Below are positions 1-64,000 of a DNA stretch of 64,000 nt, in pieces. Each line of letters starts with the position of its first letter. The stretch's first letter is position 1. The notes under the pieces are model-generated. The model did no database searches. It was given only the letters and a program-made list of their open reading frames with translations, and was not told the DNA's origin. The translations under genes and the position numbers were made by a program. Origin of the DNA: an uncultured Gemmatimonadales bacterium (GTDB taxonomy: Bacteria; Gemmatimonadota; Gemmatimonadetes; Longimicrobiales; RSA9); contig CAVUKA010000005.1 in NCBI GenBank assembly GCA_963741945.1, forward strand, positions 160,001-224,000, read 5' to 3'.

Positions 1-1481
1 CGTCGGAGGCGGCGCTGCTGGTGGCGCTGGTCAAGAGTCCGGAGGGATACAATCCGCGGAAGAACCGGGAGCGGGCCGTCGAGCGCAGGAACATCGTGCT
101 CGGCGTCATGGCGCGCGCGGGAGTGATCGACAAGGCGACGGCGGCACGCGCCGTCCGCGAGCCGCTGGACCTCGCGCCGCCCCCTGATGCTGCGGGTCCC
201 GCGCCCTACTTCGTCGCCGAGGTGCGAAAGGAGCTGAAGGGGCGGTTCGGCCCGGATGCCGATGTTCGGGGACTCGTGGTCCACACGGGTTTGGACCCCG
301 AGCTCCAGCGCCTGGCGCACGCCGAGCTGCTGGCCCAGATCGGCCGCATCGAGGAAGGGCGCTACGGCAAGTACTCCCACCACCGCGGCGCTTCCAGCGA
401 CCCGGACGCGCCCGTCCTCCAGGGTCTCGTGGTGGTCATGGACCCGGCCACCGGCCTGCTCAGGGCGCTGGTCGGCGGGCGCGATTTCGCCACGTCCCAG
501 TTCGACCGCGCGCTGCAGGCCAGGCGGCAGCCGGGATCGGCGTTCAAACCCATCGTCTACGCCACGGCCCTGGAGGCGGGGCTTCCCCCCACCACCCGGC
601 TCTCCACCACCCCCGTCGAGATCGATGGCCCCGGCACCCCCCCATGGCGCCCGGGCGACCACCTGGCGGACTCCGTGACCACCCTCACCGTCCGGACCGC
701 CCTGGCCGTCTCGTCGAACAACGCCGCCGTGCGCCTCGGCCACTGGGTGGGCGAGAAGCGCGTGGCCGAGATGGGGAAGCGGCTCGGACTCACCACGCCG
801 ATCCCGCCATACCCGTCCATCAACCTGGGCTCCGCCGAAGTCATCCCCGCGGAGCTGGTGGCGGCGTTCGCGCCGTTCGGCAACGGCGGATACCTCGTGC
901 GTCCCACACTGATCCGGAGCGTGGAGGACGGCGAAGGCAACGTGCTCTGGGAAGCCGCGCCGCCCACGCGACAGGTGCTCTCCCCCGGCGTGGCCTTCCT
1001 CACGCTCAGCCTCCTCGAGGAGGTCGTGAACTCCGGAACCGCCGCCTCCGTCCGGCGTGATGGGTTCTGGCTGCCCGCCGCCGGCAAGACCGGGACGACG
1101 AACGACGGCAAGGACGTGTGGTTCGTCGGCCTGACACCGGACCTGGTGGCGGGCGTGTGGCTCGGCTTCGACCAGCCGCGCCCCATCCTCCCCGGCGCCA
1201 GCGGGGGTCGCCTGGCCGCCCCCGTCTGGGCCCACCTCATGGAGAAGGCCTACGAAAGTCGGCCGGCGCCCGCGCCCTGGGTTCCCCCGGCCAGCATCGT
1301 CAGCGCCCAGGTGGACGAGAAGACGGGCTACCTGGCCACCGGGAGCTGCCCCGCCGAGGACGTGCGCATCGAGTACTTCCTCGTCGGCACGGAGCCCCGC
1401 GACTACTGTCCCGTCCACCCCGAGAGCGGCATCGACCACATCTTCGATCGGCTCTGGAATCGCGTGCGCAGGATCTTTTAG
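1..1481 (+). CDS. mrcA: Class A penicillin-binding protein (PBP1A family), 5'-truncated by window
   Basis: End of transglycosylase domain plus transpeptidase motifs SAFK (SxxK), SSN (SxN), KTGT; RQPGS motif. Confidence 0.9.
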   Translation, partial: SEAALLVALVKSPEGYNPRKNRERAVERRNIVLGVMARAGVIDKATAARAVREPLDLAPPPDAAGPAPYFVAEVRKELKGRFGPDADVRGLVVHTGLDPELQRLAHAELLAQIGRIEEGRYGKYSHHRGASSDPDAPVLQGLVVVMDPATGLLRALVGGRDFATSQFDRALQARRQPGSAFKPIVYATALEAGLPPTTRLSTTPVEIDGPGTPPWRPGDHLADSVTTLTVRTALAVSSNNAAVRLGHWVGEKRVAEMGKRLGLTTPIPPYPSINLGSAEVIPAELVAAFAPFGNGGYLVRPTLIRSVEDGEGNVLWEAAPPTRQVLSPGVAFLTLSLLEEVVNSGTAASVRRDGFWLPAAGKTGTTNDGKDVWFVGLTPDLVAGVWLGFDQPRPILPGASGGRLAAPVWAHLMEKAYESRPAPAPWVPPASIVSAQVDEKTGYLATGSCPAEDVRIEYFLVGTEPRDYCPVHPESGIDHIFDRLWNRVRRIF

Positions 1482-1610
1482 CCACGCAGAGGCGCGGAGA
1501 ACCCCGTTTCACGCGGAGACGCGGAGATCGCGAAGAAAACCCATTTCACGCGGAGGCGCGAAGATCGCGAAGAAAACCCATTTCACGCGGAGAGGCGAAG
1601 ATCGCGGAGG
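1482..1610 (+). repeat. Tandem array of CACGCGGAG(A/G)CGCG(G/A)AG-core repeats, 37-bp period
   Basis: Units start at 1510, 1547 and 1584 with linker AAAACCCATTT; a degenerate copy begins right after the PBP stop. Confidence 0.9.
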
Positions 1611-1704
1611 GGGTCGCGGGCTCGGAGCGTGACGAGCCAGGCACCGTTCAGGGCCATGGTATGCGGATCGAACAGCCGGGCAGCGTGCACTCCCGCGCGG
1701 AGTC

Positions 1705-2149
1705 ACGCGCCTCCGCGTGATCGCCGTCTTGACGTTCTCCGCGTCCTCCGCGCCTCCGCGTGACCGCCGTTTCGACGTTCTCCGCGTCCTCCGCGCCTCC
1801 GCGTGACCGCCGTTTCGACGTTCTCCGCGTCCTCCGCGCCTCCGCGTGACCGCCGTTTCGACGTTCTCCGCGTCCTCCGCGCCTCCGCGTGATCGCCGTT
1901 TTGACGTTCTCCGCGTCCTCCGCGCCTCCGCGTGACCGCCGTTTTGACGTTCTCCGCGTCCTCCGCGCCTCCGCGTGACCGCCGTTTCGACGTTCTCCGC
2001 GTCCTCCGCGCCTCCGCGTGATCGCCGTTTCGACGTTCTCCGCGTCCTCCGCGCCTCCGCGTGATCGCCGTTTGACGTTCTCCGCGTCCTCCGCGCCTCC
2101 GCGTGGCCGCCGTTTTGACGTTCTCCGCGTCCTCCGCGCCTCCGCGTGA
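1705..2149 (-). repeat. Tandem array of ten 43-bp units, same repeat family in inverted orientation
   Basis: Plus-strand unit GTGA(C/T)CGCCGTTT(C/T)GACGTTCTCCGCGTCCTCCGCGCCTCCGC at 1717, 1760, 1803 ... 2061, 2103 (one unit is 42 bp); abuts trxB stop. Confidence 0.95.
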
Positions 2150-3160
2150 TCAGTCCGTCGCGGGCACCGGCGCCTCCGCCGTTTCGAGCACGGGCGACTC
2201 GCCGATCCCCTGGTGCGAGAGCCACCGCTCCGCCTCCAGCGCAGCCATGCAGCCGGTGCCGGCGGCCGTGATCGCCTGGCGATAGTAGTCGTCCATGACG
2301 TCACCGGCGGCGAACACGCCCTCGATCTCGGTGGCGGTGCGCCACGGCTTGGTCTTGATGTAGCCGTGCTCCGTGAGCTCGAGCTGACCGGCCAGGAACT
2401 CGGTGTTCGGCTTGTGGCCGATGGCAACGAACATCCCGCCTACCTCCACCTCGCTCCCCTCACCGGTGACGGTGTCCTCCAGCCGGATCCCCGTGATCTG
2501 GTCGTAGCCGATGACTTCGGTGACCACCTTGTTCCACAGGACCTCGATCTTCGGATGCTCCAGCACGCGCTCGGCCATGATCCGGGAGGCCCGGAGCTCG
2601 TCCCGCCGATGGATGACGTAGACCTTGCTCGCGAACTTGCTGGCGTACAGTGCCTCCTCCATGGCGGAGTCGCCACCGCCCACGACGGCCAGAACCTGGC
2701 CCCGGAAGATCGGGAGCGCCGCGTCGCACACCGCGCACGCCGACACACCGCCGCCACTCTGGGCCAGCCGCTCTTCGTTCGGCACGCCGAGCCAGCGGGC
2801 GTTCGCCCCCGTGGACACGATGACGGTGTGCGACTTCACCGTCTCACCGCCCCGCGTGGTGATGGTGAACGGGCGCTCGGCGAAGTCCACCTTCTCCACC
2901 ATCTCCATCTTCGAGCGCGTGCCGAAGCGTGTGGCCTGCTCCTTCATTCGCTCCATCAGCTCCGGCCCCGTGATCCCTTCCGGGAACCCGGGGAAGTTCT
3001 CGACTTCCGTGGTGATCATCAGCTGACCACCGGGCAGCATGATGCCCTCCGGCTCACCTTCGAGGAGGTAGGGGCCCAGGTCAGCCCGCGCCGCGTACAG
3101 TGCGGCTGTCCAGGCTGAAGGGCCCGACCCGATGATGACCACATTCTCGATCCGATCCAT
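2150..3160 (-). CDS. trxB: Thioredoxin-disulfide reductase
   Basis: GSGPSA FAD motif, GGQLMITTEVENFPGF, CAVC active site, GGGDSA, YRQAITAAGTG; start could be 3160-3172. Confidence 0.95.
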   Translation of the reverse strand: MDRIENVVIIGSGPSAWTAALYAARADLGPYLLEGEPEGIMLPGGQLMITTEVENFPGFPEGITGPELMERMKEQATRFGTRSKMEMVEKVDFAERPFTITTRGGETVKSHTVIVSTGANARWLGVPNEERLAQSGGGVSACAVCDAALPIFRGQVLAVVGGGDSAMEEALYASKFASKVYVIHRRDELRASRIMAERVLEHPKIEVLWNKVVTEVIGYDQITGIRLEDTVTGEGSEVEVGGMFVAIGHKPNTEFLAGQLELTEHGYIKTKPWRTATEIEGVFAAGDVMDDYYRQAITAAGTGCMAALEAERWLSHQGIGESPVLETAEAPVPATD

Positions 3161-3305
3161 GACCATACCCATCCCGATTTCAGTTCACTCTTTCCCGTGA
3201 TGCTGACGAAAGGTAAGATTCCTGCCAACCCCCTCCAACCCGAGCGGTTGCTGATCACATCGACACCATGCTAAACTGCGACGAAACGCAATCGATGCTC
3301 CGCGA

Positions 3306-4037
3306 ATGAGCTCTGCCCACAAGCCTGCTCCCACGAACCGCGCCGCGGAAGAGCTCCTCGCTTCTCTCGCCGGCATCGTCTCCGCCCACGTCGTCGCCGA
3401 CGAGGCCGGGCGCTTCGTCGAGGTCCATGTCCTCTGCGCCCCGGATATCCACCCCAAGCAGGTGGTCCGGAACGTCGAGTCGGCGCTGACCGCGGGGCTC
3501 GGGCTGCACATCGACCGGCGCGTGGTCAGTGTGGCCCAGATCCGGTCCAGCCTCGGCACCAACGGTCAGCCGGCGGACGGCGAGCTGCCCGCCCCCGTGG
3601 AGGACCTCCTGGCGCGCGAGGATTCCCCCGCTGACCACGTCAGGCCGGCGGCACACCGGGGCGACGCCGGCCGCGTCGAGTTTGTTCGCTTCGAAGCCCA
3701 CCGCGACGCGGAACGTTGCCGCTGCAATGTCACACTCCGTGCCGCGGAGAACGAGATCGTGGGCACCGGATGGGGCGCCGACACGGCGCCGGGCCGTGCG
3801 GAGGCCGCGGCCCGCGCGGTCCTGGACGCCCTCGGGCAGGCAAGGCCGGGGGTGCGCGTCGCGCTCGATGGCGCCGTCGTTTCCGCCGCGCGGGGACACA
3901 GCTTCGTCATTGTCGCCGCCCACGTCCTGCTCGATCGCGGGCTCGTCCCGCTCGCGGGTGCCGCCCCGCTGCACCGGTCACCGGAGGAAGCCGGCATTCT
4001 GGCCGCGCTCCAGGCTACCAACCGCTGGAGCGCCTGA
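3306..4037 (+). CDS. Hypothetical protein, C-terminal region resembling LeuA allosteric-domain fold
   Basis: Coherent ORF; EVHVL..PKQVVRNVESAL N-domain; GxG..AAARAVLDAL..ALQATNR C-domain. Confidence 0.75.
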   Translation: MSSAHKPAPTNRAAEELLASLAGIVSAHVVADEAGRFVEVHVLCAPDIHPKQVVRNVESALTAGLGLHIDRRVVSVAQIRSSLGTNGQPADGELPAPVEDLLAREDSPADHVRPAAHRGDAGRVEFVRFEAHRDAERCRCNVTLRAAENEIVGTGWGADTAPGRAEAAARAVLDALGQARPGVRVALDGAVVSAARGHSFVIVAAHVLLDRGLVPLAGAAPLHRSPEEAGILAALQATNRWSA

Positions 4038-4042
4038 GCGCC

Positions 4043-4654
4043 GTGGCTCGAGGCGACGCCGCTTCAGCCCTCGAACAGCTTCCCGGCGTACTTGCCGCCA
4101 CGATCCTCGCCGACTCCACCAGGATACCCCTCGTCTACCTGGCCGCCTCTCCCGAGACGGACCCCGAGACGCTCCGCGCGGCCGCCGCGATGGCGCTCGA
4201 GATCTTCGGCACGCCCACCCCCCTCGACCGGATCCACGTCGCCAGCCCCGCCCCCCAGAGGACGGCGCGCAGCCGCAGCGCGCTCCCCCGCTTCGCGTTC
4301 GACGGATTCGAAGTGCATCGCAGCGAGGGGCGGGCCACCTGCTCCGTACGACTGCGGGCGGACCGCAGACTGGTGGAAGGATCCGCCACTGAGCCGGATA
4401 CGCCGTCGGGATGCGCCCGGGCCGCCGCGCGGGCCACCCTCATTGCCGCGGAGGGGTTCGATCCGGACCTCCGCTTCGGCCTCGATGGGCTGCGGGTGAT
4501 CGACCTGTTCGGACACCGGGCGCTCGTGCTCCTCGTGGACGCCAATGCCGGACGCTCCCGGGTCCATCTGCCGGGCGTGGTGATGCTGGACCGGTCGCTC
4601 GAGGAGGCCGCCGCGCATGCGGTCATCCACGCACTGCGCACATGGGCGGTGTGA
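4043..4654 (+). CDS. Hypothetical protein, divergent paralog of 3306..4037
   Basis: GTG 5 nt after upstream stop, in frame with ORF 3716..4654; same two-domain pattern (RFxxFExHR, AxAAARAxL). Confidence 0.65.
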   Translation: MARGDAASALEQLPGVLAATILADSTRIPLVYLAASPETDPETLRAAAAMALEIFGTPTPLDRIHVASPAPQRTARSRSALPRFAFDGFEVHRSEGRATCSVRLRADRRLVEGSATEPDTPSGCARAAARATLIAAEGFDPDLRFGLDGLRVIDLFGHRALVLLVDANAGRSRVHLPGVVMLDRSLEEAAAHAVIHALRTWAV

Positions 4655-4726
4655 GAGGCCGGACTTCGCCCGGCGCGGAGGCGGAGGCGCGGCCACCCGG
4701 ACGCGGGTCTCCGGCGGGCGGGATGC

Positions 4727-5122
4727 CTACTTGGGGACGGTCGGGGGGCCGATGAACTTCTCCACCTCCTGGACCACGCGACGCGGCTCGACGGGCTTGG
4801 CCAGGTACCCGTCGCAGCCGGCCCGCACGGCCTTCGTGCGGTCTTCATCGAGGGCGTGGGCGGTGAGGGCGATGATCGGGATGGCCGCGGTTGCGTCATC
4901 GGCCTTGAGGCGCTGCGTGGCCTCCCACCCATCGATTTTCGGAATGGAGATGTCCATGAGGATGATGTCCGGCCGGTTCGACCGGGCCGAGGCCACCCCC
5001 TCCTCACCATCCCGGGCCTCGATCACGCGGAATCCCACATGCTCCAGGATCGTGCGGTAGACCACGAGGTTGTCCTCGTTGTCCTCGACGAGCAGAACGG
5101 TCTTTTCCGCCTTGTCACTCAT
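4727..5122 (-). CDS. Single-domain response regulator (DivK/CheY-like)
   Basis: VLLVEDN, DIILMDISIPKIDG, IIALTAHA, YLAKP. Confidence 0.92.
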   Translation of the reverse strand: MSDKAEKTVLLVEDNEDNLVVYRTILEHVGFRVIEARDGEEGVASARSNRPDIILMDISIPKIDGWEATQRLKADDATAAIPIIALTAHALDEDRTKAVRAGCDGYLAKPVEPRRVVQEVEKFIGPPTVPK

Positions 5123-5145
5123 CCGCCTGACCTCGGCCCGGGTTG

Positions 5146-6189
5146 TCAATCGCGGCCGGCGGCTGCCGGCAGCGGCTCCTCACGGTCCTTGAACACCTTC
5201 AGATTCGTCGAATGCCCCGCCGAAAGCCTCGCCTTCGGGTCGATGAAGTGGACGGCGTGATTCACCGCCACCGCCGCTTCCGAGAACCCCGTGGCGATCA
5301 GCTCGAGCTTCCCCTCGTACGAGGTGATGTCTCCTGCGGCGAAAACGCCCGGGATGTTGGTGGCCATGGTCGGAGCCACCTTCACGCTGTTGCGCTCCAG
5401 CTCGAGTCCCCAGCCCGCGAGCGGTCCCAGGTCGGGACGGAACCCGATGAGCGAGAGCACCGCGTCCACTTCGAACCGCTCGTCCTCATCCGTACGATTG
5501 TCGAAGATGGTCACCGCCGTCACGCAGTCCGAGCCGTGGATGGCCCGGACTTCACGGTGTGTCAGCAGCTCGATCTTCCCCGCGTCCACGGCCTCGAACA
5601 GCTGCCGCATCGAATGCGCGTGGGCACGGAAGCCCTCGCGGCGATGGATCAGGATCAGGCGCTCCGTCTCGTCCTTCAACCCCAGCGCCCAGTCCACGGC
5701 GGAGTCGCCGCCGCCCACGATCAACACACGCTTGCCGCGGTAGAGCGCCGGCTCCCGCACGTGGTAGGACACGCCGCTGCCCAGCAGCTCGTCGTACCCG
5801 GGGCACTCCAGCACCCTCGGTGAGAACGCACCCTTGCCCGCCGCGATGATGACGGCGCGGCTGCGGTAGCGGCCCCGGTCGGTCACCAGGGTGAAGCCGT
5901 CCTCCTCCCGGGCCAGCTCCCGGACTTCCTCCTCCAGGTGGATCTCCGGATCGAACTGCGTGCCCTGCTCCACCAGGTTCCGCACCAGGTCCCGCCCCAG
6001 GATCCTGGGGAAGCCGCCCACGTCGTAGATGTACTTCTCCGGGTACAGCGCCATCAGCTGGCCGCCCAGCTCCGGCAGCGAGTCCACGATCCGCACTGTG
6101 GCACCGCGCATGCCTGCGTAGAAGGCGGCGAACAGCCCCGTGGGGCCGCCGCCGATGATGTTGATGTCGCGACGTTCTGCTTCGACCAC
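5146..6189 (-). CDS. Ferredoxin--NADP+ reductase (TrxR-type, YumC-like)
   Basis: GGGPTGLFAAFYAGMR, GGQLMALYPEKYIYDVGGF, GGGDSAVD, no CxxC. Confidence 0.9.
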   Translation of the reverse strand: MVEAERRDINIIGGGPTGLFAAFYAGMRGATVRIVDSLPELGGQLMALYPEKYIYDVGGFPRILGRDLVRNLVEQGTQFDPEIHLEEEVRELAREEDGFTLVTDRGRYRSRAVIIAAGKGAFSPRVLECPGYDELLGSGVSYHVREPALYRGKRVLIVGGGDSAVDWALGLKDETERLILIHRREGFRAHAHSMRQLFEAVDAGKIELLTHREVRAIHGSDCVTAVTIFDNRTDEDERFEVDAVLSLIGFRPDLGPLAGWGLELERNSVKVAPTMATNIPGVFAAGDITSYEGKLELIATGFSEAAVAVNHAVHFIDPKARLSAGHSTNLKVFKDREEPLPAAAGRD

Positions 6190-6313
6190 GTCTTCTATTC
6201 CCGTGGGGATCCACTCGAGAGTTGCGGCGCCATCGTACCCCAGCGCGATTCCGGCGGCAACCTCGGCGCAGCAGCCGCCTCAGGATGCAAGGGGTATTCC
6301 CGCCGTGCCCGCT

Positions 6314-7564
6314 CTACCCGCCCTTCCCGAGGTAGAGCTCGGACTCGCGGTAGCGCCCCAGCCCCAGCCCGACCAGGAGCTTGACCAGAATGGCCCCGGG
6401 AATGGCGAGCAGGAGGCCGACGAATCCGAAGAAGAACCCGGCGATCGCCAGGGCGAGGATCACCCAGACGGGGTGCAGTCCCACGGACCCGCCCACGACC
6501 CGCGGACCGAGAACGTTGCCATCGAGGAACTGGACGACGAAGAACACCACCGCCAGCTTGACCAGGTTGGCAAGGAACGACCCGCTCACCACGGCGATGA
6601 TGAGGCCGGGGACCAGGCTGACCACGAGCCCGAGGTACGGGACCAGGTTGAAGACGCCCGCCACGGCACCCACCAGCCCCGAATAGGGGAACCCCGCGAT
6701 CCACAGCCCGACCCAGGTCAGGACGCCCACCAGCGCGGCCTCGATCAGCTGACCGCGCAGGTACCGGGAGAGGAGGCGGTCGTACTCTTTCACGAACGCC
6801 GACCACCCCGCCTGCCGCGGCCTGGGAACGTACGTCCCGAGGCGGGCTACCATCCCGTCGTAGTCGCGCAGCAGGTAGAACGTCAGGACGGGCGTGAGCA
6901 CCACGTAGCCCAGCACGGTCAGGACGCCGACCAGTCCGCGTCCCACGCCGAGCACAGCCTGCCAGCCGTGCTGCGCGATCGCTGCGCGGCGCGCCTGCAG
7001 GTACTCGGTGATCCGCTCGGGTGTCAGCTCGCGGAGACGGGCGGCCAGCGCCGTATCGTCGATGAAGGGGATGTCCACGCCCAGCAGCCCCTGTCGCAAT
7101 CCCTCGATCCAGCGCGCCACCCGGTCCACGAGCTCGGGCGCCCGCCGGATGAGGCTCTCCACCTGGCCGGTCAGCGCCGGGATCCCGAACACGAGCAGCA
7201 GGACCAGGAGACCGGCCACGGGCAATCCCAGGATCAGAACGGCCACGCCTCGGGAGAGCCGGAGCCGCTCGAGCCGGTCCACCACGGGATCCAGGATGTA
7301 GGCCAGGAAGAAGGCGAGGACGAACGGGGCCAGGAGCGTTCCCATGGCCCGAAGCAGCCAGAGCCCGAGCAGGACGGTGGTCGTGCCCACCACCAGCCGA
7401 TGGAACGTGCTCCCGGTGTACGGCGTCAGGAGGACGAGAAGGGCCACGAACAGCACGAGGGGCGACAGAACCTCGTTCACTTCGAAGAGGTAGAGGCCGA
7501 GCACACCGAGCACGGCCACACCATGCACCCAGCGCCAGTCCACTACCTGCATCGGCTGCTTCAT
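6314..7564 (-). CDS. AI-2E family transporter
   Basis: Multi-TM; LAYILDPVVDRLE, YLRGQL, NLVPYLG, GLHPVWVILAL, GLLLAIP. Confidence 0.9.
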   Translation of the reverse strand: MKQPMQVVDWRWVHGVAVLGVLGLYLFEVNEVLSPLVLFVALLVLLTPYTGSTFHRLVVGTTTVLLGLWLLRAMGTLLAPFVLAFFLAYILDPVVDRLERLRLSRGVAVLILGLPVAGLLVLLLVFGIPALTGQVESLIRRAPELVDRVARWIEGLRQGLLGVDIPFIDDTALAARLRELTPERITEYLQARRAAIAQHGWQAVLGVGRGLVGVLTVLGYVVLTPVLTFYLLRDYDGMVARLGTYVPRPRQAGWSAFVKEYDRLLSRYLRGQLIEAALVGVLTWVGLWIAGFPYSGLVGAVAGVFNLVPYLGLVVSLVPGLIIAVVSGSFLANLVKLAVVFFVVQFLDGNVLGPRVVGGSVGLHPVWVILALAIAGFFFGFVGLLLAIPGAILVKLLVGLGLGRYRESELYLGKGG

Positions 7565-7577
7565 GTCCCGGCCCCGT

Positions 7578-8057
7578 TCAGTCGCCGTCCGGCACCGCTA
7601 GAACGCGAGCGCCCGCCGACTCCAGTACCGTCCGCGCGTTGTCGTACGTGAGCGTCTGGAGCGCTGCGGGCAGCGGCAGCCACAGGCAGGCCGTGATCCC
7701 TTCCTCCACCTGAGGGGTGGTGGCTTCCGTTTCCGTTTCCATCAGGAAGAAATGGCAGTACTTGTGGATCAGGTCGGCCCCTTCGCGGAAGAACCAGTCG
7801 ATGGTGGCCAGCGGGTCGTGCAGCCGCAGGTCGGCGATCCCCGTCTCCTCCTGGACCTCGCGGAGCGCCGTCTGCTCGGCCGTTTCACCGCGCTCCACGT
7901 GCCCCTTCGGCAGGCCCCAGTTGTGGTACGGATCACGGATCAGCAGGAAGTACACCTCCGTGCCGTCCCTGCGGAACACCACTCCACCCGCGCTCGTCTC
8001 GATCCGGACCGGACGCCGCGGCCCGGATCGTCGACGCGACCCCGTCCCCTTACTCAC
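7578..8057 (-). CDS. NUDIX hydrolase (Ap4A hydrolase-like)
   Basis: Nudix box GHVERGETAEQTALREVQEETG; SAGGVV, WGLPKG. Confidence 0.9.
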   Translation of the reverse strand: MSKGTGSRRRSGPRRPVRIETSAGGVVFRRDGTEVYFLLIRDPYHNWGLPKGHVERGETAEQTALREVQEETGIADLRLHDPLATIDWFFREGADLIHKYCHFFLMETETEATTPQVEEGITACLWLPLPAALQTLTYDNARTVLESAGARVLAVPDGD

Positions 8058-9024
8058 GCAGGAGAGCCGCTATCTGCACGGCGTTGGTCGCCGCGCCCTT
8101 GCGCAGGTTGTCTGCCACGATCCACATGTGGACAAGGTGCGCCCGATCGGGATCGCGCCGCAATCGCCCCACCCACACATCATCCGTTCCCGCCACATCG
8201 CGGGGCGTCGGATCCCGGCCTTCTTCCGCCACGCGGACGCCCGGCTCACGCTCCAGCGCCTCGCGCGCCTCCGCCACCGTCAGTGCGTGCGCGAGCTCCA
8301 CCACTGCGCTGACCGCGTGCCCCACTTCCACGGGCACCCGAGCGCACGTGGCCGTCACCTCCAGCGACGGCAGCCCCAGGATCTTGCGGGTTTCGTTCCG
8401 CATCTTCTCCTCCTCCTCCGTCCAGCCGTCGGCAGCCATGGGGCCGACGCGCGGAATCACGTTCCCTGCGATCGTGCCGGGGAACGGCGAAGCATCGGCG
8501 CGCGCGCCGCCCAGCTCGGTCCGGTACGCCCGCACCCCCTTCTGTCCGGCGCCAGAGACCGACTGGTAAGTCGTCGCGGCAACGCGGACCAGGCCGGCGG
8601 CGAGGTGGAGGGCGTGGAGCGGGATCACCAGCTGGATGGTCGAGCAGTTCGGGTTGGCAATGATCCCCTTCGGCCTGGATCGCGCCTGCTCTCCGTTCAC
8701 TTCGGGGACGACGAGCGGGACGTCCGCGTCCATCCGCCATGCGGACGAGTTGTCCACCACCACCGCGCCTTCCGACGCGGCCACCGGCGCCCATTCCCGG
8801 CTGACCGCCGCGCCGGCCGAGAACAGGGCGACGTCGCAGCCGGCGAAGGCACCGGGCCGCGGCACCTCCACGGCCCACTCACCCCCGCGCCACGGCAGCC
8901 GCGTGCCCCGGGACCGCTCGGATGCCAGCGGCACCAGCACGTCCGCTTCCGGCAGCCGCTCTTCCAGCAGCTGCAGCATGGTACGGCCCACGGCCCCCGT
9001 CGCCCCCAGCACCGCTACCTTCAC
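8050..9024 (-). CDS. asd: Aspartate-semialdehyde dehydrogenase
   Basis: [42 protein letters not shown]. Confidence 0.96.
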
Positions 9025-10262
9025 GCCTCGCCCCCCCTCGCCAGGCCGAACGTCTCGTGCATCAGGCGCACGGCACGCGTCTCCTGCCCGCCGTCCACCA
9101 TGAGGATGATGGACACCGACGACGAGGAGACCGCGCGCACCTCCACGCCCGCGGCGCTCAGCGTCTCGAACACGAGGGCGAAGACACCGGGCCGCTTGTG
9201 CATGCCGCTGCCCACGAGCGCCACGCGCGCCAGGCCCCGCCGCTCATCCACCCCGTCACCGCCCAGCTCCCGGACCACCGCCTGGCAGATCGCCTCTGCC
9301 GTATCGAGCTCGGCTTCGCTCACCGTGATCTGGACCGCCCGGCCACCATCTGCGTCATCGAGCTGCGTGAGCAGGTCCACGCTGACCCCGGCTTCCATGA
9401 GCCGCGACAGAGCGGTGGTCATCGTGATCATGCTCGCCGGCAGACCCCGCAGCACGAGTTGCGCGTAGCTCCCTTCCGACGCGATGCCCGTGATCGCCGG
9501 ATCTTCCATCGTGGCCTGCCTGGATGTGATCAGAGTCCCTCCTTCCTCTCCCGCCACGAGCGAGGACAGCACGCGCACCGCTACCCCGTAGCGGGCGGCG
9601 ATTTCCACCGCCCGCGGATGCAGGACCCGGGCACCCGAGACCGCCAGCTCCACCATCTCCTCGTATGCCACGGCGGGCAGCAGGCGGGCGTCCGGCACCA
9701 TCCGCGGGTCGGCGCTGAAGACGCCATCCACGTCCGTGAAGACATCGCACCGCTCCGCGCCGAGCGCCGCGGCCAGCGCCACGGCCGTGGTGTCCGACCC
9801 GCCCCGCCCCAGTGTGGTCACTTCACGGCTGCGACTCACGCCCTGGAACCCGGCGACGATGACCACGCGGCCGCCTGCCAGTTCCTCCCGCACCCGGTCC
9901 GCCCGCACTTCCTCGATGCGCGCGCCGGTGTGGTGCGAATCCGTGATGATCGCGGCTTGCGAGCCCGTGAAGCTGATCGCTTCCACGCCGGCCTCACGGA
10001 TCGCCATGGCCAGGAGCGCCATCGAGATCCGCTCGCCCGCCGTCAGGAGCATGTCCATCTCGCGGGGATGCCGGCGCTCCGGACCGTCGCTGACCGAGCG
10101 CGCCAGCGCGACCAGGTCGTCCGTGGTGTCCCCCATTGCAGACACCACCACCACCAGGTCATGCCCGTCACCGCGGAAACGGCACACCCGCTCCGCCACT
10201 CGCCGGATCCGCTCCGGAGTGCCCACGGACGTGCCGCCGTACTTCTGAACCAGTAGCGCCAT
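9021..10262 (-). CDS. lysC: Aspartate kinase
   Basis: [31 protein letters not shown]-terminal ACT domains. Confidence 0.95.
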
Positions 10263-10378
10263 CAACGCCCCGCTGCCGCCGCCCCGCTCCAGGGCGGGTG
10301 GCGCAAGTTGCCCATCCCGCCCTCCCCGACGCAACTGGCGGACCGCCCCCCGCTGGGCGCCAGGCGGAGCGGCGCCCG

Positions 10379-11368
10379 CTAGAAGACTTTCAGGTTGATG
10401 TACTTCCCCGGGTTCCGCTGGAAGTCGAGGAGCAGGTCCTGAACCAGGGCGTTGGTCTGCACCAGCTGATTGTAGAGAGCGGTGTCCTGGAGCAGCTGCC
10501 CCAGGCTGCCCTGCCCCTGCTGGACCTGTGCCAGGATGGCGCTCAAGGATGCGAACGCGCTGTCCGCCGAAACGATGGTGCTCTGGATGTTGCCACTGGT
10601 GGCGCTCAGCTGACTCGAGAGCGTGTCCAGCGCCGCCGTCGTCGCCTGGACATTGTTCATGATCGCGGTCAGCTGCCCCTGTGAGATGGCGTTCTCGATC
10701 TCGGTGAAGGCGCGGTTCGCCGTCTCCGCCGCTTCGCCCAGGGTCTTCGTGGTGGTCTCCAGCCCCGCGGCCACCTCCTGCACCGTCTGCTCCTGCGCCT
10801 GGACCAGGTTCGTCAGCTGGGACGTGACCTCCTGGATGTTGTCGATGGCCCGTCGGATGTTCAGCGCCGTCTCTTCCGTGAAGGCGATGTCCACCCGGTC
10901 CGTGATCACCGCCAGGTTCTGCGCGATCCGATCCGCCACTGCGGTCAGCCGGGACATGTCCGGCAGCGAATAGCCGGGGAGTACGCCGGGCTCCTGCGGC
11001 ACGGCATAGTCGTAGAAGCCGTATCGCGACCTCGATGAGATCTCCGCCTGCCAGTCGCCGAACATGGACTCCGGCGCCAGGATCACCACCGCGTCTTCCG
11101 GGAGCGCGGCGTCCGAGGAGAGGTTCATCCGAACCATCACCCCGGCCGCGCGTGTATCCAGCGTGATCTCTTCCACCTGACCGATCGGGACGCCCCGCAG
11201 CTTCACGGCGTTTCCCGTCTGCAGCTGACCGACCTCCCGGAACCAGGCCCTCACTTCATGCTCCTCCTGGCCCACGTTCCACCCCTGCATCCAGAGGGTC
11301 CCGGCCACGACCAGGGCAATGCCCAGGATGAAGACGAGCCCCACGCGGACATCGGTTCGCATGCTCAC
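10379..11368 (-). CDS. mlaD: MCE/MlaD family protein
   Basis: N-terminal [16 protein letters not shown] motif, long helical C-terminus with GSLGQLL. Confidence 0.88.
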
Positions 11369-12117
11369 GTCATCGACTCCTGAATCAGCTCGGGCCTCCC
11401 CTCGATGAAACCGCGGACGATCGGGTCGTCCGTGGCCTGGATCTGCTCCGGCGTGCCCACACTGCGAATGCGCCCTTCATACAGCATCGCGATGCGATCC
11501 GCCACTCGGTAGGCGCTCGTCATGTCGTGCGTCACTACCACGCTCGTGACCCCCAGCTCCTGGTCCATCTTGAGGATGAGCCCGTCGATCACCGCCGTCG
11601 TCACGGGATCGAGCCCCGTGGTCGGTTCGTCGTACAGCAGGTACTTCGGGTGCGTGGCCACGGCGCGAGCCAGGCCCACCCGCTTGCGCTGCCCACCCGA
11701 CAGCTGCCCGGGCATCTGCGGGCCGTATCCCTCCATCTCCACCAGCCGGAGCGACTCCTCCACGCGCGCGGCCCGCTCCGCCGGGGACAGCTCCGTCATC
11801 CGCTTCAGCCCCATCTCGATGTTCTGGCGCACCGTCATGGAGTCGAACAGCGCCGCGAACTGGAAGACGTAGCCCACCTGGCGCCGGAGCTGGTACAGCG
11901 CCGGCTTCGACAGCTCCGTCACCACCTTTCCGTCGACTTCCACCCGCCCCTGATCCGGCTCGAGCAGTCCGACAATGGTCTTCAGCAGCACCGACTTCCC
12001 CACGCCGGAAGCGCCGATCACCGCCACAGTCTCCCCCTCGTTCACATCCAGGGAGACGGCCTCCAGCACCAGCTTCGGGCCGAACGACTTGGACACGCCC
12101 TCCAGGATGATGCTCAT
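11365..12117 (-). CDS. mlaF: ABC transporter ATP-binding protein (MlaF)
   Basis: Walker A GASGVGKS, LSGGQ, LYDEPTTGLDP. Confidence 0.92.
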   Translation of the reverse strand: MSIILEGVSKSFGPKLVLEAVSLDVNEGETVAVIGASGVGKSVLLKTIVGLLEPDQGRVEVDGKVVTELSKPALYQLRRQVGYVFQFAALFDSMTVRQNIEMGLKRMTELSPAERAARVEESLRLVEMEGYGPQMPGQLSGGQRKRVGLARAVATHPKYLLYDEPTTGLDPVTTAVIDGLILKMDQELGVTSVVVTHDMTSAYRVADRIAMLYEGRIRSVGTPEQIQATDDPIVRGFIEGRPELIQESMT

Positions 12118-12908
12118 AGCAGCGTCACCGCCCAGAACGCGTCCAGCACCAGGATCAGCATGCTGCTGACCACCACGGCCTGCGTGGTGGACCGACCCAC
12201 CGCCTCCGCGCCGCCCCGCGTGGTGAAGCCGAAGAAGGCGCCAATGGCTGTCACGGCGAAGCCGAAGGAGGCGGCCTTGATCAGGGAATAGGTCACGTCG
12301 AACGTGTAGAAGTACATCCGCACGCCGCGCACGAACTCGGGCGACGAGAGGTCGAGCAGGTTGATGGCCGTGATCCACCCGGCGATGAGGCCCATGGCAT
12401 CCGCGAATGCCACCACCAGCGGGAACATGATCAGCCCCGCCAGCACCCGGGGCACGACCAGGTACGAGAACGGGTTGTAGGCCAGCGTCTCCAGGGCGTC
12501 GATCTGCTCGGTCACGCGCATGGTCCCGATCTCCGCGGCGATGTTCGCACCCACGCGACCGGCGAGCGCCAGGCCGGTCAGCACAGGGCCGAGCTCCAGC
12601 AGCATCGTCTTCCCGACGAGCACACCCACGAAATAGAGCGGAACCGCCCCGGTGAAGGTGTAGGAGGCCTGGAGCGCCAGCACGATACCGGTGAAAGCGG
12701 AGATGAAGAGGGCGATCGGGATGGACGCGACGCCCACTCTCGCCATCTGCGTCACGATCTCCCGCAGCCACGTGGGCGTGTCGGCCACCGCACGAGTGAC
12801 CCGACCGAGGAACCGGCCGAACTCGCCGAACCCGGCCACGAACGTGGTCAGCGATCGGCCGAGCCATGCCAGGGGTACGCTCAATGCGCGGATCATGGCG
12901 CGGAACAT
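12114..12908 (-). CDS. mlaE: ABC transporter permease (MlaE)
   Basis: ELGPVLTGL, GRVGA..AAEIGTMRVTEQIDALE, VGRSTTQAVV; start approximate. Confidence 0.92.
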   Translation of the reverse strand: MFRAMIRALSVPLAWLGRSLTTFVAGFGEFGRFLGRVTRAVADTPTWLREIVTQMARVGVASIPIALFISAFTGIVLALQASYTFTGAVPLYFVGVLVGKTMLLELGPVLTGLALAGRVGANIAAEIGTMRVTEQIDALETLAYNPFSYLVVPRVLAGLIMFPLVVAFADAMGLIAGWITAINLLDLSSPEFVRGVRMYFYTFDVTYSLIKAASFGFAVTAIGAFFGFTTRGGAEAVGRSTTQAVVVSSMLILVLDAFWAVTLL

Positions 12909-12959
12909 AGAAGCGCCCCAGCGCCGCGGCCACCCCGCGGGGGCTGGACGGCGCGCGGC

Positions 12960-13919
12960 TTGCACAGGCCACCGGCCGTGCCCAACGACCGAGCCCGACG
13001 GCCTGCCCGGGGATACGTCATCATCGGCGTGCTCCTCCTCGCTGCCGTCCTGATCGTGAACATGGATGCCGTCCTGGACCTGTTCCGCGACCACCTCCGG
13101 GTGGTGGCCCTCGTCCCGGAAGCTCCAGCCATCCGCGTCGGTTCGCCCGCACTCCTGGAGGGCGTTCCCGTGGGGCGGGTCACGCGCATCGCCTTCGTCC
13201 ATGCGGGAGACTCCGCGACCCTCGCCCTCGATCTGCGTCTGGACGGCCGCGCTCGCGCGCTCCTGCGCTCCGACAGCCGCGCCCGGGCCACGCGCCAGCG
13301 CTTCGTCGGCCAGCCCGTGATCGTGCTCTCGGCCGGGCACGAAGGCGCAGCCACCATCCGCAATGGCGACACGCTCCGGGGGCGGCCACTCCCCTCCCTG
13401 CAGGACATCCTCGAGCGAGGGCGCCGCCTCGGCGCAGCCACCGATTCCGTGCTCCAGGACACGAGCGCGCTTCGCCGTCTGACCAGCGCGCGCGCCCCCG
13501 AGATCCGACGCCTCCGTGACGCCCTTTCCTCCCTGGCCGGCGAGGCCGGAGACCTGGTCACCACCGTCCGCGAAGGCCCCGCGTCCGAGGCCACCCGACC
13601 CGGGGGCGCGCTCGACCGGCTGGGCGCGGTCCGGCGTGACCTGGACCGGGTGATCGAGGCACTCGGCGCGGCGGAATCCCGGTACCGGACCGGAGGGGGA
13701 GGCGAGCTGGGCACGCGGCTCATGGATGTTCGCCGGCGCGCGTCCGAGCTGGACGCTTCGGTGGCCCGGCTCCAGGACCGATTCGGCGCGGGCGCCGGGA
13801 TCGTCGGGAGGCTGCCCCGGGACTCGGCGCTGTTCGTCGCCGTCCAGAGCCTGCGCGCCAGCGTGGACTCGCTGGTCTCCGATGCCGGCAGCCTTGCCGT
13901 CCGGATGTTCCTACCCTGA
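12960..13919 (+). CDS. Second, divergent MCE/MlaD-like protein
   Basis: N-terminal TM, GSPALLEGVPVGRV MCE motif, helical tail; start approximate. Confidence 0.7.
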   Translation: MHRPPAVPNDRARRPARGYVIIGVLLLAAVLIVNMDAVLDLFRDHLRVVALVPEAPAIRVGSPALLEGVPVGRVTRIAFVHAGDSATLALDLRLDGRARALLRSDSRARATRQRFVGQPVIVLSAGHEGAATIRNGDTLRGRPLPSLQDILERGRRLGAATDSVLQDTSALRRLTSARAPEIRRLRDALSSLAGEAGDLVTTVREGPASEATRPGGALDRLGAVRRDLDRVIEALGAAESRYRTGGGGELGTRLMDVRRRASELDASVARLQDRFGAGAGIVGRLPRDSALFVAVQSLRASVDSLVSDAGSLAVRMFLP

Positions 13920-13921
13920 GC

Positions 13922-14269
13922 TCAGCCGTGCCGGTCGACGATGAACTGGATATCGGAGGCGCCCAGATCACCGGGGTCCCCATCACGTGTTCCTGTCTCC
14001 ACGATGATGCGGCGGACCACGCGGCGCGGGTCGTGCAGAACGACCTCGAAGCGGAGCCCCTGTTCGTCGCTGCGGATCTCGGTTCGGACCTGCCGACCGG
14101 GCGCTCTCTCCGGCCCGTCCGGGTTGGAGAACAGCGTCTTGGTCGATTGACGCCCCGAATCCAGCAGGCGAGTGACCTTCACCTGGCCGAGCCAGTCCGG
14201 CTGATAGCTGACGATGTAGTCGCAGCCCTGCTGGTCCGTCCCCTGACCTTCACGATTGTGGCGCGCCAT
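13922..14269 (-). CDS. Hypothetical protein (115 aa)
   Basis: GAGG RBS before ATG; TTGACA-17-GACTTT upstream; protein-like composition (YQPDW..KVTR..GRQSTKTLF). Confidence 0.7.
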   Translation of the reverse strand: MARHNREGQGTDQQGCDYIVSYQPDWLGQVKVTRLLDSGRQSTKTLFSNPDGPERAPGRQVRTEIRSDEQGLRFEVVLHDPRRVVRRIIVETGTRDGDPGDLGASDIQFIVDRHG

Positions 14270-14395
14270 GCGTTCCTCGTCGGTGGGCTGGTAAAGTCCT
14301 CCCACCGCGCCCGGGTGTCAAGCGAATCCACTCGTCCCCGTTCCGGCCGGGGACGACGTGGGCTCGTGGCTTGCCGCGAGCTCGTGGCTTGCCTC

Positions 14396-14424
14396 TTGAC
14401 CCGGGAGCCGGCCCGTGGTAACCT
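14396..14424 (+). promoter_or_regulatory. Sigma70-type promoter of rho
   Basis: TTGACC-17 nt-TAACCT with TG extended -10. Confidence 0.65.
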
Positions 14425-14571
14425 TGCGCCAATCACCCTCGACCACAAACCTGCCGAAGGCGGGACGGCTCCGCCGGTCGAATTTCCGTTCTTCCCACTT
14501 CACACCTCCGCTGTCGGTCCTGACGTCGGCCCGCTGCGGCCGGCACATCGTTGGCCCAGAGCGGACGTGAA

Positions 14572-15837
14572 ATGGAGACTCACGTGGATATCACAGAACT
14601 GAAGAGTAAATCGATCCCCGAGCTCCACGGCATGGCCGAGGAGCTCCAGATTTCTAATTTCTCCGGGCTCCGCAAGCAGGACCTCATCTTCCGCATCGAG
14701 CAGAACCTGCTGGACAGCGATGTGGTCCTGCGCGGAGAGGGCGTTCTCGAGGTTCTGCCGGAAGGGTACGGATTCCTCCGGTCCCAGGACTGGAACTACC
14801 TGTACGGTCCGGACGACATCTACGTCTCGCCCTCCCAGATCAAGCGCTTCGATCTCCGCACGGGCGACACCGTGCTGGGGCAGGTTCGTCCGCCCAAGGA
14901 GGGCGAGCGGTACCTGGCCCTGCTCAAGGTGGAGGAAGTCAATGGCGCCGATCCGGACACGGCGAAGCACCGGATCGCGTTCGACAACCTCCGGCCCCGC
15001 TACCCGGAAGACCGGCTGCGGCTGGAGGAGGCGTCGGCCGACCTCTCCATGCGGCTGATGGACCTGATCAGCCCGATCGGCAAAGGGCAGCGCGGCCTCA
15101 TCGTCTCGCCTCCCAAGGCGGGCAAGACGATCCTCCTCCAGAAGATCGCCAACGCGGTGATCGAGAATCAGCCGGATGTCCACCTCATCGTCCTGCTCAT
15201 CGACGAGCGGCCCGAAGAGGTGACCGACATGGAGGAGCACGTACCGGCCGAAATCATCTCGTCCACGTTCGACGAGCCCGCCGACCGGCACACGCAGGTG
15301 GCGGAGATGGTGCTCGAGAAAGCCAAGCGGCTGGTCGAGGCCGGACGCGACGTGGTCATCCTCCTCGACTCCATCACCCGCCTCGCCCGCGCCTACAACG
15401 TCACCGTGCCGCACTCGGGGAAGATCCTCTCCGGCGGCGTGGACGCGAACGCGCTGCACAAGCCCAAGCGCTTCTTCGGCGCTGCCCGCAACATCGATGG
15501 CGGCGGATCCCTCACCATCATCGCCACCGCGCTCATCGAGACGGGCTCGCGCATGGACGAAGTGATCTTCGAGGAGTTCAAGGGGACGGGGAACATGGAG
15601 GTGATCCTGGACCGGCACATCGCCGACAAGCGGATCTTCCCCGCCATCGACATCAACCGGTCGAGCACCCGCAAGGAAGAGCTGCTCCTCAGCGACTCCG
15701 AGCTCAACCGCGTCTACCTCCTGCGCAACTTCCTCTCGGACATGCCGCCGGCGGAAGCCCTCGAGTTCCTGCTCGAGCGGATGCGGCGGACCAAGACCAA
15801 CCAGGAGTTCCTCGACAGCATGACCAAGGCCGGGTAA
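14572..15837 (+). CDS. rho: Transcription termination factor Rho
   Basis: [52 protein letters not shown]; start ATG 14572 or GTG 14584. Confidence 0.98.
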
Positions 15838-15840
15838 GCA

Positions 15841-15942
15841 ACTGCGGGAGCACTGCGGGAGCACTGCGGGAGCACTGCGGGAGCACTGCGGGAGAGCGCG
15901 GAGGACGGCGGATCACGCGAAGGCGCGGAGAGCGCGGAGGAC
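15841..15942 (+). repeat. Five copies of 11-bp ACTGCGGGAGC followed by one CGCGGAG-family element
   Basis: Units at 15841, 15852, 15863, 15874, 15885; CACGCGAAGGCGCGGAGAGCGCGGAG near 15914. Confidence 0.9.
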
Positions 15943-15986
15943 GGGTGGGGCTGGTCGGGTGGCGCGGACTCAACGGCGGGGGGGAG

Positions 15987-16451
15987 CTAGGGCCGAGCGT
16001 ACGCGGAGGCCGTCACCTTCCCCTCGACGAGCAGTTCGATGGTGGCCTCCTGCGCGCGGCTCAGGCGGGCCGGGGCGCGGAGGAGCACGGCGGACAGGGC
16101 GTCGTCGTCAGGGAGCCAGAGGAGCATGCCCTGGGGCGGGCGATCCGGGTCGGGCGCCAGTGCACGGCCGGAAGGCCCGACCTCCACCACCCGGCCGGTC
16201 CCCGTCTCGTCGATGATCATGCGGCCGTAGTCCAGCCAGGCGGTGAGGGGGTCAGCATCCCCGGCCACGGCGGGTACGAGCCGCTCCTCGAAGTACGCCG
16301 CGGCGCGGTCGTAGCCGGCGGCGTTGCGCTGCTTCAGCTGGCGCAGCGCGTGCCGGAAGTAGGGACGGGGGTCGCGGACGGAGCTGTCGCTGAGTGCCTG
16401 ATCGAGGCGACGATCGGCGCGCGCGCGGCTGTCGTCGGATGCGTCTGCCAT
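15987..16451 (-). CDS. Hypothetical protein (154 aa)
   Basis: Fills gap convergent to rho; DPRPYFR..L, DPL.AW..YG, LS.AQ.AT..LLV pattern looks protein-like. Confidence 0.7.
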   Translation of the reverse strand: MADASDDSRARADRRLDQALSDSSVRDPRPYFRHALRQLKQRNAAGYDRAAAYFEERLVPAVAGDADPLTAWLDYGRMIIDETGTGRVVEVGPSGRALAPDPDRPPQGMLLWLPDDDALSAVLLRAPARLSRAQEATIELLVEGKVTASAYARP

Positions 16452-16553
16452 GGCCGGAGGATGCCGGCGCGCGCGGGGCGGGTCAAGCGGCTTTCACGGA
16501 CCCGGGGGTGGCGCTAACTTAGCCATCCCTTGCCCCCAACCGGAGATTCCGCC

Positions 16554-17108
16554 ATGCCAGCCCAGCGGCTCGAACCCGACCGGATGCCCGTGCCCGAAGC
16601 TTCCCTCCATGGCGACGGCGTGCTGGAGCTGACGTGGGAGGTCTTCGGCGAGCTTTCGCGCGCGCTGGCCGTGAACGTTGCCCGCGACTACGCGCCGAAC
16701 ATCATCATCGGCATCGCCAAGGCGGGCGTGATCCCGGGCGCCGTCATCGCCACCATCCTTCGCCAGGACTTCTTCTCCATGACCATCACCCGCCGGTCGG
16801 GGATGGAACGCGTCCGTGAACAGCCCGAGATCCTGAGCGCGGCGCCGCTCCAGGCGAAAGGCCGGCGCGTGCTGATCGTGGACGAGATCTGCACGTCGGG
16901 CGAGACGCTCCGCATGGCCGTGTCCGCCGTGCGCGCCGTCCGGCCGGCGGCCATCCGGACGGCCAGCAGCTTCGTCAAGGCGGGCGGCTACAAGCCAGAC
17001 TACTACGCGGTGGAGACCGACGCCGCGGTGATCTTCCCGTGGGACCGGCAGGTGGTGGGCGAGGAGGGCGAGCTGGTGGTGAACCCGCAGTACCGGGAGT
17101 TGCTCTGA
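16554..17108 (+). CDS. Type I phosphoribosyltransferase (purine PRTase-like)
   Basis: GIAKAG loop, PRPP motif VLIVDEICTSGETL, PDYY..IFPW. Confidence 0.88.
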   Translation: MPAQRLEPDRMPVPEASLHGDGVLELTWEVFGELSRALAVNVARDYAPNIIIGIAKAGVIPGAVIATILRQDFFSMTITRRSGMERVREQPEILSAAPLQAKGRRVLIVDEICTSGETLRMAVSAVRAVRPAAIRTASSFVKAGGYKPDYYAVETDAAVIFPWDRQVVGEEGELVVNPQYRELL

Positions 17109-17205
17109 GCGGCGACGCGGCAAGCGCCGGCTCGCGGGGCCGTCGCCGACCTGCGTTGCGCCCGCGGGCTGCGGCGGCGGGGGGTGCGGCGGGGCGCCCG
17201 CGCAG

Positions 17206-17490
17206 CTAACGCACGCCGCTGTCGCCGATGTGGTCCTGCCTGGCCTTCGGGTCCGCGGGCGCGTCGAACGGCTCCGAGCGCGCGAACAGCTCGTCCAGCC
17301 GCGCCACCGGCACGTCCTCCAGGGCCCGGTCGGCCGACACGTCGGACGCTGCGATCTCCACCACGCGCCAGCCCCACGAGGTGTTGCTCGTGCAGTGGAA
17401 GATCACCGGGCGAAGCCCCGGATGCCCCTCCTCTGCTCCTTCCTCCGAGAGGTAGACGTCCCAGGTCTCGCCATTCGCGCGGTATTCCAT
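17206..17490 (-). CDS. Hypothetical protein (94 aa)
   Basis: AAGGG RBS plus ATG; MEYRANGETWDVYL..VIFHC..WRVVEI..LDELFARS. Confidence 0.6.
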   Translation of the reverse strand: MEYRANGETWDVYLSEEGAEEGHPGLRPVIFHCTSNTSWGWRVVEIAASDVSADRALEDVPVARLDELFARSEPFDAPADPKARQDHIGDSGVR

Positions 17491-17553
17491 GGCCCTTCGG
17501 GTGCGGTTCGTGCATTCCAGACCGGTCGACCCCTTCATCGAGACGCGAGAGCC

Positions 17554-18328
17554 ATGCCCACATGTCGGTTCCCCCGCCCCCGGCTCACCGCCGCCGCAGC
17601 AATCCTCGCCGCGGCCACGGTCCTCCACGTCGTGCGGAGGCGACCATGGCGCCCCGGGAGCCACCGAAGGCAGCGCCCGACCGGCCGCCGACACACCCGC
17701 GGCTGCCACGCCGGCACAACGCCGCGACCAGGTGACCGACACCGTGCAGGTGGAGGGGATGGCCGTCCCCATGCAGCTCCGCCTCTTCCGCTCCGGCGAT
17801 GACTTCCCGCTTCCGTTCAGCGCCTACGTGCCCGACGACATGGCCGCCGTGAGCGCGGCCGAGACTGACGGCGCCGCGTCCGTCCACTTCTACGCGGAGT
17901 TCGGAGGGCATCGGAACGAGGACGCGTTCGTCCACGTCTTCGTCCATCCCGAGGGGACGCGCGAGAACGAAGCGGTGGCTGCGGCGCGTGGCTACGAGAC
18001 GGGACGGGGCATCCCCGTGAGCCGCGGGCTGGAGCCGGTCCCGGACTCCGCGCGCGCCGCCGCCATTCCCTGGGCCGTTGCCGCGTACCACTTCCGCTAC
18101 CAGGGGGAGGGGGGAATCTGGTACGTGGGGAACATCGCCGTCGGGCAACACGCGGGGCGGTACTTCCAGGTCGTCCAGCACTACCCCGCCGAGTACGGCG
18201 ACGGCTTCGCGCCCCGCGCCTCCATCATCACCCGGACCTGGAGATGGGCCGACGACGGAGGCCTCCAGCCCGACTCGCCCACTCCGCCGCCCGTGGTCGG
18301 CGGAGTGGGTCAGCCGTCCGGCGGCTGA
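17554..18328 (+). pseudogene. Putative lipoprotein with apparent 1-nt insertion near 17626 (frameshift or sequencing error)
   Basis: Signal peptide MPTCRFPRPRLTAAAAILAAATVL is in one frame; TSCGG and mature domain are in the next frame. Confidence 0.6.
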
Positions 18329-18337
18329 CAAAGGCGC

Positions 18338-20350
<2,013 letters not shown>

Positions 20351-20382
20351 CTACCCGGGATGCCCCCGGATGTGCCCGCTTT

Positions 20383-20775
20383 TCAACGGCTTTCGCCCCT
20401 GCCACGGCCGTTCCAGCGAGGGCGCGGAAACCCCGGACCGGAGCCCGCCCCATCCTCGCCCTCGTCGCCAGCCATCACGAAGTGGATCCGGCGGATCCGG
20501 CCCCGCGACCGGCCCTCGTTCAGGCGACGCCGGACATCGGCTTCCATCATCCGCAACTCCATGAGCCAGGCGCTGGAGCGCACCGCCACCACGAGCACAC
20601 CCTCCGAGACGTGCACCGGCTCGGCCACGGCGGCGATCCGATCGCCCACCCGCTCGGCCCAGTCATCCAGCGAGGCGGCCTCCTCCAGCCGCTCGCCCAG
20701 ACCGCTCCGGGCGAGATAGCGGGCGAGCGCCTCGGAAACTTTCATGGGCCCCTTCTTCTTGCTCCCCTCGCTCAT
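20383..20775 (-). CDS. dciA: DciA / DUF721 family protein
   Basis: W..VG..IA..P, L.V.V.SSAW..EL; position between recF and gyrB. Confidence 0.85.
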   Translation of the reverse strand: MSEGSKKKGPMKVSEALARYLARSGLGERLEEAASLDDWAERVGDRIAAVAEPVHVSEGVLVVAVRSSAWLMELRMMEADVRRRLNEGRSRGRIRRIHFVMAGDEGEDGAGSGPGFPRPRWNGRGRGESR

Positions 20776-21908
20776 GCCGCCGCCACGATCTGGCCGGAGG
20801 CGATGCGCCAGCGGGGGAGCGTGCCCCGTCGCACTTCGACGTCCGAAGGCTTGGGCGCCGTCAGCACCACCTGCCCGGGCTGGTCCTCGAGGAGCGCCAG
20901 GACGCGCTCGGAGCGCCCGGGATCCAGCTCCGCGAAGATGTCGTCCAGCAGGATGATCGGCGCGTGCGTCCGCCCCTCCCGGATCGTCTCCGCCTCCACC
21001 AGCCGCAGGGAGATCGCCGCAGTCCGCTGCTGACCCCCGGAGCCGAAGTCGCGCAGGTCGCGGCCGGCGGCGTGGTCGTCGCGGATGAAGCCGAGATCAT
21101 CGCGGTGCGGGCCCCGCAGCGTCACGCCCCGCTCGCGCTCGCGGGCCGCCAGCCGGTCCAGCGCCGCGCTCAGCTCGGTCCGGGCATCGGCGCCGGGCGC
21201 GAGCGGGCCCACGCTGGAGCGGTACTCGAGCCGCGCGGCCACCTCCCCGCCGATCCGCTCGTAGCGCTCCGCGAAGCCGTCCGCGTGCGATGCCACCCAG
21301 GCCGCCCGTGCCTCCATCACCTTGCCTCCCAGCTCCGCGACCGCCCCCGTCCACGGCTCGACCGCCGCCGTCCGCGCGCCCTCCTTGAGCAGCGCGTTCC
21401 GCTGCCGGAGCGCGTGCCGGTACCGCTGGAGCGCCGTCATGTAGCCCCGAACGTTCAGCGACAGCAGGATGTCCAGGAACCGCCGCCGCTCCGCCGGCGA
21501 GCCCGAGACGATGGACACGTCCGACGGCGAGAACACCACCATTCCCACCCTGCCCACCGCGTCACCCAGCCGCTCCGGCTCGGCCCCGTCGATGGTCACC
21601 CGCTTCTTCCGGCGACGGCGATCGTACGCGGCGGCGATCTCCAGCTCCCGCCCCGACCCCCGCTCCTGGAAGCGGCCACGGACGTGGAACGTGTCCTCCC
21701 CGAAGCGCGCGAGCTGGTCGTCCTGCGCGCCCCGGAACGAGCGGAAGATCTCGAGATAGTAGAGGGCTTCGACGAGATTGGTCTTCCCGGACCCGTTGGG
21801 CCCGATGACCGCCGCCCCGGTGGGCGGGAACACCAGGTCCAGGTCCGGAAAGTTCCGGAACTGGCGCAGACGGAGCTCACGACAGACCAGCTCGGGTGGG
21901 GCCTCCAT
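20772..21908 (-). CDS. recF: DNA replication/repair protein RecF
   Basis: FRN, GPNGSGKTN, RRRFLD, GPHRDDL, GSGGQQR, LLDDIFAELD. Confidence 0.96.
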   Translation of the reverse strand: MEAPPELVCRELRLRQFRNFPDLDLVFPPTGAAVIGPNGSGKTNLVEALYYLEIFRSFRGAQDDQLARFGEDTFHVRGRFQERGSGRELEIAAAYDRRRRKKRVTIDGAEPERLGDAVGRVGMVVFSPSDVSIVSGSPAERRRFLDILLSLNVRGYMTALQRYRHALRQRNALLKEGARTAAVEPWTGAVAELGGKVMEARAAWVASHADGFAERYERIGGEVAARLEYRSSVGPLAPGADARTELSAALDRLAARERERGVTLRGPHRDDLGFIRDDHAAGRDLRDFGSGGQQRTAAISLRLVEAETIREGRTHAPIILLDDIFAELDPGRSERVLALLEDQPGQVVLTAPKPSDVEVRRGTLPRWRIASGQIVAAA

Positions 21909-22018
21909 GTGTGGAAAACCTATCACGCGTGCGCGCGCGCGGCAACTCGCGGCCACTCGCCGGCCCCGGCGTGCGCCAGCGCCAAGGCCGGGCCCCGCGG
22001 CCCCGCTTCCCGCTCTGC

Positions 22019-22804
22019 CTACTTCCCCCTGAACTCGGCCGAGCGCTTCTCCAGAAACGCGCCCATCCCCTCCCGCATGTCCTCCGTGGAAGCGAGCAGT
22101 CCGAACAGGTGCGACTCCAGGCCCAATCCCTCGTCGATCCCCGTCTCCAGGCTGCGGTCCACCGCCTCCAGTGCGAAGCGGAGCGCGATGGGGCCGTTCT
22201 TCAGGATGCTGTCCAGCAGCGCTTCGGCGACGATCCGAACCTGGTCGTGCGCCACCACCTTGTTCACCAGGCCGATCTCGTAGGCGCGCTGCGCATCGAT
22301 CATCTCGCCCGTGAGGACCATTTCCAGTGCCCGGCCCCGTCCCACGATCCGCGGGAGCCGCACCGTTCCGCCGTAGCCCGGGATGATCCCCAGCTTCACT
22401 TCCGGCAGCCCGAAGCGCGCTTTCTCACCGGCGATCCGGAGGTGGCAGGAAAGCGCCAGCTCCATCCCGCCACCCAGCGCGTAGCCGTTCACCGCCGCCA
22501 CCACCGGCTTGCCCATCCGCTCCAGGCGCCGGAAGGCGCTCTGCCCCTGGCGCGACACGCCGATCCCGCCAATGGAATCCATTTTCGCCAGCTCGGCGAT
22601 GTCGGCGCCGGCGACGAACGCCTTCTCCCCCTCGCCCGTCACCACCACTCCGCCCACGCCGTCATCCGCTTCCACCTCGCGGAACGCCGCGTCCAGCTCG
22701 TCGATGGTTTCCGCGTTCAGCGCGTTCAGCTTGTCCGGACGCGAAACGACGATGGTGGCCCGCCGCTCCGCCCGCTCCACCCGGATGTTCTTGTAGTCGG
22801 CCAT
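22019..22804 (-). CDS. Enoyl-CoA hydratase (crotonase family)
   Basis: RPDKLNAL, AFVAGADI, NGYALGGGMEL, GLPEVKLGIIPGYGGT. Confidence 0.93.
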   Translation of the reverse strand: MADYKNIRVERAERRATIVVSRPDKLNALNAETIDELDAAFREVEADDGVGGVVVTGEGEKAFVAGADIAELAKMDSIGGIGVSRQGQSAFRRLERMGKPVVAAVNGYALGGGMELALSCHLRIAGEKARFGLPEVKLGIIPGYGGTVRLPRIVGRGRALEMVLTGEMIDAQRAYEIGLVNKVVAHDQVRIVAEALLDSILKNGPIALRFALEAVDRSLETGIDEGLGLESHLFGLLASTEDMREGMGAFLEKRSAEFRGK

Positions 22805-22892
22805 GGTTCGCTCGATTCTGGGGTTGATGACGGCGGGAATATAGACCTCCGCGGCATCGCTCTCAAACGTGCCACGCCGGGATCGCGGCGTC

Positions 22893-23042
22893 CGCGGAGA
22901 CGCGGAGATCGCGGAGAACATCAACAGCGGTCCACGCGGAGACGCGGAGATCGCGGAGAACATCAACAGCGGTCCACGCGGAGACGCGGAGATCGCGGAG
23001 AACATCAACAGCGGTCCACGCGGAGACGCGGAGATCGCGGAG
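22893..23042 (+). repeat. Tandem array of about 3.5 42-bp units, CGCGGAG family
   Basis: Unit CGCGGAGACGCGGAGATCGCGGAGAACATCAACAGCGGTCCA at 22893, 22935, 22977; partial at 23019. Confidence 0.95.
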
Positions 23043-23254
23043 GGCCTGCCGGGCGGGGCCGGGAGAGCTGCCCGGAACGCTGGGGGGCAATATCAGAAGA
23101 ATCGGGCGTCGGCGCCGGGCCGGGCGCCGCCCCGGCGGCTGCCACACACGCGGGCCTCTCTCCGCGCTCTCCGCGGCTTCGCGTGCCCGGTGTTCTTCGC
23201 TTCCTTCGCGCCGTCCGCTTCCTTCGCGCCGTCGCTTGCTCCGCGCACTCTGGC

Positions 23255-25888
23255 TCAGCGCTCGCCCGCCGTCCCGCGCACCACGCCCTCGACGAGCCGC
23301 TCCGGGTCGAACCAGCGCCGCGTGGCCTCCTGCACGTGCTCCCGGGTGACGCCGCGGATCCGCGACTCGAGTTCCCGGATCTCCTCGAGGCCGCCACCGA
23401 GCATGAGGGCGGCGGCGAGCTCGCTCAGCTGCGCAGCGTTGCTCTGAGTGCGGATCTGCCAGGAGCCGACCGTGTAGCGCCGCGCGCGCTCCAGCTCGTC
23501 CTCCGTGGGGGGGTCATCCCGCAGGCGGAGCAGCTCGGAGAGAAGCGCCTCCCGGGCCTCGTCGCCCCGGTCCCTGGCGGATGCGATGTAGCCCACGAAC
23601 GCCCCGGCCTGGCGACGCACGAGCGGGTAGGCGGTGACGGTGTACGCCAGGGAGCGGCGGCTCCGCAGCTCCTCGAACAGTCGGTTGCCGAGCCCGCTGA
23701 CGGCGTTCGACAGCACTTCCATCACGGGCCGGTCTTCGTGCCCGCGGGACGGCCCGGGGAACGCCAGGGCGCGCGCGGTCTGGGCCCGCTCGCGCGTGGT
23801 GGCCCGGATGACGGGGCGGGCGGGCCAGGCCGGCTCGGGCTCGAGCGTTCGGACGGTCCGGGTGGGCGTGCCCACGTGGGCGGAGACAACGTCCGCCACC
23901 TGTTCGGGCGCCACATCGCCCACCACGAAGATCCAGGGCTCCGCGAGCTCTTCCGCGTGCCAGCGTCGCAGCGGCTCCGGGCCGAGGCGGGCCACGGCCT
24001 CGGCGACCTCTTCGGGCGAGCGGCCGTACGGGTGGCCGGCGAACGCGGCCGAGAGCATGAGCCGGAGCGGGTAGCGGTACATGTCGTCCCGCAGCCGCTC
24101 GAGATCCGCCAGCACCATGTCGCGCTCCCGCTCCACTTCCGCGTCCGGGAACGACGGGTGCAGCGCCACGTCCGCCAGGAGGGCGAAACCCTCCCGGAAA
24201 TGCTCCGCCGGTACCGTCAGCTCCCAGGAGAGGAGGTCGGCGCCGGCCGAAGCCGCAATGCTGCCACCGAGCCGCTCGGTTTCCAGCGCGATCCGCTCGG
24301 CGCTCCGCGTGGCCGTCCCCTTCACGGAGGTGCGCATCACCAGGCCTGTGATCCCTGCCACGTCCGGCGTCTCGTGCAGCACGCCGCCCCGTCGGGCCAG
24401 CGCCATCGACACGAGCGGCGCGTGCGAGCGCGGCTTGACCACGAGGCGGCCGCCCTCCAGCGGATACTGCACCACGCCATCGACAGTCTCCGGCGAGCCC
24501 AGGACCATGGGTGCGGCCAGCGGCGGTGCGGTGCCGGTGCCGGTGGAGACGGCCGCCCACGCCCCGGAGGGTGCGGCCCCGGCGAGGGCGGGTACGAGCC
24601 CGTCGTCGCCCCAGTCCAGCGCGTCGGCGCCGTCGGGGCGGTAGACCAGGGCGGTCATGCGGTCGGGCGCCAGGTACCGTGCGGCGGCGGCGCCGACCTG
24701 GTCCACCTCGATCCCGCGGAGGCGATCCAGGTAGCCGCCGGCCTTGCGCCAGTCCCCCAGCGCCTGCCATTCGGCCAGCAGATTGGCCTGGCCCTCGGCC
24801 GTTTCCAGCCGCCGCAGGAGCCTCGCCTCCAGCAGCGTCTGCACACGCTCGAGCTCCCCCCGCCCCGCGTCGCCGGTGCGCACGCGCTCCACTTCACCCC
24901 ACGCGGCCCGGAGCGCATCGGCCGTCCGCCCCGCTTCGCACTCCAGCCCGATGCCGAAGACGCCGATGTCCGCGGGCGTGTAGTTGTACGCGTCCACGCT
25001 GGAAGCCAGACCGCGCTCGCGCACGCCGCGGTAGAGGCGGGAGGCTCTCCCCTGTCCCAGCAGGACGCCGAGCACGTCCAGGGCCGGGGTGTCCTCGTGC
25101 AGCTCGCCCGGGGAACGCCAGCCCAGCTCCACGTACGTGTGAGCGATGTCGCCGCTCAGCTCCCGCAGCCGCGGCCCGGTCCGGGGTGGCTCGGAATGCT
25201 CCACCCGGTCCGGCGCCCCCGGCGGCAGCCCGGCATAGAGCGTCTCCACGCGGTCGATAATGCGAGGAGGATCGACGTCGCCGGAAACCACCAGCGTGAT
25301 GTTCCCGGCACGGTACATGGACCGGTAGTAGTCGAAGACCTGCGCCCGCTCGAGCCGCTCCAGCCCCTCCTCCGTCCCCATTCGCCAGCGCCGGATCGGG
25401 TGCACGTCGAACATGGCCTCGTACAGCTTCTCCGTGGCCATGGCACCGGGGTTGTCGTACTTCCGGTTCACTTCCTCGATGATCACGAGCAGCTCCTTCC
25501 GGAGCTCTTCCTCGTCGATCTGGGAGTGGATCAGCGCGTCCGCCTGGATGTCCAGACCCATGTCCACGGCCGCCGCCGGCAGCACCGTGTAATACGACGT
25601 GTGGTCGTAGATCGTCCCCGCGTTCAGGTACCCGCCCGCCCCCTTCGTCGCCCGGGCGATCTCCCCCACCCCGCGCCGCTCCGTCCCCTTGAAGAACATG
25701 TGCTCCAGCACGTGGCTGATCCCCACCAGCTCGTCCGGCTCGTCGAAGTAGCCGGCGCGCACGTGGGTCACGATGGCCACCACGGGCGCCGCGTGCACTT
25801 CGCGCACGAGGAGCGTGAGGCCATTTTCGAGTCGATGCTCGACGGGTCGGATGCGATCCAGCAGCTCGGTTCCGGTCATGGGCTCCAT
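23255..25888 (-). CDS. M16 family zinc protease (PqqL-like, fused active and inactive halves)
   Basis: Inverted zincin HVLEHMFFKGT, GGYLNAGT..D.T.Y, second half with RLFEELR..LAY. Confidence 0.92.
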   Translation of the reverse strand: MEPMTGTELLDRIRPVEHRLENGLTLLVREVHAAPVVAIVTHVRAGYFDEPDELVGISHVLEHMFFKGTERRGVGEIARATKGAGGYLNAGTIYDHTSYYTVLPAAAVDMGLDIQADALIHSQIDEEELRKELLVIIEEVNRKYDNPGAMATEKLYEAMFDVHPIRRWRMGTEEGLERLERAQVFDYYRSMYRAGNITLVVSGDVDPPRIIDRVETLYAGLPPGAPDRVEHSEPPRTGPRLRELSGDIAHTYVELGWRSPGELHEDTPALDVLGVLLGQGRASRLYRGVRERGLASSVDAYNYTPADIGVFGIGLECEAGRTADALRAAWGEVERVRTGDAGRGELERVQTLLEARLLRRLETAEGQANLLAEWQALGDWRKAGGYLDRLRGIEVDQVGAAAARYLAPDRMTALVYRPDGADALDWGDDGLVPALAGAAPSGAWAAVSTGTGTAPPLAAPMVLGSPETVDGVVQYPLEGGRLVVKPRSHAPLVSMALARRGGVLHETPDVAGITGLVMRTSVKGTATRSAERIALETERLGGSIAASAGADLLSWELTVPAEHFREGFALLADVALHPSFPDAEVERERDMVLADLERLRDDMYRYPLRLMLSAAFAGHPYGRSPEEVAEAVARLGPEPLRRWHAEELAEPWIFVVGDVAPEQVADVVSAHVGTPTRTVRTLEPEPAWPARPVIRATTRERAQTARALAFPGPSRGHEDRPVMEVLSNAVSGLGNRLFEELRSRRSLAYTVTAYPLVRRQAGAFVGYIASARDRGDEAREALLSELLRLRDDPPTEDELERARRYTVGSWQIRTQSNAAQLSELAAALMLGGGLEEIRELESRIRGVTREHVQEATRRWFDPERLVEGVVRGTAGER

Positions 25889-25981
25889 CCGGGCATGAAC
25901 TTTTCGTGCCGTTGCGCACGGCCGGCAATGGCCCGCAATCTGATCACGGGACGCGTGACCACAACCCTGGAGACCGAAAAC

Positions 25982-26821
25982 GTGCTCGTCTACCTGAACC
26001 GTGAATACATCCCGCTGGAGGAGGCCAGAGTGTCCGTGCAGGACCGCGGCTTCCTCCTGGCCGACGGCGTCTACGAGGTCATCCGGATCTACGCCGGCCG
26101 GGCACACGAGCCGGAAAAGCACTTCGAGCGGATGCGGAACGGCCTGACTGCCCTCGACATCGACGTCCGTTCCCTCCGGCAGGTCGAGACCGCCGCATAC
26201 CGCCTCATGCGTGAGAACGGGATCGAGGGTGCGGGGGCCATATACGCACAGGTCACCCGGGGCGCGGCACCACGAAGCCATGCGTTCCCGCCGGAAGGGA
26301 CCCCGCCCACCGTGTACGTCAGGGTCTACCCCTACACGCCGTATCCGGAGACGCTCTGGGAAGATGGCGCGGACGCCATCACGGTTCCGGACAACCGCTG
26401 GGCACGCTGCGATATCAAGTCCATCGCGCTCCTGCCCAACGTCCTGGCGAATCAGGCGGCCCATGCCGCCGACGCTTTCGAGGCACTCTTCGTCAGGGAC
26501 GGCGTGATCACCGAAGGATCCCACTCCAACGTGTGGGCCGTGCGCGCTGGGACGCTGATCACGTACCCTTCCTGCAACTACATCCTGTCCGGCATCACGC
26601 GCGCCCGGGTGTTCGAGCTGGCACACGACCTCGGGATCCCCGCGCAGGAGGCCCCGGTCTTCGCCCACGAGCTCGACCGCGTCGACGAGGTCTTCCTGTC
26701 CGGAACCACCACGGAGATCATGCCGGTCGTGCGCGTGGACGGACGGGAGATCGTGGACGGACAGCCCGGGCCCCTCACCTCCAAGCTCCGTGACGCGTTC
26801 CGGGCCAGCCTGCCCCGGTAG
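25982..26821 (+). CDS. dat: D-amino-acid aminotransferase (class IV PLP)
   Basis: DRGFLLADGVYEV, RCDIKSIALLPN, TEGSHSN, ILSGITR; GGAG plus GTG start. Confidence 0.88.
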   Translation: MLVYLNREYIPLEEARVSVQDRGFLLADGVYEVIRIYAGRAHEPEKHFERMRNGLTALDIDVRSLRQVETAAYRLMRENGIEGAGAIYAQVTRGAAPRSHAFPPEGTPPTVYVRVYPYTPYPETLWEDGADAITVPDNRWARCDIKSIALLPNVLANQAAHAADAFEALFVRDGVITEGSHSNVWAVRAGTLITYPSCNYILSGITRARVFELAHDLGIPAQEAPVFAHELDRVDEVFLSGTTTEIMPVVRVDGREIVDGQPGPLTSKLRDAFRASLPR

Positions 26822-27020
26822 CCGGCCGCCCGAACGGTCGGCGGCGACTGTCGGCTGCCCGGCCGCCCCACGCGGGCGGGGGCGTCCGCCCGGGGCTTCC
26901 CGACGTGCCATGGATCCGCCCGGCTACCCGCGCCACCTTGCCGGAGCCGCCCGGGCGGCCTAGCGTTGGGAAGCGCCGGCCCGCCCGGCTCACGTACACC
27001 TCCACGCCAGTTGCCAACGA

Positions 27021-27500
27021 ATGAGCCGTTCCCTGAACAAAGTCATGCTGATCGGGAATGTCGGAGCGGAGCCGGAGATCCGGTCCACCGCGTCCGGCAC
27101 CCGCGTGGCCAAGCTGTCGCTGGCCACCAACCGCACGTTCCCCGACCGCTCCGGCCAGCAGCAGGAGAAGACGGAGTGGCACCGCCTCACGTTCTTCGGC
27201 AAGATCGTCGACGTGATCGAGCGGTACGTCCACAAGGGTGACCGCCTCTACGTCGAGGGCCGGATCGAGTACTCCCAGACCCAGGACGAGCAGGGCAACG
27301 TCAAGTACTGGACCGATATCGTGGTCAACGACATGGTCATGCTCGGAGCCGGCGGCGGCGGCGGCGAGGCCGCCGGCGGCTATGGAGGCGGCGGAGGCGG
27401 CGGGGGCGGCGGCGGGTTCTCCGGTGGGGGCGGCCAGGGTCGCGACCAGGAGCCCTCCGGCGGCAGCCCCTTCGACCAGGACGACGACCTGCCCTTCTGA
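27021..27500 (+). CDS. ssb: Single-stranded DNA-binding protein
   Basis: LNKVMLIGN, TEWHR, Gly-rich linker, C-terminal DDDLPF. Confidence 0.97.
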   Translation: MSRSLNKVMLIGNVGAEPEIRSTASGTRVAKLSLATNRTFPDRSGQQQEKTEWHRLTFFGKIVDVIERYVHKGDRLYVEGRIEYSQTQDEQGNVKYWTDIVVNDMVMLGAGGGGGEAAGGYGGGGGGGGGGGFSGGGGQGRDQEPSGGSPFDQDDDLPF

Positions 27501-27518
27501 GGCAGGCCGGATCCCGGA

Positions 27519-27875
27519 TCAGCCGGATTCCGGAGCGTCTCCGGGGCGAGGATCGCCTCGATCACCTCCGGAATCCGCCGGGGCTTCGTCGTACTTCTCC
27601 CATTCGGCCCGGACCCTCCGGGCATCCGCGGGTCTCCCGAGTGCCTCGTAGTCCGTCGCCAGGTCCTGCCTGGCCGCCTGCAGCCAGCTGACCGAGGGAT
27701 CGGTCTTCCCATGCAGGATCTCGTAGCCCGCCCTGGACTCCCGCTCCGCCTCCTTCCACCGGTCCTGCCGGAGGAGCGCGCGGCCGAGCTTGATCCTGGC
27801 GATTCCGGTGTTCATGTCTTCCGGCGAGAGCCTGTTCGTGAAGATGCGAACGGCCTCCCTGAACAGCCGCTCCGC
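27519..27875 (-). pseudogene. C-terminal TPR fragment (resembles tail of TPR-containing Ser/Thr kinases)
   Basis: TPR-like AERLFREAVRIF lies upstream of the first in-frame ATG (27815); LGRALL..EAE, LA..YEALGRP..A. Confidence 0.55.
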
Positions 27876-27900
27876 CCCCGTGGCGGCGGGCCGCGCCTTC

Positions 27901-28164
27901 CTACGGCCGGCTCAGCCGCTTCCTCGCCGCGGCCTCATCCGGCGGCAGCGCGTCGGGCGACGACGCGACCAGCAGCTCTCCGGGCGCGAACGTCCGGATC
28001 TCCGGGTCCCCGTCCAGCTGGACTTCCACCTTGTGCGGGAAGTACTGCGAGTTCTCCACCACCATTCCCTTCCGCCCCACCAGCCGGGGGTCGGCTGGGA
28101 AGCGGCCGCGCGTCACTTCCACCCGCGAGCCCACCGGGATCACCGATCGTTCCGTAATCGCCAT
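27901..28164 (-). CDS. Small hypothetical protein, SH3/KOW-like pattern
   Basis: GAGGAG RBS; PVGSRVEV..GRKGMVV..VEVQLDG..F..EL. Confidence 0.65.
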   Translation of the reverse strand: MAITERSVIPVGSRVEVTRGRFPADPRLVGRKGMVVENSQYFPHKVEVQLDGDPEIRTFAPGELLVASSPDALPPDEAAARKRLSRP

Positions 28165-28359
28165 TGCCACTCCTCGTCCGTTGCCGTGGAGCCGAAGGAT
28201 GGCGCAAGGCGGCATGCACCCGCAACCCGGCGGCCCCACCGCCACCGACCACCACACGGCCTGCTGTTGCCGACCTTCGCCGCCCTCGTGCCTCCGCTTG
28301 CCGCAGCCGCCGGGCCGCCACTATCTTCGCTTCCCCGAACCCGACTCCGAGGCCAGGAC

Positions 28360-28599
28360 ATGCAGGAAACACGCAACATCTCCCGCGGGGTAGCCACCAT
28401 CCCCGGCTTCATCATCGGCGTGCTGTGGCTCGCCATGGCCGCGACAACCATCTGGAGCTCCGCACGCGGATACGCCAACGGACGCCCCGACTGGGGCCTC
28501 GGATGGGCGATCGTGGGGTTCTTCCTCGCCGCCGCCGGCCTCTCCGCCCTGGTCGGCACCTGGTGGCACAACTTCCGGGTGGCACGCCGCGACCACTAG
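28360..28599 (+). CDS. Small two-TM membrane protein (79 aa)
   Basis: Two hydrophobic segments after ATG 28360. Confidence 0.65.
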   Translation: MQETRNISRGVATIPGFIIGVLWLAMAATTIWSSARGYANGRPDWGLGWAIVGFFLAAAGLSALVGTWWHNFRVARRDH

Positions 28600-28626
28600 C
28601 AGCCGGCTGGCCCCGGTCAGCCCCAC

Positions 28627-28956
28627 CTACCCGCCCGGCGTCACGTCCTTCCAGAACCCGAGCATCTCCGCATCGTATCGAGCCGGCGACGCCACGTACG
28701 CGACCCGCCATTCCTCGAATTCCGGGAGCGACATCCGCTGCAGCAGCGACTCCGTCGCACGCTGCACCAGCACGCGGTAGCTCTCGTCGGCAGGATGCGG
28801 CGGAGAAGGCGGCGGACCCGACGGCTCGGCACCGCCTTCCGGCCGCGCAAGCGTATAGATCTCTTCAGGGCTCAGATCGAGAAAACGCTCCGCCACCCGG
28901 GCTGAACACCAGTCCAGGTACTTCGCTCGCAGCGTCCGCTCCCCAGCTCCATCCAT
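28627..28956 (-). CDS. Hypothetical protein (109 aa)
   Basis: LRAKYLDWCSARVAERF..LPEFEEW..Y..P..Y; resembles C-domain of 29649..30377. Confidence 0.7.
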   Translation of the reverse strand: MDGAGERTLRAKYLDWCSARVAERFLDLSPEEIYTLARPEGGAEPSGPPPSPPHPADESYRVLVQRATESLLQRMSLPEFEEWRVAYVASPARYDAEMLGFWKDVTPGG

Positions 28957-29022
28957 TCGGTCCGCCGATGCTCGGGATCACCGCTCCAACGCCCCAAGCC
29001 TAGAGCGGCGCCCGGATGCCCG

Positions 29023-29217
29023 TCAATACCGAGACTCCGATGGCGCCCCCAGACGCGGCTCACGCGCCACCAGGTGATCGAAAATCGCCCGGCGCATCAA
29101 GCCGTACGCCACGATCCGACTCAGAACGTCCGGATCGCTCTCCTTCACTCGCTCCGCCTCATCGGCGAGCGACTGCGGCAGGCGTATGCGAAGATCGATC
29201 GCACAGGTGTCCGTCAT
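29023..29217 (-). CDS. Small ribbon-helix-helix-like protein (64 aa)
   Basis: Alternating strand DLRIRLP followed by two helices; promoter upstream. Confidence 0.6.
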   Translation of the reverse strand: MTDTCAIDLRIRLPQSLADEAERVKESDPDVLSRIVAYGLMRRAIFDHLVAREPRLGAPSESRY

Positions 29218-29239
29218 TGGATGAGCCCCGGTGGGTCGT

Positions 29240-29600
29240 TGTGGAAAACTTGTTGAAAGCTTGCGGAAAAATCGGTCTTTCGATCCCTACGCCAGCCTTT
29301 CGGACGCTTTCGCGGCTTCTCGCCTCGAAGGACTGCGAAGATACCCCGCTCCCGCCCGGCCGTCAAGGCTTTCGTGGAACCCCCCGTGGCCCTTGGACTT
29401 ACCGCTATGTCGTTGATACATAACAACTTACACGAAACGGCAGAATCCGGGTTTTTGCCATTTTCGGCCCCCGTCCGATGAGTGGAAACGCGTGGTTTGC
29501 TGGTGCGGATCTGTTGCCATTGCGGTACATCCGCCAGCCTTGAGGTCTGAAAATGCCGCCGCCCGCCCCTCCGTAAACGTCTGTTTTTGGGGGTGGATAA
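29240..29600. promoter_or_regulatory. oriC-like region: DnaA boxes and IHF-like site
   Basis: TGTGGAAAA 29240, TGTTGAAAG 29251, TGCGGAAAA 29262, AGTGGAAAC 29481, GGTGGATAA 29592; TATCAACGACATA (minus) 29406-29418. Confidence 0.55.
29338..29366 (-). promoter_or_regulatory. Sigma70-type promoter (leftward)
   Basis: TTGACG-17 nt-TATCTT. Confidence 0.6.
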
Positions 29601-29613
29601 GTCGCGCCCGCGC

Positions 29614-29642
29614 TTGACCGTGACTCGGGCGCGCGCTACGCT
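29614..29642 (+). promoter_or_regulatory. Sigma70-type promoter (rightward), probably leaderless mRNA
   Basis: TTGACC-17 nt-TACGCT; GTG start at 29649, 7 nt past the -10. Confidence 0.55.
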
Positions 29643-29648
29643 GTCCCC

Positions 29649-30377
29649 GTGTTGAATCCCGAGGAACGCCAGAGTGGCGAAACGTCGCGAGCGGTGCCGC
29701 GCGAAGGGTGTCGGGAGCGGGCGCGTCGGCGCTCGTTCTGTTTCCTGGAGCGGGGTGGCGAGCGCTGGGCGGTGTTCCTGGCCACGTACGCGGGGGAGGA
29801 CGGGCGGTGGCGCGGGTACTTCACCTTCCGGACGGGGGCGGCGGGGCTGGAGGGGCAGGAGATCCGGACCACGGACCTGTTCCTGGAGAATGGCGAAGCG
29901 GATGTGGATGCGCGGGCGCGGGGACTCGGGAGGCCGCTGCTCGCGTCGCTCCTGGAGTCGGCGCTGCACACACACGAGCGTCGGCACGGGGTTTCGGCCG
30001 ACGACCGCCGCTGGTTCCGGCGGCTGCTGGCGAAGCGGTCGGAAGCCATCGTCTCGCCTCTGGGTCAGGCGCCGGAGCCCACGCTGGCGCACCTGCGGTC
30101 GCTGTACGACTCGTACCGGATCGATCAGGTTTCTCACCTGATCGCGCTCGTGGAGCCGGCCAGCTTCCGGGAGCTGGTGGACCGGGTGCTGGACGGCCGC
30201 CAGATCGACTTTCGGGCGAGCGATCGGCTGCAGCTCGCCATGCTGGTGGTGCAGGAGCTCGAGCGTCGGCTGCCGCTGCCGCCGCTGGAGGTCTGGGCCG
30301 AGGACTACATGGCGCATCCCGAAGTCTACCAGCGCTACAGCCACGAGCTGCACCGGGGTCAAAGCACCCCCGATTGA
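29649..30377 (+). CDS. Two-domain hypothetical protein (242 aa)
   Basis: N-domain WRGYFTF..RTTDLF.E; C-domain LRSLY..LPPLEVW..Y..P..Y. Confidence 0.75.
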   Translation: MLNPEERQSGETSRAVPREGCRERARRRSFCFLERGGERWAVFLATYAGEDGRWRGYFTFRTGAAGLEGQEIRTTDLFLENGEADVDARARGLGRPLLASLLESALHTHERRHGVSADDRRWFRRLLAKRSEAIVSPLGQAPEPTLAHLRSLYDSYRIDQVSHLIALVEPASFRELVDRVLDGRQIDFRASDRLQLAMLVVQELERRLPLPPLEVWAEDYMAHPEVYQRYSHELHRGQSTPD

Positions 30378-30470
30378 GGGCGACGGAGGCGGCGCTCCCG
30401 CGCCCCGGGCAGAAGAGCCACCAGGTTCCCCACCCGCCTTGCAGGCCGATGAAGCGGTGACCCGATTCCC

Positions 30471-31868
30471 TCACCCTCCCCAGAACCCGAGCGCCTGCCC
30501 CAGCAGCTGGATAAGGATGAGCGCGATGGCGGTGGGGCAGATGAAGCGGATCAGGAAGACCCAGAGCCTGCCGAGCGGGAACTTCCCGTCGTTCGCCCGC
30601 ACCTCTTCCCCCGCTTTCCGGACGCCCCAGACCCAGGCGATGAAGAGGCTGATCAGGAGAGCGCCGAGCACCAGCGAGTACTGGCCGAAGATGGTGAACA
30701 GCAGCGAGAGGAAGTCCATCCCGACGCCTGGGAGGTGACTGAGGGCCGGCACTGCGCCGTTGGCCAGCGCGCTGGGGATGCCGAGGAGGAAAGCCGCGCC
30801 GCCGATGATGAAGGCGGCCTTCTTCCGTGGTATGGCGCGTTCGTCAATGAGCCAGGCCGAGGCCACCTCGAGGAGCGAAACGCTGGACGTGAGCGCGGCG
30901 ATGGCGAGCAGGACGAAGAAGAGCGTGCCGAAGACGATGCCACCGATGGGCGCGGGGGGAATGGATCCGAGAAGCGAAGTCAGGACGACGAAGACCATGC
31001 CCGGGCCGCCTTCGCCGGGGTTGAGGCCGGCGGAGAAGAGGGTCGGGAAGATGATGAGCCCGGCCATGAACGCGATGAGGGTGTCGAACGCGGTCACCCA
31101 CGCGGCGGAGCTGACCAGATCGTCGGTCTTCGAGATGTAGGAGCCGTAGGTGATCATGGCCCCCATCCCGAGGCTGAGGCTGAAGAACGCCTGGCCGATG
31201 GCGGCGAGGATGACGTGGAACGTGATCTTGCTGAAATCCGGCTTGAGGTAGAACTCCAGCCCATCGACGGCGTGCGGGAGCGTGACGGCGCGGAACACGA
31301 GGGCGAGAAGGATGAAGAAGAGCGCGGGCATGAGGACCTTGGTCCAGCGCTCGATCCCGTCGCGGACGCCGCCGATCACGACGAGGATCGTGAGCACCAT
31401 GAAGACCATGTGCCAGCCGATGGCCGGCAGCCAGTCGCCCGCCACGTGTCCGAAGATGACCGTCGTGTCCGTGTGCGCGCTGAACGTTCCGGTCGCGGCC
31501 TTGATGATGTAGGCCAGCGTCCAGCCGGCGATGACGGAGTAGAAGCTGAGGATGACCACGCCCGTGAGGACTCCCAGTCCTCCCACCGCCACCCACGCGG
31601 TCCCGGGGGCGAGTGCGCGGAAGGCGCCCACGGGATTGCGCTGCGTTCGCCGCCCGATGATGAGCTCCGCCAGCATGACGGGAGCGCCGATGAAGGCGAC
31701 TGCGAGGAGATAGATGACCAGGAACGCGGCGCCACCGTTCTGGCCGGCGACGGTGGGGAAGCCCCAGATGTTGCCGAGCCCGATCGCGCTGCCGGCGGCT
31801 GCCAGGATGAAGGCGAGCTTCGAGCCCCAGTGATCGCGGGGCGCGGGCGTCGTGACCGTGGTTTCCAT
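30471..31868 (-). CDS. Sodium-dependent transporter (NSS/SNF, LeuT-like)
   Basis: GSAIGLGNIWGFP, NGGAAF, GQAFFSLSLG.G.MITYGSY, ALTSSVSLLE. Confidence 0.94.
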   Translation of the reverse strand: METTVTTPAPRDHWGSKLAFILAAAGSAIGLGNIWGFPTVAGQNGGAAFLVIYLLAVAFIGAPVMLAELIIGRRTQRNPVGAFRALAPGTAWVAVGGLGVLTGVVILSFYSVIAGWTLAYIIKAATGTFSAHTDTTVIFGHVAGDWLPAIGWHMVFMVLTILVVIGGVRDGIERWTKVLMPALFFILLALVFRAVTLPHAVDGLEFYLKPDFSKITFHVILAAIGQAFFSLSLGMGAMITYGSYISKTDDLVSSAAWVTAFDTLIAFMAGLIIFPTLFSAGLNPGEGGPGMVFVVLTSLLGSIPPAPIGGIVFGTLFFVLLAIAALTSSVSLLEVASAWLIDERAIPRKKAAFIIGGAAFLLGIPSALANGAVPALSHLPGVGMDFLSLLFTIFGQYSLVLGALLISLFIAWVWGVRKAGEEVRANDGKFPLGRLWVFLIRFICPTAIALILIQLLGQALGFWGG

Positions 31869-32077
31869 TTCGACTCGTTGGAGAGGGTGGTCGCGCCGGG
31901 GCCGGGCGGGCCCGTGTCGCAGGTCTGCGTCGTCGCTACGAGCTGTGGGCGGCGGAATCGCGCGAATCTTTCACGGGCGCCGCGGCACCGCAAGGTGACC
32001 GCGGCCATCGCGGGCTGCCATCGCGCGGGCCGTGCCTGCCGGGACCGCCTGGGCTGCCCTCGGCTTTGCGTGGGAGA

Positions 32078-32962
32078 TCAGGAGCCCGGGTTCATGGCAA
32101 CGGGCGCCTCTCCGGAGTAGTCGTAGAACCCGCGCCCGGATTTGCGGCCGAAATAGCCGAGCGCGACCATGCGTCGGAGCAGCGGTGGCGGTGCGAACCG
32201 GGTTTCCGCGTATTCGACGAACATGATCTCGGCGATCCGGAAGAGAGTATCGATGCCGACGAAGTCGGAGAGGGTGAATGGCCCCATGGGGTGGCCGGTC
32301 CCGAGCATCATGCCCCTGTCGATGTCCTCGATGCTGCCGAGCCCCTGTTCGAGCGCGCGGATCGCGTCCAGCATATAGGGCACGAGCAGCCGGTTCACGA
32401 TGAACCCGGAAGCGTCCTTCGCCTCGATGGCCGTCTTGCCCAGCGATCCCACGAACTCGCGAGCGGTCCGGTAGGCGTCCTCGCCCGTGGCGATCGTCCG
32501 GACCACCTCCACGAGCTTCATGACGGGGACCGGGTTGAAGAAGTGCAGCCCGAGGAACCGGTCCGGGCGAGCCGTTGCGGCCGCCATCTCCGTCACCGTC
32601 AGGGAGCTGGTGTTCGTGGCGAAGATGGTCTCCGGGCCGCACAGGTCATCCAGGCGCGCGAAGAGCTCCTTCTTCGCGTCCAGGTTCTCCACGATGGCCT
32701 CGATCACCAGGTCAGCATCGCGCAGATCCTCCAGCTCCGTGGTTCCACGGATCCGGTCCATCGCCGCGTCCCGCGCCGCGGCCTCCAGCTTCCCTTTCTC
32801 CACCGCGCGATCCACGCTCCTGCGGATGCGGCCCAGCGCCTTCTCGACCAGGTCGCCGCTGACTTCCCGCACCACGGTCTCGTAGCCCGACTTCGCGCAC
32901 ACTTCCGCGATGCCGCTGCCCATCAGGCCGCCGCCCACGACGGCCACTCTGCTGATCGCCAT
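32078..32962 (-). CDS. hbd: 3-hydroxybutyryl-CoA / 3-hydroxyacyl-CoA dehydrogenase
   Basis: GGGLMGSGIA, IEAIVE, TNTSS, GLHFFNP, GFIVNR, HPMGP. Confidence 0.93.
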   Translation of the reverse strand: MAISRVAVVGGGLMGSGIAEVCAKSGYETVVREVSGDLVEKALGRIRRSVDRAVEKGKLEAAARDAAMDRIRGTTELEDLRDADLVIEAIVENLDAKKELFARLDDLCGPETIFATNTSSLTVTEMAAATARPDRFLGLHFFNPVPVMKLVEVVRTIATGEDAYRTAREFVGSLGKTAIEAKDASGFIVNRLLVPYMLDAIRALEQGLGSIEDIDRGMMLGTGHPMGPFTLSDFVGIDTLFRIAEIMFVEYAETRFAPPPLLRRMVALGYFGRKSGRGFYDYSGEAPVAMNPGS

Positions 32963-33072
32963 CTCGCCTCCGGGATTCGATTCGGGTGGCGCGCTCGAAC
33001 GCGCGCACTGGGTGCCTGTCGAGAGTGGACAATATGCGCGGGCGGGCGGGCGCCCGCGAGCGCGGAGCCGCG

Positions 33073-33966
33073 TCAGCCCTTCAGCGTGCCCGTGATCCGG
33101 GAGCGGAGGCTCCGCAGCCAGGGGGCGGGGGGCGGGTCGAGCCTGCGTCCGCCCTCCAGCCGGTCCAGCAGTCCCGCGATCTCCAGCCTCGCCGCATCGA
33201 GGCGGCTGCGGAAGCGGTGTCGGGCGACGACGATCCCGCTCGTTACACTGGCCGCGAACGCGCTCGCTCCAGCGGCCACCCCGGCGGCGTACGCGGCGGT
33301 GTCGCCGGCGCTGGCGAGGAACAGGTGCCCCACGGGGAAGAACACCCCGGCCGCCAGCGGGAGCCCGATGAGGGCGCCGCCCGCGATGCCGCGGGTGACG
33401 GCATGCCTGCGGTGATGGCCCACGTCCAGCTCGAGCCGGACGTGGCTCTCGTTGGACGGCATGGGCCGCACTTCCACGAGCACGCGCCGGCTCCGGGCGA
33501 TCTGCCACTGCCCCTGCCGCCGCCGGACGGCGCGGGCCACGTTGGAGATGGCGTCATCGGCCTGCGTGAACGCCGCCTTGCCCCCCTGGCGGCGAAGGAC
33601 CTGGAGGAACTCCCGGGTGACCAGGTATTCCTCCAGCCGGTCCATGACCTCGGCCGGGACACCCCGGACCACCCGGGTGCCCTGCACATGCTCGGGGCCG
33701 TACCACCGGTCCACCAGTCCCGTTTCGCCGCGGTCGGGCGGGAGCTCGTACAGCGCCTGGCGAACATACCGGCCGGGGAGCCCCAGCTCATCGGCCACGC
33801 GCAGGACCTCGGCCTCGCTCAGGCGGTCGTCGCCTTCCGCGTCGCTGGTGTACAGCTCCGCGGCCCGACGGATGACCAGCGGGAGCTGCCGCCGCGTGAT
33901 CTCCTCGCCCGGCTCGCGGGGCGAGGAGTCCTCAGGCGTGTCCCGGGATGGATGGTCGCGCGCCAT
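33073..33966 (-). CDS. Hypothetical membrane protein
   Basis: VIRRAAEL..LSEAEV..A.ELG N-domain, two C-terminal TM segments. Confidence 0.75.
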   Translation of the reverse strand: MARDHPSRDTPEDSSPREPGEEITRRQLPLVIRRAAELYTSDAEGDDRLSEAEVLRVADELGLPGRYVRQALYELPPDRGETGLVDRWYGPEHVQGTRVVRGVPAEVMDRLEEYLVTREFLQVLRRQGGKAAFTQADDAISNVARAVRRRQGQWQIARSRRVLVEVRPMPSNESHVRLELDVGHHRRHAVTRGIAGGALIGLPLAAGVFFPVGHLFLASAGDTAAYAAGVAAGASAFAASVTSGIVVARHRFRSRLDAARLEIAGLLDRLEGGRRLDPPPAPWLRSLRSRITGTLKG

Positions 33967-33977
33967 GCAACCCGGCG

Positions 33978-34880
33978 TCAGCGCTCCAGGCGCTCATCGA
34001 GGGTGAGCAGGCCCGCGGGCTCGTGCTCGACCGTGGAGCCGGGCAGCTGTGCGGGCCCCTCGTCGTCCGGCTCCACACCACTGTCCTCCTCCTCGTCGGG
34101 CTCCTCTTCATCATCCGCCGCGGCGAGGGTCTTCGCGGCTTTCTCCAGCATCGGCCGGAACAGCTCGATGGGCAGTGGGAAGAGTGTGGTGGAGTTGTTC
34201 TCGGCCGCGATTTCGGTCACCGTCTGGAGGAAGCGGAGGGAGATCGATGCCGGGTGCTGGGACATGATCCTGGCGGCCTGCGACAGCTTCCTGGACGCCT
34301 GGAGCTCGCCCTCCGCGTTGATCACCTTGGCGCGTCGATCGCGCTCGGCCTCGGCCTGGCGAGCCATGGCGCGCTTCATTTCCTGGGGCAGATCAATGTC
34401 CTTGACCTCGACGGCGGACACGTCGATCCCCCAGGTATCCGTGCCCTCGTCGATGTGGTCGCGCAGGATCTTGTTGATCCGCTCCCGCTCCGCCAGGAGC
34501 TCGTCCAGCTCCACCTGCCCCACCACGCTGCGCAGCGTGGTCTGCGCCAGCTGGCTGGTGGCGAACAGGTAGTCTTCGATCTCGACGATCGCCTTCACCG
34601 GATCGCTCACCCGGAAGTAGACCACGGCGTTCACCTTCACCGACACGTTGTCTCGCGTGATGACGTCCTGCGGCGGGATGTCCATGGCCACGATTCGCAG
34701 CGGCACTTTCACCATCCGCTCGAGACCGAACGGCCAGAGAACGATCAGTCCGGGGCCCCGCGGCAGCCGGAGCCGACCGAGCCGGAAGACCACCGCCCGC
34801 TCATACTCCCGCAGGACGCGCAGCATCATGCCGGCGAAAACGACCAACGCCCCGGCCGCAGCAATCAGGATCTGGATCAT
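33978..34880 (-). CDS. SPFH/stomatin-like (slipin) protein
   Basis: [39 protein letters not shown]. Confidence 0.93.
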
Positions 34881-34896
34881 GGACCTGCTCCTTTAC

Positions 34897-36105
34897 TCAG
34901 TGCAGTGCCTCCACCACCACCGCCATGCCCTGCCCGCCGCCGATGCAGGCGGACCCCAGGGCGAACCGCCCTCCCGTCCGGCGCAGCTCGTGGATGAGGT
35001 GAACGGTGATGCGTGCGCCCGAGGCGGCCAGCGGGTGCGTGAGGGCGATGGCACCGCCGTTCACGTTCGTCTTCTCCATGTCGAGCCCCAGCTCCTTCAC
35101 CACGGCCGCCACCTGCGGTGCGAACGCCTCGTTCACTTCTACGAGATCCATCTCGGCCAGCGTCAAGCCGGCCGCTTGCAGCGCTTTCCGGGCGGCCGGG
35201 ACCGGGCCGATGCCCATGATCTCCGGATCGACGCCCGCCACTCCCCACGAAACCAGCCGCGCCAGCGGCTTCAGTCCCTTCCCTTCCGCCCACGCACGGC
35301 TGGCCACGACCACGGCCGCCGCCCCGTCCCCGATGCCGCTGGCGTTCCCCGCCGTGACCAGGCCGTCCTTCTTGAAGTACGGCCGGAGCTTCCCCAGCGC
35401 CTCCATGGTGGTCTCCGGCCGCATGTGCTCGTCGATGCGGAACTCCACCGGACCCTTTCGCGTCTCCACGCTCACGGGCACCACTTCCGCGTCGAACCGC
35501 CCCTCGTCCCAGCCCCGCTTCGCGCGCTGCTGGGATTCGAACGCGATCCGATCCGCTTCCTCCCGTGTCACGTCGTACCGGCCGGCGAGCTCTTCGGCCG
35601 TCTGGGCCATGGACAGGCCGCAGTGCGTGTCCGTCAGCGATTCCCACAGCATGTCCTCGAAGAAGCCGCCCGCCTCACCCAGCCGGAGCGAGCCGAAGCG
35701 CGCCCCGCGCACCACGTGCGGCGCCTGGCTCATGGACTCCGTCCCTCCGGCCAGGCAGACATCCGCCTGACCCAGCATGATCTCCTGCGCCGCGCTCACG
35801 GCCGCCTGGAACCCGCTGCCGCACAAACGATTGACGGTCAGGGCGGGCACCTCCGTCGGTACACCCGATTCCAGCCCCACGTGCCTCGCCAGGTAGATGG
35901 CGTCCGCCGACGTCTGGAGGGCGTTGCCGAAAATGACATGGTCGATCTCACCCGGGGCCACTCCCGCTTCATCCAGCGCCGACTTCGCGGCCAGCGCGCC
36001 CAGCTGGGTCGCGGTGAAGCCCTTGAGCGCACCGCCGAAGGTGCCGAACGGAGTGCGGCGGCCGGAAAGGAAGACGATGTCGGTGTCGTGGCCCTGGGTT
36101 CCCAT
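34897..36105 (-). CDS. Acetyl-CoA C-acyltransferase (thiolase)
   Basis: RTPFG, NRLCGSG, NEAF, NGGAIALTHP, CIGGGQG. Confidence 0.94.
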   Translation of the reverse strand: MGTQGHDTDIVFLSGRRTPFGTFGGALKGFTATQLGALAAKSALDEAGVAPGEIDHVIFGNALQTSADAIYLARHVGLESGVPTEVPALTVNRLCGSGFQAAVSAAQEIMLGQADVCLAGGTESMSQAPHVVRGARFGSLRLGEAGGFFEDMLWESLTDTHCGLSMAQTAEELAGRYDVTREEADRIAFESQQRAKRGWDEGRFDAEVVPVSVETRKGPVEFRIDEHMRPETTMEALGKLRPYFKKDGLVTAGNASGIGDGAAAVVVASRAWAEGKGLKPLARLVSWGVAGVDPEIMGIGPVPAARKALQAAGLTLAEMDLVEVNEAFAPQVAAVVKELGLDMEKTNVNGGAIALTHPLAASGARITVHLIHELRRTGGRFALGSACIGGGQGMAVVVEALH

Positions 36106-36212
36106 GAGACTCCCGGTGGTGAGGTTGGATGCGCCGGCGCCAGCGCGGATTTGCCGTGAAGGAAACCTACTGCAGTGGCCCCGCGGTGGCCACGCGCGGG
36201 CTACGGCATGTC

Positions 36213-37262
36213 TTACCGGAGGACCTCGCGGCAGAGCCACTCCCCGACTTCCGCGGTGCTCAGCTTCCCTCCCAGGTCCCGCGTTGTGGCGCCACTGCGG
36301 ATCGCGGCGTCGACAGCCGCCTCGATCCGGCGGGCGGCGGCGCCGGCGCCGAGGTGATCGAGCATCAGGGCGGCGGTGAGCACCGCCGCAATGGGGTTGG
36401 CGATCCCCTGCCCGGCAATGTCGGGCGCGGACCCGTGAACGGGCTCGAACAGTCCGATCCGGCCGGGGTGCAGGTTCGCGGAGGGCGCCAGGCCGAGGCC
36501 GCCCACGAGGCCGGCGGCGAGATCGCTGATGATGTCGCCGAAGAGGTTCGAGGTGACGATCACCTGGTAGCGCGCCGGATGGAGGACCAGGTCCATGGCC
36601 AGGGCGTCAATGTACATGGCGCTCCGTTCCACGTCCGGGAACTCCGCGCCGACTTCGGCGAACACACGTCGCCAGAGCTGACCACTGTGGCGCATGGCGT
36701 TGGACTTGTCGGCGAGCGTCAGGGAGCGCCCGCGGTCGGAAGCGTGCTGGAAGGCGGCGCGGATGATCCGTTCGACTCCCTTCCGCGTGCTCACGTCCTC
36801 CTCGAGGGCGACTTCGTCGGGCGTGCCACGCTTGAATACGCCGCCCATGCCCACGTAGCTGCCCTCGGTGTTCTCGCGGAAGACAACGAAGTCCAGATCG
36901 GCCGCGGCGGCGTCGCGCAGCGGCCCGCGCTGTCCCTCGATGAGGCGAACGGGCCGCAGGTTCACATAGAGGTCCAGCCGGAACCGCATCCCCAGCAGGA
37001 TGTCGCGGGCGTGCTCGTTGCCGGGCACGCGTGGATCGCCGAGCGCGCCCAGGAGGATGGCGTCGTATGCCGAGCCGAGCTCCGCCATCTCCGCGTCGGT
37101 GATCGTGGCACCGGTCTGCAGGTACCGCTCGGCGCCCAGGTCCCACTCCACCAGCTCGAGACCGAGGGACATGTCCTCGTCCAGACAGCGGAGCACCCGG
37201 ACGGCTTCAGCCGTGACTTCCTGCCCGATCCCATCGCCGGGGACGACCGCGATTCTCGCCAT
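36213..37262 (-). CDS. leuB: 3-isopropylmalate dehydrogenase family
   Basis: GDGIGQEV, NLRP, RENTEG, NLFGDIISD, FEPVHGSAPDIAG. Confidence 0.85.
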   Translation of the reverse strand: MARIAVVPGDGIGQEVTAEAVRVLRCLDEDMSLGLELVEWDLGAERYLQTGATITDAEMAELGSAYDAILLGALGDPRVPGNEHARDILLGMRFRLDLYVNLRPVRLIEGQRGPLRDAAAADLDFVVFRENTEGSYVGMGGVFKRGTPDEVALEEDVSTRKGVERIIRAAFQHASDRGRSLTLADKSNAMRHSGQLWRRVFAEVGAEFPDVERSAMYIDALAMDLVLHPARYQVIVTSNLFGDIISDLAAGLVGGLGLAPSANLHPGRIGLFEPVHGSAPDIAGQGIANPIAAVLTAALMLDHLGAGAAARRIEAAVDAAIRSGATTRDLGGKLSTAEVGEWLCREVLR

Positions 37263-37265
37263 TGC

Positions 37266-37706
37266 TCATTCCTCACCGGGAACGCGGACGATGAGGACAC
37301 CACGGGTGCCGTGGGCCACACACTGGAAGGGATACGATCCCGCAGGGGCGTCCCGCAGGACCACCACCCACGCCGACCCTTCCTCCACCAGCGGCGGTCC
37401 CCGCATCTGCATGCTCTCTTCCAGGAAGCGCATCGCCGCGGGCGACAGCTCGTCGCGTATGAACGCCACGGCGTGCGTCCGCCGGTCTCCGGCGATGAAG
37501 CGCACCGCGTCTCCCGGGGTCGCGCGCACCGTGTCGGGCACCAGCGTGTCATTGGCCTGCGCGCCGCCGATCCGCACGTCGTGCAGCGTCGTGCCGCTCC
37601 CGAGGTCGACGCTCGTCGAATCGTTCAGCTGCACCGATGCGCCCGGCTGCGTGCGGTCGCAGGCACCGCCGGAGAGGACGGCCAGCGCCGCCAGGGCGGA
37701 AATCAA
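37266..37706 (-). CDS. Cupredoxin-like lipoprotein
   Basis: Lipobox GGAC; P..V..PGD.V.F, H.V.F, G.YPFQCVAH; start uncertain. Confidence 0.7.
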   Translation of the reverse strand: MISALAALAVLSGGACDRTQPGASVQLNDSTSVDLGSGTTLHDVRIGGAQANDTLVPDTVRATPGDAVRFIAGDRRTHAVAFIRDELSPAAMRFLEESMQMRGPPLVEEGSAWVVVLRDAPAGSYPFQCVAHGTRGVLIVRVPGEE

Positions 37707-37739
37707 AACGCCGGAGCGCCCCGGGGGCGCTCCGGCGTC
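37703..37739 (-). terminator. Intrinsic terminator after cytochrome c gene
   Basis: ACGCCGGAGCGCC / GGCGCTCCGGCGT stem followed by T-run. Confidence 0.7.
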
Positions 37740-37757
37740 AGTTCCGTGCTCAACCGC

Positions 37758-38246
37758 TCAGCCCTGGCCGAGCGACACGACGTATGCCGCAACGGCGTCC
37801 ACCTGTTCATCGGTGAGATTCGCTCCGCCCATCGGCGGCATCGGACCGGGGTGGCTCACGGGCTGCGGCACGCCCGTCTTGATGATGTTCACGATCTCGT
37901 CGTAATTCCGCCCGGAGGTGTGGAGCCACTCGTTGTCGGTGAGGTCCGGCGCCAGCGCGGTGCCCTTGGCGTTCGGACCGTGGCACGCCACGCAGCCACC
38001 CTGACTGGTGAAGATTCGACGCCCCTGCGTCACCTGCTCCTGCGTGATGCCTTCCGGCAGGTTCGCAGCGGTCGGCGTGCCCTCCTCCGCGCCTGCCGCA
38101 GCCATGCCCGTGTCGGCAGCCGGCGTGGTGCTCTCCGGCGCTGCCGACGCCGCCTCACCACCGCCCTGATCGCCGCCGCCGCAGGCGGCCAGTCCGAAAG
38201 CCGCTACCGCGGCCAGTGCAAGCATGCTCGAACGCGTGGCGCGCAT
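37758..38246 (-). CDS. Lipoprotein monoheme cytochrome c
   Basis: Lipobox LAAC, CVACH heme motif, APDLTD, MPPMGG axial Met. Confidence 0.9.
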   Translation of the reverse strand: MRATRSSMLALAAVAAFGLAACGGGDQGGGEAASAAPESTTPAADTGMAAAGAEEGTPTAANLPEGITQEQVTQGRRIFTSQGGCVACHGPNAKGTALAPDLTDNEWLHTSGRNYDEIVNIIKTGVPQPVSHPGPMPPMGGANLTDEQVDAVAAYVVSLGQG

Positions 38247-38366
38247 ATGCGATTCACTTCTCCTGTTGTTCCGTATCCGGGGCACGGATCCCGTGCCGCA
38301 GTGCTGTCGATGGAAGCCGCGATAATAGAGGAAGCGGACCGACACCGTCAAGCTGGCGCAACCGCT

Positions 38367-39350
38367 TCAACCGCCCTCATCCCGGAGCGCGGCCTGTACG
38401 TCCGCGGGGGCCCGGGCCAGGGTGCTGTCCGCCCGCGGATCGCCGGCGGCGCGCTGGGCCCGGACCAGCGCCAGCCAGTTCGTCGCATCGTCCGGGGCCG
38501 CATCCACGGCCCGCTGGTACTGCTTCACCGCCATGGCTGAACGCCCCAGATCGACGAAGAGGTGCCCCAGCTCTCGCCGGACGTCCGCGTCTTCGGGCGC
38601 CGCGGCAACGGCCTTCTTCAGCGTGTTCGCGGCCGCTTCCGGATGACCCCGCCGCCGCTGGATGCGCGCCAGGTACAGAAGGGCGTCCACGTTGTCCGGA
38701 GCCGCGTTCACGGTCCTCTCGAACAGCACTTCGGCGCTGTCCAGGCGCCCCGCCCGGAACGCCGTGATCGCGGCATCCATGTCGCTCACCGGGCGGCGGA
38801 GGAGCACCCACCCGAAGCCCACCAGGACGACTATGGCAAGTGCGGCACCGAGCCATGCCATCCACCGGCCGATGCCCGGCGAGGCCGGAGGCCGGGCCGC
38901 CTCACCGGCCGCCTCGCCGGCCGTCGCTTCCGCAGGCGCGACGCGCGCCGGTGTCTCCGCGGTGGCCTCCAGCAAGAGCTCCTGCCGGACGCGGTGGACC
39001 GCCGCGAGGCCGACATCGGCGTCTGCGGGACGTGCTTCGCCAGCGCGGGCGCGCGCCACCACGCCGTCCATCTCGTGAAGCGTACCGGCGAGCCGAAGCG
39101 AGATGCGGTCGCGGGCGCGGAGGCTGCGGATCACGTCCCGGATCGGGAGCTGTTCGTCCGAAAGCGCACGAAGACGCTCGGCTTCCGGCGCATCCGGATC
39201 CAGACGCAGACGCAGCCGCAAGGCCTCCTGGATGGCCGCATGGACGCGTTCGAGCGCGGTCCCGAGCTCCTCCAGCGTGTGATAGCCCTGAAGGCGGCGG
39301 ATGAAGTCCGCCGACTCATCGAGGGGCCGCAGCGGGCCCGATGGGTCCAT
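38367..39350 (-). CDS. Membrane-anchored TPR protein
   Basis: Central TM, C-terminal TPR repeats. Confidence 0.8.
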   Translation of the reverse strand: MDPSGPLRPLDESADFIRRLQGYHTLEELGTALERVHAAIQEALRLRLRLDPDAPEAERLRALSDEQLPIRDVIRSLRARDRISLRLAGTLHEMDGVVARARAGEARPADADVGLAAVHRVRQELLLEATAETPARVAPAEATAGEAAGEAARPPASPGIGRWMAWLGAALAIVVLVGFGWVLLRRPVSDMDAAITAFRAGRLDSAEVLFERTVNAAPDNVDALLYLARIQRRRGHPEAAANTLKKAVAAAPEDADVRRELGHLFVDLGRSAMAVKQYQRAVDAAPDDATNWLALVRAQRAAGDPRADSTLARAPADVQAALRDEGG

Positions 39351-39358
39351 AAACGCGA

Positions 39359-40444
39359 TCAGCGTTCGATCTTCAGCAGTCCCGCGCGTGCATGGGCGAG
39401 GATGAACCCCTCGGCATCATCGGCCGGGACGCCCACACCGATCCGCACGCGGGTGTCCTCGGCCCAGCGACGCATGAACTGTGCAACACTCTCCCCGGCG
39501 CGTCCCGCCTGATCCCGGATCTGGCGCACGATCTCCAGCCAGGAGCCGTCGAACGCCGTCCCGTCCGGCAGGCGCACGCGGTGCCGGGCAGTGGTGTCGG
39601 AGCGAGCCGCGCCACCGCTCGCCCAGCTCTGCGGCTCCGGGAGCGGCTCCAACTCCATGGCCTCGACCTCCGCCAGCAGCTCATCCACCGGGTCGGCCGC
39701 CTCCTCCAGCTCGTCCAGGCGGGATTCCCAGATCATGAGCTCGGGATCATCGTCCCTGAGCCCGCCCACGCTCTTGTGCAGCTCGATCAGGCGCCAGACG
39801 GCCAGGGGATCCCAGTGCTCGGCGGGGGCGAGCGCCGCGAAGCCTTCCAGCGCGCCCTGCCAGTCACCCCTGTCGTACAGCAGGTGTGCCAGGTAGATCC
39901 GGGCCTCCACGTGGTCCGGGTTGAGCGCGAGCGCGGCCCTCAGCTCCCGGATTGCCGACTTGTCCTTCCCCATGCGATGGAGAACGAACCCCAGGCCGGC
40001 CGTGGCGTCTGCGCTGTCCGGCTGCACGTCGAGCGCGGCCTCGAATGCGTCCCGGGCCATCTCGTTCTGCTCGTCCCGATACAGCGCGCGGGCCATGGAC
40101 ATGAGCAGCTCCGGGTCTTCGCCACCGGGGCCGGAGCGGACGCGAGCGAAGAGCTCGGCGGCCTGCTGGCGGCGCCCGAAGCGCAGGAGCGTCTCGCCGA
40201 AGCCAACCATCCCGTCATCGTGCTCGGGGTCGAGCACCATGGCCTTCTCGAAGGCATGGAGGGCCCAGGCGAATTCTTCCCTGGCGAGGCGGGTGTAGCC
40301 GATGCCGACGTGGAGGTCGACGGAGTGGGGGTAAAGCCGGAGCCCTTCCTTCAGTACCTCGAGTGCTGCGTCGTAGTCACCGCGGTCGTAGAGCACGTGC
40401 GCACGTTCATCATACTCCTCGGAGTTGAGGAACGAGTCAGGCAT
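39359..40444 (-). CDS. TPR protein with small C-terminal domain
   Basis: Multiple TPR repeats; C-domain HRVRLPDG..F.GSW.EIV. Confidence 0.85.
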   Translation of the reverse strand: MPDSFLNSEEYDERAHVLYDRGDYDAALEVLKEGLRLYPHSVDLHVGIGYTRLAREEFAWALHAFEKAMVLDPEHDDGMVGFGETLLRFGRRQQAAELFARVRSGPGGEDPELLMSMARALYRDEQNEMARDAFEAALDVQPDSADATAGLGFVLHRMGKDKSAIRELRAALALNPDHVEARIYLAHLLYDRGDWQGALEGFAALAPAEHWDPLAVWRLIELHKSVGGLRDDDPELMIWESRLDELEEAADPVDELLAEVEAMELEPLPEPQSWASGGAARSDTTARHRVRLPDGTAFDGSWLEIVRQIRDQAGRAGESVAQFMRRWAEDTRVRIGVGVPADDAEGFILAHARAGLLKIER

Positions 40445-40599
40445 AAACGGCGCCTCCGGTTCCGGGTTGTCTGACTGGGCGTTTAAGGAAGGACCGCCAC
40501 GGCGGTCATTTCAATGTAAACGATCGGCAGATCGGGTGCTACCCTTGAGCGAGCCCCCGCGCGCCCGCCTCGACGGCAGTGATCACCCCCTCGGCGCGG

Positions 40600-42519
40600 C
40601 TACTCGTTTCCATAGTCCGTGACCGGGTAATCCACCACGGGGCGGGCCAGATCCTGCCAGTTCACGGGCAGCCCCTGCGCCTGGCGTTCGCGTGGCGTGG
40701 CATAGCGCTCGAACGGGCGGCCGTGGCGCCGGTTGAGGTAGAAGTCGATGGCGTTCATCAGGGGCCCGGACGCGGTGGTCCCGTGCTGCCCGTTGTATAT
40801 GAGCATGGCAGCGACGATCTCCGGCTCCTTCCCCGGGACCGCGCCGGCGGCGACGAACCAGGCATGGTCAGCCCCGTGGGGGTTCTGCGCGGTTCCAGTC
40901 TTCCCGAAGGTGTCCCAGTGGTCCACGCGGCTGAGGTAGGCCGTGCCGCCGGGTGAGAGGACGCGTCGCATTCCCTTCCTGATGTTGCTGATCTCCTCGC
41001 GGCTGATGCCGAACTGATGCAGGAACTGCGTTGGCTCATCCGTCTGGACGAGCCGCGGGACCGGCATGCGGCCGTCGGGGCGGGCGAGGCCGCTGACCAT
41101 CTGGACGATCTTGAGCGGCGTCAGGGTCACGGCGCCCTGGCCGATGGAGAGCGACATCACTTCGGGCGGCTGCGGCTTGTAGCCGAAGCGGTCCTCGAAC
41201 CACTGGGCGTCCTTCGGGAAGATGGGCGCGATCTCGGACGGCAGATCGATCCCGGTCTTCTGCGCGAAGCCGAGCGCGCTCCCGCGCTTCATGAATTCCG
41301 TCAGCCCCAGCGCGATTCCCACCTGATAGAAGTAGACGTCGCAGGAGTTCTTGATGCCGCCGATCAGGTCGAAGCGCTGGCCGTGATTGGTCCAGCAGCG
41401 GGCGTAGCGCCCCTGGTACGTCATTCCGCCCGTGCAGGGGATGGGATCGACCCAGTCGGGGGTGATGGCTCCCGCCTCCAGCGCCATGGCCGCCACTTCC
41501 ATCTTGAACGTGGAGCCCGGCGGCTGCGCGGCGCCGCCGGCGCGGTCGAGCAACGGCTTGGTCGGGTCCTCGCGGAGCGCGTTCCAGATCCGGCTCGGGA
41601 TTCCGCCCGTGAACAGGTTGGGGTCGTAGGAAGGATTGCTGTAGTAGGCCAGCACTCCGCCCGTCCGCGGGTCCATGGCCACGAATGCGCCCTGCGCTTT
41701 CTCCATCCCGAGCTCGCGGGCCGTCTCCTGCAGCAGGAACGCACCGTACCGCTGGAGATCCAGGTCCAGGTACAGGTGCAGGTCCTGCCCGGGGATCGGC
41801 GGCACGCCCGCGCTTTCCGGGAGCATTCGCTTGATCCGGCCGCGGGCATCCACCTCCATGTACCGCAGTCCCGGATCCCCGCCCAGCGCGCGCTCATATT
41901 CCCGCTCCAGGCCCGCCTTCCCGATCCAGCGCCCCTGCCGATAGTCGGCGAACTCCGGCCGCTTCAGCTCCCCCTCGCTGATCTCCGCCACGTAGCCGAT
42001 CAGGTGCGCCACCGCGGGGCCGGCCGGATAGTAGCGCTTCGGGTACTCGTGGAGGAACACGTCCGGGTAGTCCGTCCGGCGCTCCTCCAGCCGGGCCACC
42101 TGGTCGGGGTTGGCATCGGAGAGCACCACGAACGGGCGGTTCGGGGAAGCGCTGAATCGCTTGAACGCGGCCTCGACGTCGTCATCCGTGAGATCCAGCA
42201 GCGGTCGCAGCCGCTCGACCTGCGCCCGAAGCGAATCCATGGGCGCGGGCATGATCTGGACCTGGTACGCCACCCGGTTCTCGGCCACCACGCGACCGTG
42301 GCGGTCGTAGATCGTCCCGCGCGGCGCCCGAATGGTGATGGGGCGGAGCATGTTCGAGCGCGCCTGCGTCTTGAACTCCTCGGCGCGGAGCAGCTGCAGG
42401 CGGACGAGCGAATAGATGAGCCCGAGGATGATGATGCTGATGCCCACCCGGGCCCAGACGGCGCGCCGCTCGCGGGCCCAGCGCGGCGTCTGGTGATGTC
42501 CGAGACTCCTGTACGGCAT
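40600..42519 (-). CDS. mrdA: Penicillin-binding protein 2 (class B)
   Basis: APRGTIYDR, GKAGLE..YE, PPGSTFK, SCDVYFY, KTGTAQ, DHAWF. Confidence 0.92.
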   Translation of the reverse strand: MPYRSLGHHQTPRWARERRAVWARVGISIIILGLIYSLVRLQLLRAEEFKTQARSNMLRPITIRAPRGTIYDRHGRVVAENRVAYQVQIMPAPMDSLRAQVERLRPLLDLTDDDVEAAFKRFSASPNRPFVVLSDANPDQVARLEERRTDYPDVFLHEYPKRYYPAGPAVAHLIGYVAEISEGELKRPEFADYRQGRWIGKAGLEREYERALGGDPGLRYMEVDARGRIKRMLPESAGVPPIPGQDLHLYLDLDLQRYGAFLLQETARELGMEKAQGAFVAMDPRTGGVLAYYSNPSYDPNLFTGGIPSRIWNALREDPTKPLLDRAGGAAQPPGSTFKMEVAAMALEAGAITPDWVDPIPCTGGMTYQGRYARCWTNHGQRFDLIGGIKNSCDVYFYQVGIALGLTEFMKRGSALGFAQKTGIDLPSEIAPIFPKDAQWFEDRFGYKPQPPEVMSLSIGQGAVTLTPLKIVQMVSGLARPDGRMPVPRLVQTDEPTQFLHQFGISREEISNIRKGMRRVLSPGGTAYLSRVDHWDTFGKTGTAQNPHGADHAWFVAAGAVPGKEPEIVAAMLIYNGQHGTTASGPLMNAIDFYLNRRHGRPFERYATPRERQAQGLPVNWQDLARPVVDYPVTDYGNE

Positions 42520-42573
42520 TTCCGCTCCTGTCTTCCACTCCCCGCCTGACGCCCTGATACGCGGGAACCCGAG

Positions 42574-42588
42574 GCAAGTGCCAAGCCA
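42574..42588 (-). promoter_or_regulatory. Sigma54-like promoter upstream of mrdA
   Basis: TGGCTTGGCACTTGC = GG-N10-GC, 55 nt before start. Confidence 0.45.
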
Positions 42589-42603
42589 GCGCGCCCCCTC
42601 CGC

Positions 42604-43725
42604 TCAGTCGTCGAACAGGTGCGCACCGTCCCGCAGCTCGGCCCGATCCCCCACAGCCACTGCGTAGCGGGTCGGCCAGAGCGAGGCCGCGCCGAGCTCC
42701 CCGTTCCTGTTCAGGACGTAGTAGCTGACGTTGAACGCGGGACGACCGTCCGGCCGCTGGAGCCGGGGCTGCGCCTCCGTCCATCGGACGATTCGATGCA
42801 GCGCCTCCACGGCCGCGTCCACCGGCTTTCGCCCCTGCCGCAGCTGCTCCACCACGGTGTGGCTGCCCACCGTCTTGATCACGGCCTCGCCCCGGCCCGT
42901 GGAGCCCGCGGCGCCCACGTCGTTGTCCACGTACAGGCCCGCCCCGATGATCGGCGAGTCGCCCACCCGCCCCGGGATCTTCCACGCCATGCCGCTGGTT
43001 GTTGTCACGCCCGACAGGTTCCCGTTCCGGTCCACGGCCAGGCAGTTGATGGTGCCGTGAGGGCGGACGCCGTCATGGGAGTCCCGCATCCCGGCGCCCG
43101 TCGTGTCATGGCCGGTGTACGGGCGCGTGAGCTGGCGGAGGAAATCGGAGTCGCCCAGACCGCTGGCTTCGGGGGCGATCCAGTCGTCCTGCCCGGAGCG
43201 CGTCGTCAGCCACTCCAGCCAGCGCTGACGCGACGCCGGGGTGAGCAGCGAGTCCAGCACCTCGAAGCCCATCCTGCGCGCGAAATCCGTGGCGCCCTGC
43301 CCCACCAGCATGACGTGGTCCGTGTGCCGCATCACGGCCACGGCCACGCGCGACGGCGTCTTCACGCCCTCGATGGCCGCGACGGCGCCGGCGCTCCGCG
43401 AAGGCCCGTGCATCACGCACGCATCGAGCTGCACGACGCCTTCTTCGTTGGGCAGACCGCCATAGCCCACGCTCATGTCCTCCGGATCCTGCTCCACCAG
43501 GTTGACCGCTTCCACCACGGCTTGGAGGGTGTCCCCGCCGGCAGTGATCCTGTCCAGGGCATGGGGGATGGCGCTCAACCCGTTCGCGCTCGAGATGACC
43601 GCCGGCTCGGTGCCGCCCCGCAGGATGGCGGGGGCTTCGTGCGGGTGGCTTTCGGGAAGGCGGCCGAGGGCGGCGGCCCCGAGACCGGCGCCCGCGGTAC
43701 GGACGAACTCGCGTCGAGAAGGCAT
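42604..43725 (-). CDS. Tat-exported N(4)-(beta-N-acetylglucosaminyl)-L-asparaginase-like Ntn hydrolase
   Basis: SRREF Tat motif, SVGYGGLPN, LDACVM, TTTSG..KIPGRVGDSPIIGAG. Confidence 0.88.
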   Translation of the reverse strand: MPSRREFVRTAGAGLGAAALGRLPESHPHEAPAILRGGTEPAVISSANGLSAIPHALDRITAGGDTLQAVVEAVNLVEQDPEDMSVGYGGLPNEEGVVQLDACVMHGPSRSAGAVAAIEGVKTPSRVAVAVMRHTDHVMLVGQGATDFARRMGFEVLDSLLTPASRQRWLEWLTTRSGQDDWIAPEASGLGDSDFLRQLTRPYTGHDTTGAGMRDSHDGVRPHGTINCLAVDRNGNLSGVTTTSGMAWKIPGRVGDSPIIGAGLYVDNDVGAAGSTGRGEAVIKTVGSHTVVEQLRQGRKPVDAAVEALHRIVRWTEAQPRLQRPDGRPAFNVSYYVLNRNGELGAASLWPTRYAVAVGDRAELRDGAHLFDD

Positions 43726-43792
43726 GGCGGCTCCCTCCCGGGACTCTCGCCCGGGAACACGGCGGCGGGGCTTCGCGCCGAGCGTGGGGAAT

Positions 43793-44830
43793 CTACACCA
43801 TGGCCGCAAGAGGGGGCATGAGCGCCCGTGTCGCCGCCGGAACGAGGGAAGGATCGAACTGCCGGCCCTTCTCGCGACGCAGCTCCGCGATCGCTTCATC
43901 GACCGAGAGGGCGCGACGGTACGGCCGGGACGAGGTCATGGCATCGAACGTATCGGCGATGGCCACGATCCGGGCCCCGAAGGGGATGTCGTCACCGGCC
44001 AGGCCATCGGGGTAACCCGCGCCATCCCAGCGCTCGTGGTGGTGCCGCACCACTCCGAGGGCCACCTCGTCGTCCAGCAGGCCGGAGAGGATCTCCACGC
44101 CGATGGTGGGATGGTCGTGGACGTGCCCCGCTTCCGCGCCATTCAGCGGGCCGGCCTTGCGCAGGATCTCGCCCCGGATCCCGATCTTCCCGATGTCGTG
44201 CAGCTGCGCGCCCACGCGCAGCGACTCCGCGTCGATCCCGCCCACCTCCGCCTGGATCATCAGGGCGTACTCCGTCACACGATCGGAATGCCCACGCGTG
44301 TGCGCGTCCTTGGCCTCGAGCGCCCGCACCAGGGAATGGACGCTGGACAGGTAGAGTCGCTCGATGCGGTGGGTCTGGATCCGCACCTGTTCCTCGAGGT
44401 GGTCGCGGTAGCGCCGGTTCTCCACCAGCAGCTTCCGGTGCGCCACGGCCCGGCGCGTGGCGTGCAGCAGCCCGGCCGACTCGAACGGCTTGGTCAGGAA
44501 GTCGTCCGCGTCCAGCCGCAGCGCCTCCACCGCCGTTTCCACGGCCGTGTTCCCGGTCATGATGATGACCTGCACCATGGGATCCAGGGCCTTGATGCTC
44601 CCGGTCAGGTCCAGTCCCGAGCCGCCGGGCATGTGCACGTCCGTGAGCACGAGCGCGAACCGCCCGGGCTCGAAGAGCGAGAGCGCCTCCTCGCCGGAAT
44701 TCGCCGACGTGCACGCGATCCCCTCCCCCTCGAGCCAGCGCACCACCGTGCGCACGACTGCCGGCTGGTCATCCACGACCAGCGCCCGGACCACCCCGTA
44801 CGAGAAGTCGAGCACGCCGCCGTTCCCCAT
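43793..44830 (-). CDS. Response regulator with HD-GYP phosphodiesterase domain
   Basis: Receiver (VVDD, TDVHMP, KP); HDIGKIG, HHERWDGAGYP. Confidence 0.92.
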   Translation of the reverse strand: MGNGGVLDFSYGVVRALVVDDQPAVVRTVVRWLEGEGIACTSANSGEEALSLFEPGRFALVLTDVHMPGGSGLDLTGSIKALDPMVQVIIMTGNTAVETAVEALRLDADDFLTKPFESAGLLHATRRAVAHRKLLVENRRYRDHLEEQVRIQTHRIERLYLSSVHSLVRALEAKDAHTRGHSDRVTEYALMIQAEVGGIDAESLRVGAQLHDIGKIGIRGEILRKAGPLNGAEAGHVHDHPTIGVEILSGLLDDEVALGVVRHHHERWDGAGYPDGLAGDDIPFGARIVAIADTFDAMTSSRPYRRALSVDEAIAELRREKGRQFDPSLVPAATRALMPPLAAMV

Positions 44831-44925
44831 GATCGTTCTCCCCTGTGACGGACTGGATTCGACCATAGTGTCGGCAGCGGATGCGGCACCTTTAGCCCCG
44901 AGTCTCACCCCTGCTCCAGCGCCAT

Positions 44926-44962
44926 GAAACACAAAAGCGCCGACACCTGAGTGCCGGCGCCC
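44926..44962 (-). terminator. Intrinsic terminator
   Basis: GCGCCGGCAC-TCAG-GTGTCGGCGC followed by TTTTGTGTTT on minus strand. Confidence 0.7.
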
Positions 44963-44985
44963 CGGTTCCGCTGGACCGCTTCCGA

Positions 44986-45261
44986 TCAGGCCGCGCTCGT
45001 CTCCGTCTCGGTCCACTCGGAGGCCGCCGTATGCGACTTCCCGTGGCGGATGACCGGCTTGCAGTAGCGCATGCCCAGCTCCTCCAGCTGCTTCAACTCC
45101 GTGTTGTTCAGCTGGGGATAGCGCTCCTCGAGGAACTTCATCGTGTCGTCCATCCACTCTTGCTGCTGATCATCGCTGGCTTCGAGGACGCCACAGCGAT
45201 TGATATGACTGAAGAGCTCGTCGCGAGCCCGGTCCAGAACCGTACGTTCGTGCTTCGCCAA
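44986..45261 (-). CDS. Small hypothetical protein (91 aa)
   Basis: GGAGG RBS plus TTG; ARDELFSHI.RCGVL..W..T..RYP..G.RYC; own terminator. Confidence 0.75.
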   Translation of the reverse strand: MAKHERTVLDRARDELFSHINRCGVLEASDDQQQEWMDDTMKFLEERYPQLNNTELKQLEELGMRYCKPVIRHGKSHTAASEWTETETSAA

Positions 45262-45365
45262 ATGAACCTCCGTATCTTCTATTCGAAAGCCGAAATCTAT
45301 CGCCCGATCAGCGTACACTGGACGGGAAGATTGGTGCCAGACCCGGAATGTAGGGGGGGCTCCGG

Positions 45366-46988
45366 ATGATGGAAACCCCGGATTCGATGAACGACCCGAT
45401 CCGCCTCGAGATCTACCGCCACCTCCTGACCGCGCTGGCGGAAGAGATGGGCGCGACGCTGCGGAGATCGGCCTATTCCCCCAACATCAAGGAGCGCCGG
45501 GATTATTCCTGCGCCCTCTTCGACGCGGGCGCCCGGGCGGTGGCGCTCGGCGACCACATGCCCGTCCACCTCGGCGCAATGCCCATGAGTGTCGCGGCGG
45601 CGATCGCCGAGCTGGGGACGCTGGCGCCCGGCGACGTGGTGGCGCTCAACGACCCGTTCCGCGGCGGCACCCACCTCCCTGACATCACCCTGATCGCGCC
45701 GGTGTACCTGCCCGATTCACTCGCCGCCGAGCCCGGCACCGGACCGGCGCCGCTGGCGTATGTGGCGTCGCGCGCGCATCACGCGGACGTGGGCGGAATG
45801 GCGGCCGGATCCATGCCCCTGGCGCGGGAGATCTACCAGGAGGGGCTGCGGATCCCGCCCGTTCACCTGGTCCGCGGCGGGACCCGGCAAGGGGATGCGT
45901 GGCGGCTGATCCTGGCGAACGTCCGCACGCCCGCGGAGCGCGAAGGGGACCTGGATGCGCAGCTGGCCGCGCTGGTGGCGGGGGAGCGTCGCCTGCTCGA
46001 ACTGGTCGAGCGCCGGAGCGCCGGAGAGGTGAGCGCGGCAATGGCCGGCCTCCTGGTCTATGCCGACCGGCTGGTCCGTGCCGGGATCTCGCGTATCCCG
46101 GACGGTGAGTACGTGGCGGAGGATGCCATGGAGGATGACGGCGTCGACCACGCGTCTCTCCCGATTCGCGCGCGCGTGACCGTCTCCGGCGACGAGATCC
46201 GTGTCGACTTCACCGGGACCGCACCGCAGGCGCGGGGCGGGATCAATGCCGTCGAAGCGATCACGGCCTCGGCCACCCGCTACGCCGTGCGGGTGGTGGT
46301 GGAGCGTCTGCTGGAGCAGCCGCTCCCTGCCGGTGGCGGCGCGATGGAAGCGGTGCGCATCATGATGCCCCCGGGGAGCCTGGTGGCGGCGCGCCCCCCC
46401 GCCAGTGTGGCCGGGGGCAACGTGGAGACGTCACAGCGCATCACGGACGTGCTGCTCATGGCGCTGTCGGAGGCCGTGCCCGGGATCGGCGTGGCGCAGT
46501 CGCAGGGCACGATGAACAACCTGGCGGTGGGCGGCGAGGATCCGCGCACGGGCGAGCCGTTCGCCTATTACGAGACCATGGGCGGCGGGATGGCCGGGGG
46601 CGCGGATGGACCCGGGCTCTCCGGCGTGCACGTGCACATGAGCAACTCGCTGAACACGCCCGTGGAGGCGCTGGAGCACGCCTACCCGTTCCGCATCCGG
46701 CAGTACGCCATCCGCCGCGGCACCGGCGGCGCCGGACGGCATCCGGGCGGGGAAGGACTGAGGCGCGACCTCCAGCTGCTCGCCGAGTGCGACGTGAGCC
46801 TCCTCACGGAACGGCGGAGATCGGCGCCGCGGGGCGCCGCGGGTGGCGGCGACGGCGAGACAGGACGCAACGTTCTGATCCGCGACGGTGAGGAGAGCGA
46901 TCTCCCGGCCAAGGCCACCTTCCGCACGCGCGCGGGCGACACGATCAGCCTGCGCAGCCCTGGTGGCGGCGGCTGGGGCGCCGTGTAG
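45366..46988 (+). CDS. Hydantoinase B / 5-oxoprolinase subunit B
   Basis: SPNIKERRDYSCA, PVHLGAM, NDPFRGGTHLPD, HHADVGG, GNVETSQR, SQGTMNN. Confidence 0.92.
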   Translation: MMETPDSMNDPIRLEIYRHLLTALAEEMGATLRRSAYSPNIKERRDYSCALFDAGARAVALGDHMPVHLGAMPMSVAAAIAELGTLAPGDVVALNDPFRGGTHLPDITLIAPVYLPDSLAAEPGTGPAPLAYVASRAHHADVGGMAAGSMPLAREIYQEGLRIPPVHLVRGGTRQGDAWRLILANVRTPAEREGDLDAQLAALVAGERRLLELVERRSAGEVSAAMAGLLVYADRLVRAGISRIPDGEYVAEDAMEDDGVDHASLPIRARVTVSGDEIRVDFTGTAPQARGGINAVEAITASATRYAVRVVVERLLEQPLPAGGGAMEAVRIMMPPGSLVAARPPASVAGGNVETSQRITDVLLMALSEAVPGIGVAQSQGTMNNLAVGGEDPRTGEPFAYYETMGGGMAGGADGPGLSGVHVHMSNSLNTPVEALEHAYPFRIRQYAIRRGTGGAGRHPGGEGLRRDLQLLAECDVSLLTERRRSAPRGAAGGGDGETGRNVLIRDGEESDLPAKATFRTRAGDTISLRSPGGGGWGAV

Positions 46989-47067
46989 AAGACGCCCAGC
47001 GCCTCAGCCGCGCGCGGGGGTGAGCGCCGCCCACGGCGCCCACGGCCGTCCGGGCGAGACGGCCATC

Positions 47068-47940
47068 TCAGCCGCTGCCGCCGGACAGGATGTCCTCGAA
47101 AGCGTCCGTCACCCTGGGGTCGTCGAACTGAGCGAGCCAGAAGAGCGCCTTGGCGCGCACCAGCGGGTCGGGCGCGGAGCGGCCGAGCTGGAGAAGCCGT
47201 GGAATGGCCTCGTCCTCCGGCAGCCGCGAGAGGGCGAAGACCGCGGCGGCGCGCACCTCGTCGCCCTCGTCGGGATCCCGTGCGATGGCCCCGAGCTCAT
47301 CGGTGATGCGGGCTCCCGCCTGGCGCCCGAGCCAGAACATGGCATCGCGCCGGATGGCGCTGTCCAGTTCCCGGTTCCGGGCCAGGCGCAGCAGCCCGGG
47401 CCACGTCGTGGCCCGGGCCGCGAGGGAGGCCGCGAGGAGCATGCGGCCTGCGGCCCGCGGCCCGGCCTCGGCTGCGAGACCAAGGAGAAGGTCGGCCGCC
47501 GCCGGGCCGGAAACGCGGCCCAGCTCCACCGCCATTCCGGCGACGGGGTCGTCGACCCCCGCCCCCGGACGGCCCACGCGCACCCGAACGTCCCGGAAGC
47601 GGCCGTCGTCGCGCTCGGCGGTGACGACGACATCGCCGGTGTCACACGGCGGTTCGCCGACTCGCCAGCCATGATCGCGGCCGTGCCGGTCGTTGATCAG
47701 CGAAACCTGGCCGTCGGGCTCCCGGATCATGATGGCGCTGCCTGCGCCGCACACCCCTGGTTTCGCGGGGAAGGAGAAACGGACCAGGGGCGCGCGGGTG
47801 CGCTCCAGCTGCTGCCGCAGCGCCTGGCCCTGGGCGGGCCCGGCGAGGAGCGCGCCCAGCGCGAGGACGGCGACGAAGGCGGGAGCGACGCCCGCCGCGC
47901 GGCCGGCCCTGCGGGCGGCGGCGAGTGGCGCCACGGTCAC
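47068..47940 (-). CDS. Exported HEAT-repeat protein
   Basis: Signal peptide; AMFWLG, AVFALS, ALFWLA repeats. Confidence 0.85.
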   Translation of the reverse strand: MTVAPLAAARRAGRAAGVAPAFVAVLALGALLAGPAQGQALRQQLERTRAPLVRFSFPAKPGVCGAGSAIMIREPDGQVSLINDRHGRDHGWRVGEPPCDTGDVVVTAERDDGRFRDVRVRVGRPGAGVDDPVAGMAVELGRVSGPAAADLLLGLAAEAGPRAAGRMLLAASLAARATTWPGLLRLARNRELDSAIRRDAMFWLGRQAGARITDELGAIARDPDEGDEVRAAAVFALSRLPEDEAIPRLLQLGRSAPDPLVRAKALFWLAQFDDPRVTDAFEDILSGGSG

Positions 47941-49478
47941 TGGCCGGCTCCCGTCCCGCCCAGGATGTCCATGAGCACGTCGGCTGCGCGCGGGTCGTTG
48001 GAGTTGCCGAGCCAGAAGAGCGCCTTCTTGCGCAGCTCGGGGTCCTTCTCGGTGCGGGCGATCTGGATCAGCCGATCGATGGCGCTGGGCTGATCGCTCT
48101 GGGAAAGCGCGAAGAGCACGTGCTCCTTCAGCGCCCGCTTCTCCAGCCGGCCATAGAGAGTGCCCAGGGCTTCGGCGGACGCGCCCGCGTCCGCGGCCCA
48201 GAAGATGGCCTTGCTGCGGAGCTCCGTGTCCAGCCCCTTGTCGCTGCCCAGGCCCAGGAGCCAGGCCCCGTCCGGGTGATCGGCCTGGGCCACGCCCATG
48301 AGCACCCGCTCCTTCAGATCCCGGGACGGGAGCTTCGAGAAGATCCCCTTAAGGAACTGGATGTCGTCCGCGCTCCCCTCATTGCCGAGCCAGAAAATGG
48401 CCTTCGAGCGCAGCGCCTCGGGCATCGATGCGTCCTCCGCCAGCGAGCGCAGCACCTGGCGGGCCCGCGGGCTGGAGTGCTGCGACAGGGCGAACACGGC
48501 GCGCTCGCGCGTCTCCAGGTCGCCGGTGCCATGGACGAACGAGGAGAGCGCGTCCACGGCCCGCGGATCGTCCACCTCCGAAAGCCAGAACACCGCCTGC
48601 CGACGCACGCCCACGTCCGGATCGTTCTTCGCCACGTCCAGGAGCATGTCGACGCTCTGCGGCGTCTGCTGCTCCGCGATCAGCAGCACCGCCCGACGCC
48701 GCAGCGGGGGCGAGCACTCGTCGCGCCGGGCCATGATCTTCCGGAGCACGGGTGTGGCGCGGTCCGCGTTCATGTGCAGGAGGGCGTTCAGGGCGGAAAG
48801 CTGGACTTCCACCTGTTCGCGGCACTGCTCCGGGATGTCGTAGCGCGAGTCCGCGTGCAGCCCGCTCATTGCCGACGCCACCTGCGCGGCCACGCCACTC
48901 ATGGCACCGCCGATCTCTTCGGCCAGCGCCTGGCTGTGCTCCGCCATACGCTCGCCCAGCTGCTCCATCCTCGCCTGGAACTCCGGGTCGTTCACGACAC
49001 CCGCGATCCGGTTGGCCGTGGCCACCACCGTGGCGGCGGACTGCTCATCGCCGCGGCGGGCGAGAATGCCGAGGATGCGCGTCTCCAGCGCCGGGGCATC
49101 ACCGTTGGTGCGCGTCTGCGCGTTCGGGAACCGCTCGCGCTGCGTTGCGAGCGCCGCCAGCGCGTTCTCCAGCGCGTCGGTCTCGCTGGTCCGGTATCGG
49201 TTGAACGCCTCCCAGTACGGCGCGTCGGGGGCGTAGGCCGAGCGGGGGAACTCGCTCCAGATCCGGTGGAAGAGTCCAGCCGCGCGGTTCGGCTCGCCCC
49301 GATTCATCGCCTCCCGCGCCACGCGGTAGAGGGAGTCTGCCGGGTCCTGCTGGCTCCACGCTTCCGGCGCTACTGTGGCCGCTGCGCCGCCTCGGGCCGA
49401 TTCCACCCACGCCTGGTCCGCGCGCAGCGCCGTGGGCACGAGCGCGAGGGCGAGAACAGTGATCCAGATGCGATTCAT
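47937..49478 (-). CDS. Exported TPR plus HEAT-repeat protein
   Basis: Signal peptide, FPRSAYAPDAPYW (BamD/YbgF-like TPR), repeated (R)xxA(V/I)FWL HEAT units. Confidence 0.88.
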   Translation of the reverse strand: MNRIWITVLALALVPTALRADQAWVESARGGAAATVAPEAWSQQDPADSLYRVAREAMNRGEPNRAAGLFHRIWSEFPRSAYAPDAPYWEAFNRYRTSETDALENALAALATQRERFPNAQTRTNGDAPALETRILGILARRGDEQSAATVVATANRIAGVVNDPEFQARMEQLGERMAEHSQALAEEIGGAMSGVAAQVASAMSGLHADSRYDIPEQCREQVEVQLSALNALLHMNADRATPVLRKIMARRDECSPPLRRRAVLLIAEQQTPQSVDMLLDVAKNDPDVGVRRQAVFWLSEVDDPRAVDALSSFVHGTGDLETRERAVFALSQHSSPRARQVLRSLAEDASMPEALRSKAIFWLGNEGSADDIQFLKGIFSKLPSRDLKERVLMGVAQADHPDGAWLLGLGSDKGLDTELRSKAIFWAADAGASAEALGTLYGRLEKRALKEHVLFALSQSDQPSAIDRLIQIARTEKDPELRKKALFWLGNSNDPRAADVLMDILGGTGAGQ

Positions 49479-49504
49479 CGTAGAACTCCTTTGTATTCCG
49501 GCCA

Positions 49505-50179
49505 TCACAGCGTCATGTCCGTCTTCAGCGATCTCGCCGAGCGCAGCTTCGCGAGCAGCTGCGTGTCATCCATGCCGTCCTCGATCAGCCTCTGCTCCTC
49601 GCCGCCCGCGGAGCCGGCGTCCGCGATCTGCACCAGCACGAGCTCGAGATCCGAGAGCAGCGCCGCCATGCGCGGATCCTCCCCCGCGCGGGAGTCCAGG
49701 AGCAGACGGGTCGTGCTCAGGAGGTCGCGCGCCCACGCGGCCGTGGCCTCCCGGTCCCGGTCGTCGTGGGCCGCACCGTAGACGGTGAGGAGCGCTTCGG
49801 CTTCGTCCATGTGCTCCGCGGTAGCCAGGCGTACGGGCAGCGACGGCCGGGCGTCCGCGGCGCTCGCCCGCGATGCCCCGGCGCTGGCGACAGCGCCGCC
49901 CGCGGATGGAAGCGCCGATCGGGAGATTCGACCCAGTCCGAAAGCGACGGCCATCATGGCCGCCGCGGCCAGCCCGAGCCCCCACGGCGTCCACCGGCGC
50001 AGGGTGCCGCGCCGCGCCGCCCGGCGGGCGCCGAGATCGATCGCGTCCCGGTCACCCGGGTCCGATGCAATCCGCCGCCGGATCTCCGACCACATCTCCT
50101 CGCGTGGCGTGGGAGGCGGCTGGTTATAGTCGCGGGCGGCATCCAGCAGCCGCTCCAGGTTCCGATCCGGCTCACTCAT
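49505..50179 (-). CDS. Putative membrane anti-sigma factor
   Basis: Overlaps sigma stop; short cytoplasmic N-terminus, single TM, LL.DLELVL.QI C-domain. Confidence 0.75.
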   Translation of the reverse strand: MSEPDRNLERLLDAARDYNQPPPTPREEMWSEIRRRIASDPGDRDAIDLGARRAARRGTLRRWTPWGLGLAAAAMMAVAFGLGRISRSALPSAGGAVASAGASRASAADARPSLPVRLATAEHMDEAEALLTVYGAAHDDRDREATAAWARDLLSTTRLLLDSRAGEDPRMAALLSDLELVLVQIADAGSAGGEEQRLIEDGMDDTQLLAKLRSARSLKTDMTL

Positions 50180-50718
50180 ACAGCGTACTCCTCCGCAAAT
50201 TCCGACAGCTCTTCCCGCAGGATCCGGCGGGCCCGGAACAGCCTTGCCTTGGACGTCCCGGTCGCCACGTCCAGCGTGTCCCCGATCTCCTCGTGCGTGT
50301 AGCCTTCCACGTCGTGCATCACGAACACCGTCCGGTATATGTCCGGCAGCTCGTCGATGGCCCGATGCAGCCGCTCCTTCAGGTCCGGCTCCACCGCCAC
50401 CGGCGTTGTGCGACCCGGTGCCGCCGCATCCAGCTCCACTTCCCGGGTCCGGTTCCGCTTCACCTTCCGCATCCCGTTCAGCGTGACCGACACCGTGATC
50501 GAGTGGAGCCAGGTGAAGAGCGCCGCGTCCCCGCGGAACTGGTGCAGCCGCTCGAAAGCGCGCACGAATGCTTCCTGCGTGAACTCCCGCGCCAGCTCCT
50601 CGTCGCCGGCCATCCGGTACGCCAGACGGTAGACGCGGTCCACGTTCTCGTCGTAGAGCGTTCGGGCCGCGGCCTCATCGCCGCCCAGCACGCGCTCCAC
50701 CAGCATGGTCTCGGTCAA
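50176..50718 (-). CDS. ECF RNA polymerase sigma factor
   Basis: Region 2 (VYRLAYRM, TQEAF, FTWL) and region 4 (GYTHEEIG..GTSKARLFRAR); start 50706-50718. Confidence 0.92.
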   Translation of the reverse strand: MTETMLVERVLGGDEAAARTLYDENVDRVYRLAYRMAGDEELAREFTQEAFVRAFERLHQFRGDAALFTWLHSITVSVTLNGMRKVKRNRTREVELDAAAPGRTTPVAVEPDLKERLHRAIDELPDIYRTVFVMHDVEGYTHEEIGDTLDVATGTSKARLFRARRILREELSEFAEEYAV

Positions 50719-50758
50719 TCGCGATCGCGGAAACGGTTTCCGTTGTCCTCGGTCTGTA

Positions 50759-50786
50759 GGACACAGCCGAGGGGGAGAGGGTTGCG
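50759..50786 (-). promoter_or_regulatory. Possible autoregulatory ECF promoter
   Basis: GCAAC-N17-TGTC upstream of the sigma gene. Confidence 0.4.
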
Positions 50787-50863
50787 AGGAGACGGAAAGA
50801 CGGTACGACGATACGAAGGAGGGACGGGGAGGCACCAGGCCGCTGCCGGACTCCCTCTCCGTC

Positions 50864-52471
50864 CTAGCGGGCAGGCGTCGTCTCGTTCCCGCTGGGCAGG
50901 GTCAGGGTAAAGGCGGAACCGGCGCCCGGCTCGCTCTCCAGCCGGACGGTCCCGCCGAGCAGCTCGGCGAGGCGCCGGGAAATGGCGAGACCGAGGCCGG
51001 TGCCACTGGGGCCGGTGCCCCCGGGACCAGCAGCGCGACCGACCTGCTCGAACTCATCGAAGATGCGGTCCTGGTCCTCCGGCCGGATCCCGGGGCCGGT
51101 GTCGCTCACGCGAACCTCCACCATTTCCGCATCATCTTCCCCCGCGGCAACGGACAGGGCGACGGTGACGCCGCCTTCCTCCGTGAACTTCACGGCGTTC
51201 GAGAGCAGGTTGAGCACGATCTGGCGAACGCGGGCCGGGTCCGTGGTGACCACGAGCGCGTCGGGCGTGTCCATGTCCAGGTAGATCCCCTTCTCTCGGG
51301 CCTGGAGCTGGAGCGACGTGGCCGTGTCCCGGAGCAGGCCGGCGAGTTCCACCTGCTCGGGGAAGACCTGCAGCTTCCCCGCCTCGATCTTGGAGATGTC
51401 GAGAATGTCGTCCACCAGCTCCAGCAGGTGCTGGGCGCTCCGGTTCGCCTTGCGCAGCGCGTCCATCTGCCGATCGCTCAGGTCGCCGAAGATCTTCTCC
51501 TGGAGCAGGTGGTTGTAGCCGATGACGGCGTTGATGGGAGTCCGCAACTCATGGCTCAGAGAAGCGAAAAAGCGGGAGCGCTCGGTTATGGCCCGCTCGA
51601 GGTCCCGCGCCTGCCGCCTCGCCCGCTGGTTCAGGAGCGCGCGATCGAGCGCCATGGCCGCCTGGCTGCTCAGGGTCTTGAGCAGAGGTCCGTCCACGTC
51701 CTCCCGGAACGCGCCGGCGGCGCGAGCGAGGAGCACGAGCAGGACCCGGCTGGGCTCGCGGGCCACGCTCGCCACGGCGGCAGCGCGGAAGTCGGCCTGG
51801 ACGTACGGCGCCACGAGATCGGCGGTGGCATCGTCATCCAGGAAGCGGGCGGTGGCGTGCCCACCGTCCCAGGCTCCCTGCCCCATGGCGGCGATCAGGG
51901 CATCGAGGCCCTCGGGCAGGTCCGGCCCCTCGTGGGCGCGGACGCGCTCGCGCCCGTTCCGGCGCACCACGAGGCCGATGGCATCGGCCCGGAAGATCTT
52001 GCGGGCCTCCCGTATGAACTGGTGGGCGAGGGCTTCCGGCTCCACCGACTGGAGCAGGGCGTCGGAAATGCGCGCGATGGCCGACATCTCGTCGTGGCTG
52101 CGCTTGATCTGCTCCATCACGCCTACGCGGGCCAACAGCTCGGCCTTGCTGCACCCCTTGCTCAGGAAATCGTACGCGCCCAGGCGGAGGCCGCGCACGA
52201 TGAGCTCATCCGTCGGAGGGTCCCCGGTGAGGAAGATCACGGGGATCGACTCGGTGAGCGGATCCCGCTTCAGGCGCTCCACCACGGCGAACCCGTCCAT
52301 CTCAGGCATGTGTACGTCGAGGATGATGACGTCGGGAAGCCAGGAGCGCGCGGCGTTCAGCCCCTCGGGGCCGCTCGCTTCCACCCGTACGCTGTGGTCC
52401 GCCTCACCGAGGATCCCGGCCAGCGTGAGGCGCGAGATCTTCTGATCGTCCACCACCAGGATGCGTGCCAT
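50864..52471 (-). CDS. Hybrid receiver-GAF-histidine kinase
   Basis: N-terminal receiver; SHELRTP, NLLSNAVKF, DTGPG, GTGLGL. Confidence 0.92.
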   Translation of the reverse strand: MARILVVDDQKISRLTLAGILGEADHSVRVEASGPEGLNAARSWLPDVIILDVHMPEMDGFAVVERLKRDPLTESIPVIFLTGDPPTDELIVRGLRLGAYDFLSKGCSKAELLARVGVMEQIKRSHDEMSAIARISDALLQSVEPEALAHQFIREARKIFRADAIGLVVRRNGRERVRAHEGPDLPEGLDALIAAMGQGAWDGGHATARFLDDDATADLVAPYVQADFRAAAVASVAREPSRVLLVLLARAAGAFREDVDGPLLKTLSSQAAMALDRALLNQRARRQARDLERAITERSRFFASLSHELRTPINAVIGYNHLLQEKIFGDLSDRQMDALRKANRSAQHLLELVDDILDISKIEAGKLQVFPEQVELAGLLRDTATSLQLQAREKGIYLDMDTPDALVVTTDPARVRQIVLNLLSNAVKFTEEGGVTVALSVAAGEDDAEMVEVRVSDTGPGIRPEDQDRIFDEFEQVGRAAGPGGTGPSGTGLGLAISRRLAELLGGTVRLESEPGAGSAFTLTLPSGNETTPAR

Positions 52472-53553
52472 TACCCCAGCTCCGCGCCGAAGAGATCGAG
52501 GATGGCGCCCGGGATCCGGTCGAGGGGAAGGACCTGCTCGGCGTGGGGGCCGGCGGCGCGGGGCATGCCGAAGATGACCGCGCTCTCTTCGGCTTCGGCC
52601 AGTGTGCGGGCACCCGCTCGCCGCATTTCGGCCAGCCCCTCCGCACCGTCCTGGCCCATGCCGGTGAGAACCACGCCGATGGCACGGGAGCCGGCTGCCC
52701 GGGCCACCGACGACAGGAGGTCGTCCACGGACGGGCGGTGAAGGAGGCGGTCGGAGCCGGTCGGAATGCGGACGCGCAGCCCGTCGTCGCCCTGCTCCAC
52801 TCTGAACTGCCGCCCGCCCACGCCGACCAGCGCCACGCCGGGCTCCACACGGTCGCCGTCGCGCGCTTCCCGGACTCGCAGCGCCGAGCGGCGGTCGAGG
52901 CGCTGGGCCAGCGTCTCCGTGAAACCGGGCGGCATATGCTGCGCGATGACGATCCCCGCGGGGAAGCTGGCCGGGAGGTCCGAGAGGATGCGGACGAGCG
53001 CCCGCGGCCCACCGGTCGACGCGCCCACCGCCACGACATCGTACGCGACGGCGGGGAACGCCGAACGCATGGCTCCCCCGGGTGCCAGTCCGGCGGGAGA
53101 CGGCGCCGTAACCGGCTCGGCCGGGATGGAGCCGGAGCCGGCCGGAAAGCGCGCCCCGGCTACGCCCAGCACCTTCTCGCGCAGCGCCGGAGCGAGCTCA
53201 TAGATGTCCATGCGGCGCCCAGCTTCCGTCTTGCTGATGAAGTCCACCGCGCCGAGGTCCAGTGCCTTGAGCGTCACTTCGGCGCCCGGGTGGGCGTGGG
53301 AGCTGAGGACGAGGATGGGCGTGGGAAACGTGGCCATGATATCGCGGATGGCTTCCAGGCCGTCCACCTCGGGCATGACAATGTCGAGAACGACGACATC
53401 GGGCCGCAGCCGCTTCACCTCCTCCACGGCCTCCCGGCCGTTCGCCGCCGTCCCCACCACGCGAACATGGTCCAGCGGAGCGAGCATCCGCTTCACCGCG
53501 CTGCGCACGAAGGGCGAGTCGTCCACCACCAGCACTGCAATCCGCTCCGGCAC
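52471..53553 (-). CDS. cheB: Chemotaxis methylesterase CheB
   Basis: Receiver plus GASTGGP, QHMP, RPSVD, LTGMG.DG. Confidence 0.95.
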   Translation of the reverse strand: MPERIAVLVVDDSPFVRSAVKRMLAPLDHVRVVGTAANGREAVEEVKRLRPDVVVLDIVMPEVDGLEAIRDIMATFPTPILVLSSHAHPGAEVTLKALDLGAVDFISKTEAGRRMDIYELAPALREKVLGVAGARFPAGSGSIPAEPVTAPSPAGLAPGGAMRSAFPAVAYDVVAVGASTGGPRALVRILSDLPASFPAGIVIAQHMPPGFTETLAQRLDRRSALRVREARDGDRVEPGVALVGVGGRQFRVEQGDDGLRVRIPTGSDRLLHRPSVDDLLSSVARAAGSRAIGVVLTGMGQDGAEGLAEMRRAGARTLAEAEESAVIFGMPRAAGPHAEQVLPLDRIPGAILDLFGAELG

Positions 53554-53554
53554 G

Positions 53555-54397
53555 TCACTCCTTCGGCCGCGAGTAGAAGATGGCCCCCGGTCGTCGCTCC
53601 GGGGCGAAGCGGGTCGGAATGCGGCTCAACGTCTCCGAGTGGCCCAGGAACAGGTAGCCGCCTGGCCTCAACACGGCATACAGGTTGTCCACCGCCCGCC
53701 GGATCCCGGCCTCGTCGAAGTAGATCAGGACGTTTCGGCAGAACGCCACATCCTGCCGCGGCAGCGCTGCGCCGAACCCCGGGTCCACGAGATTGCCCTG
53801 CTGAAACCGTGCCGCCGCACGCACACCGGACTTCAGCCGCCAGTGGTCCGACCCCTCCGGGGTGAAGAGCCGGCTCCGCGTCTCGGGCTCGACGCCACGG
53901 AAGGCGTGGGCCCGGAACACCGCCGTCCGGGCTCGCTCCAGCGCCGCCCCATCCACGTCCACCCCCGTGATCACCGGCTCCAGGCCCGTCCCCCGAAGCG
54001 CGTCCATCGCCACGCTCGCCAGCGTGTACGCCTCTTCTCCCGACGCGCTGCCCGCGCTCAGGATCCTCAGCTCCGTCCGACCGTCCGCCTGCGCCGCCCG
54101 CGCCAGCCCGGGAAGGACTTCCCGACGGAGCACGTCCAGCTGTCCTCGCTCGCGGAAGAAGTAGCTCTCGTTGTTTGTCAGGTGCGAGACGAGACGGAGC
54201 CGCTCCTCACGCGCCGACGGGTGGTAGCGCACGCGGAAGAGCAGCTGCTCGAACGACGGCAGGTTCAGCGCGGCACGGCGGGGCTCCAGCCGTGCCCGCA
54301 GGATCTCCCGCTTCTCGGGGCCGAACCGGAGCCCGAACTCTCCCGCCAGCCACTCGGCGAAAAGGTGAAACTCGTCGTCCGTGAGCGGTGGCGGCAA
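53555..54397 (-). CDS. cheR: Chemotaxis methyltransferase CheR
   Basis: TNNESYFFRE, SAG..SGEEAYT, FCRNVLIYF, LGHSE. Confidence 0.95.
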   Translation of the reverse strand: MPPPLTDDEFHLFAEWLAGEFGLRFGPEKREILRARLEPRRAALNLPSFEQLLFRVRYHPSAREERLRLVSHLTNNESYFFRERGQLDVLRREVLPGLARAAQADGRTELRILSAGSASGEEAYTLASVAMDALRGTGLEPVITGVDVDGAALERARTAVFRAHAFRGVEPETRSRLFTPEGSDHWRLKSGVRAAARFQQGNLVDPGFGAALPRQDVAFCRNVLIYFDEAGIRRAVDNLYAVLRPGGYLFLGHSETLSRIPTRFAPERRPGAIFYSRPKE

Positions 54398-56179
54398 TCA
54401 ACCCTCCTCGATGCTTCGCCTCGCCTCCGCACGTACGGGCGGGGAGGGGTCGGAGGAGGCCAGCCGCTCGAGCCACTCTCGCTCCGGCAGTCCGCGCCGC
54501 GCGATGATGCGGACCGCGCCCACGCGCACCCATTCGTCCTCGTCGCCAGTGAGCCGCTCCACGATCTCCCGTGGAAGCGCGTCGGCCACTTCCAGCGCCG
54601 ACCGGACCGCCGTTCGCCTGCGGTCCAGGTCGCTGGAGGCGAGACTCGGCACGAGCGCTTCCGCCGCCGCGGCCCCGCCCACCTGCCCGAGCGCCCGCAA
54701 CGCGGCCAGCGCCTCCGCCTCGGGGCCGTCCAGGTGACGCCGGAGGTACGGGACCGCAGCCGGCAGCCGCTCCTCCCCCAGCGCTGCAATGGCCGCGATC
54801 CGCGTCTCGGCGTCCGGGTCGTCGAGCGCCAGCACGAGCGGGCCGATCGGGCCGCCCGCGCGCCCGAGAGCACGGAGCAGGGCACGTCGCGTGGCCGGCA
54901 GCGATTCGCTCCCCAGCGCATCCTCCAGTGCGCGGACCACGGAGGGGTCCGCGCACTGCGCCAGCGCTTCCGCCGCCGCCGTCCGGATGTCGGGCGACGG
55001 GTCGGTCATGAGCGGGACCAGGGCGGCACACGCTGTGTCCCCGAGGCCGCCCATGGCGCGCACCACTTCCGCCGCCCCGCCCGCTCGCTCCACCTCCGCC
55101 GCCAGCAGCGGCAGTGCCCACTCCGTGGGGGACCGCGCCAGCGCTTTCGCCGCCGCTCCGATCACGTCCGCATCCGGGTGCGAGAGGAGGCCAGCGAGCG
55201 CGGCGATGTGAGCGTGGTCCTGCACGGGGGGCAGCAGGGACAGGAGCATCACCAGCTCCTCGGAGTCCAAGGCGGGGAAGCGGGCCACCAGCGCATCCGC
55301 GCGCTCCTCCGCAGGCGCCGCGAGCAGCCCGGCAAGGGCCGCTTCACTGCGACGAGGTGGCCCGAGCAGCTCCGCCAGCCGCGCCAGACCGGCCGGTGAC
55401 GCGGCGATCCCCGCGAGACGAGCCGCAGCAGGGTCGTCGTCCTGCTCCAGCGCGCCCAGCAGCTCTCCCTCCTGCTCCACGGCCGACTGCCGGACCCATG
55501 CCGGCACGGGCCGATCCGGAAATGCGCACAACACAGCGCCCGCGGCCAGCAGCGCTTCCATGGGCCTCGAGCGCGCCAGGATCCGCAGCACGGGCAGCAC
55601 CGCTGGATCATTGACTTCCCGCAGCGCTTCGATCAGCGGTATTTCCGCCCCCGGGAGATCCGCGGTCCGCGCCAGCGCCGGAATGCTGCGGGTGTCCCGA
55701 AGCCGGCCGAGCGCCACGATCGCCGCCGCGCGCACCCAGAGCTCGGGAGCGTCCGCCAGCGCGGCGAGGGGCTCGACGGCTTCCGGAGCACCGATCTCGC
55801 CCAGCGCGTCCGCCGCGGCAGCCACCACATTGGCGGACGGATCCCCGAGGGCCGCGACCAGCGGGTCAGCGACGGCGGTGGAGCCACTTTCGCCGAGCGC
55901 GGAAGCGGCGAGGACGCGGAGGTCTTCATCCCCGGCGGCGAGCGCGTCGAGCAGGAGCCGACGCGCGGCGGACGCGGAGGGAGAGCCGTCTGCCGCTGCA
56001 GCGGCGAGGGCCATGCGGGCGGCCGCGCGCGTGCGGGCATCGCTGTCGGCGAGGGCGGCGCGGCAGGCGGCGAGCTGGTCGTCGAGGAGGCCACGTTGGC
56101 GGATCCGCTCGAGGGTGTGGTGGCGAGACCACTCGTCGTCGCCGACGAGCGACTCCAGCGCCGCGACCCGATCAGACAT
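54398..56179 (-). CDS. HEAT-repeat (PBS lyase-like) protein within che operon
   Basis: Repeated VR.AA..ALG units throughout. Confidence 0.88.
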
Positions 56180-58130
56180 GGAACGTGCTCACGAGCGCCG
56201 TGAGCCGGGTGGCCTGAGCGGACAGGTCGCGCGCGGCCCTGACCAGCTCCTGCACGGCCGACTGCGCGTCCCGGGCGCCGCCGCTGATCTGCTCCGTGCT
56301 CTGGAGGATGAGCTCGCCGCCCCGCTTCTGCTCCGCCGTCGCCTCGAACACCTCCTGGGTCTGACGGTTCATCCGCTCCACCGCCTCCACGATCTGGCGG
56401 CTGCTCATCGCCTGCTCTCGGGTGGCGATGCGGGACTCCTCCGCGATTCGCTGGATGTGCCGCATCGCCTCGTGCGTCTGCGACGCGGCCCGGGTCTGCT
56501 CCTCCGTGGCCACCGCCACTTCGTCCATCAGGTCCCGCGTGCGCGTCGACGATTCCAGGATCTTCGTGAGCACTCCGGCCGCCCGCTCCACCACTTCCCG
56601 CCCCTCTCTCGTCCGCTCCGCCATCACATCGCTGGATTCGGTCGCGTCTCGCACCCGCGCCCGCACCTCATCAATGGTCCCCCGGATGTCGCGCGCGGAC
56701 TCCACCGAGCGCTCGGCCAGGCGGCGCACCTCCTGCGCCACCACCGCGAAGCCGCGCCCGTGCTCCCCGGCCCGCGCAGCCTCGATGGATGCGTTCAGGG
56801 CCAGCAGGTTGGTCTGGTCCGCGATCTCTTCCATGAGCTCCGAGATCCGGTCCACCGACTCCCCGGCGCGGTCCAGCGCGTGGATGGTGGTCACGAGGCG
56901 GTTCAGGTCCTGGTGGATCGCGTCCATCCCGGCCGTGACCTGGCTCATGGCCGCGCCACCGTCCTGCGCGTCCTCCGCCGCGCTTTCCGCGATGCGCCGC
57001 GTCTCGACCGTGTGATGCTCCGCCTGCGTGATCGACGCCGCCATTTCCTCCATGGTGGTCGACGTCTCATCCACCGCGCTGCCCAGCGCTTCCGAGTTCA
57101 CGGCCGTGGACTCGATCGCCTGCCCCATCTGCGCGATGGAGCTCGACGTCTGGTCCACCGATGCGGCCAGCGCCTCCGTGTTCTGCGCCACGCGGGCGAT
57201 CTGCGCCGCGATCTCCTCCATGGATGACGACATCGCTTCCGTCGACCCCACCTGGTCATCCACGGTGCTCGAGATCCGCTCCGACGTCGCCGCGATCTGC
57301 TCCGCCGCAGAGGCCACCTGCGTGGTGGTCTCGTTCACTTCGCCCACCAGCCGCCGCAGCTTCGAGGACATCGTGTTCAGCGAATCCTCCAGCCGACCCA
57401 GCTCGTCGTCCCCCGTGGACTCCAGCCGCCCCGTCAGGTCGCCGCCCGCCACCGCCTCGGCGAACAGCACCGCCCGGTTGAGCGGACGGGCGATGCGGCC
57501 CGCGATCCACACCGCCACGATGACGCCCACGGTCACGGCAAGCACCGTCAGGAGGACGGTCAGGATCTGCATACGGGCAACCGCTTCCTGCATGCGGGCG
57601 TGGCGCTCGCTCGCGATGGCCTGCGCTCGCGCGTCCAGGCGACGCAGCACGTCGCGCGACCGGGTCCCCTCCCCGCCGCTCAGCGCCTGCAGCACGGCCG
57701 GCGGAAGCGGCCCGGTCAGCGCCTGTCGCTTCGCTTCGATGGCCGGCTCCGCCACTTGCTGTGTCCACACCTGGGCCACCGTCACGGCCGTGTCCAGCCG
57801 CGCCACCTGCGACGAGTCTCGGATCAGCGATCTCGCCTCCTGCGCGTGCTGCTCCAGCCGCTCGCCCGCCGCCGTGTACTGCTCCAGCGCCGCCGCATCG
57901 CCGGTGAGCATGAAGTCCCGCAGCGCCGTGAGTCGATCGGCCACGGCAGCGTTCATCAGCGCCGTGGCGGTCTGCACGTTCTCGACCCGGTCCAGCTGCG
58001 TGCGCTCCGATTCCAGCGCGGCACCCTGGACGAAGACCACCACGCCGATCAGGGCAGTGAAGAGTACCACGATCCCATAGCCGAGCAGGATCTTGTTTCG
58101 AACGCGCGTATTCGTGAACCAGTCCACCAT
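56172..58130 (-). CDS. Methyl-accepting chemotaxis protein (2 TM, HAMP, extended coiled coil)
   Basis: [30 protein letters not shown]. Confidence 0.95.
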
Positions 58131-58134
58131 CCGC

Positions 58135-58674
58135 TCACGCCTCCTTGCTCGTGGACCCGGGCGGAGCGGTTGCCCGCCCGAGATGCAGCACCGTTACTGC
58201 ACCGTCTTCCGCGGCCACCAGCCCGCTGGCCACGCCTGCGCGAAGGCCGGATTCGGCCGGACGCGGGGGCGGCCCGACCTCCGACGCGCCGACCGGGAGG
58301 AGAGAGGTGGCGCGGTCCACCAGCAATCCGACCACCGTTGCCGTTTCCGTGTTCCGGGCCAGGACCAGGCGCCCGGGCCGCTTCGCCGGCGTCGAGAGCA
58401 GGCGCAGCCCGAGGTCCAGCACGGGGATGACGTCGCCACGGACGTGGGTCACGCCGGCGAGCTCGGCGCTCGCGACCGGGAGGCGACTGATCGGCGGCGT
58501 TTCCACGATCTCCATCACCTCGTCCGCCCAGACGCCGAAGCGCGCCTCGCCCAGCTCGACCACGAGCAGCCCACGGGGCGCGGCACCGGGCGCCTCTTCC
58601 GCAGCACGGCCTTCCCAGTCCTGCCCTCCATCCGCCATGGGGCTCCCGCGGTCGCCCGGCTCCGGGCGAGTCAT
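58135..58674 (-). CDS. cheW: CheW adaptor
   Basis: FGV..V.EI, G...VRG.VIPVLDL, VGLLVD. Confidence 0.88.
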
Positions 58675-59060
58675 GGACGGCGCCCGGGCGCCAGGTCGCT
58701 GATCGCCTCCAGCAGCTGGGCCGGCTCCCACGGCTTGCACAGGTAGCGGTCGGCGCCCGCCTCGAACGCGGCATCGCGGTCGGCGTCTCCGCACTCGGTG
58801 GACACCACCACTACCCGCACGGAACCGAGCCCGAGCTCCGTCCGCAGCCGGCGGATGAAGGTGATGCCATCGAGGCGAGGAAGGTTGACGTCCACGATGC
58901 AGAGGTCCAGGTCGGGCTCGGCCGCGGCCATGTCCAGCCCCTCGATGCCGTCGCCCGCGAAGCGAAGCGACTCCGCCTCGTCGGCCAGCAGCATGCGGTA
59001 GAGGCTCTGCATCATCGGGCTGTCCTCCAGAACCAGGACCCTGCCGAGACGGATGCTCAC
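58671..59060 (-). CDS. cheY: CheY-like response regulator
   Basis: LEDS, DVNLPRLDG, VSTE, KP. Confidence 0.85.
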   Translation of the reverse strand: MSIRLGRVLVLEDSPMMQSLYRMLLADEAESLRFAGDGIEGLDMAAAEPDLDLCIVDVNLPRLDGITFIRRLRTELGLGSVRVVVVSTECGDADRDAAFEAGADRYLCKPWEPAQLLEAISDLAPGRRP

Positions 59061-60682
59061 GCTGCCGCGCTCCCGGCCTGGCGGCCTTGCTTCAGCGCCA
59101 TCACCTGCCGCACGTCCAGCACCAGGATCACCCGGCCGCCAGGACGAACGCTGGCGCCGGAGACGGCCGCTGCCCGCGCGCCGAACGGTGGCAGGTGCTT
59201 GATCAGCAGGTCGCTCTGACCGAGCAGCGCATCCGCGGCGATCACCGCGGTTTCGCGGCCACTCCGCACCACGACCCCGAACGAGCCGCGCGGCTCCTCC
59301 CCTCCCCAGCCGAACAGGCTCGCCAGCCCGATCAGGGGGACCAGGGCACCATCCAGGCGGACCATCTGGCCGGAGCCCACCCGCTCCACGGCCGTCAGCC
59401 TCATCGTGCGGATCACGTCCGTCGCCGGAATGGCCAGCACCTCTCCCCCCGTTTCCAGGACCAGCCCCGGCAACAGCGCCACGGTCAGCGGGAGCCGCAG
59501 GAGGAAGCGCGTGCCCCCTCGATCAGGACGCTCCACGGTGACATCCCCCCGCAGGTCCCGTACGCTCCGGCGGACGACGTCCAGGCCCACGCCCCGGCCG
59601 GAAACGGTGCTGACATCCCGGCGAGTGCTGAAGCCAGACCGGAAGATGAGCTCCACCAGGTCGTCCTCCGGGAGCTCCGTCCCCTCCTCCAGCATTCCCG
59701 CCTCCCCGGCCCTGCGGCGGATCGCGAGGAGATCGAGGCCCTGGCCATCGTCTTCCACCACCACGTGCACCCTGTCCCCTTCCTGTGCCGCGGTCACGCG
59801 GATCGTGCCGTGCCGCGGCTTGCCCGCCCGCTCCCGCACCTCCGGCGCCTGGATGCCATGGTCTATGGCGTTCCGCACCAGGTGCAGGAGTGGCTCTGAC
59901 AGGGCATCCGCGGTGCTCTTGTCCACTTCCGTCCCCTCCCCCTCCACCACCAGTCGCGCCTCCTTGCCCTGCTCTCGCGCCAGCCGACGCACGAGCCCGT
60001 GAAAGCGCGACAGCACACGCGCCATGGGGACCAGGCGCATCCCCATGACCCGATCGCGCACCCCTCGCGCTCTCCGATGCACGCTCTCCACCCGGTCACG
60101 CAACTCTCTGCCCGCCCGGGCCTCCGCCAGCGCGCGCTCCACTGCCGAAAGCTCCCCCATCAGGTCGCCGACTTCGCTCAGCAGCGCATCCAGATTCTCG
60201 AACCGGACACGTATCCGATCCAGCGACACGCCAGTGGCAGAACCGGGACCACCGTCACCCTCCGGCGCCTTCGACCGCGTCGACTCCGCCGGCCGCTCCA
60301 CTTCATCCAGCCGATGGCGCGCCAGCGACAGCCCGCGGAATGCTTCCTCCTGGTCCTCCGTGCCCGCAGACTCCGCCGCCCGACGGAGCGCCGACGCACC
60401 CTCGAACAGTCGCTCCACCATCCGCTCCGGCCACCGCTCGGCCGACGACTTCAGCACGTTCTCCAGCACGTGGACGAAGTCCCGGATCGCGGACAGGCCC
60501 AGCATCCCCGCGTTCCCCTTCAGCGTATGAAGCGCCCGCAGCAGCTCGCTCCGGCCCTCTTCCGGGAGTGATCCTTCCCGCTCGAGACGGATCAGCCCGG
60601 CATCCAGCCGGTCCACCTGGTCCCGGGCTTCATCCCGGAACTCCTCGACAAGCGCGCCAAGGTCGAACGACTCCGCCACCAT
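59057..60682 (-). CDS. cheA: Chemotaxis histidine kinase CheA (no obvious P2)
   Basis: HTLKG, HLVRNAIDHG, DDGQG, GFST, SGRGVGLD, C-terminal CheW domain. Confidence 0.95.
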   Translation of the reverse strand: MVAESFDLGALVEEFRDEARDQVDRLDAGLIRLEREGSLPEEGRSELLRALHTLKGNAGMLGLSAIRDFVHVLENVLKSSAERWPERMVERLFEGASALRRAAESAGTEDQEEAFRGLSLARHRLDEVERPAESTRSKAPEGDGGPGSATGVSLDRIRVRFENLDALLSEVGDLMGELSAVERALAEARAGRELRDRVESVHRRARGVRDRVMGMRLVPMARVLSRFHGLVRRLAREQGKEARLVVEGEGTEVDKSTADALSEPLLHLVRNAIDHGIQAPEVRERAGKPRHGTIRVTAAQEGDRVHVVVEDDGQGLDLLAIRRRAGEAGMLEEGTELPEDDLVELIFRSGFSTRRDVSTVSGRGVGLDVVRRSVRDLRGDVTVERPDRGGTRFLLRLPLTVALLPGLVLETGGEVLAIPATDVIRTMRLTAVERVGSGQMVRLDGALVPLIGLASLFGWGGEEPRGSFGVVVRSGRETAVIAADALLGQSDLLIKHLPPFGARAAAVSGASVRPGGRVILVLDVRQVMALKQGRQAGSAAA

Positions 60683-60768
60683 TGCCTCACGGGAGGTGCT
60701 TTCGTTGAGTGCCCCGCCCCCACGCGGGATTCATTCCACTCGCGCACACCCGCGTCTCCTTGATTGTT

Positions 60769-60783
60769 GCTTGATTCTTGCCA
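60769..60783 (-). promoter_or_regulatory. Sigma54-like promoter upstream of che operon
   Basis: TGGCAAGAATCAAGC = GG-N10-GC. Confidence 0.4.
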
Positions 60784-60886
60784 GGAAGCGGACCACGAGA
60801 TGCCTTGCCCGAAGTGTTATCCATCGAGACAGTGACATACGGGGCACCCGGCCCCGACCAGCGAACCGAGAAAATGGAGACGGACC

Positions 60887-61288
60887 ATGACCATGACGAC
60901 AGCTTCCTACGCCATGGCGCGTACGCTCGACGTGCCTTTCGATGAGGCCGACCGGCGTGTCCGCGATGCGCTTCAGGCCGAAGGCTTCGGCATCCTGACC
61001 GAGATCGACGTCAAGGCCACCATGAAGAAGAAGCTCGACATCGACTTCCCTCGCTACGCCATCCTCGGCGCGTGCAATCCGCCGCTGGCGCACCAGGCCC
61101 TGCAGGCCGAGCCCGATATCGGCCTCCTCCTGCCCTGCAACGTGGTCGTTCGCGAACTCCCCGACGGCCGCACCATGGTCGAGGCCATCGACCCCGTCAT
61201 ACAGCTGTCCGTCGCCGACAACCCCGATCTCCCTGCCGTCGCCGAAGATGTGCGGCAGAGGATGCGACGCGCGATCGACGCCGTCTGA
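60887..61288 (+). CDS. DUF302 family protein
   Basis: EGFGILTEID, ILGACNP, IGLLLPCNVVV. Confidence 0.9.
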   Translation: MTMTTASYAMARTLDVPFDEADRRVRDALQAEGFGILTEIDVKATMKKKLDIDFPRYAILGACNPPLAHQALQAEPDIGLLLPCNVVVRELPDGRTMVEAIDPVIQLSVADNPDLPAVAEDVRQRMRRAIDAV

Positions 61289-61321
61289 ACCCCCGATCGC
61301 CCCTCACCACGGCCTCCCCGG

Positions 61322-61367
61322 GAAAAGAAGAAGCGCCGCCGGATCTCTCCGGCGGCGCTCCTCTTTC
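61322..61367. terminator. Bidirectional intrinsic terminator
   Basis: Perfect 12-bp stem AGCGCCGCCGGA/TCCGGCGGCGCT; TCTTCTTTT tail on minus, CCTCTTT on plus. Confidence 0.85.
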
Positions 61368-61630
61368 CTGTCGCGATCCTGACGCGATGCCGCAATCGAC
61401 ACCCGCCGGTCTTCGGACAGCTCGCTGCGAATACCTTTCGGCTACGCGCCGATCAGGCGATCGCTTGCCCGTGTCAGGTCGCGGACAGTACTGGCACTTC
61501 TAGACAAGGATCACCTCCTTTTCTGAATGGCACAACGGGCGTTGGCACCAGCGGGCTTCCACCCGCGGTCCCGTAGCCGCGCCCCCTTGGGACGCCGGCC
61601 CTGGGCCCAGTCGCCGGTTCGGGCGACGCC
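61323..61630 (-). ncRNA. Candidate structured small RNA / sORF transcript (about 300 nt)
   Basis: Own promoter and terminator, several hairpins, AAAGGAGGTGATCC, 21-codon ORF 61442..61507. Confidence 0.55.
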
Positions 61631-61633
61631 ACG

Positions 61634-61662
61634 AAGGTAGCGACGATCCGTTTCCTGCACAA
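61634..61662 (-). promoter_or_regulatory. Sigma70-type promoter of candidate sRNA
   Basis: TTGTGC-17 nt-TACCTT. Confidence 0.55.
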
Positions 61663-61754
61663 GCTCTCGGACAACGATGTCCAGAATGGCGCGCACCTCC
61701 GCCCGATACCGCCCCGCTTCCCTCCCCACGCCCCCCCCGACCCTCCTCCCCGCC

Positions 61755-61813
61755 TTGACATCCCGGCCGCGCATCGGCATCTATCTAACCGGGCGGTTTA
61801 ACCATACAGTTAA
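61755..61813 (+). promoter_or_regulatory. Promoter and tandem TetR operator palindromes
   Basis: TTGACA at 61755; overlapping TAACC-N4-GGTTT and TTAACC-N4-AGTTAA just before start. Confidence 0.6.
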
Positions 61814-61817
61814 GAGC

Positions 61818-62444
61818 GTGGACGAACGAGCGACGGAAGAACGGATCCTGAGTGCGGCGAACGCGGTCTTCCTGAAGAGGGGGACGGCAGGGGCGCGCAT
61901 GCAGGAGGTGGCGGACGAGGCGGGCGTGAACAAGGCGCTTCTGCACTACTACTTCGGGAGCAAGGAAGGGCTGGCGCTGGCGGTGTTCCGTCGTGCGCTG
62001 GCGGCGCTGCTGCCGCGGGTGGTGGAGATCCTGTGCTCGGAGGCGCCGCTCGAGGACAAGGTGAGGCGGGTGGTGGCGGTGGAGACCGAGGAGCTGGCGC
62101 GGAGTCCGTTTCTCCCGGGGTACGTGCTGAGCGAGCTGACGCATCATCCGGAGCGGGTGCGTGAGGCGTTCGAGTCCGCGGTGGGGACGAAGGTCGAGGA
62201 GATGGGAGGGCGGGTGCTGGCGTCGCTGGGACGGCAGCTGGAGGAGGAGTCGCGAGCGGGGCGGATGCGGCCGGTCTCGCCGGAGTACCTGGTGCTCAAC
62301 CTGTTCTCGCTGGTGATGTTCCCGTTCGCGGGAGCGCCGCTGCTGCAGGAAATCCTGGGTGTGGGAGAGGAGGGGTACGCCGCGCTTCTGGAAGAGCGGA
62401 AGGAGCGGCTGCCCGAGTTCATCCTGAACGCGATGAGGCCATGA
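61818..62444 (+). CDS. TetR/AcrR family regulator
   Basis: HTH ARMQEVADEAGVNKALLHYYFGSKE. Confidence 0.92.
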   Translation: MDERATEERILSAANAVFLKRGTAGARMQEVADEAGVNKALLHYYFGSKEGLALAVFRRALAALLPRVVEILCSEAPLEDKVRRVVAVETEELARSPFLPGYVLSELTHHPERVREAFESAVGTKVEEMGGRVLASLGRQLEEESRAGRMRPVSPEYLVLNLFSLVMFPFAGAPLLQEILGVGEEGYAALLEERKERLPEFILNAMRP

Positions 62445-63841
62445 GGATCGGGGTGCTGGTTCCAGGACTGCTGGTGAGCTTCGCACCACTGCTGGGGACG
62501 GGGGCCGGCGTGTCGGCGACGCCGGGCCCCCACCCGCAGCGGGCGCCGGCCGCGTCGCCGGACACGGCCGCGCCGCTGTCGCTGGGCGAGGTGGTAGCGT
62601 CGGCGCTGGCGACGCATCCGTCGCTTGCGGGGGCGGAAGCGAGCCTCGATGCGGCGGAAGCGGCCGCGGGGCAGGCGAAGTCGGCGTGGCTGCCCACGGT
62701 GGCGGCGGCTGCGGTCGTGACGCGCTACCAGGAGCCGATGGTGGTGGCGCCGCTGCACGGGTTCGACCCGCGCAATCCGCCGACATTCGACGAGACGCTG
62801 TACCAGGGCCGGGCCACGCTGGACTACACGCTGTTCGATGGTGGCGCGCGGCGCGCGCGCGTCCGTGTGGAGACGAGCGCGGCCTCGGCGGCGAGGGCGG
62901 GTGTGGAAGCGACGACGGAGCAGGTCATTGCCGAAGCGGTCTCGTCCTATCTGGCCGTGCTCACGGCCGAGGAGGTGCTCGCCGCCCATCGGCAACGTGT
63001 GGAGGCGCTGGAAACGGAGCATTCCCGCTCGCAGCTCATGTTCGCGCAGGGGAAAGCGCCGCGCGTGGCGGTCCTTCGCACGGAGGCCGCGCTCAGCAGG
63101 GCGGCGGCGGAGCTGGAATCGGCGGAGGAGCAGCTTCGCCTCGACCGGCGCCGGCTGGCCCGCGTTTCGGGGCTGGAGGCGGCTCGCGTCATGAGTGCCC
63201 CGCTCGTGCCGACGGCGCCGTCGTCGGAGCCATCGCTCGATGCGGATGCGCTGGTGGCGGACGCGCTCGAGCAGAGCCCGCGGGTCACGCAGGCGGAGCG
63301 GCGGGCGGCCGCGGCCCGGACGGGCGTGGCGGCCGCGCGCTCCGCGTTCTTCCCCCGGCTGGCGCTCTCGGGGGCGTACAGCGCGTTCGGGAGCCCGTCG
63401 GCGGAGCTTCAGCCGGAGTGGAACGCCGGAGTGCAGGTGAGCTATCCGATCTTCACGGGCGGCGCGCGGCTGCGTGCCGTGGATCGGGCGGAGGCGGAGG
63501 CGGTGGCCGCGGCGGCGGCGACGGAGACGGTGCGTCGCCAGGTCGCGGATGCGGTGGACCAGTCCGTCGCGGCATACCGGTCGGCGCGGGCGCGGGCGCA
63601 CGCGCTCGACGCGGCCGTGGCGCAGTCGGAGGAAGTGGCGCGCATCGAAGCGCTGGCGCTGGCGCAGGGCGCCGGGGTGCAGACGGATTATCTGCAGGCG
63701 GAGGCGGACCTGCTGTCCGCCCGGGCCTCGCTGGCGGAGGCGAGGCACGCGGTGCTGGAAGCGCGAGTACGGCTGGCGCAGGCGGCGGGTCTCCTGAGCG
63801 TGGACTGGGTGGAGCGAATGACGGAAGGGGTGGAGCCATGA
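62441..63841 (+). CDS. TolC family outer-membrane efflux protein
   Basis: Signal peptide, duplicated OEP repeats (LFDGG, PIFTGG). Confidence 0.88.
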   Translation: MRIGVLVPGLLVSFAPLLGTGAGVSATPGPHPQRAPAASPDTAAPLSLGEVVASALATHPSLAGAEASLDAAEAAAGQAKSAWLPTVAAAAVVTRYQEPMVVAPLHGFDPRNPPTFDETLYQGRATLDYTLFDGGARRARVRVETSAASAARAGVEATTEQVIAEAVSSYLAVLTAEEVLAAHRQRVEALETEHSRSQLMFAQGKAPRVAVLRTEAALSRAAAELESAEEQLRLDRRRLARVSGLEAARVMSAPLVPTAPSSEPSLDADALVADALEQSPRVTQAERRAAAARTGVAAARSAFFPRLALSGAYSAFGSPSAELQPEWNAGVQVSYPIFTGGARLRAVDRAEAEAVAAAAATETVRRQVADAVDQSVAAYRSARARAHALDAAVAQSEEVARIEALALAQGAGVQTDYLQAEADLLSARASLAEARHAVLEARVRLAQAAGLLSVDWVERMTEGVEP

Positions 63842-64000
63842 AGCGACGGATCGTGGTGGGCGCGATTGCGGCGCTCGCCATTGCGGTAGTGCTGTTCCTG
63901 GCGCTGCGGTCGCGCGCCGGCAACGGTGAGCTCGAGGCATCGGGAACGGTGGAAGCCACGGAAGCGGACCTCGGCTTCCAGATGGCCGGCCGCATCGTCG
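63838..64000 (+). CDS. HlyD family periplasmic adaptor (YbhG-like), 3'-truncated by window
   Basis: MKRR plus TM, ASGTVEATEADLGFQMAGRI. Confidence 0.8.
   Translation, partial: MKRRIVVGAIAALAIAVVLFLALRSRAGNGELEASGTVEATEADLGFQMAGRIV

What the first reader, a model, noticed from the sequence alone, without database searches (positions are those of the whole stretch)
61323..61662. Stand-alone structured RNA carrying a 14-nt perfect complement of the 16S rRNA 3' tail and a 21-codon sORF
Seen on the minus strand between DUF302 and tetR. It has a promoter (TTGTGC-17-TACCTT, 61662-61634) and a 12-bp-stem terminator with U-rich tail at 61323-61359. A 5' domain of about 110 nt holds nested hairpins (GTCGCC/GGCGAC; GCCGGCGTCCC/GGGGCGCGGC; ACGGG..ACC-GCGGG/CCCGC-T-GGT..CCCGT), possibly closed by GTGGC/GCCAT. 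Next comes AAAGGAGGTGATCC (61521-61508), then TTG and the ORF MSRSASTVRDLTRASDRLIGA* (61507-61442), then more small hairpins (GCC-GAAA-GGT, GTC-CGAA-GAC). Established: bacterial 16S rRNA ends in GGAUCACCUCCUU, and ordinary SD sequences pair over far fewer bases. The sORF uses codons unusual for this GC-rich genome (TCT, AGA, AGT, ACT, ACA) and is not hydrophobic, unlike typical type I toxins. Inference: an undescribed RNA that binds or sequesters 30S subunits via the anti-SD, or a structured leader controlling a micropeptide. I do not recognise it as tmRNA, RNase P, SRP, 6S or a known riboswitch.
Basis: partly seen in the sequence, partly recalled or inferred. Interest (0 to 1): 0.8.

Follow-up and report, generated by a model that had tools for sequence, protein, structure and literature searches.

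The report
Ribosome-docking small mRNA of Gemmatimonadota
This is a real, single-copy, roughly 300-base structured RNA found across the phylum Gemmatimonadota that pairs with the whole free tail of 16S rRNA and carries a tiny translated reading frame, much like the little-known rre small mRNAs of alphaproteobacteria, whose function is still unknown.

Summary
On the minus strand, 61628-61323, there is a stand-alone unit. It has a weak but conserved sigma-70-like promoter and a structured 5' domain. An exposed AAAGGAGGUGAUCC follows, a perfect 14-nt complement of this genome's 16S tail and unique in the genome. Then come UUG, a 21-codon sORF and a 12-bp terminator. No Rfam family reaches threshold.

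Homologues occur once per genome in Gemmatimonadales and Longimicrobiales. In 147 of 149 motif-bearing loci an in-frame start follows (UUG 138, GUG 9, AUG 0). The frame is 16-23 codons long (mostly 20) and ends in any of the three stop codons. Indels after the start are 3 nt; one exception.

The peptide varies except where the RNA is invariant. The second half of the ORF forms a long-range helix with the pre-terminator strand, and all 11 of its pairs show compensatory changes.

The closest known kind is the rre small mRNAs (rreB, rreR; Hahn et al. 2016; probably also Rfam CC2171). These have a 16-17-nt SD, a GUG start and a 14-18-codon sORF, bind 30S, are weakly translated, and have no known function.

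Verdict: a new, larger and more structured variant of that kind in a second phylum. Function is inferred, not shown.

The parts
61634..61662 (-). Sigma-70-like promoter: TTGTGC (61662-61657), 17-nt spacer, TACCTT (61639-61634). Inferred transcription start near 61628.
   Evidence: Sequence. Not found by the consensus scan (3/6 + 3/6). TTG-17-TA...T sits at the same place in relatives, for example TTGCGG-17-TAGAGT.
61610..61627 (-). P1: 5'-terminal hairpin GUCGCC-CGAACC-GGCGAC.
   Evidence: The stem sequence differs between relatives while pairing is kept (GUCGCC/GGCGAC, CCGCGCC/GGCGCGG, GUCUCC/GGAGAC).
61537..61608 (-). 5' junction domain. It is closed by GGGC (61608-61605) and GCCC (61540-61537). 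It holds a variable hairpin (61600-61576) and the conserved hairpin GGACCGCGGG (61571-61562) / CCCGCUGGUG (61555-61546).
   Evidence: The closing helix is 81-98% canonical in 135 sequences but is conserved rather than covarying. Loose ends of RNA-library contigs contain the GGACCGCGGG motif.
61508..61521 (-). Extended Shine-Dalgarno AAAGGAGGUGAUCC, a 14-nt perfect complement of this genome's 16S 3' tail, in a single-stranded linker.
   Evidence: Predicted duplex -29.9 kcal/mol against -8.7 for GGAGG alone. In 141 homologues the contiguous complementarity is 11-17 nt.
61442..61507 (-). sORF: UUG start (61507-61505), 21 codons, UAG stop (61444-61442).
   Evidence: In-frame UUG or GUG start, a 16-23-codon frame and all three stop codons in 147 of 149 motif-bearing loci. 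Indels downstream of the start are 3 nt; one exception.
61473..61488 (-). 5' strand of helix H_A (CUGUCCGCGACCUGAC), inside the sORF (codons 7-12).
   Evidence: All 11 of 11 pairs show changes on both sides; 88.9% of cells are paired.
61456..61470 (-). Invariant core GGGCAAGCGAUCGCC (codons R-A-S-D-R). GGGCAA is an unpaired bulge or pseudoknot strand. GCGAU is the 5' strand of helix H_B. The core contains the palindrome GCGAUCGC.
   Evidence: Invariant in all 30 BLAST-derived relatives, third codon positions included. H_B is 95.3% paired, with one-sided changes only.
61438..61453 (-). Hairpin AUCGGC-GCGUA-GCCGA(A) that presents the stop codon at its loop.
   Evidence: The hairpin sequence and the stop type differ between lineages but a stop stays in the loop. 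The fixed-column count is only 54% paired because the hairpin shifts in the alignment.
61414..61419 (-). UGUCCG, candidate partner of CGGGCA (61471-61466) in a pseudoknot. Not proven.
   Evidence: 76.6% paired, one-sided changes only; 56-58 column pairs 89-98% canonical in 135 sequences. This segment is missing in short forms of the RNA.
61368..61388 (-). 3' strands of H_B (AUCGC, 61388-61384) and H_A (GUCAGGAUCGCGACAG, 61383-61368).
61323..61359 (-). Intrinsic terminator: 12-bp stem, GAGA loop and UCUUCUUUUCC tail. It is shared with the convergent DUF302 gene.
   Evidence: A covarying stem is present in relatives.

Best explanation
This is an independently transcribed small mRNA / riboregulator of about 305 nt, of the rre type.

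Its exposed SD pairs with essentially the whole single-stranded 3' tail of 16S rRNA: 14 bp here, 11-17 bp in homologues. The RNA therefore docks very tightly on 30S subunits. A non-AUG start (UUG, or GUG in one clade) lies 0-2 nt from the end of that duplex. Together these should give strong binding but a throttled start to elongation.

Ribosomes that do start read about 20 codons. The second half of the frame supplies the 5' strands of the long-range helices H_A and H_B, and the stop codon sits in a hairpin loop. Each passage must therefore unfold the conserved 3' domain.

What selection keeps is the act and the extent of translation, not the peptide. So the fold, lifetime and any trans activity of the RNA are set at the ribosome.

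Shown here: the conservation, the complementarity, the signature of a translated frame, and the helix.

Inferred: 30S binding, weak translation, and coupling of translation to turnover or refolding. These are inferred by analogy with the rreB experiments.
For: 1. Complementarity and uniqueness.

2. Conservation.
- BLAST finds the SD-sORF core in 54 of 61 related genomes, counting the window's own. This is my reading, which reports 55 of 61 with any match.
- The exact core pattern occurs in 112 of 401 sampled genomes of the phylum, always once, and the reversed-pattern control gives 0.
- At least 119 public contigs carry it, almost all titled Gemmatimonadota, Gemmatimonadales or Longimicrobiales.

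3. Translation signature.
- In 147 of 149 motif-bearing loci an in-frame start follows: UUG 138, GUG 9, AUG 0. The frame is 16-23 codons long (108 at 20). Stops are TAG 69, TGA 46, TAA 32.
- Among 142 unique sequences the spacer before the start varies by single nucleotides (2 nt in 30, 3 nt in 111, 4 nt in 1). The distance from start to core is 33 nt (125), 30 (3), 36 (13) or 35 (1).
- First stops in the other two frames are scattered.

4. RNA structure.
- z = -6.65.
- All 11 H_A pairs show compensatory changes. The whole structure is 81.1% paired against 34-40% when the partners are slid. The covariation score is 0.307 against 0.202 in shuffles (0 of 500 shuffles reach it). Pair tables from 135 sequences agree.

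5. Stand-alone status. Neighbouring genes differ between lineages; no neighbour is shared by more than 39 of 148 loci. Here the downstream gene is convergent.

6. Precedent. rreB binds 30S, is weakly translated because of its extended SD and GTG start, and is stabilised when the start codon is removed (PMC5711450; I read the abstract and sections 13, 18 and 19).

7. Weak hint of expression. Seven short contigs (167-266 nt) of relatives, from 4 metatranscriptome runs in 3 studies, lie within the predicted transcript bounds. Some include the 5' domain motif.
Against: - There is no transcript, ribosome-binding or translation data for this organism. The RNA-library contigs are from relatives, may contain DNA, and cannot show transcript ends.
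- The promoter is weak by consensus.
- The sets used for the frame statistics were collected with patterns that fix the SD and the core. Those two elements are not independent evidence in that set. The start, the stop and the indels were not part of the pattern.
- The 3-nt indels amount to only about 8 independent events by my reading.
- Most genomes of one large family (f5) lack the canonical form: 0 of 93 with the strict pattern. With a relaxed pattern 4 of 26 match, and 3 of those carry the canonical core. The RNA is therefore dispensable or has diverged there.
- Homology to the alphaproteobacterial rre/CC2171 RNAs is not shown. Rfam scores are 24-32 bits against a gathering score of 75.
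- The invariant (R/W)ASDR codons cannot be assigned to RNA constraint or to peptide constraint by sequence alone.
Confidence: 0.55

Rival explanations
1. It is an ordinary gene for a functional 20-residue micropeptide with the motif x(R/W)ASDRxxGx. The RNA structure only provides stability and translational control.
For: The frame, length and stop are conserved. (R/W)ASDR is invariant, and Gly at position -2 is common. Hahn et al. regard the RreB and RreR peptides as conserved within their clades (PMC5711450, section 18).
Against: Outside ASDR the peptide changes freely and tracks compensatory changes in helix H_A: VRDLT, CIRGSN, TGSDSA, GGSPV. The ASDR codons are invariant at all three positions although they use codons that supply only 4-20% of their amino acid in this genome (ACA, GCA, GAU). 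That points to constraint at the RNA level. NCBIfam has no match.
Confidence: 0.18
2. It is a non-translated RNA that titrates 30S subunits or blocks the anti-SD (a sponge or hibernation factor), and the open frame is incidental.
For: The complementarity is far longer than translation needs. Extended SDs and non-AUG starts lower translation in rreB, and rreB co-sediments with 30S (PMC5711450).
Against: Single-nucleotide length changes occur before the start codon but 3-nt changes after it. The first in-frame stop falls within 16-23 codons in all sequences, using three different stop codons. There is one gene copy per genome. rreB overexpression had no growth effect, and ribosomes far outnumber the RNA (PMC5711450, section 19).
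Confidence: 0.1
3. The invariant core (the GGGCAA bulge, the GCGAUCGC palindrome and the possible pseudoknot) is a binding site for a protein, a ligand or a second RNA copy. Translation of the sORF reads out or resets that binding, as in a riboswitch or an RNP.
For: Fifteen nucleotides are invariant at a multi-helix junction. The partner strands show only pairing-compatible changes. The 8-nt palindrome could mediate dimerisation (sequence).
Against: There is no covariation for the pseudoknot, and its 3' strand is missing in short forms. No conserved neighbouring gene hints at a ligand or a partner. No Rfam aptamer matches.
Confidence: 0.12
4. It is a cis-acting leader, that is a ribosome-dependent attenuator of a downstream gene.
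For: The layout of promoter, short ORF, alternative-looking helices and terminator resembles leader-peptide attenuators. In 13 loci a CAAX-protease gene follows on the same strand.
Against: Here, and in many other loci, the next gene is convergent and shares the terminator. Neighbours are not conserved. A test of alternative pairing of the freed 3' strand gave 8-84% canonical pairs with no support. There is no run of regulatory codons.
Confidence: 0.05

Closest known systems
rre small mRNAs of alphaproteobacteria (rreB of Bradyrhizobiaceae, rreR of Rhodobacterales; Hahn et al. 2016, RNA Biol 14:1353, PMC5711450)
   Same: Both are stand-alone small transcripts with their own promoter and terminator. 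In both, the SD region is complementary to essentially the entire single-stranded 16S tail and abuts or overlaps the start codon, the start is non-AUG, and the sORF is tiny (14-18 codons against about 20). Both are conserved within a clade but in varying genomic contexts. One Gemmatimonadota clade even has ...GGAGGUGAUC(C/U)AGUGUCU, where the complementarity reaches the G of GUG as in rre.
   Different: The phylum differs. This RNA is about 305 nt against 165 nt and has an extra structured 5' domain of about 115 nt. Complementarity is 11-17 nt (mode 13-14) against 16-17 nt. The start is UUG rather than GUG in 138 of 147. The peptide is poorly conserved. The sORF is embedded in a strongly covarying long-range helix and an invariant core. 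No experiments exist for this RNA. Homology is not demonstrable.
Rfam RF01867 CC2171 (Caulobacter sRNA, Northern-validated also in Methylorubrum; function unknown)
   Same: The consensus begins GAAAGGAGGUGAUCCAGUGUCU. Its Rfam structure pairs the nucleotides just after the GUG with a strand just before the terminator, which is the same layout as H_A (alignments). I infer that CC2171 is the Caulobacter rre gene. Neither paper I read says so.
   Different: Scores are 24.2-32.2 bits against a gathering score of 75, in the window and in 5 of 20 relatives. Only the SD-start block and the terminator align. The internal helices and the 5' domain do not.
Dual-function sRNAs and liberated leader RNAs (for example rnTrpL/peTrpL of Sinorhizobium, SR1/SR1P of Bacillus)
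   Same: They are small structured RNAs that are also translated into a peptide of 14-40 residues. rnTrpL was seen only in search listings and passages. SR1 is recalled, not read.
   Different: Those have ordinary ribosome-binding sites and known base-pairing targets or attenuator roles. None is defined by complementarity to the full 16S tail.
STAB-SD stabiliser elements of Gram-positive mRNAs (recalled, not read here)
   Same: They are SD-like sequences that bind 30S for a purpose other than starting translation of the adjacent frame.
   Different: They sit in the 5' UTR of long mRNAs, with no start codon at the right distance and no conserved sORF.

Membership tests
rre small mRNAs (Hahn et al. 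2016) | Stand-alone small transcript with its own promoter and terminator | tested here: inconclusive
   A promoter-like motif is conserved in relatives but falls below consensus. A terminator is present. Neighbours are variable or convergent. The only transcript evidence is short RNA-library contigs of relatives.
rre small mRNAs (Hahn et al. 2016) | At least 16-17 nt of perfect complementarity to the 16S 3' end, reaching the first base of the start codon | tested here: not met
   Complementarity is 14 nt here and ends directly before UUG. In 141 homologues it is 11-17 nt; only 7 have 16-17 nt and 3 overlap the start codon. So this RNA is of the same kind, but shorter than the published criterion.
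rre small mRNAs (Hahn et al. 2016) | Non-ATG start codon and an sORF of fewer than about 20 codons | tested here: met
   UUG 138, GUG 9, AUG 0 of 147; 16-23 codons.
rre small mRNAs (Hahn et al. 2016) | Predominant association with 30S subunits, weak translation, start-codon-dependent turnover | not testable with these tools
   These need fractionation, reporter fusions and half-life assays.
Rfam RF01867 CC2171 | Covariance-model score at or above the gathering threshold (75 bits) | tested here: not met
   25.9 bits in the window. 24.2-32.2 bits in 5 of 20 relatives and nothing in the other 15.
tmRNA | tRNA-like domain; a tag frame without SD or start codon; a match to RF00023 | tested here: not met
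   The genome's tmRNA is at C1:225494-225860 with 172.7 bits. This locus has an SD and a start codon and no RF00023 match.
Ribosome-dependent transcription attenuator (leader peptide) | A co-oriented regulated gene downstream and a terminator / antiterminator alternative | tested here: not met
   The downstream gene is convergent. There is no conserved neighbour. The tested alternative pairing is unsupported.
Type I toxin mRNA | Hydrophobic or membrane-active peptide and an antisense or overlapping antitoxin RNA | tested here: not met
   The peptide is polar and Ser/Arg-rich. No antisense feature was looked for beyond the ORF and Rfam scans.

The most novel reading that the evidence does not exclude
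Small mRNAs that pair with the full 16S tail (rre in alphaproteobacteria, this RNA in Gemmatimonadota) may be an ancient or repeatedly invented class of ribosome-sensing RNA switches. They would dock on free 30S subunits and be translated only when initiation capacity allows. Each ribosome passage would be converted into unfolding of a conserved pseudoknotted 3' domain. That unfolding would release or destroy a trans-acting RNA surface, giving the cell a direct read-out of idle ribosomes.
Probability: 0.2. Interest if true: 0.85.

Novelty: new variant of a known kind. Interest (0 to 1): 0.62.

Why it matters
The rre small mRNAs are an unexplained curiosity so far reported only from alphaproteobacteria. 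Finding the same logic in an unrelated phylum argues that it does something general at the ribosome. That logic is full pairing with the 16S tail, a non-AUG start set against the duplex, and a tiny frame.

This version is richer in information. It has hundreds of diverged copies, an invariant 15-nt core, and a helix whose compensatory changes rewrite the peptide. That combination separates 'translation matters' from 'the peptide matters', which the alphaproteobacterial data could not do. It also gives concrete mutants to test.

Finally, it adds a phylum-wide non-coding or small-coding gene to Gemmatimonadota. My searches found no paper describing small RNAs of this phylum.

Tried and rejected
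- **Rfam at permissive E-values.** I scanned the window and 20 relatives. Only sub-threshold CC2171, ctRNA and miRNA-type noise appeared.
- **tmRNA.** It is elsewhere in the genome.
- **NCBIfam on the peptide.** No family matched.
- **Earlier findings of this scan.** Look-ups by place, by sequence and by words all returned nothing.
- **The idea that Gemmatimonadota, like Bacteroidota, hardly use SD.** Rejected. A crude count shows a clear SD peak near -11: GGAG lies within -16..-5 of 399 of 2148 putative starts, against 179 and 155 in control windows.
- **Second copy of CUGUCCGC as an alternative partner of the H_A 3' strand (attenuator-like switch).** The pairs are 8-84% canonical, so this is unsupported.
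- **Conserved neighbour or operon.** None found.
- **Other extended-SD sites.** Ten other GGAGGTGATCC sites in this genome and two in f5 genomes lie inside long ORFs or lack the sORF layout. I treat them as chance.
- **Literature search with the 13-mer.** Useless, because the 13-mer is the universal 16S reverse primer (969 papers).
- **Searches for later rre work or Gemmatimonadota sRNAs.** Nothing relevant.
- **Sequencing runs.** No run held half or more of the stretch's words (best 0.38, a DNA run). Parts of the stretch without cover mean nothing.
- **Covariance model.** None was built. A model of the whole RNA would exceed the calibration limit.
- The selection was redone by computed distances.
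Full report
**1. The observation**

- Promoter hexamers: TTGTGC (61662-61657), 17 nt, TACCTT (61639-61634).
- A GC-rich structured stretch.
- AAAGGAGGTGATCC (61521-61508).
- TTG (61507-61505) and a 21-codon ORF ending in TAG at 61444-61442.
- A 12-bp hairpin (61359-61332) followed by TCTTCTTTTCC.

The 14-mer has one match in the window at up to one mismatch, against 0.03 expected. It has two matches in the 4.09-Mb genome. The second is simply the antisense of the 3' end of the only 16S gene found. That gene reads ...CUGGAUCACCUCCUUUCU. The complementarity is therefore exactly 14 nt and stops at the base before UUG.

The predicted duplex is -29.9 kcal/mol, against -8.7 for GGAGG alone. The 312-nt RNA folds with z = -6.65.

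Two details need correction.
- The promoter hexamers match the consensus only 3/6 + 3/6 and are not called by the scan.
- The closing helix of the 5' domain in the family is GGGC/GCCC, not GTGGC/GCCAT.

**2. It is a conserved gene**

BLAST of the 340-nt region against 61 related genomes gave matches in 55. By my reading of that table, 54 of these cover the SD-sORF core (query 140-226), which is the best-conserved part. The 55th, G054, matches only the terminator.

Of the 80 titles shown, nearly all are Gemmatimonadota, Gemmatimonadales, Gemmatimonadaceae, Longimicrobiales, Longimicrobium or Palauibacter. The exceptions are:
- one contig labelled Gammaproteobacteria;
- three unlabelled 'bacterium' records;
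- one Actinomycetota contig (L086), which is a chance hit without the layout.

In an even sample of the phylum the exact pattern occurs in 112 of 401 genomes, never more than once, and the reversed pattern occurs in none.

| Family | Genomes with the pattern |
|---|---|
| f1 | 5/7 |
| f2 | 39/70 |
| f3 | 3/4 |
| f4 | 43/166 |
| f7 | 21/30 |
| f5 | 0/93 |
| f6, f8, f9 | 0 |
| Families of other classes (f10-f12) | 0/19 |

A relaxed pattern matched 4 of 26 f5 genomes, and 3 of these matches carry the canonical core. Two further extended-SD sites in complete f5 genomes lie inside long ORFs. The RNA is therefore widespread in two orders, but it was not found in most f5 genomes searched.

Neighbours are not conserved. 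Peptidase M50B, AhpC/TSA, GcvH, a PPIase, a CAAX protease and an MBL-fold protein each flank it in subsets of at most 39 of 148 loci. Here it lies between a convergent DUF302 gene and a divergent TetR gene. It is a free-standing gene.

Loci L013 and L018 come from genomes flagged as unpublished (G020, G017). They are rows in the alignments, but no statement depends on them.

**3. Anatomy**

In order along the RNA:
- After the -10 box comes a 5'-terminal hairpin, P1 (61627-61610). Its stem sequence differs between relatives while pairing is kept.
- Next is a junction closed by GGGC/GCCC. It contains a variable hairpin and the conserved hairpin GGACCGCGGG/CCCGCUGGUG.
- An A-rich single-stranded linker carries the SD.
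- The start codon follows, and then low-GC codons (UCU AGU).
- Next is the 3' domain.

In the 3' domain, ORF codons 7-12 (61488-61473) pair with the strand just before the terminator (61383-61368). This is helix H_A. The next 15 nt, GGGCAAGCGAUCGCC, are invariant. Within them GCGAU pairs with AUCGC (61388-61384) as helix H_B. GGGCAA is either an 8-nt bulge or pairs with UGUCCG (61419-61414) as a pseudoknot. The stop codon sits at the loop of a hairpin.

On a 43-sequence alignment chosen for diversity (A1; counts):

| Element | Cells paired | Changes seen |
|---|---|---|
| H_A | 88.9% | both sides in 11 of 11 pairs |
| H_B | 95.3% | one side only |
| Pseudoknot candidate | 76.6% | one side only |

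- The whole structure is 81.1% paired, against 34-40% when the partners are slid.
- The covariation score is 0.307 against 0.202 in shuffles, and 0 of 500 shuffles reach it.
- The pseudoknot's 3' strand is absent from short forms of the RNA, so it stays a candidate.

Pair tables from 135 sequences agree. One H_A pair, for example, reads GC 72, AU 52, GU 9 and is 99% canonical. The 5' domain is conserved rather than covarying in the all-lineage alignment.

**4. Is the frame translated?**

Of the 156 loci held, 149 carry the motif. Two of these fall out: L086 (chance) and L060 (frame shifted by 2). In the remaining 147:
- an in-frame start lies 11-13 nt from the first G of GGAGG;
- the start is UUG in 138, GUG in 9 and AUG in none;
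- the frame is 16-23 codons long, with 108 at exactly 20;
- it ends in TAG (69), TGA (46) or TAA (32).

Among 142 unique sequences:
- the spacer between the SD and the start varies by single nucleotides (2 nt in 30, 3 nt in 111, 4 nt in 1);
- the distance from the start to the invariant core is 33 nt (125), 30 (3), 36 (13) or 35 (1);
- the first stop in the other two frames is scattered from 0 to more than 60 codons.

By my reading of the sequences, the plus or minus 3-nt changes represent about eight independent events. None of the start, the stop or the indel pattern was part of the search pattern. I take this as good evidence that the frame is read.

The peptide itself is not conserved. Outside (R/W)ASDR it changes freely, and in codons 7-12 it changes together with the compensatory substitutions of H_A. 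The ASDR codons are invariant at all three positions in the 30 BLAST-derived relatives, although they use codons that are rare in this genome. That is the signature of RNA-level constraint. So what is kept is that a ribosome starts at a non-AUG codon set against the SD duplex, reads about 20 codons through the helices, and stops in a hairpin loop.

**5. Expression**

No run holds this organism's RNA. Four metatranscriptome runs from three studies each contain one or two short contigs, seven in all, of 167-266 nt and under 95% identity. They come from relatives. They cover the SD-sORF core and, counting their unaligned ends, stay within the predicted transcript. Two unaligned ends contain the GGACCGCGGG motif of the 5' domain. 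Contigs cannot show transcript ends, and DNA may be present in such libraries. This is a weak hint only.

**6. Comparison with what is known**

The only Rfam resemblance is CC2171 (RF01867). It scores 25.9 bits here and 24.2-32.2 bits in 5 of 20 relatives, against a threshold of 75. The aligned parts are GAAAGGAGGUGAUCCA(G/U)UGUCU and the terminator.

In the Rfam consensus, the nucleotides after the GUG pair with a strand just before the terminator. That is the same layout as H_A. CC2171 is a Northern-validated sRNA of unknown function in Caulobacter and Methylorubrum (bioRxiv 10.1101/2022.01.24.477521; passages read).

A full-text search then found Hahn et al. 2016 (PMC5711450). I read the abstract, sections 13, 18 and 19, and ran a term search. 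They report the following.
- rreB of Bradyrhizobium is a 165-nt stand-alone mRNA with 17 nt of perfect complementarity to the 16S 3' end, including the G of its GTG start.
- It carries a 14-codon sORF.
- It sits in the ribosome fraction and co-sediments with 30S.
- It becomes more stable when the start codon is replaced by a stop.
- Analogues with 16-17 nt of complementarity occur in Caulobacterales, Rhizobiales, Rhodobacterales (rreR, 18 codons) and Rhodospirillales.
- The function is unknown, and overexpression had no growth effect.

The paper mentions neither Gemmatimonadetes nor CC2171. That CC2171 is the Caulobacter rre gene is my inference. Searches for later work found nothing that resolves the function or reports the kind outside alphaproteobacteria. 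Subscription journals and supplements were not searchable.

The Gemmatimonadota RNA shares the defining logic but differs in several ways.
- Complementarity is 11-17 nt, with a mode of 13-14; only 7 of 141 reach 16-17 nt.
- The start is UUG rather than GUG, except in one clade that reads GAUC(C/U)AGUGUCU exactly as in rre.
- It is about twice as long, with an extra 5' domain.
- It has an invariant core and a covarying helix inside the frame.

Homology and convergence cannot be told apart here, because the shared SD block is dictated by 16S rRNA.

**7. Mechanism and rivals**

Most likely (0.55): this is a ribosome-docking small mRNA whose fold and lifetime are set at the ribosome, as described under Best explanation. 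The structural and evolutionary parts are shown. Binding, throttled initiation and coupling are inferred from rreB.

Rivals:
- a functional micropeptide (0.18);
- a core that binds a factor or ligand (0.12);
- an untranslated 30S sponge (0.10);
- a cis-acting attenuator (0.05).

**8. Verdict**

The finding is real and well observed. This is a new, larger and more structured variant of the rre-type small mRNAs, in a second phylum. Its value is comparative. It shows that the arrangement is not an alphaproteobacterial oddity. It also supplies natural compensatory mutants that separate translation from peptide.

Noticed in passing
L004:1200-1277 (-), genome G030: A SAM_alpha (SAM-II, RF00521) riboswitch scores above threshold (49.8 bits against 36) in a Gemmatimonadota relative, a few hundred bases from its copy of the RNA. 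Rfam describes this class as alphaproteobacterial.
   Followed up: no
window 61456-61470 (-): The invariant core contains GCGATCGC, an 8-nt palindrome. From recall, it is the same word as the cyanobacterial HIP1 repeat. It could let two RNA molecules pair with each other.
   Followed up: no
The genome search family f7, e.g. G117:C1:136685-136746: One clade, which includes records titled Palauibacter, uses GUG and a 21-codon frame beginning MSAGC/MSDG. The 16S complementarity runs into the start codon, exactly as described for alphaproteobacterial rre genes.
   Followed up: partly
The genome search family f5: A large family of the same class mostly lacks the canonical RNA. The strict pattern gives 0 of 93. 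A relaxed pattern gives 4 of 26, of which 3 carry the canonical core. Several of the genomes without it are 100% complete. Loss and divergence were not distinguished.
   Followed up: partly
window 59057-60682 (-), 61785-62444 (+), 62441-63841 (+): Flanking genes are a long ORF that I take to be CheA-like from its sequence (not scanned against any library), a TetR-family regulator (NCBIfam hits), and an ORF that looks like an outer-membrane efflux protein (not scanned). None is linked to the RNA in other genomes.
   Followed up: no
L063 (contig VXNP01000062.1): One contig carrying the RNA is titled Gammaproteobacteria bacterium (a MAG). This may be a binning or labelling error rather than a second phylum.
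   Followed up: no
whole genome G000: SD motifs peak about 11 nt upstream of putative starts but are found at only about a fifth of crudely called starts. SD use in this genome therefore seems moderate.
   Followed up: partly
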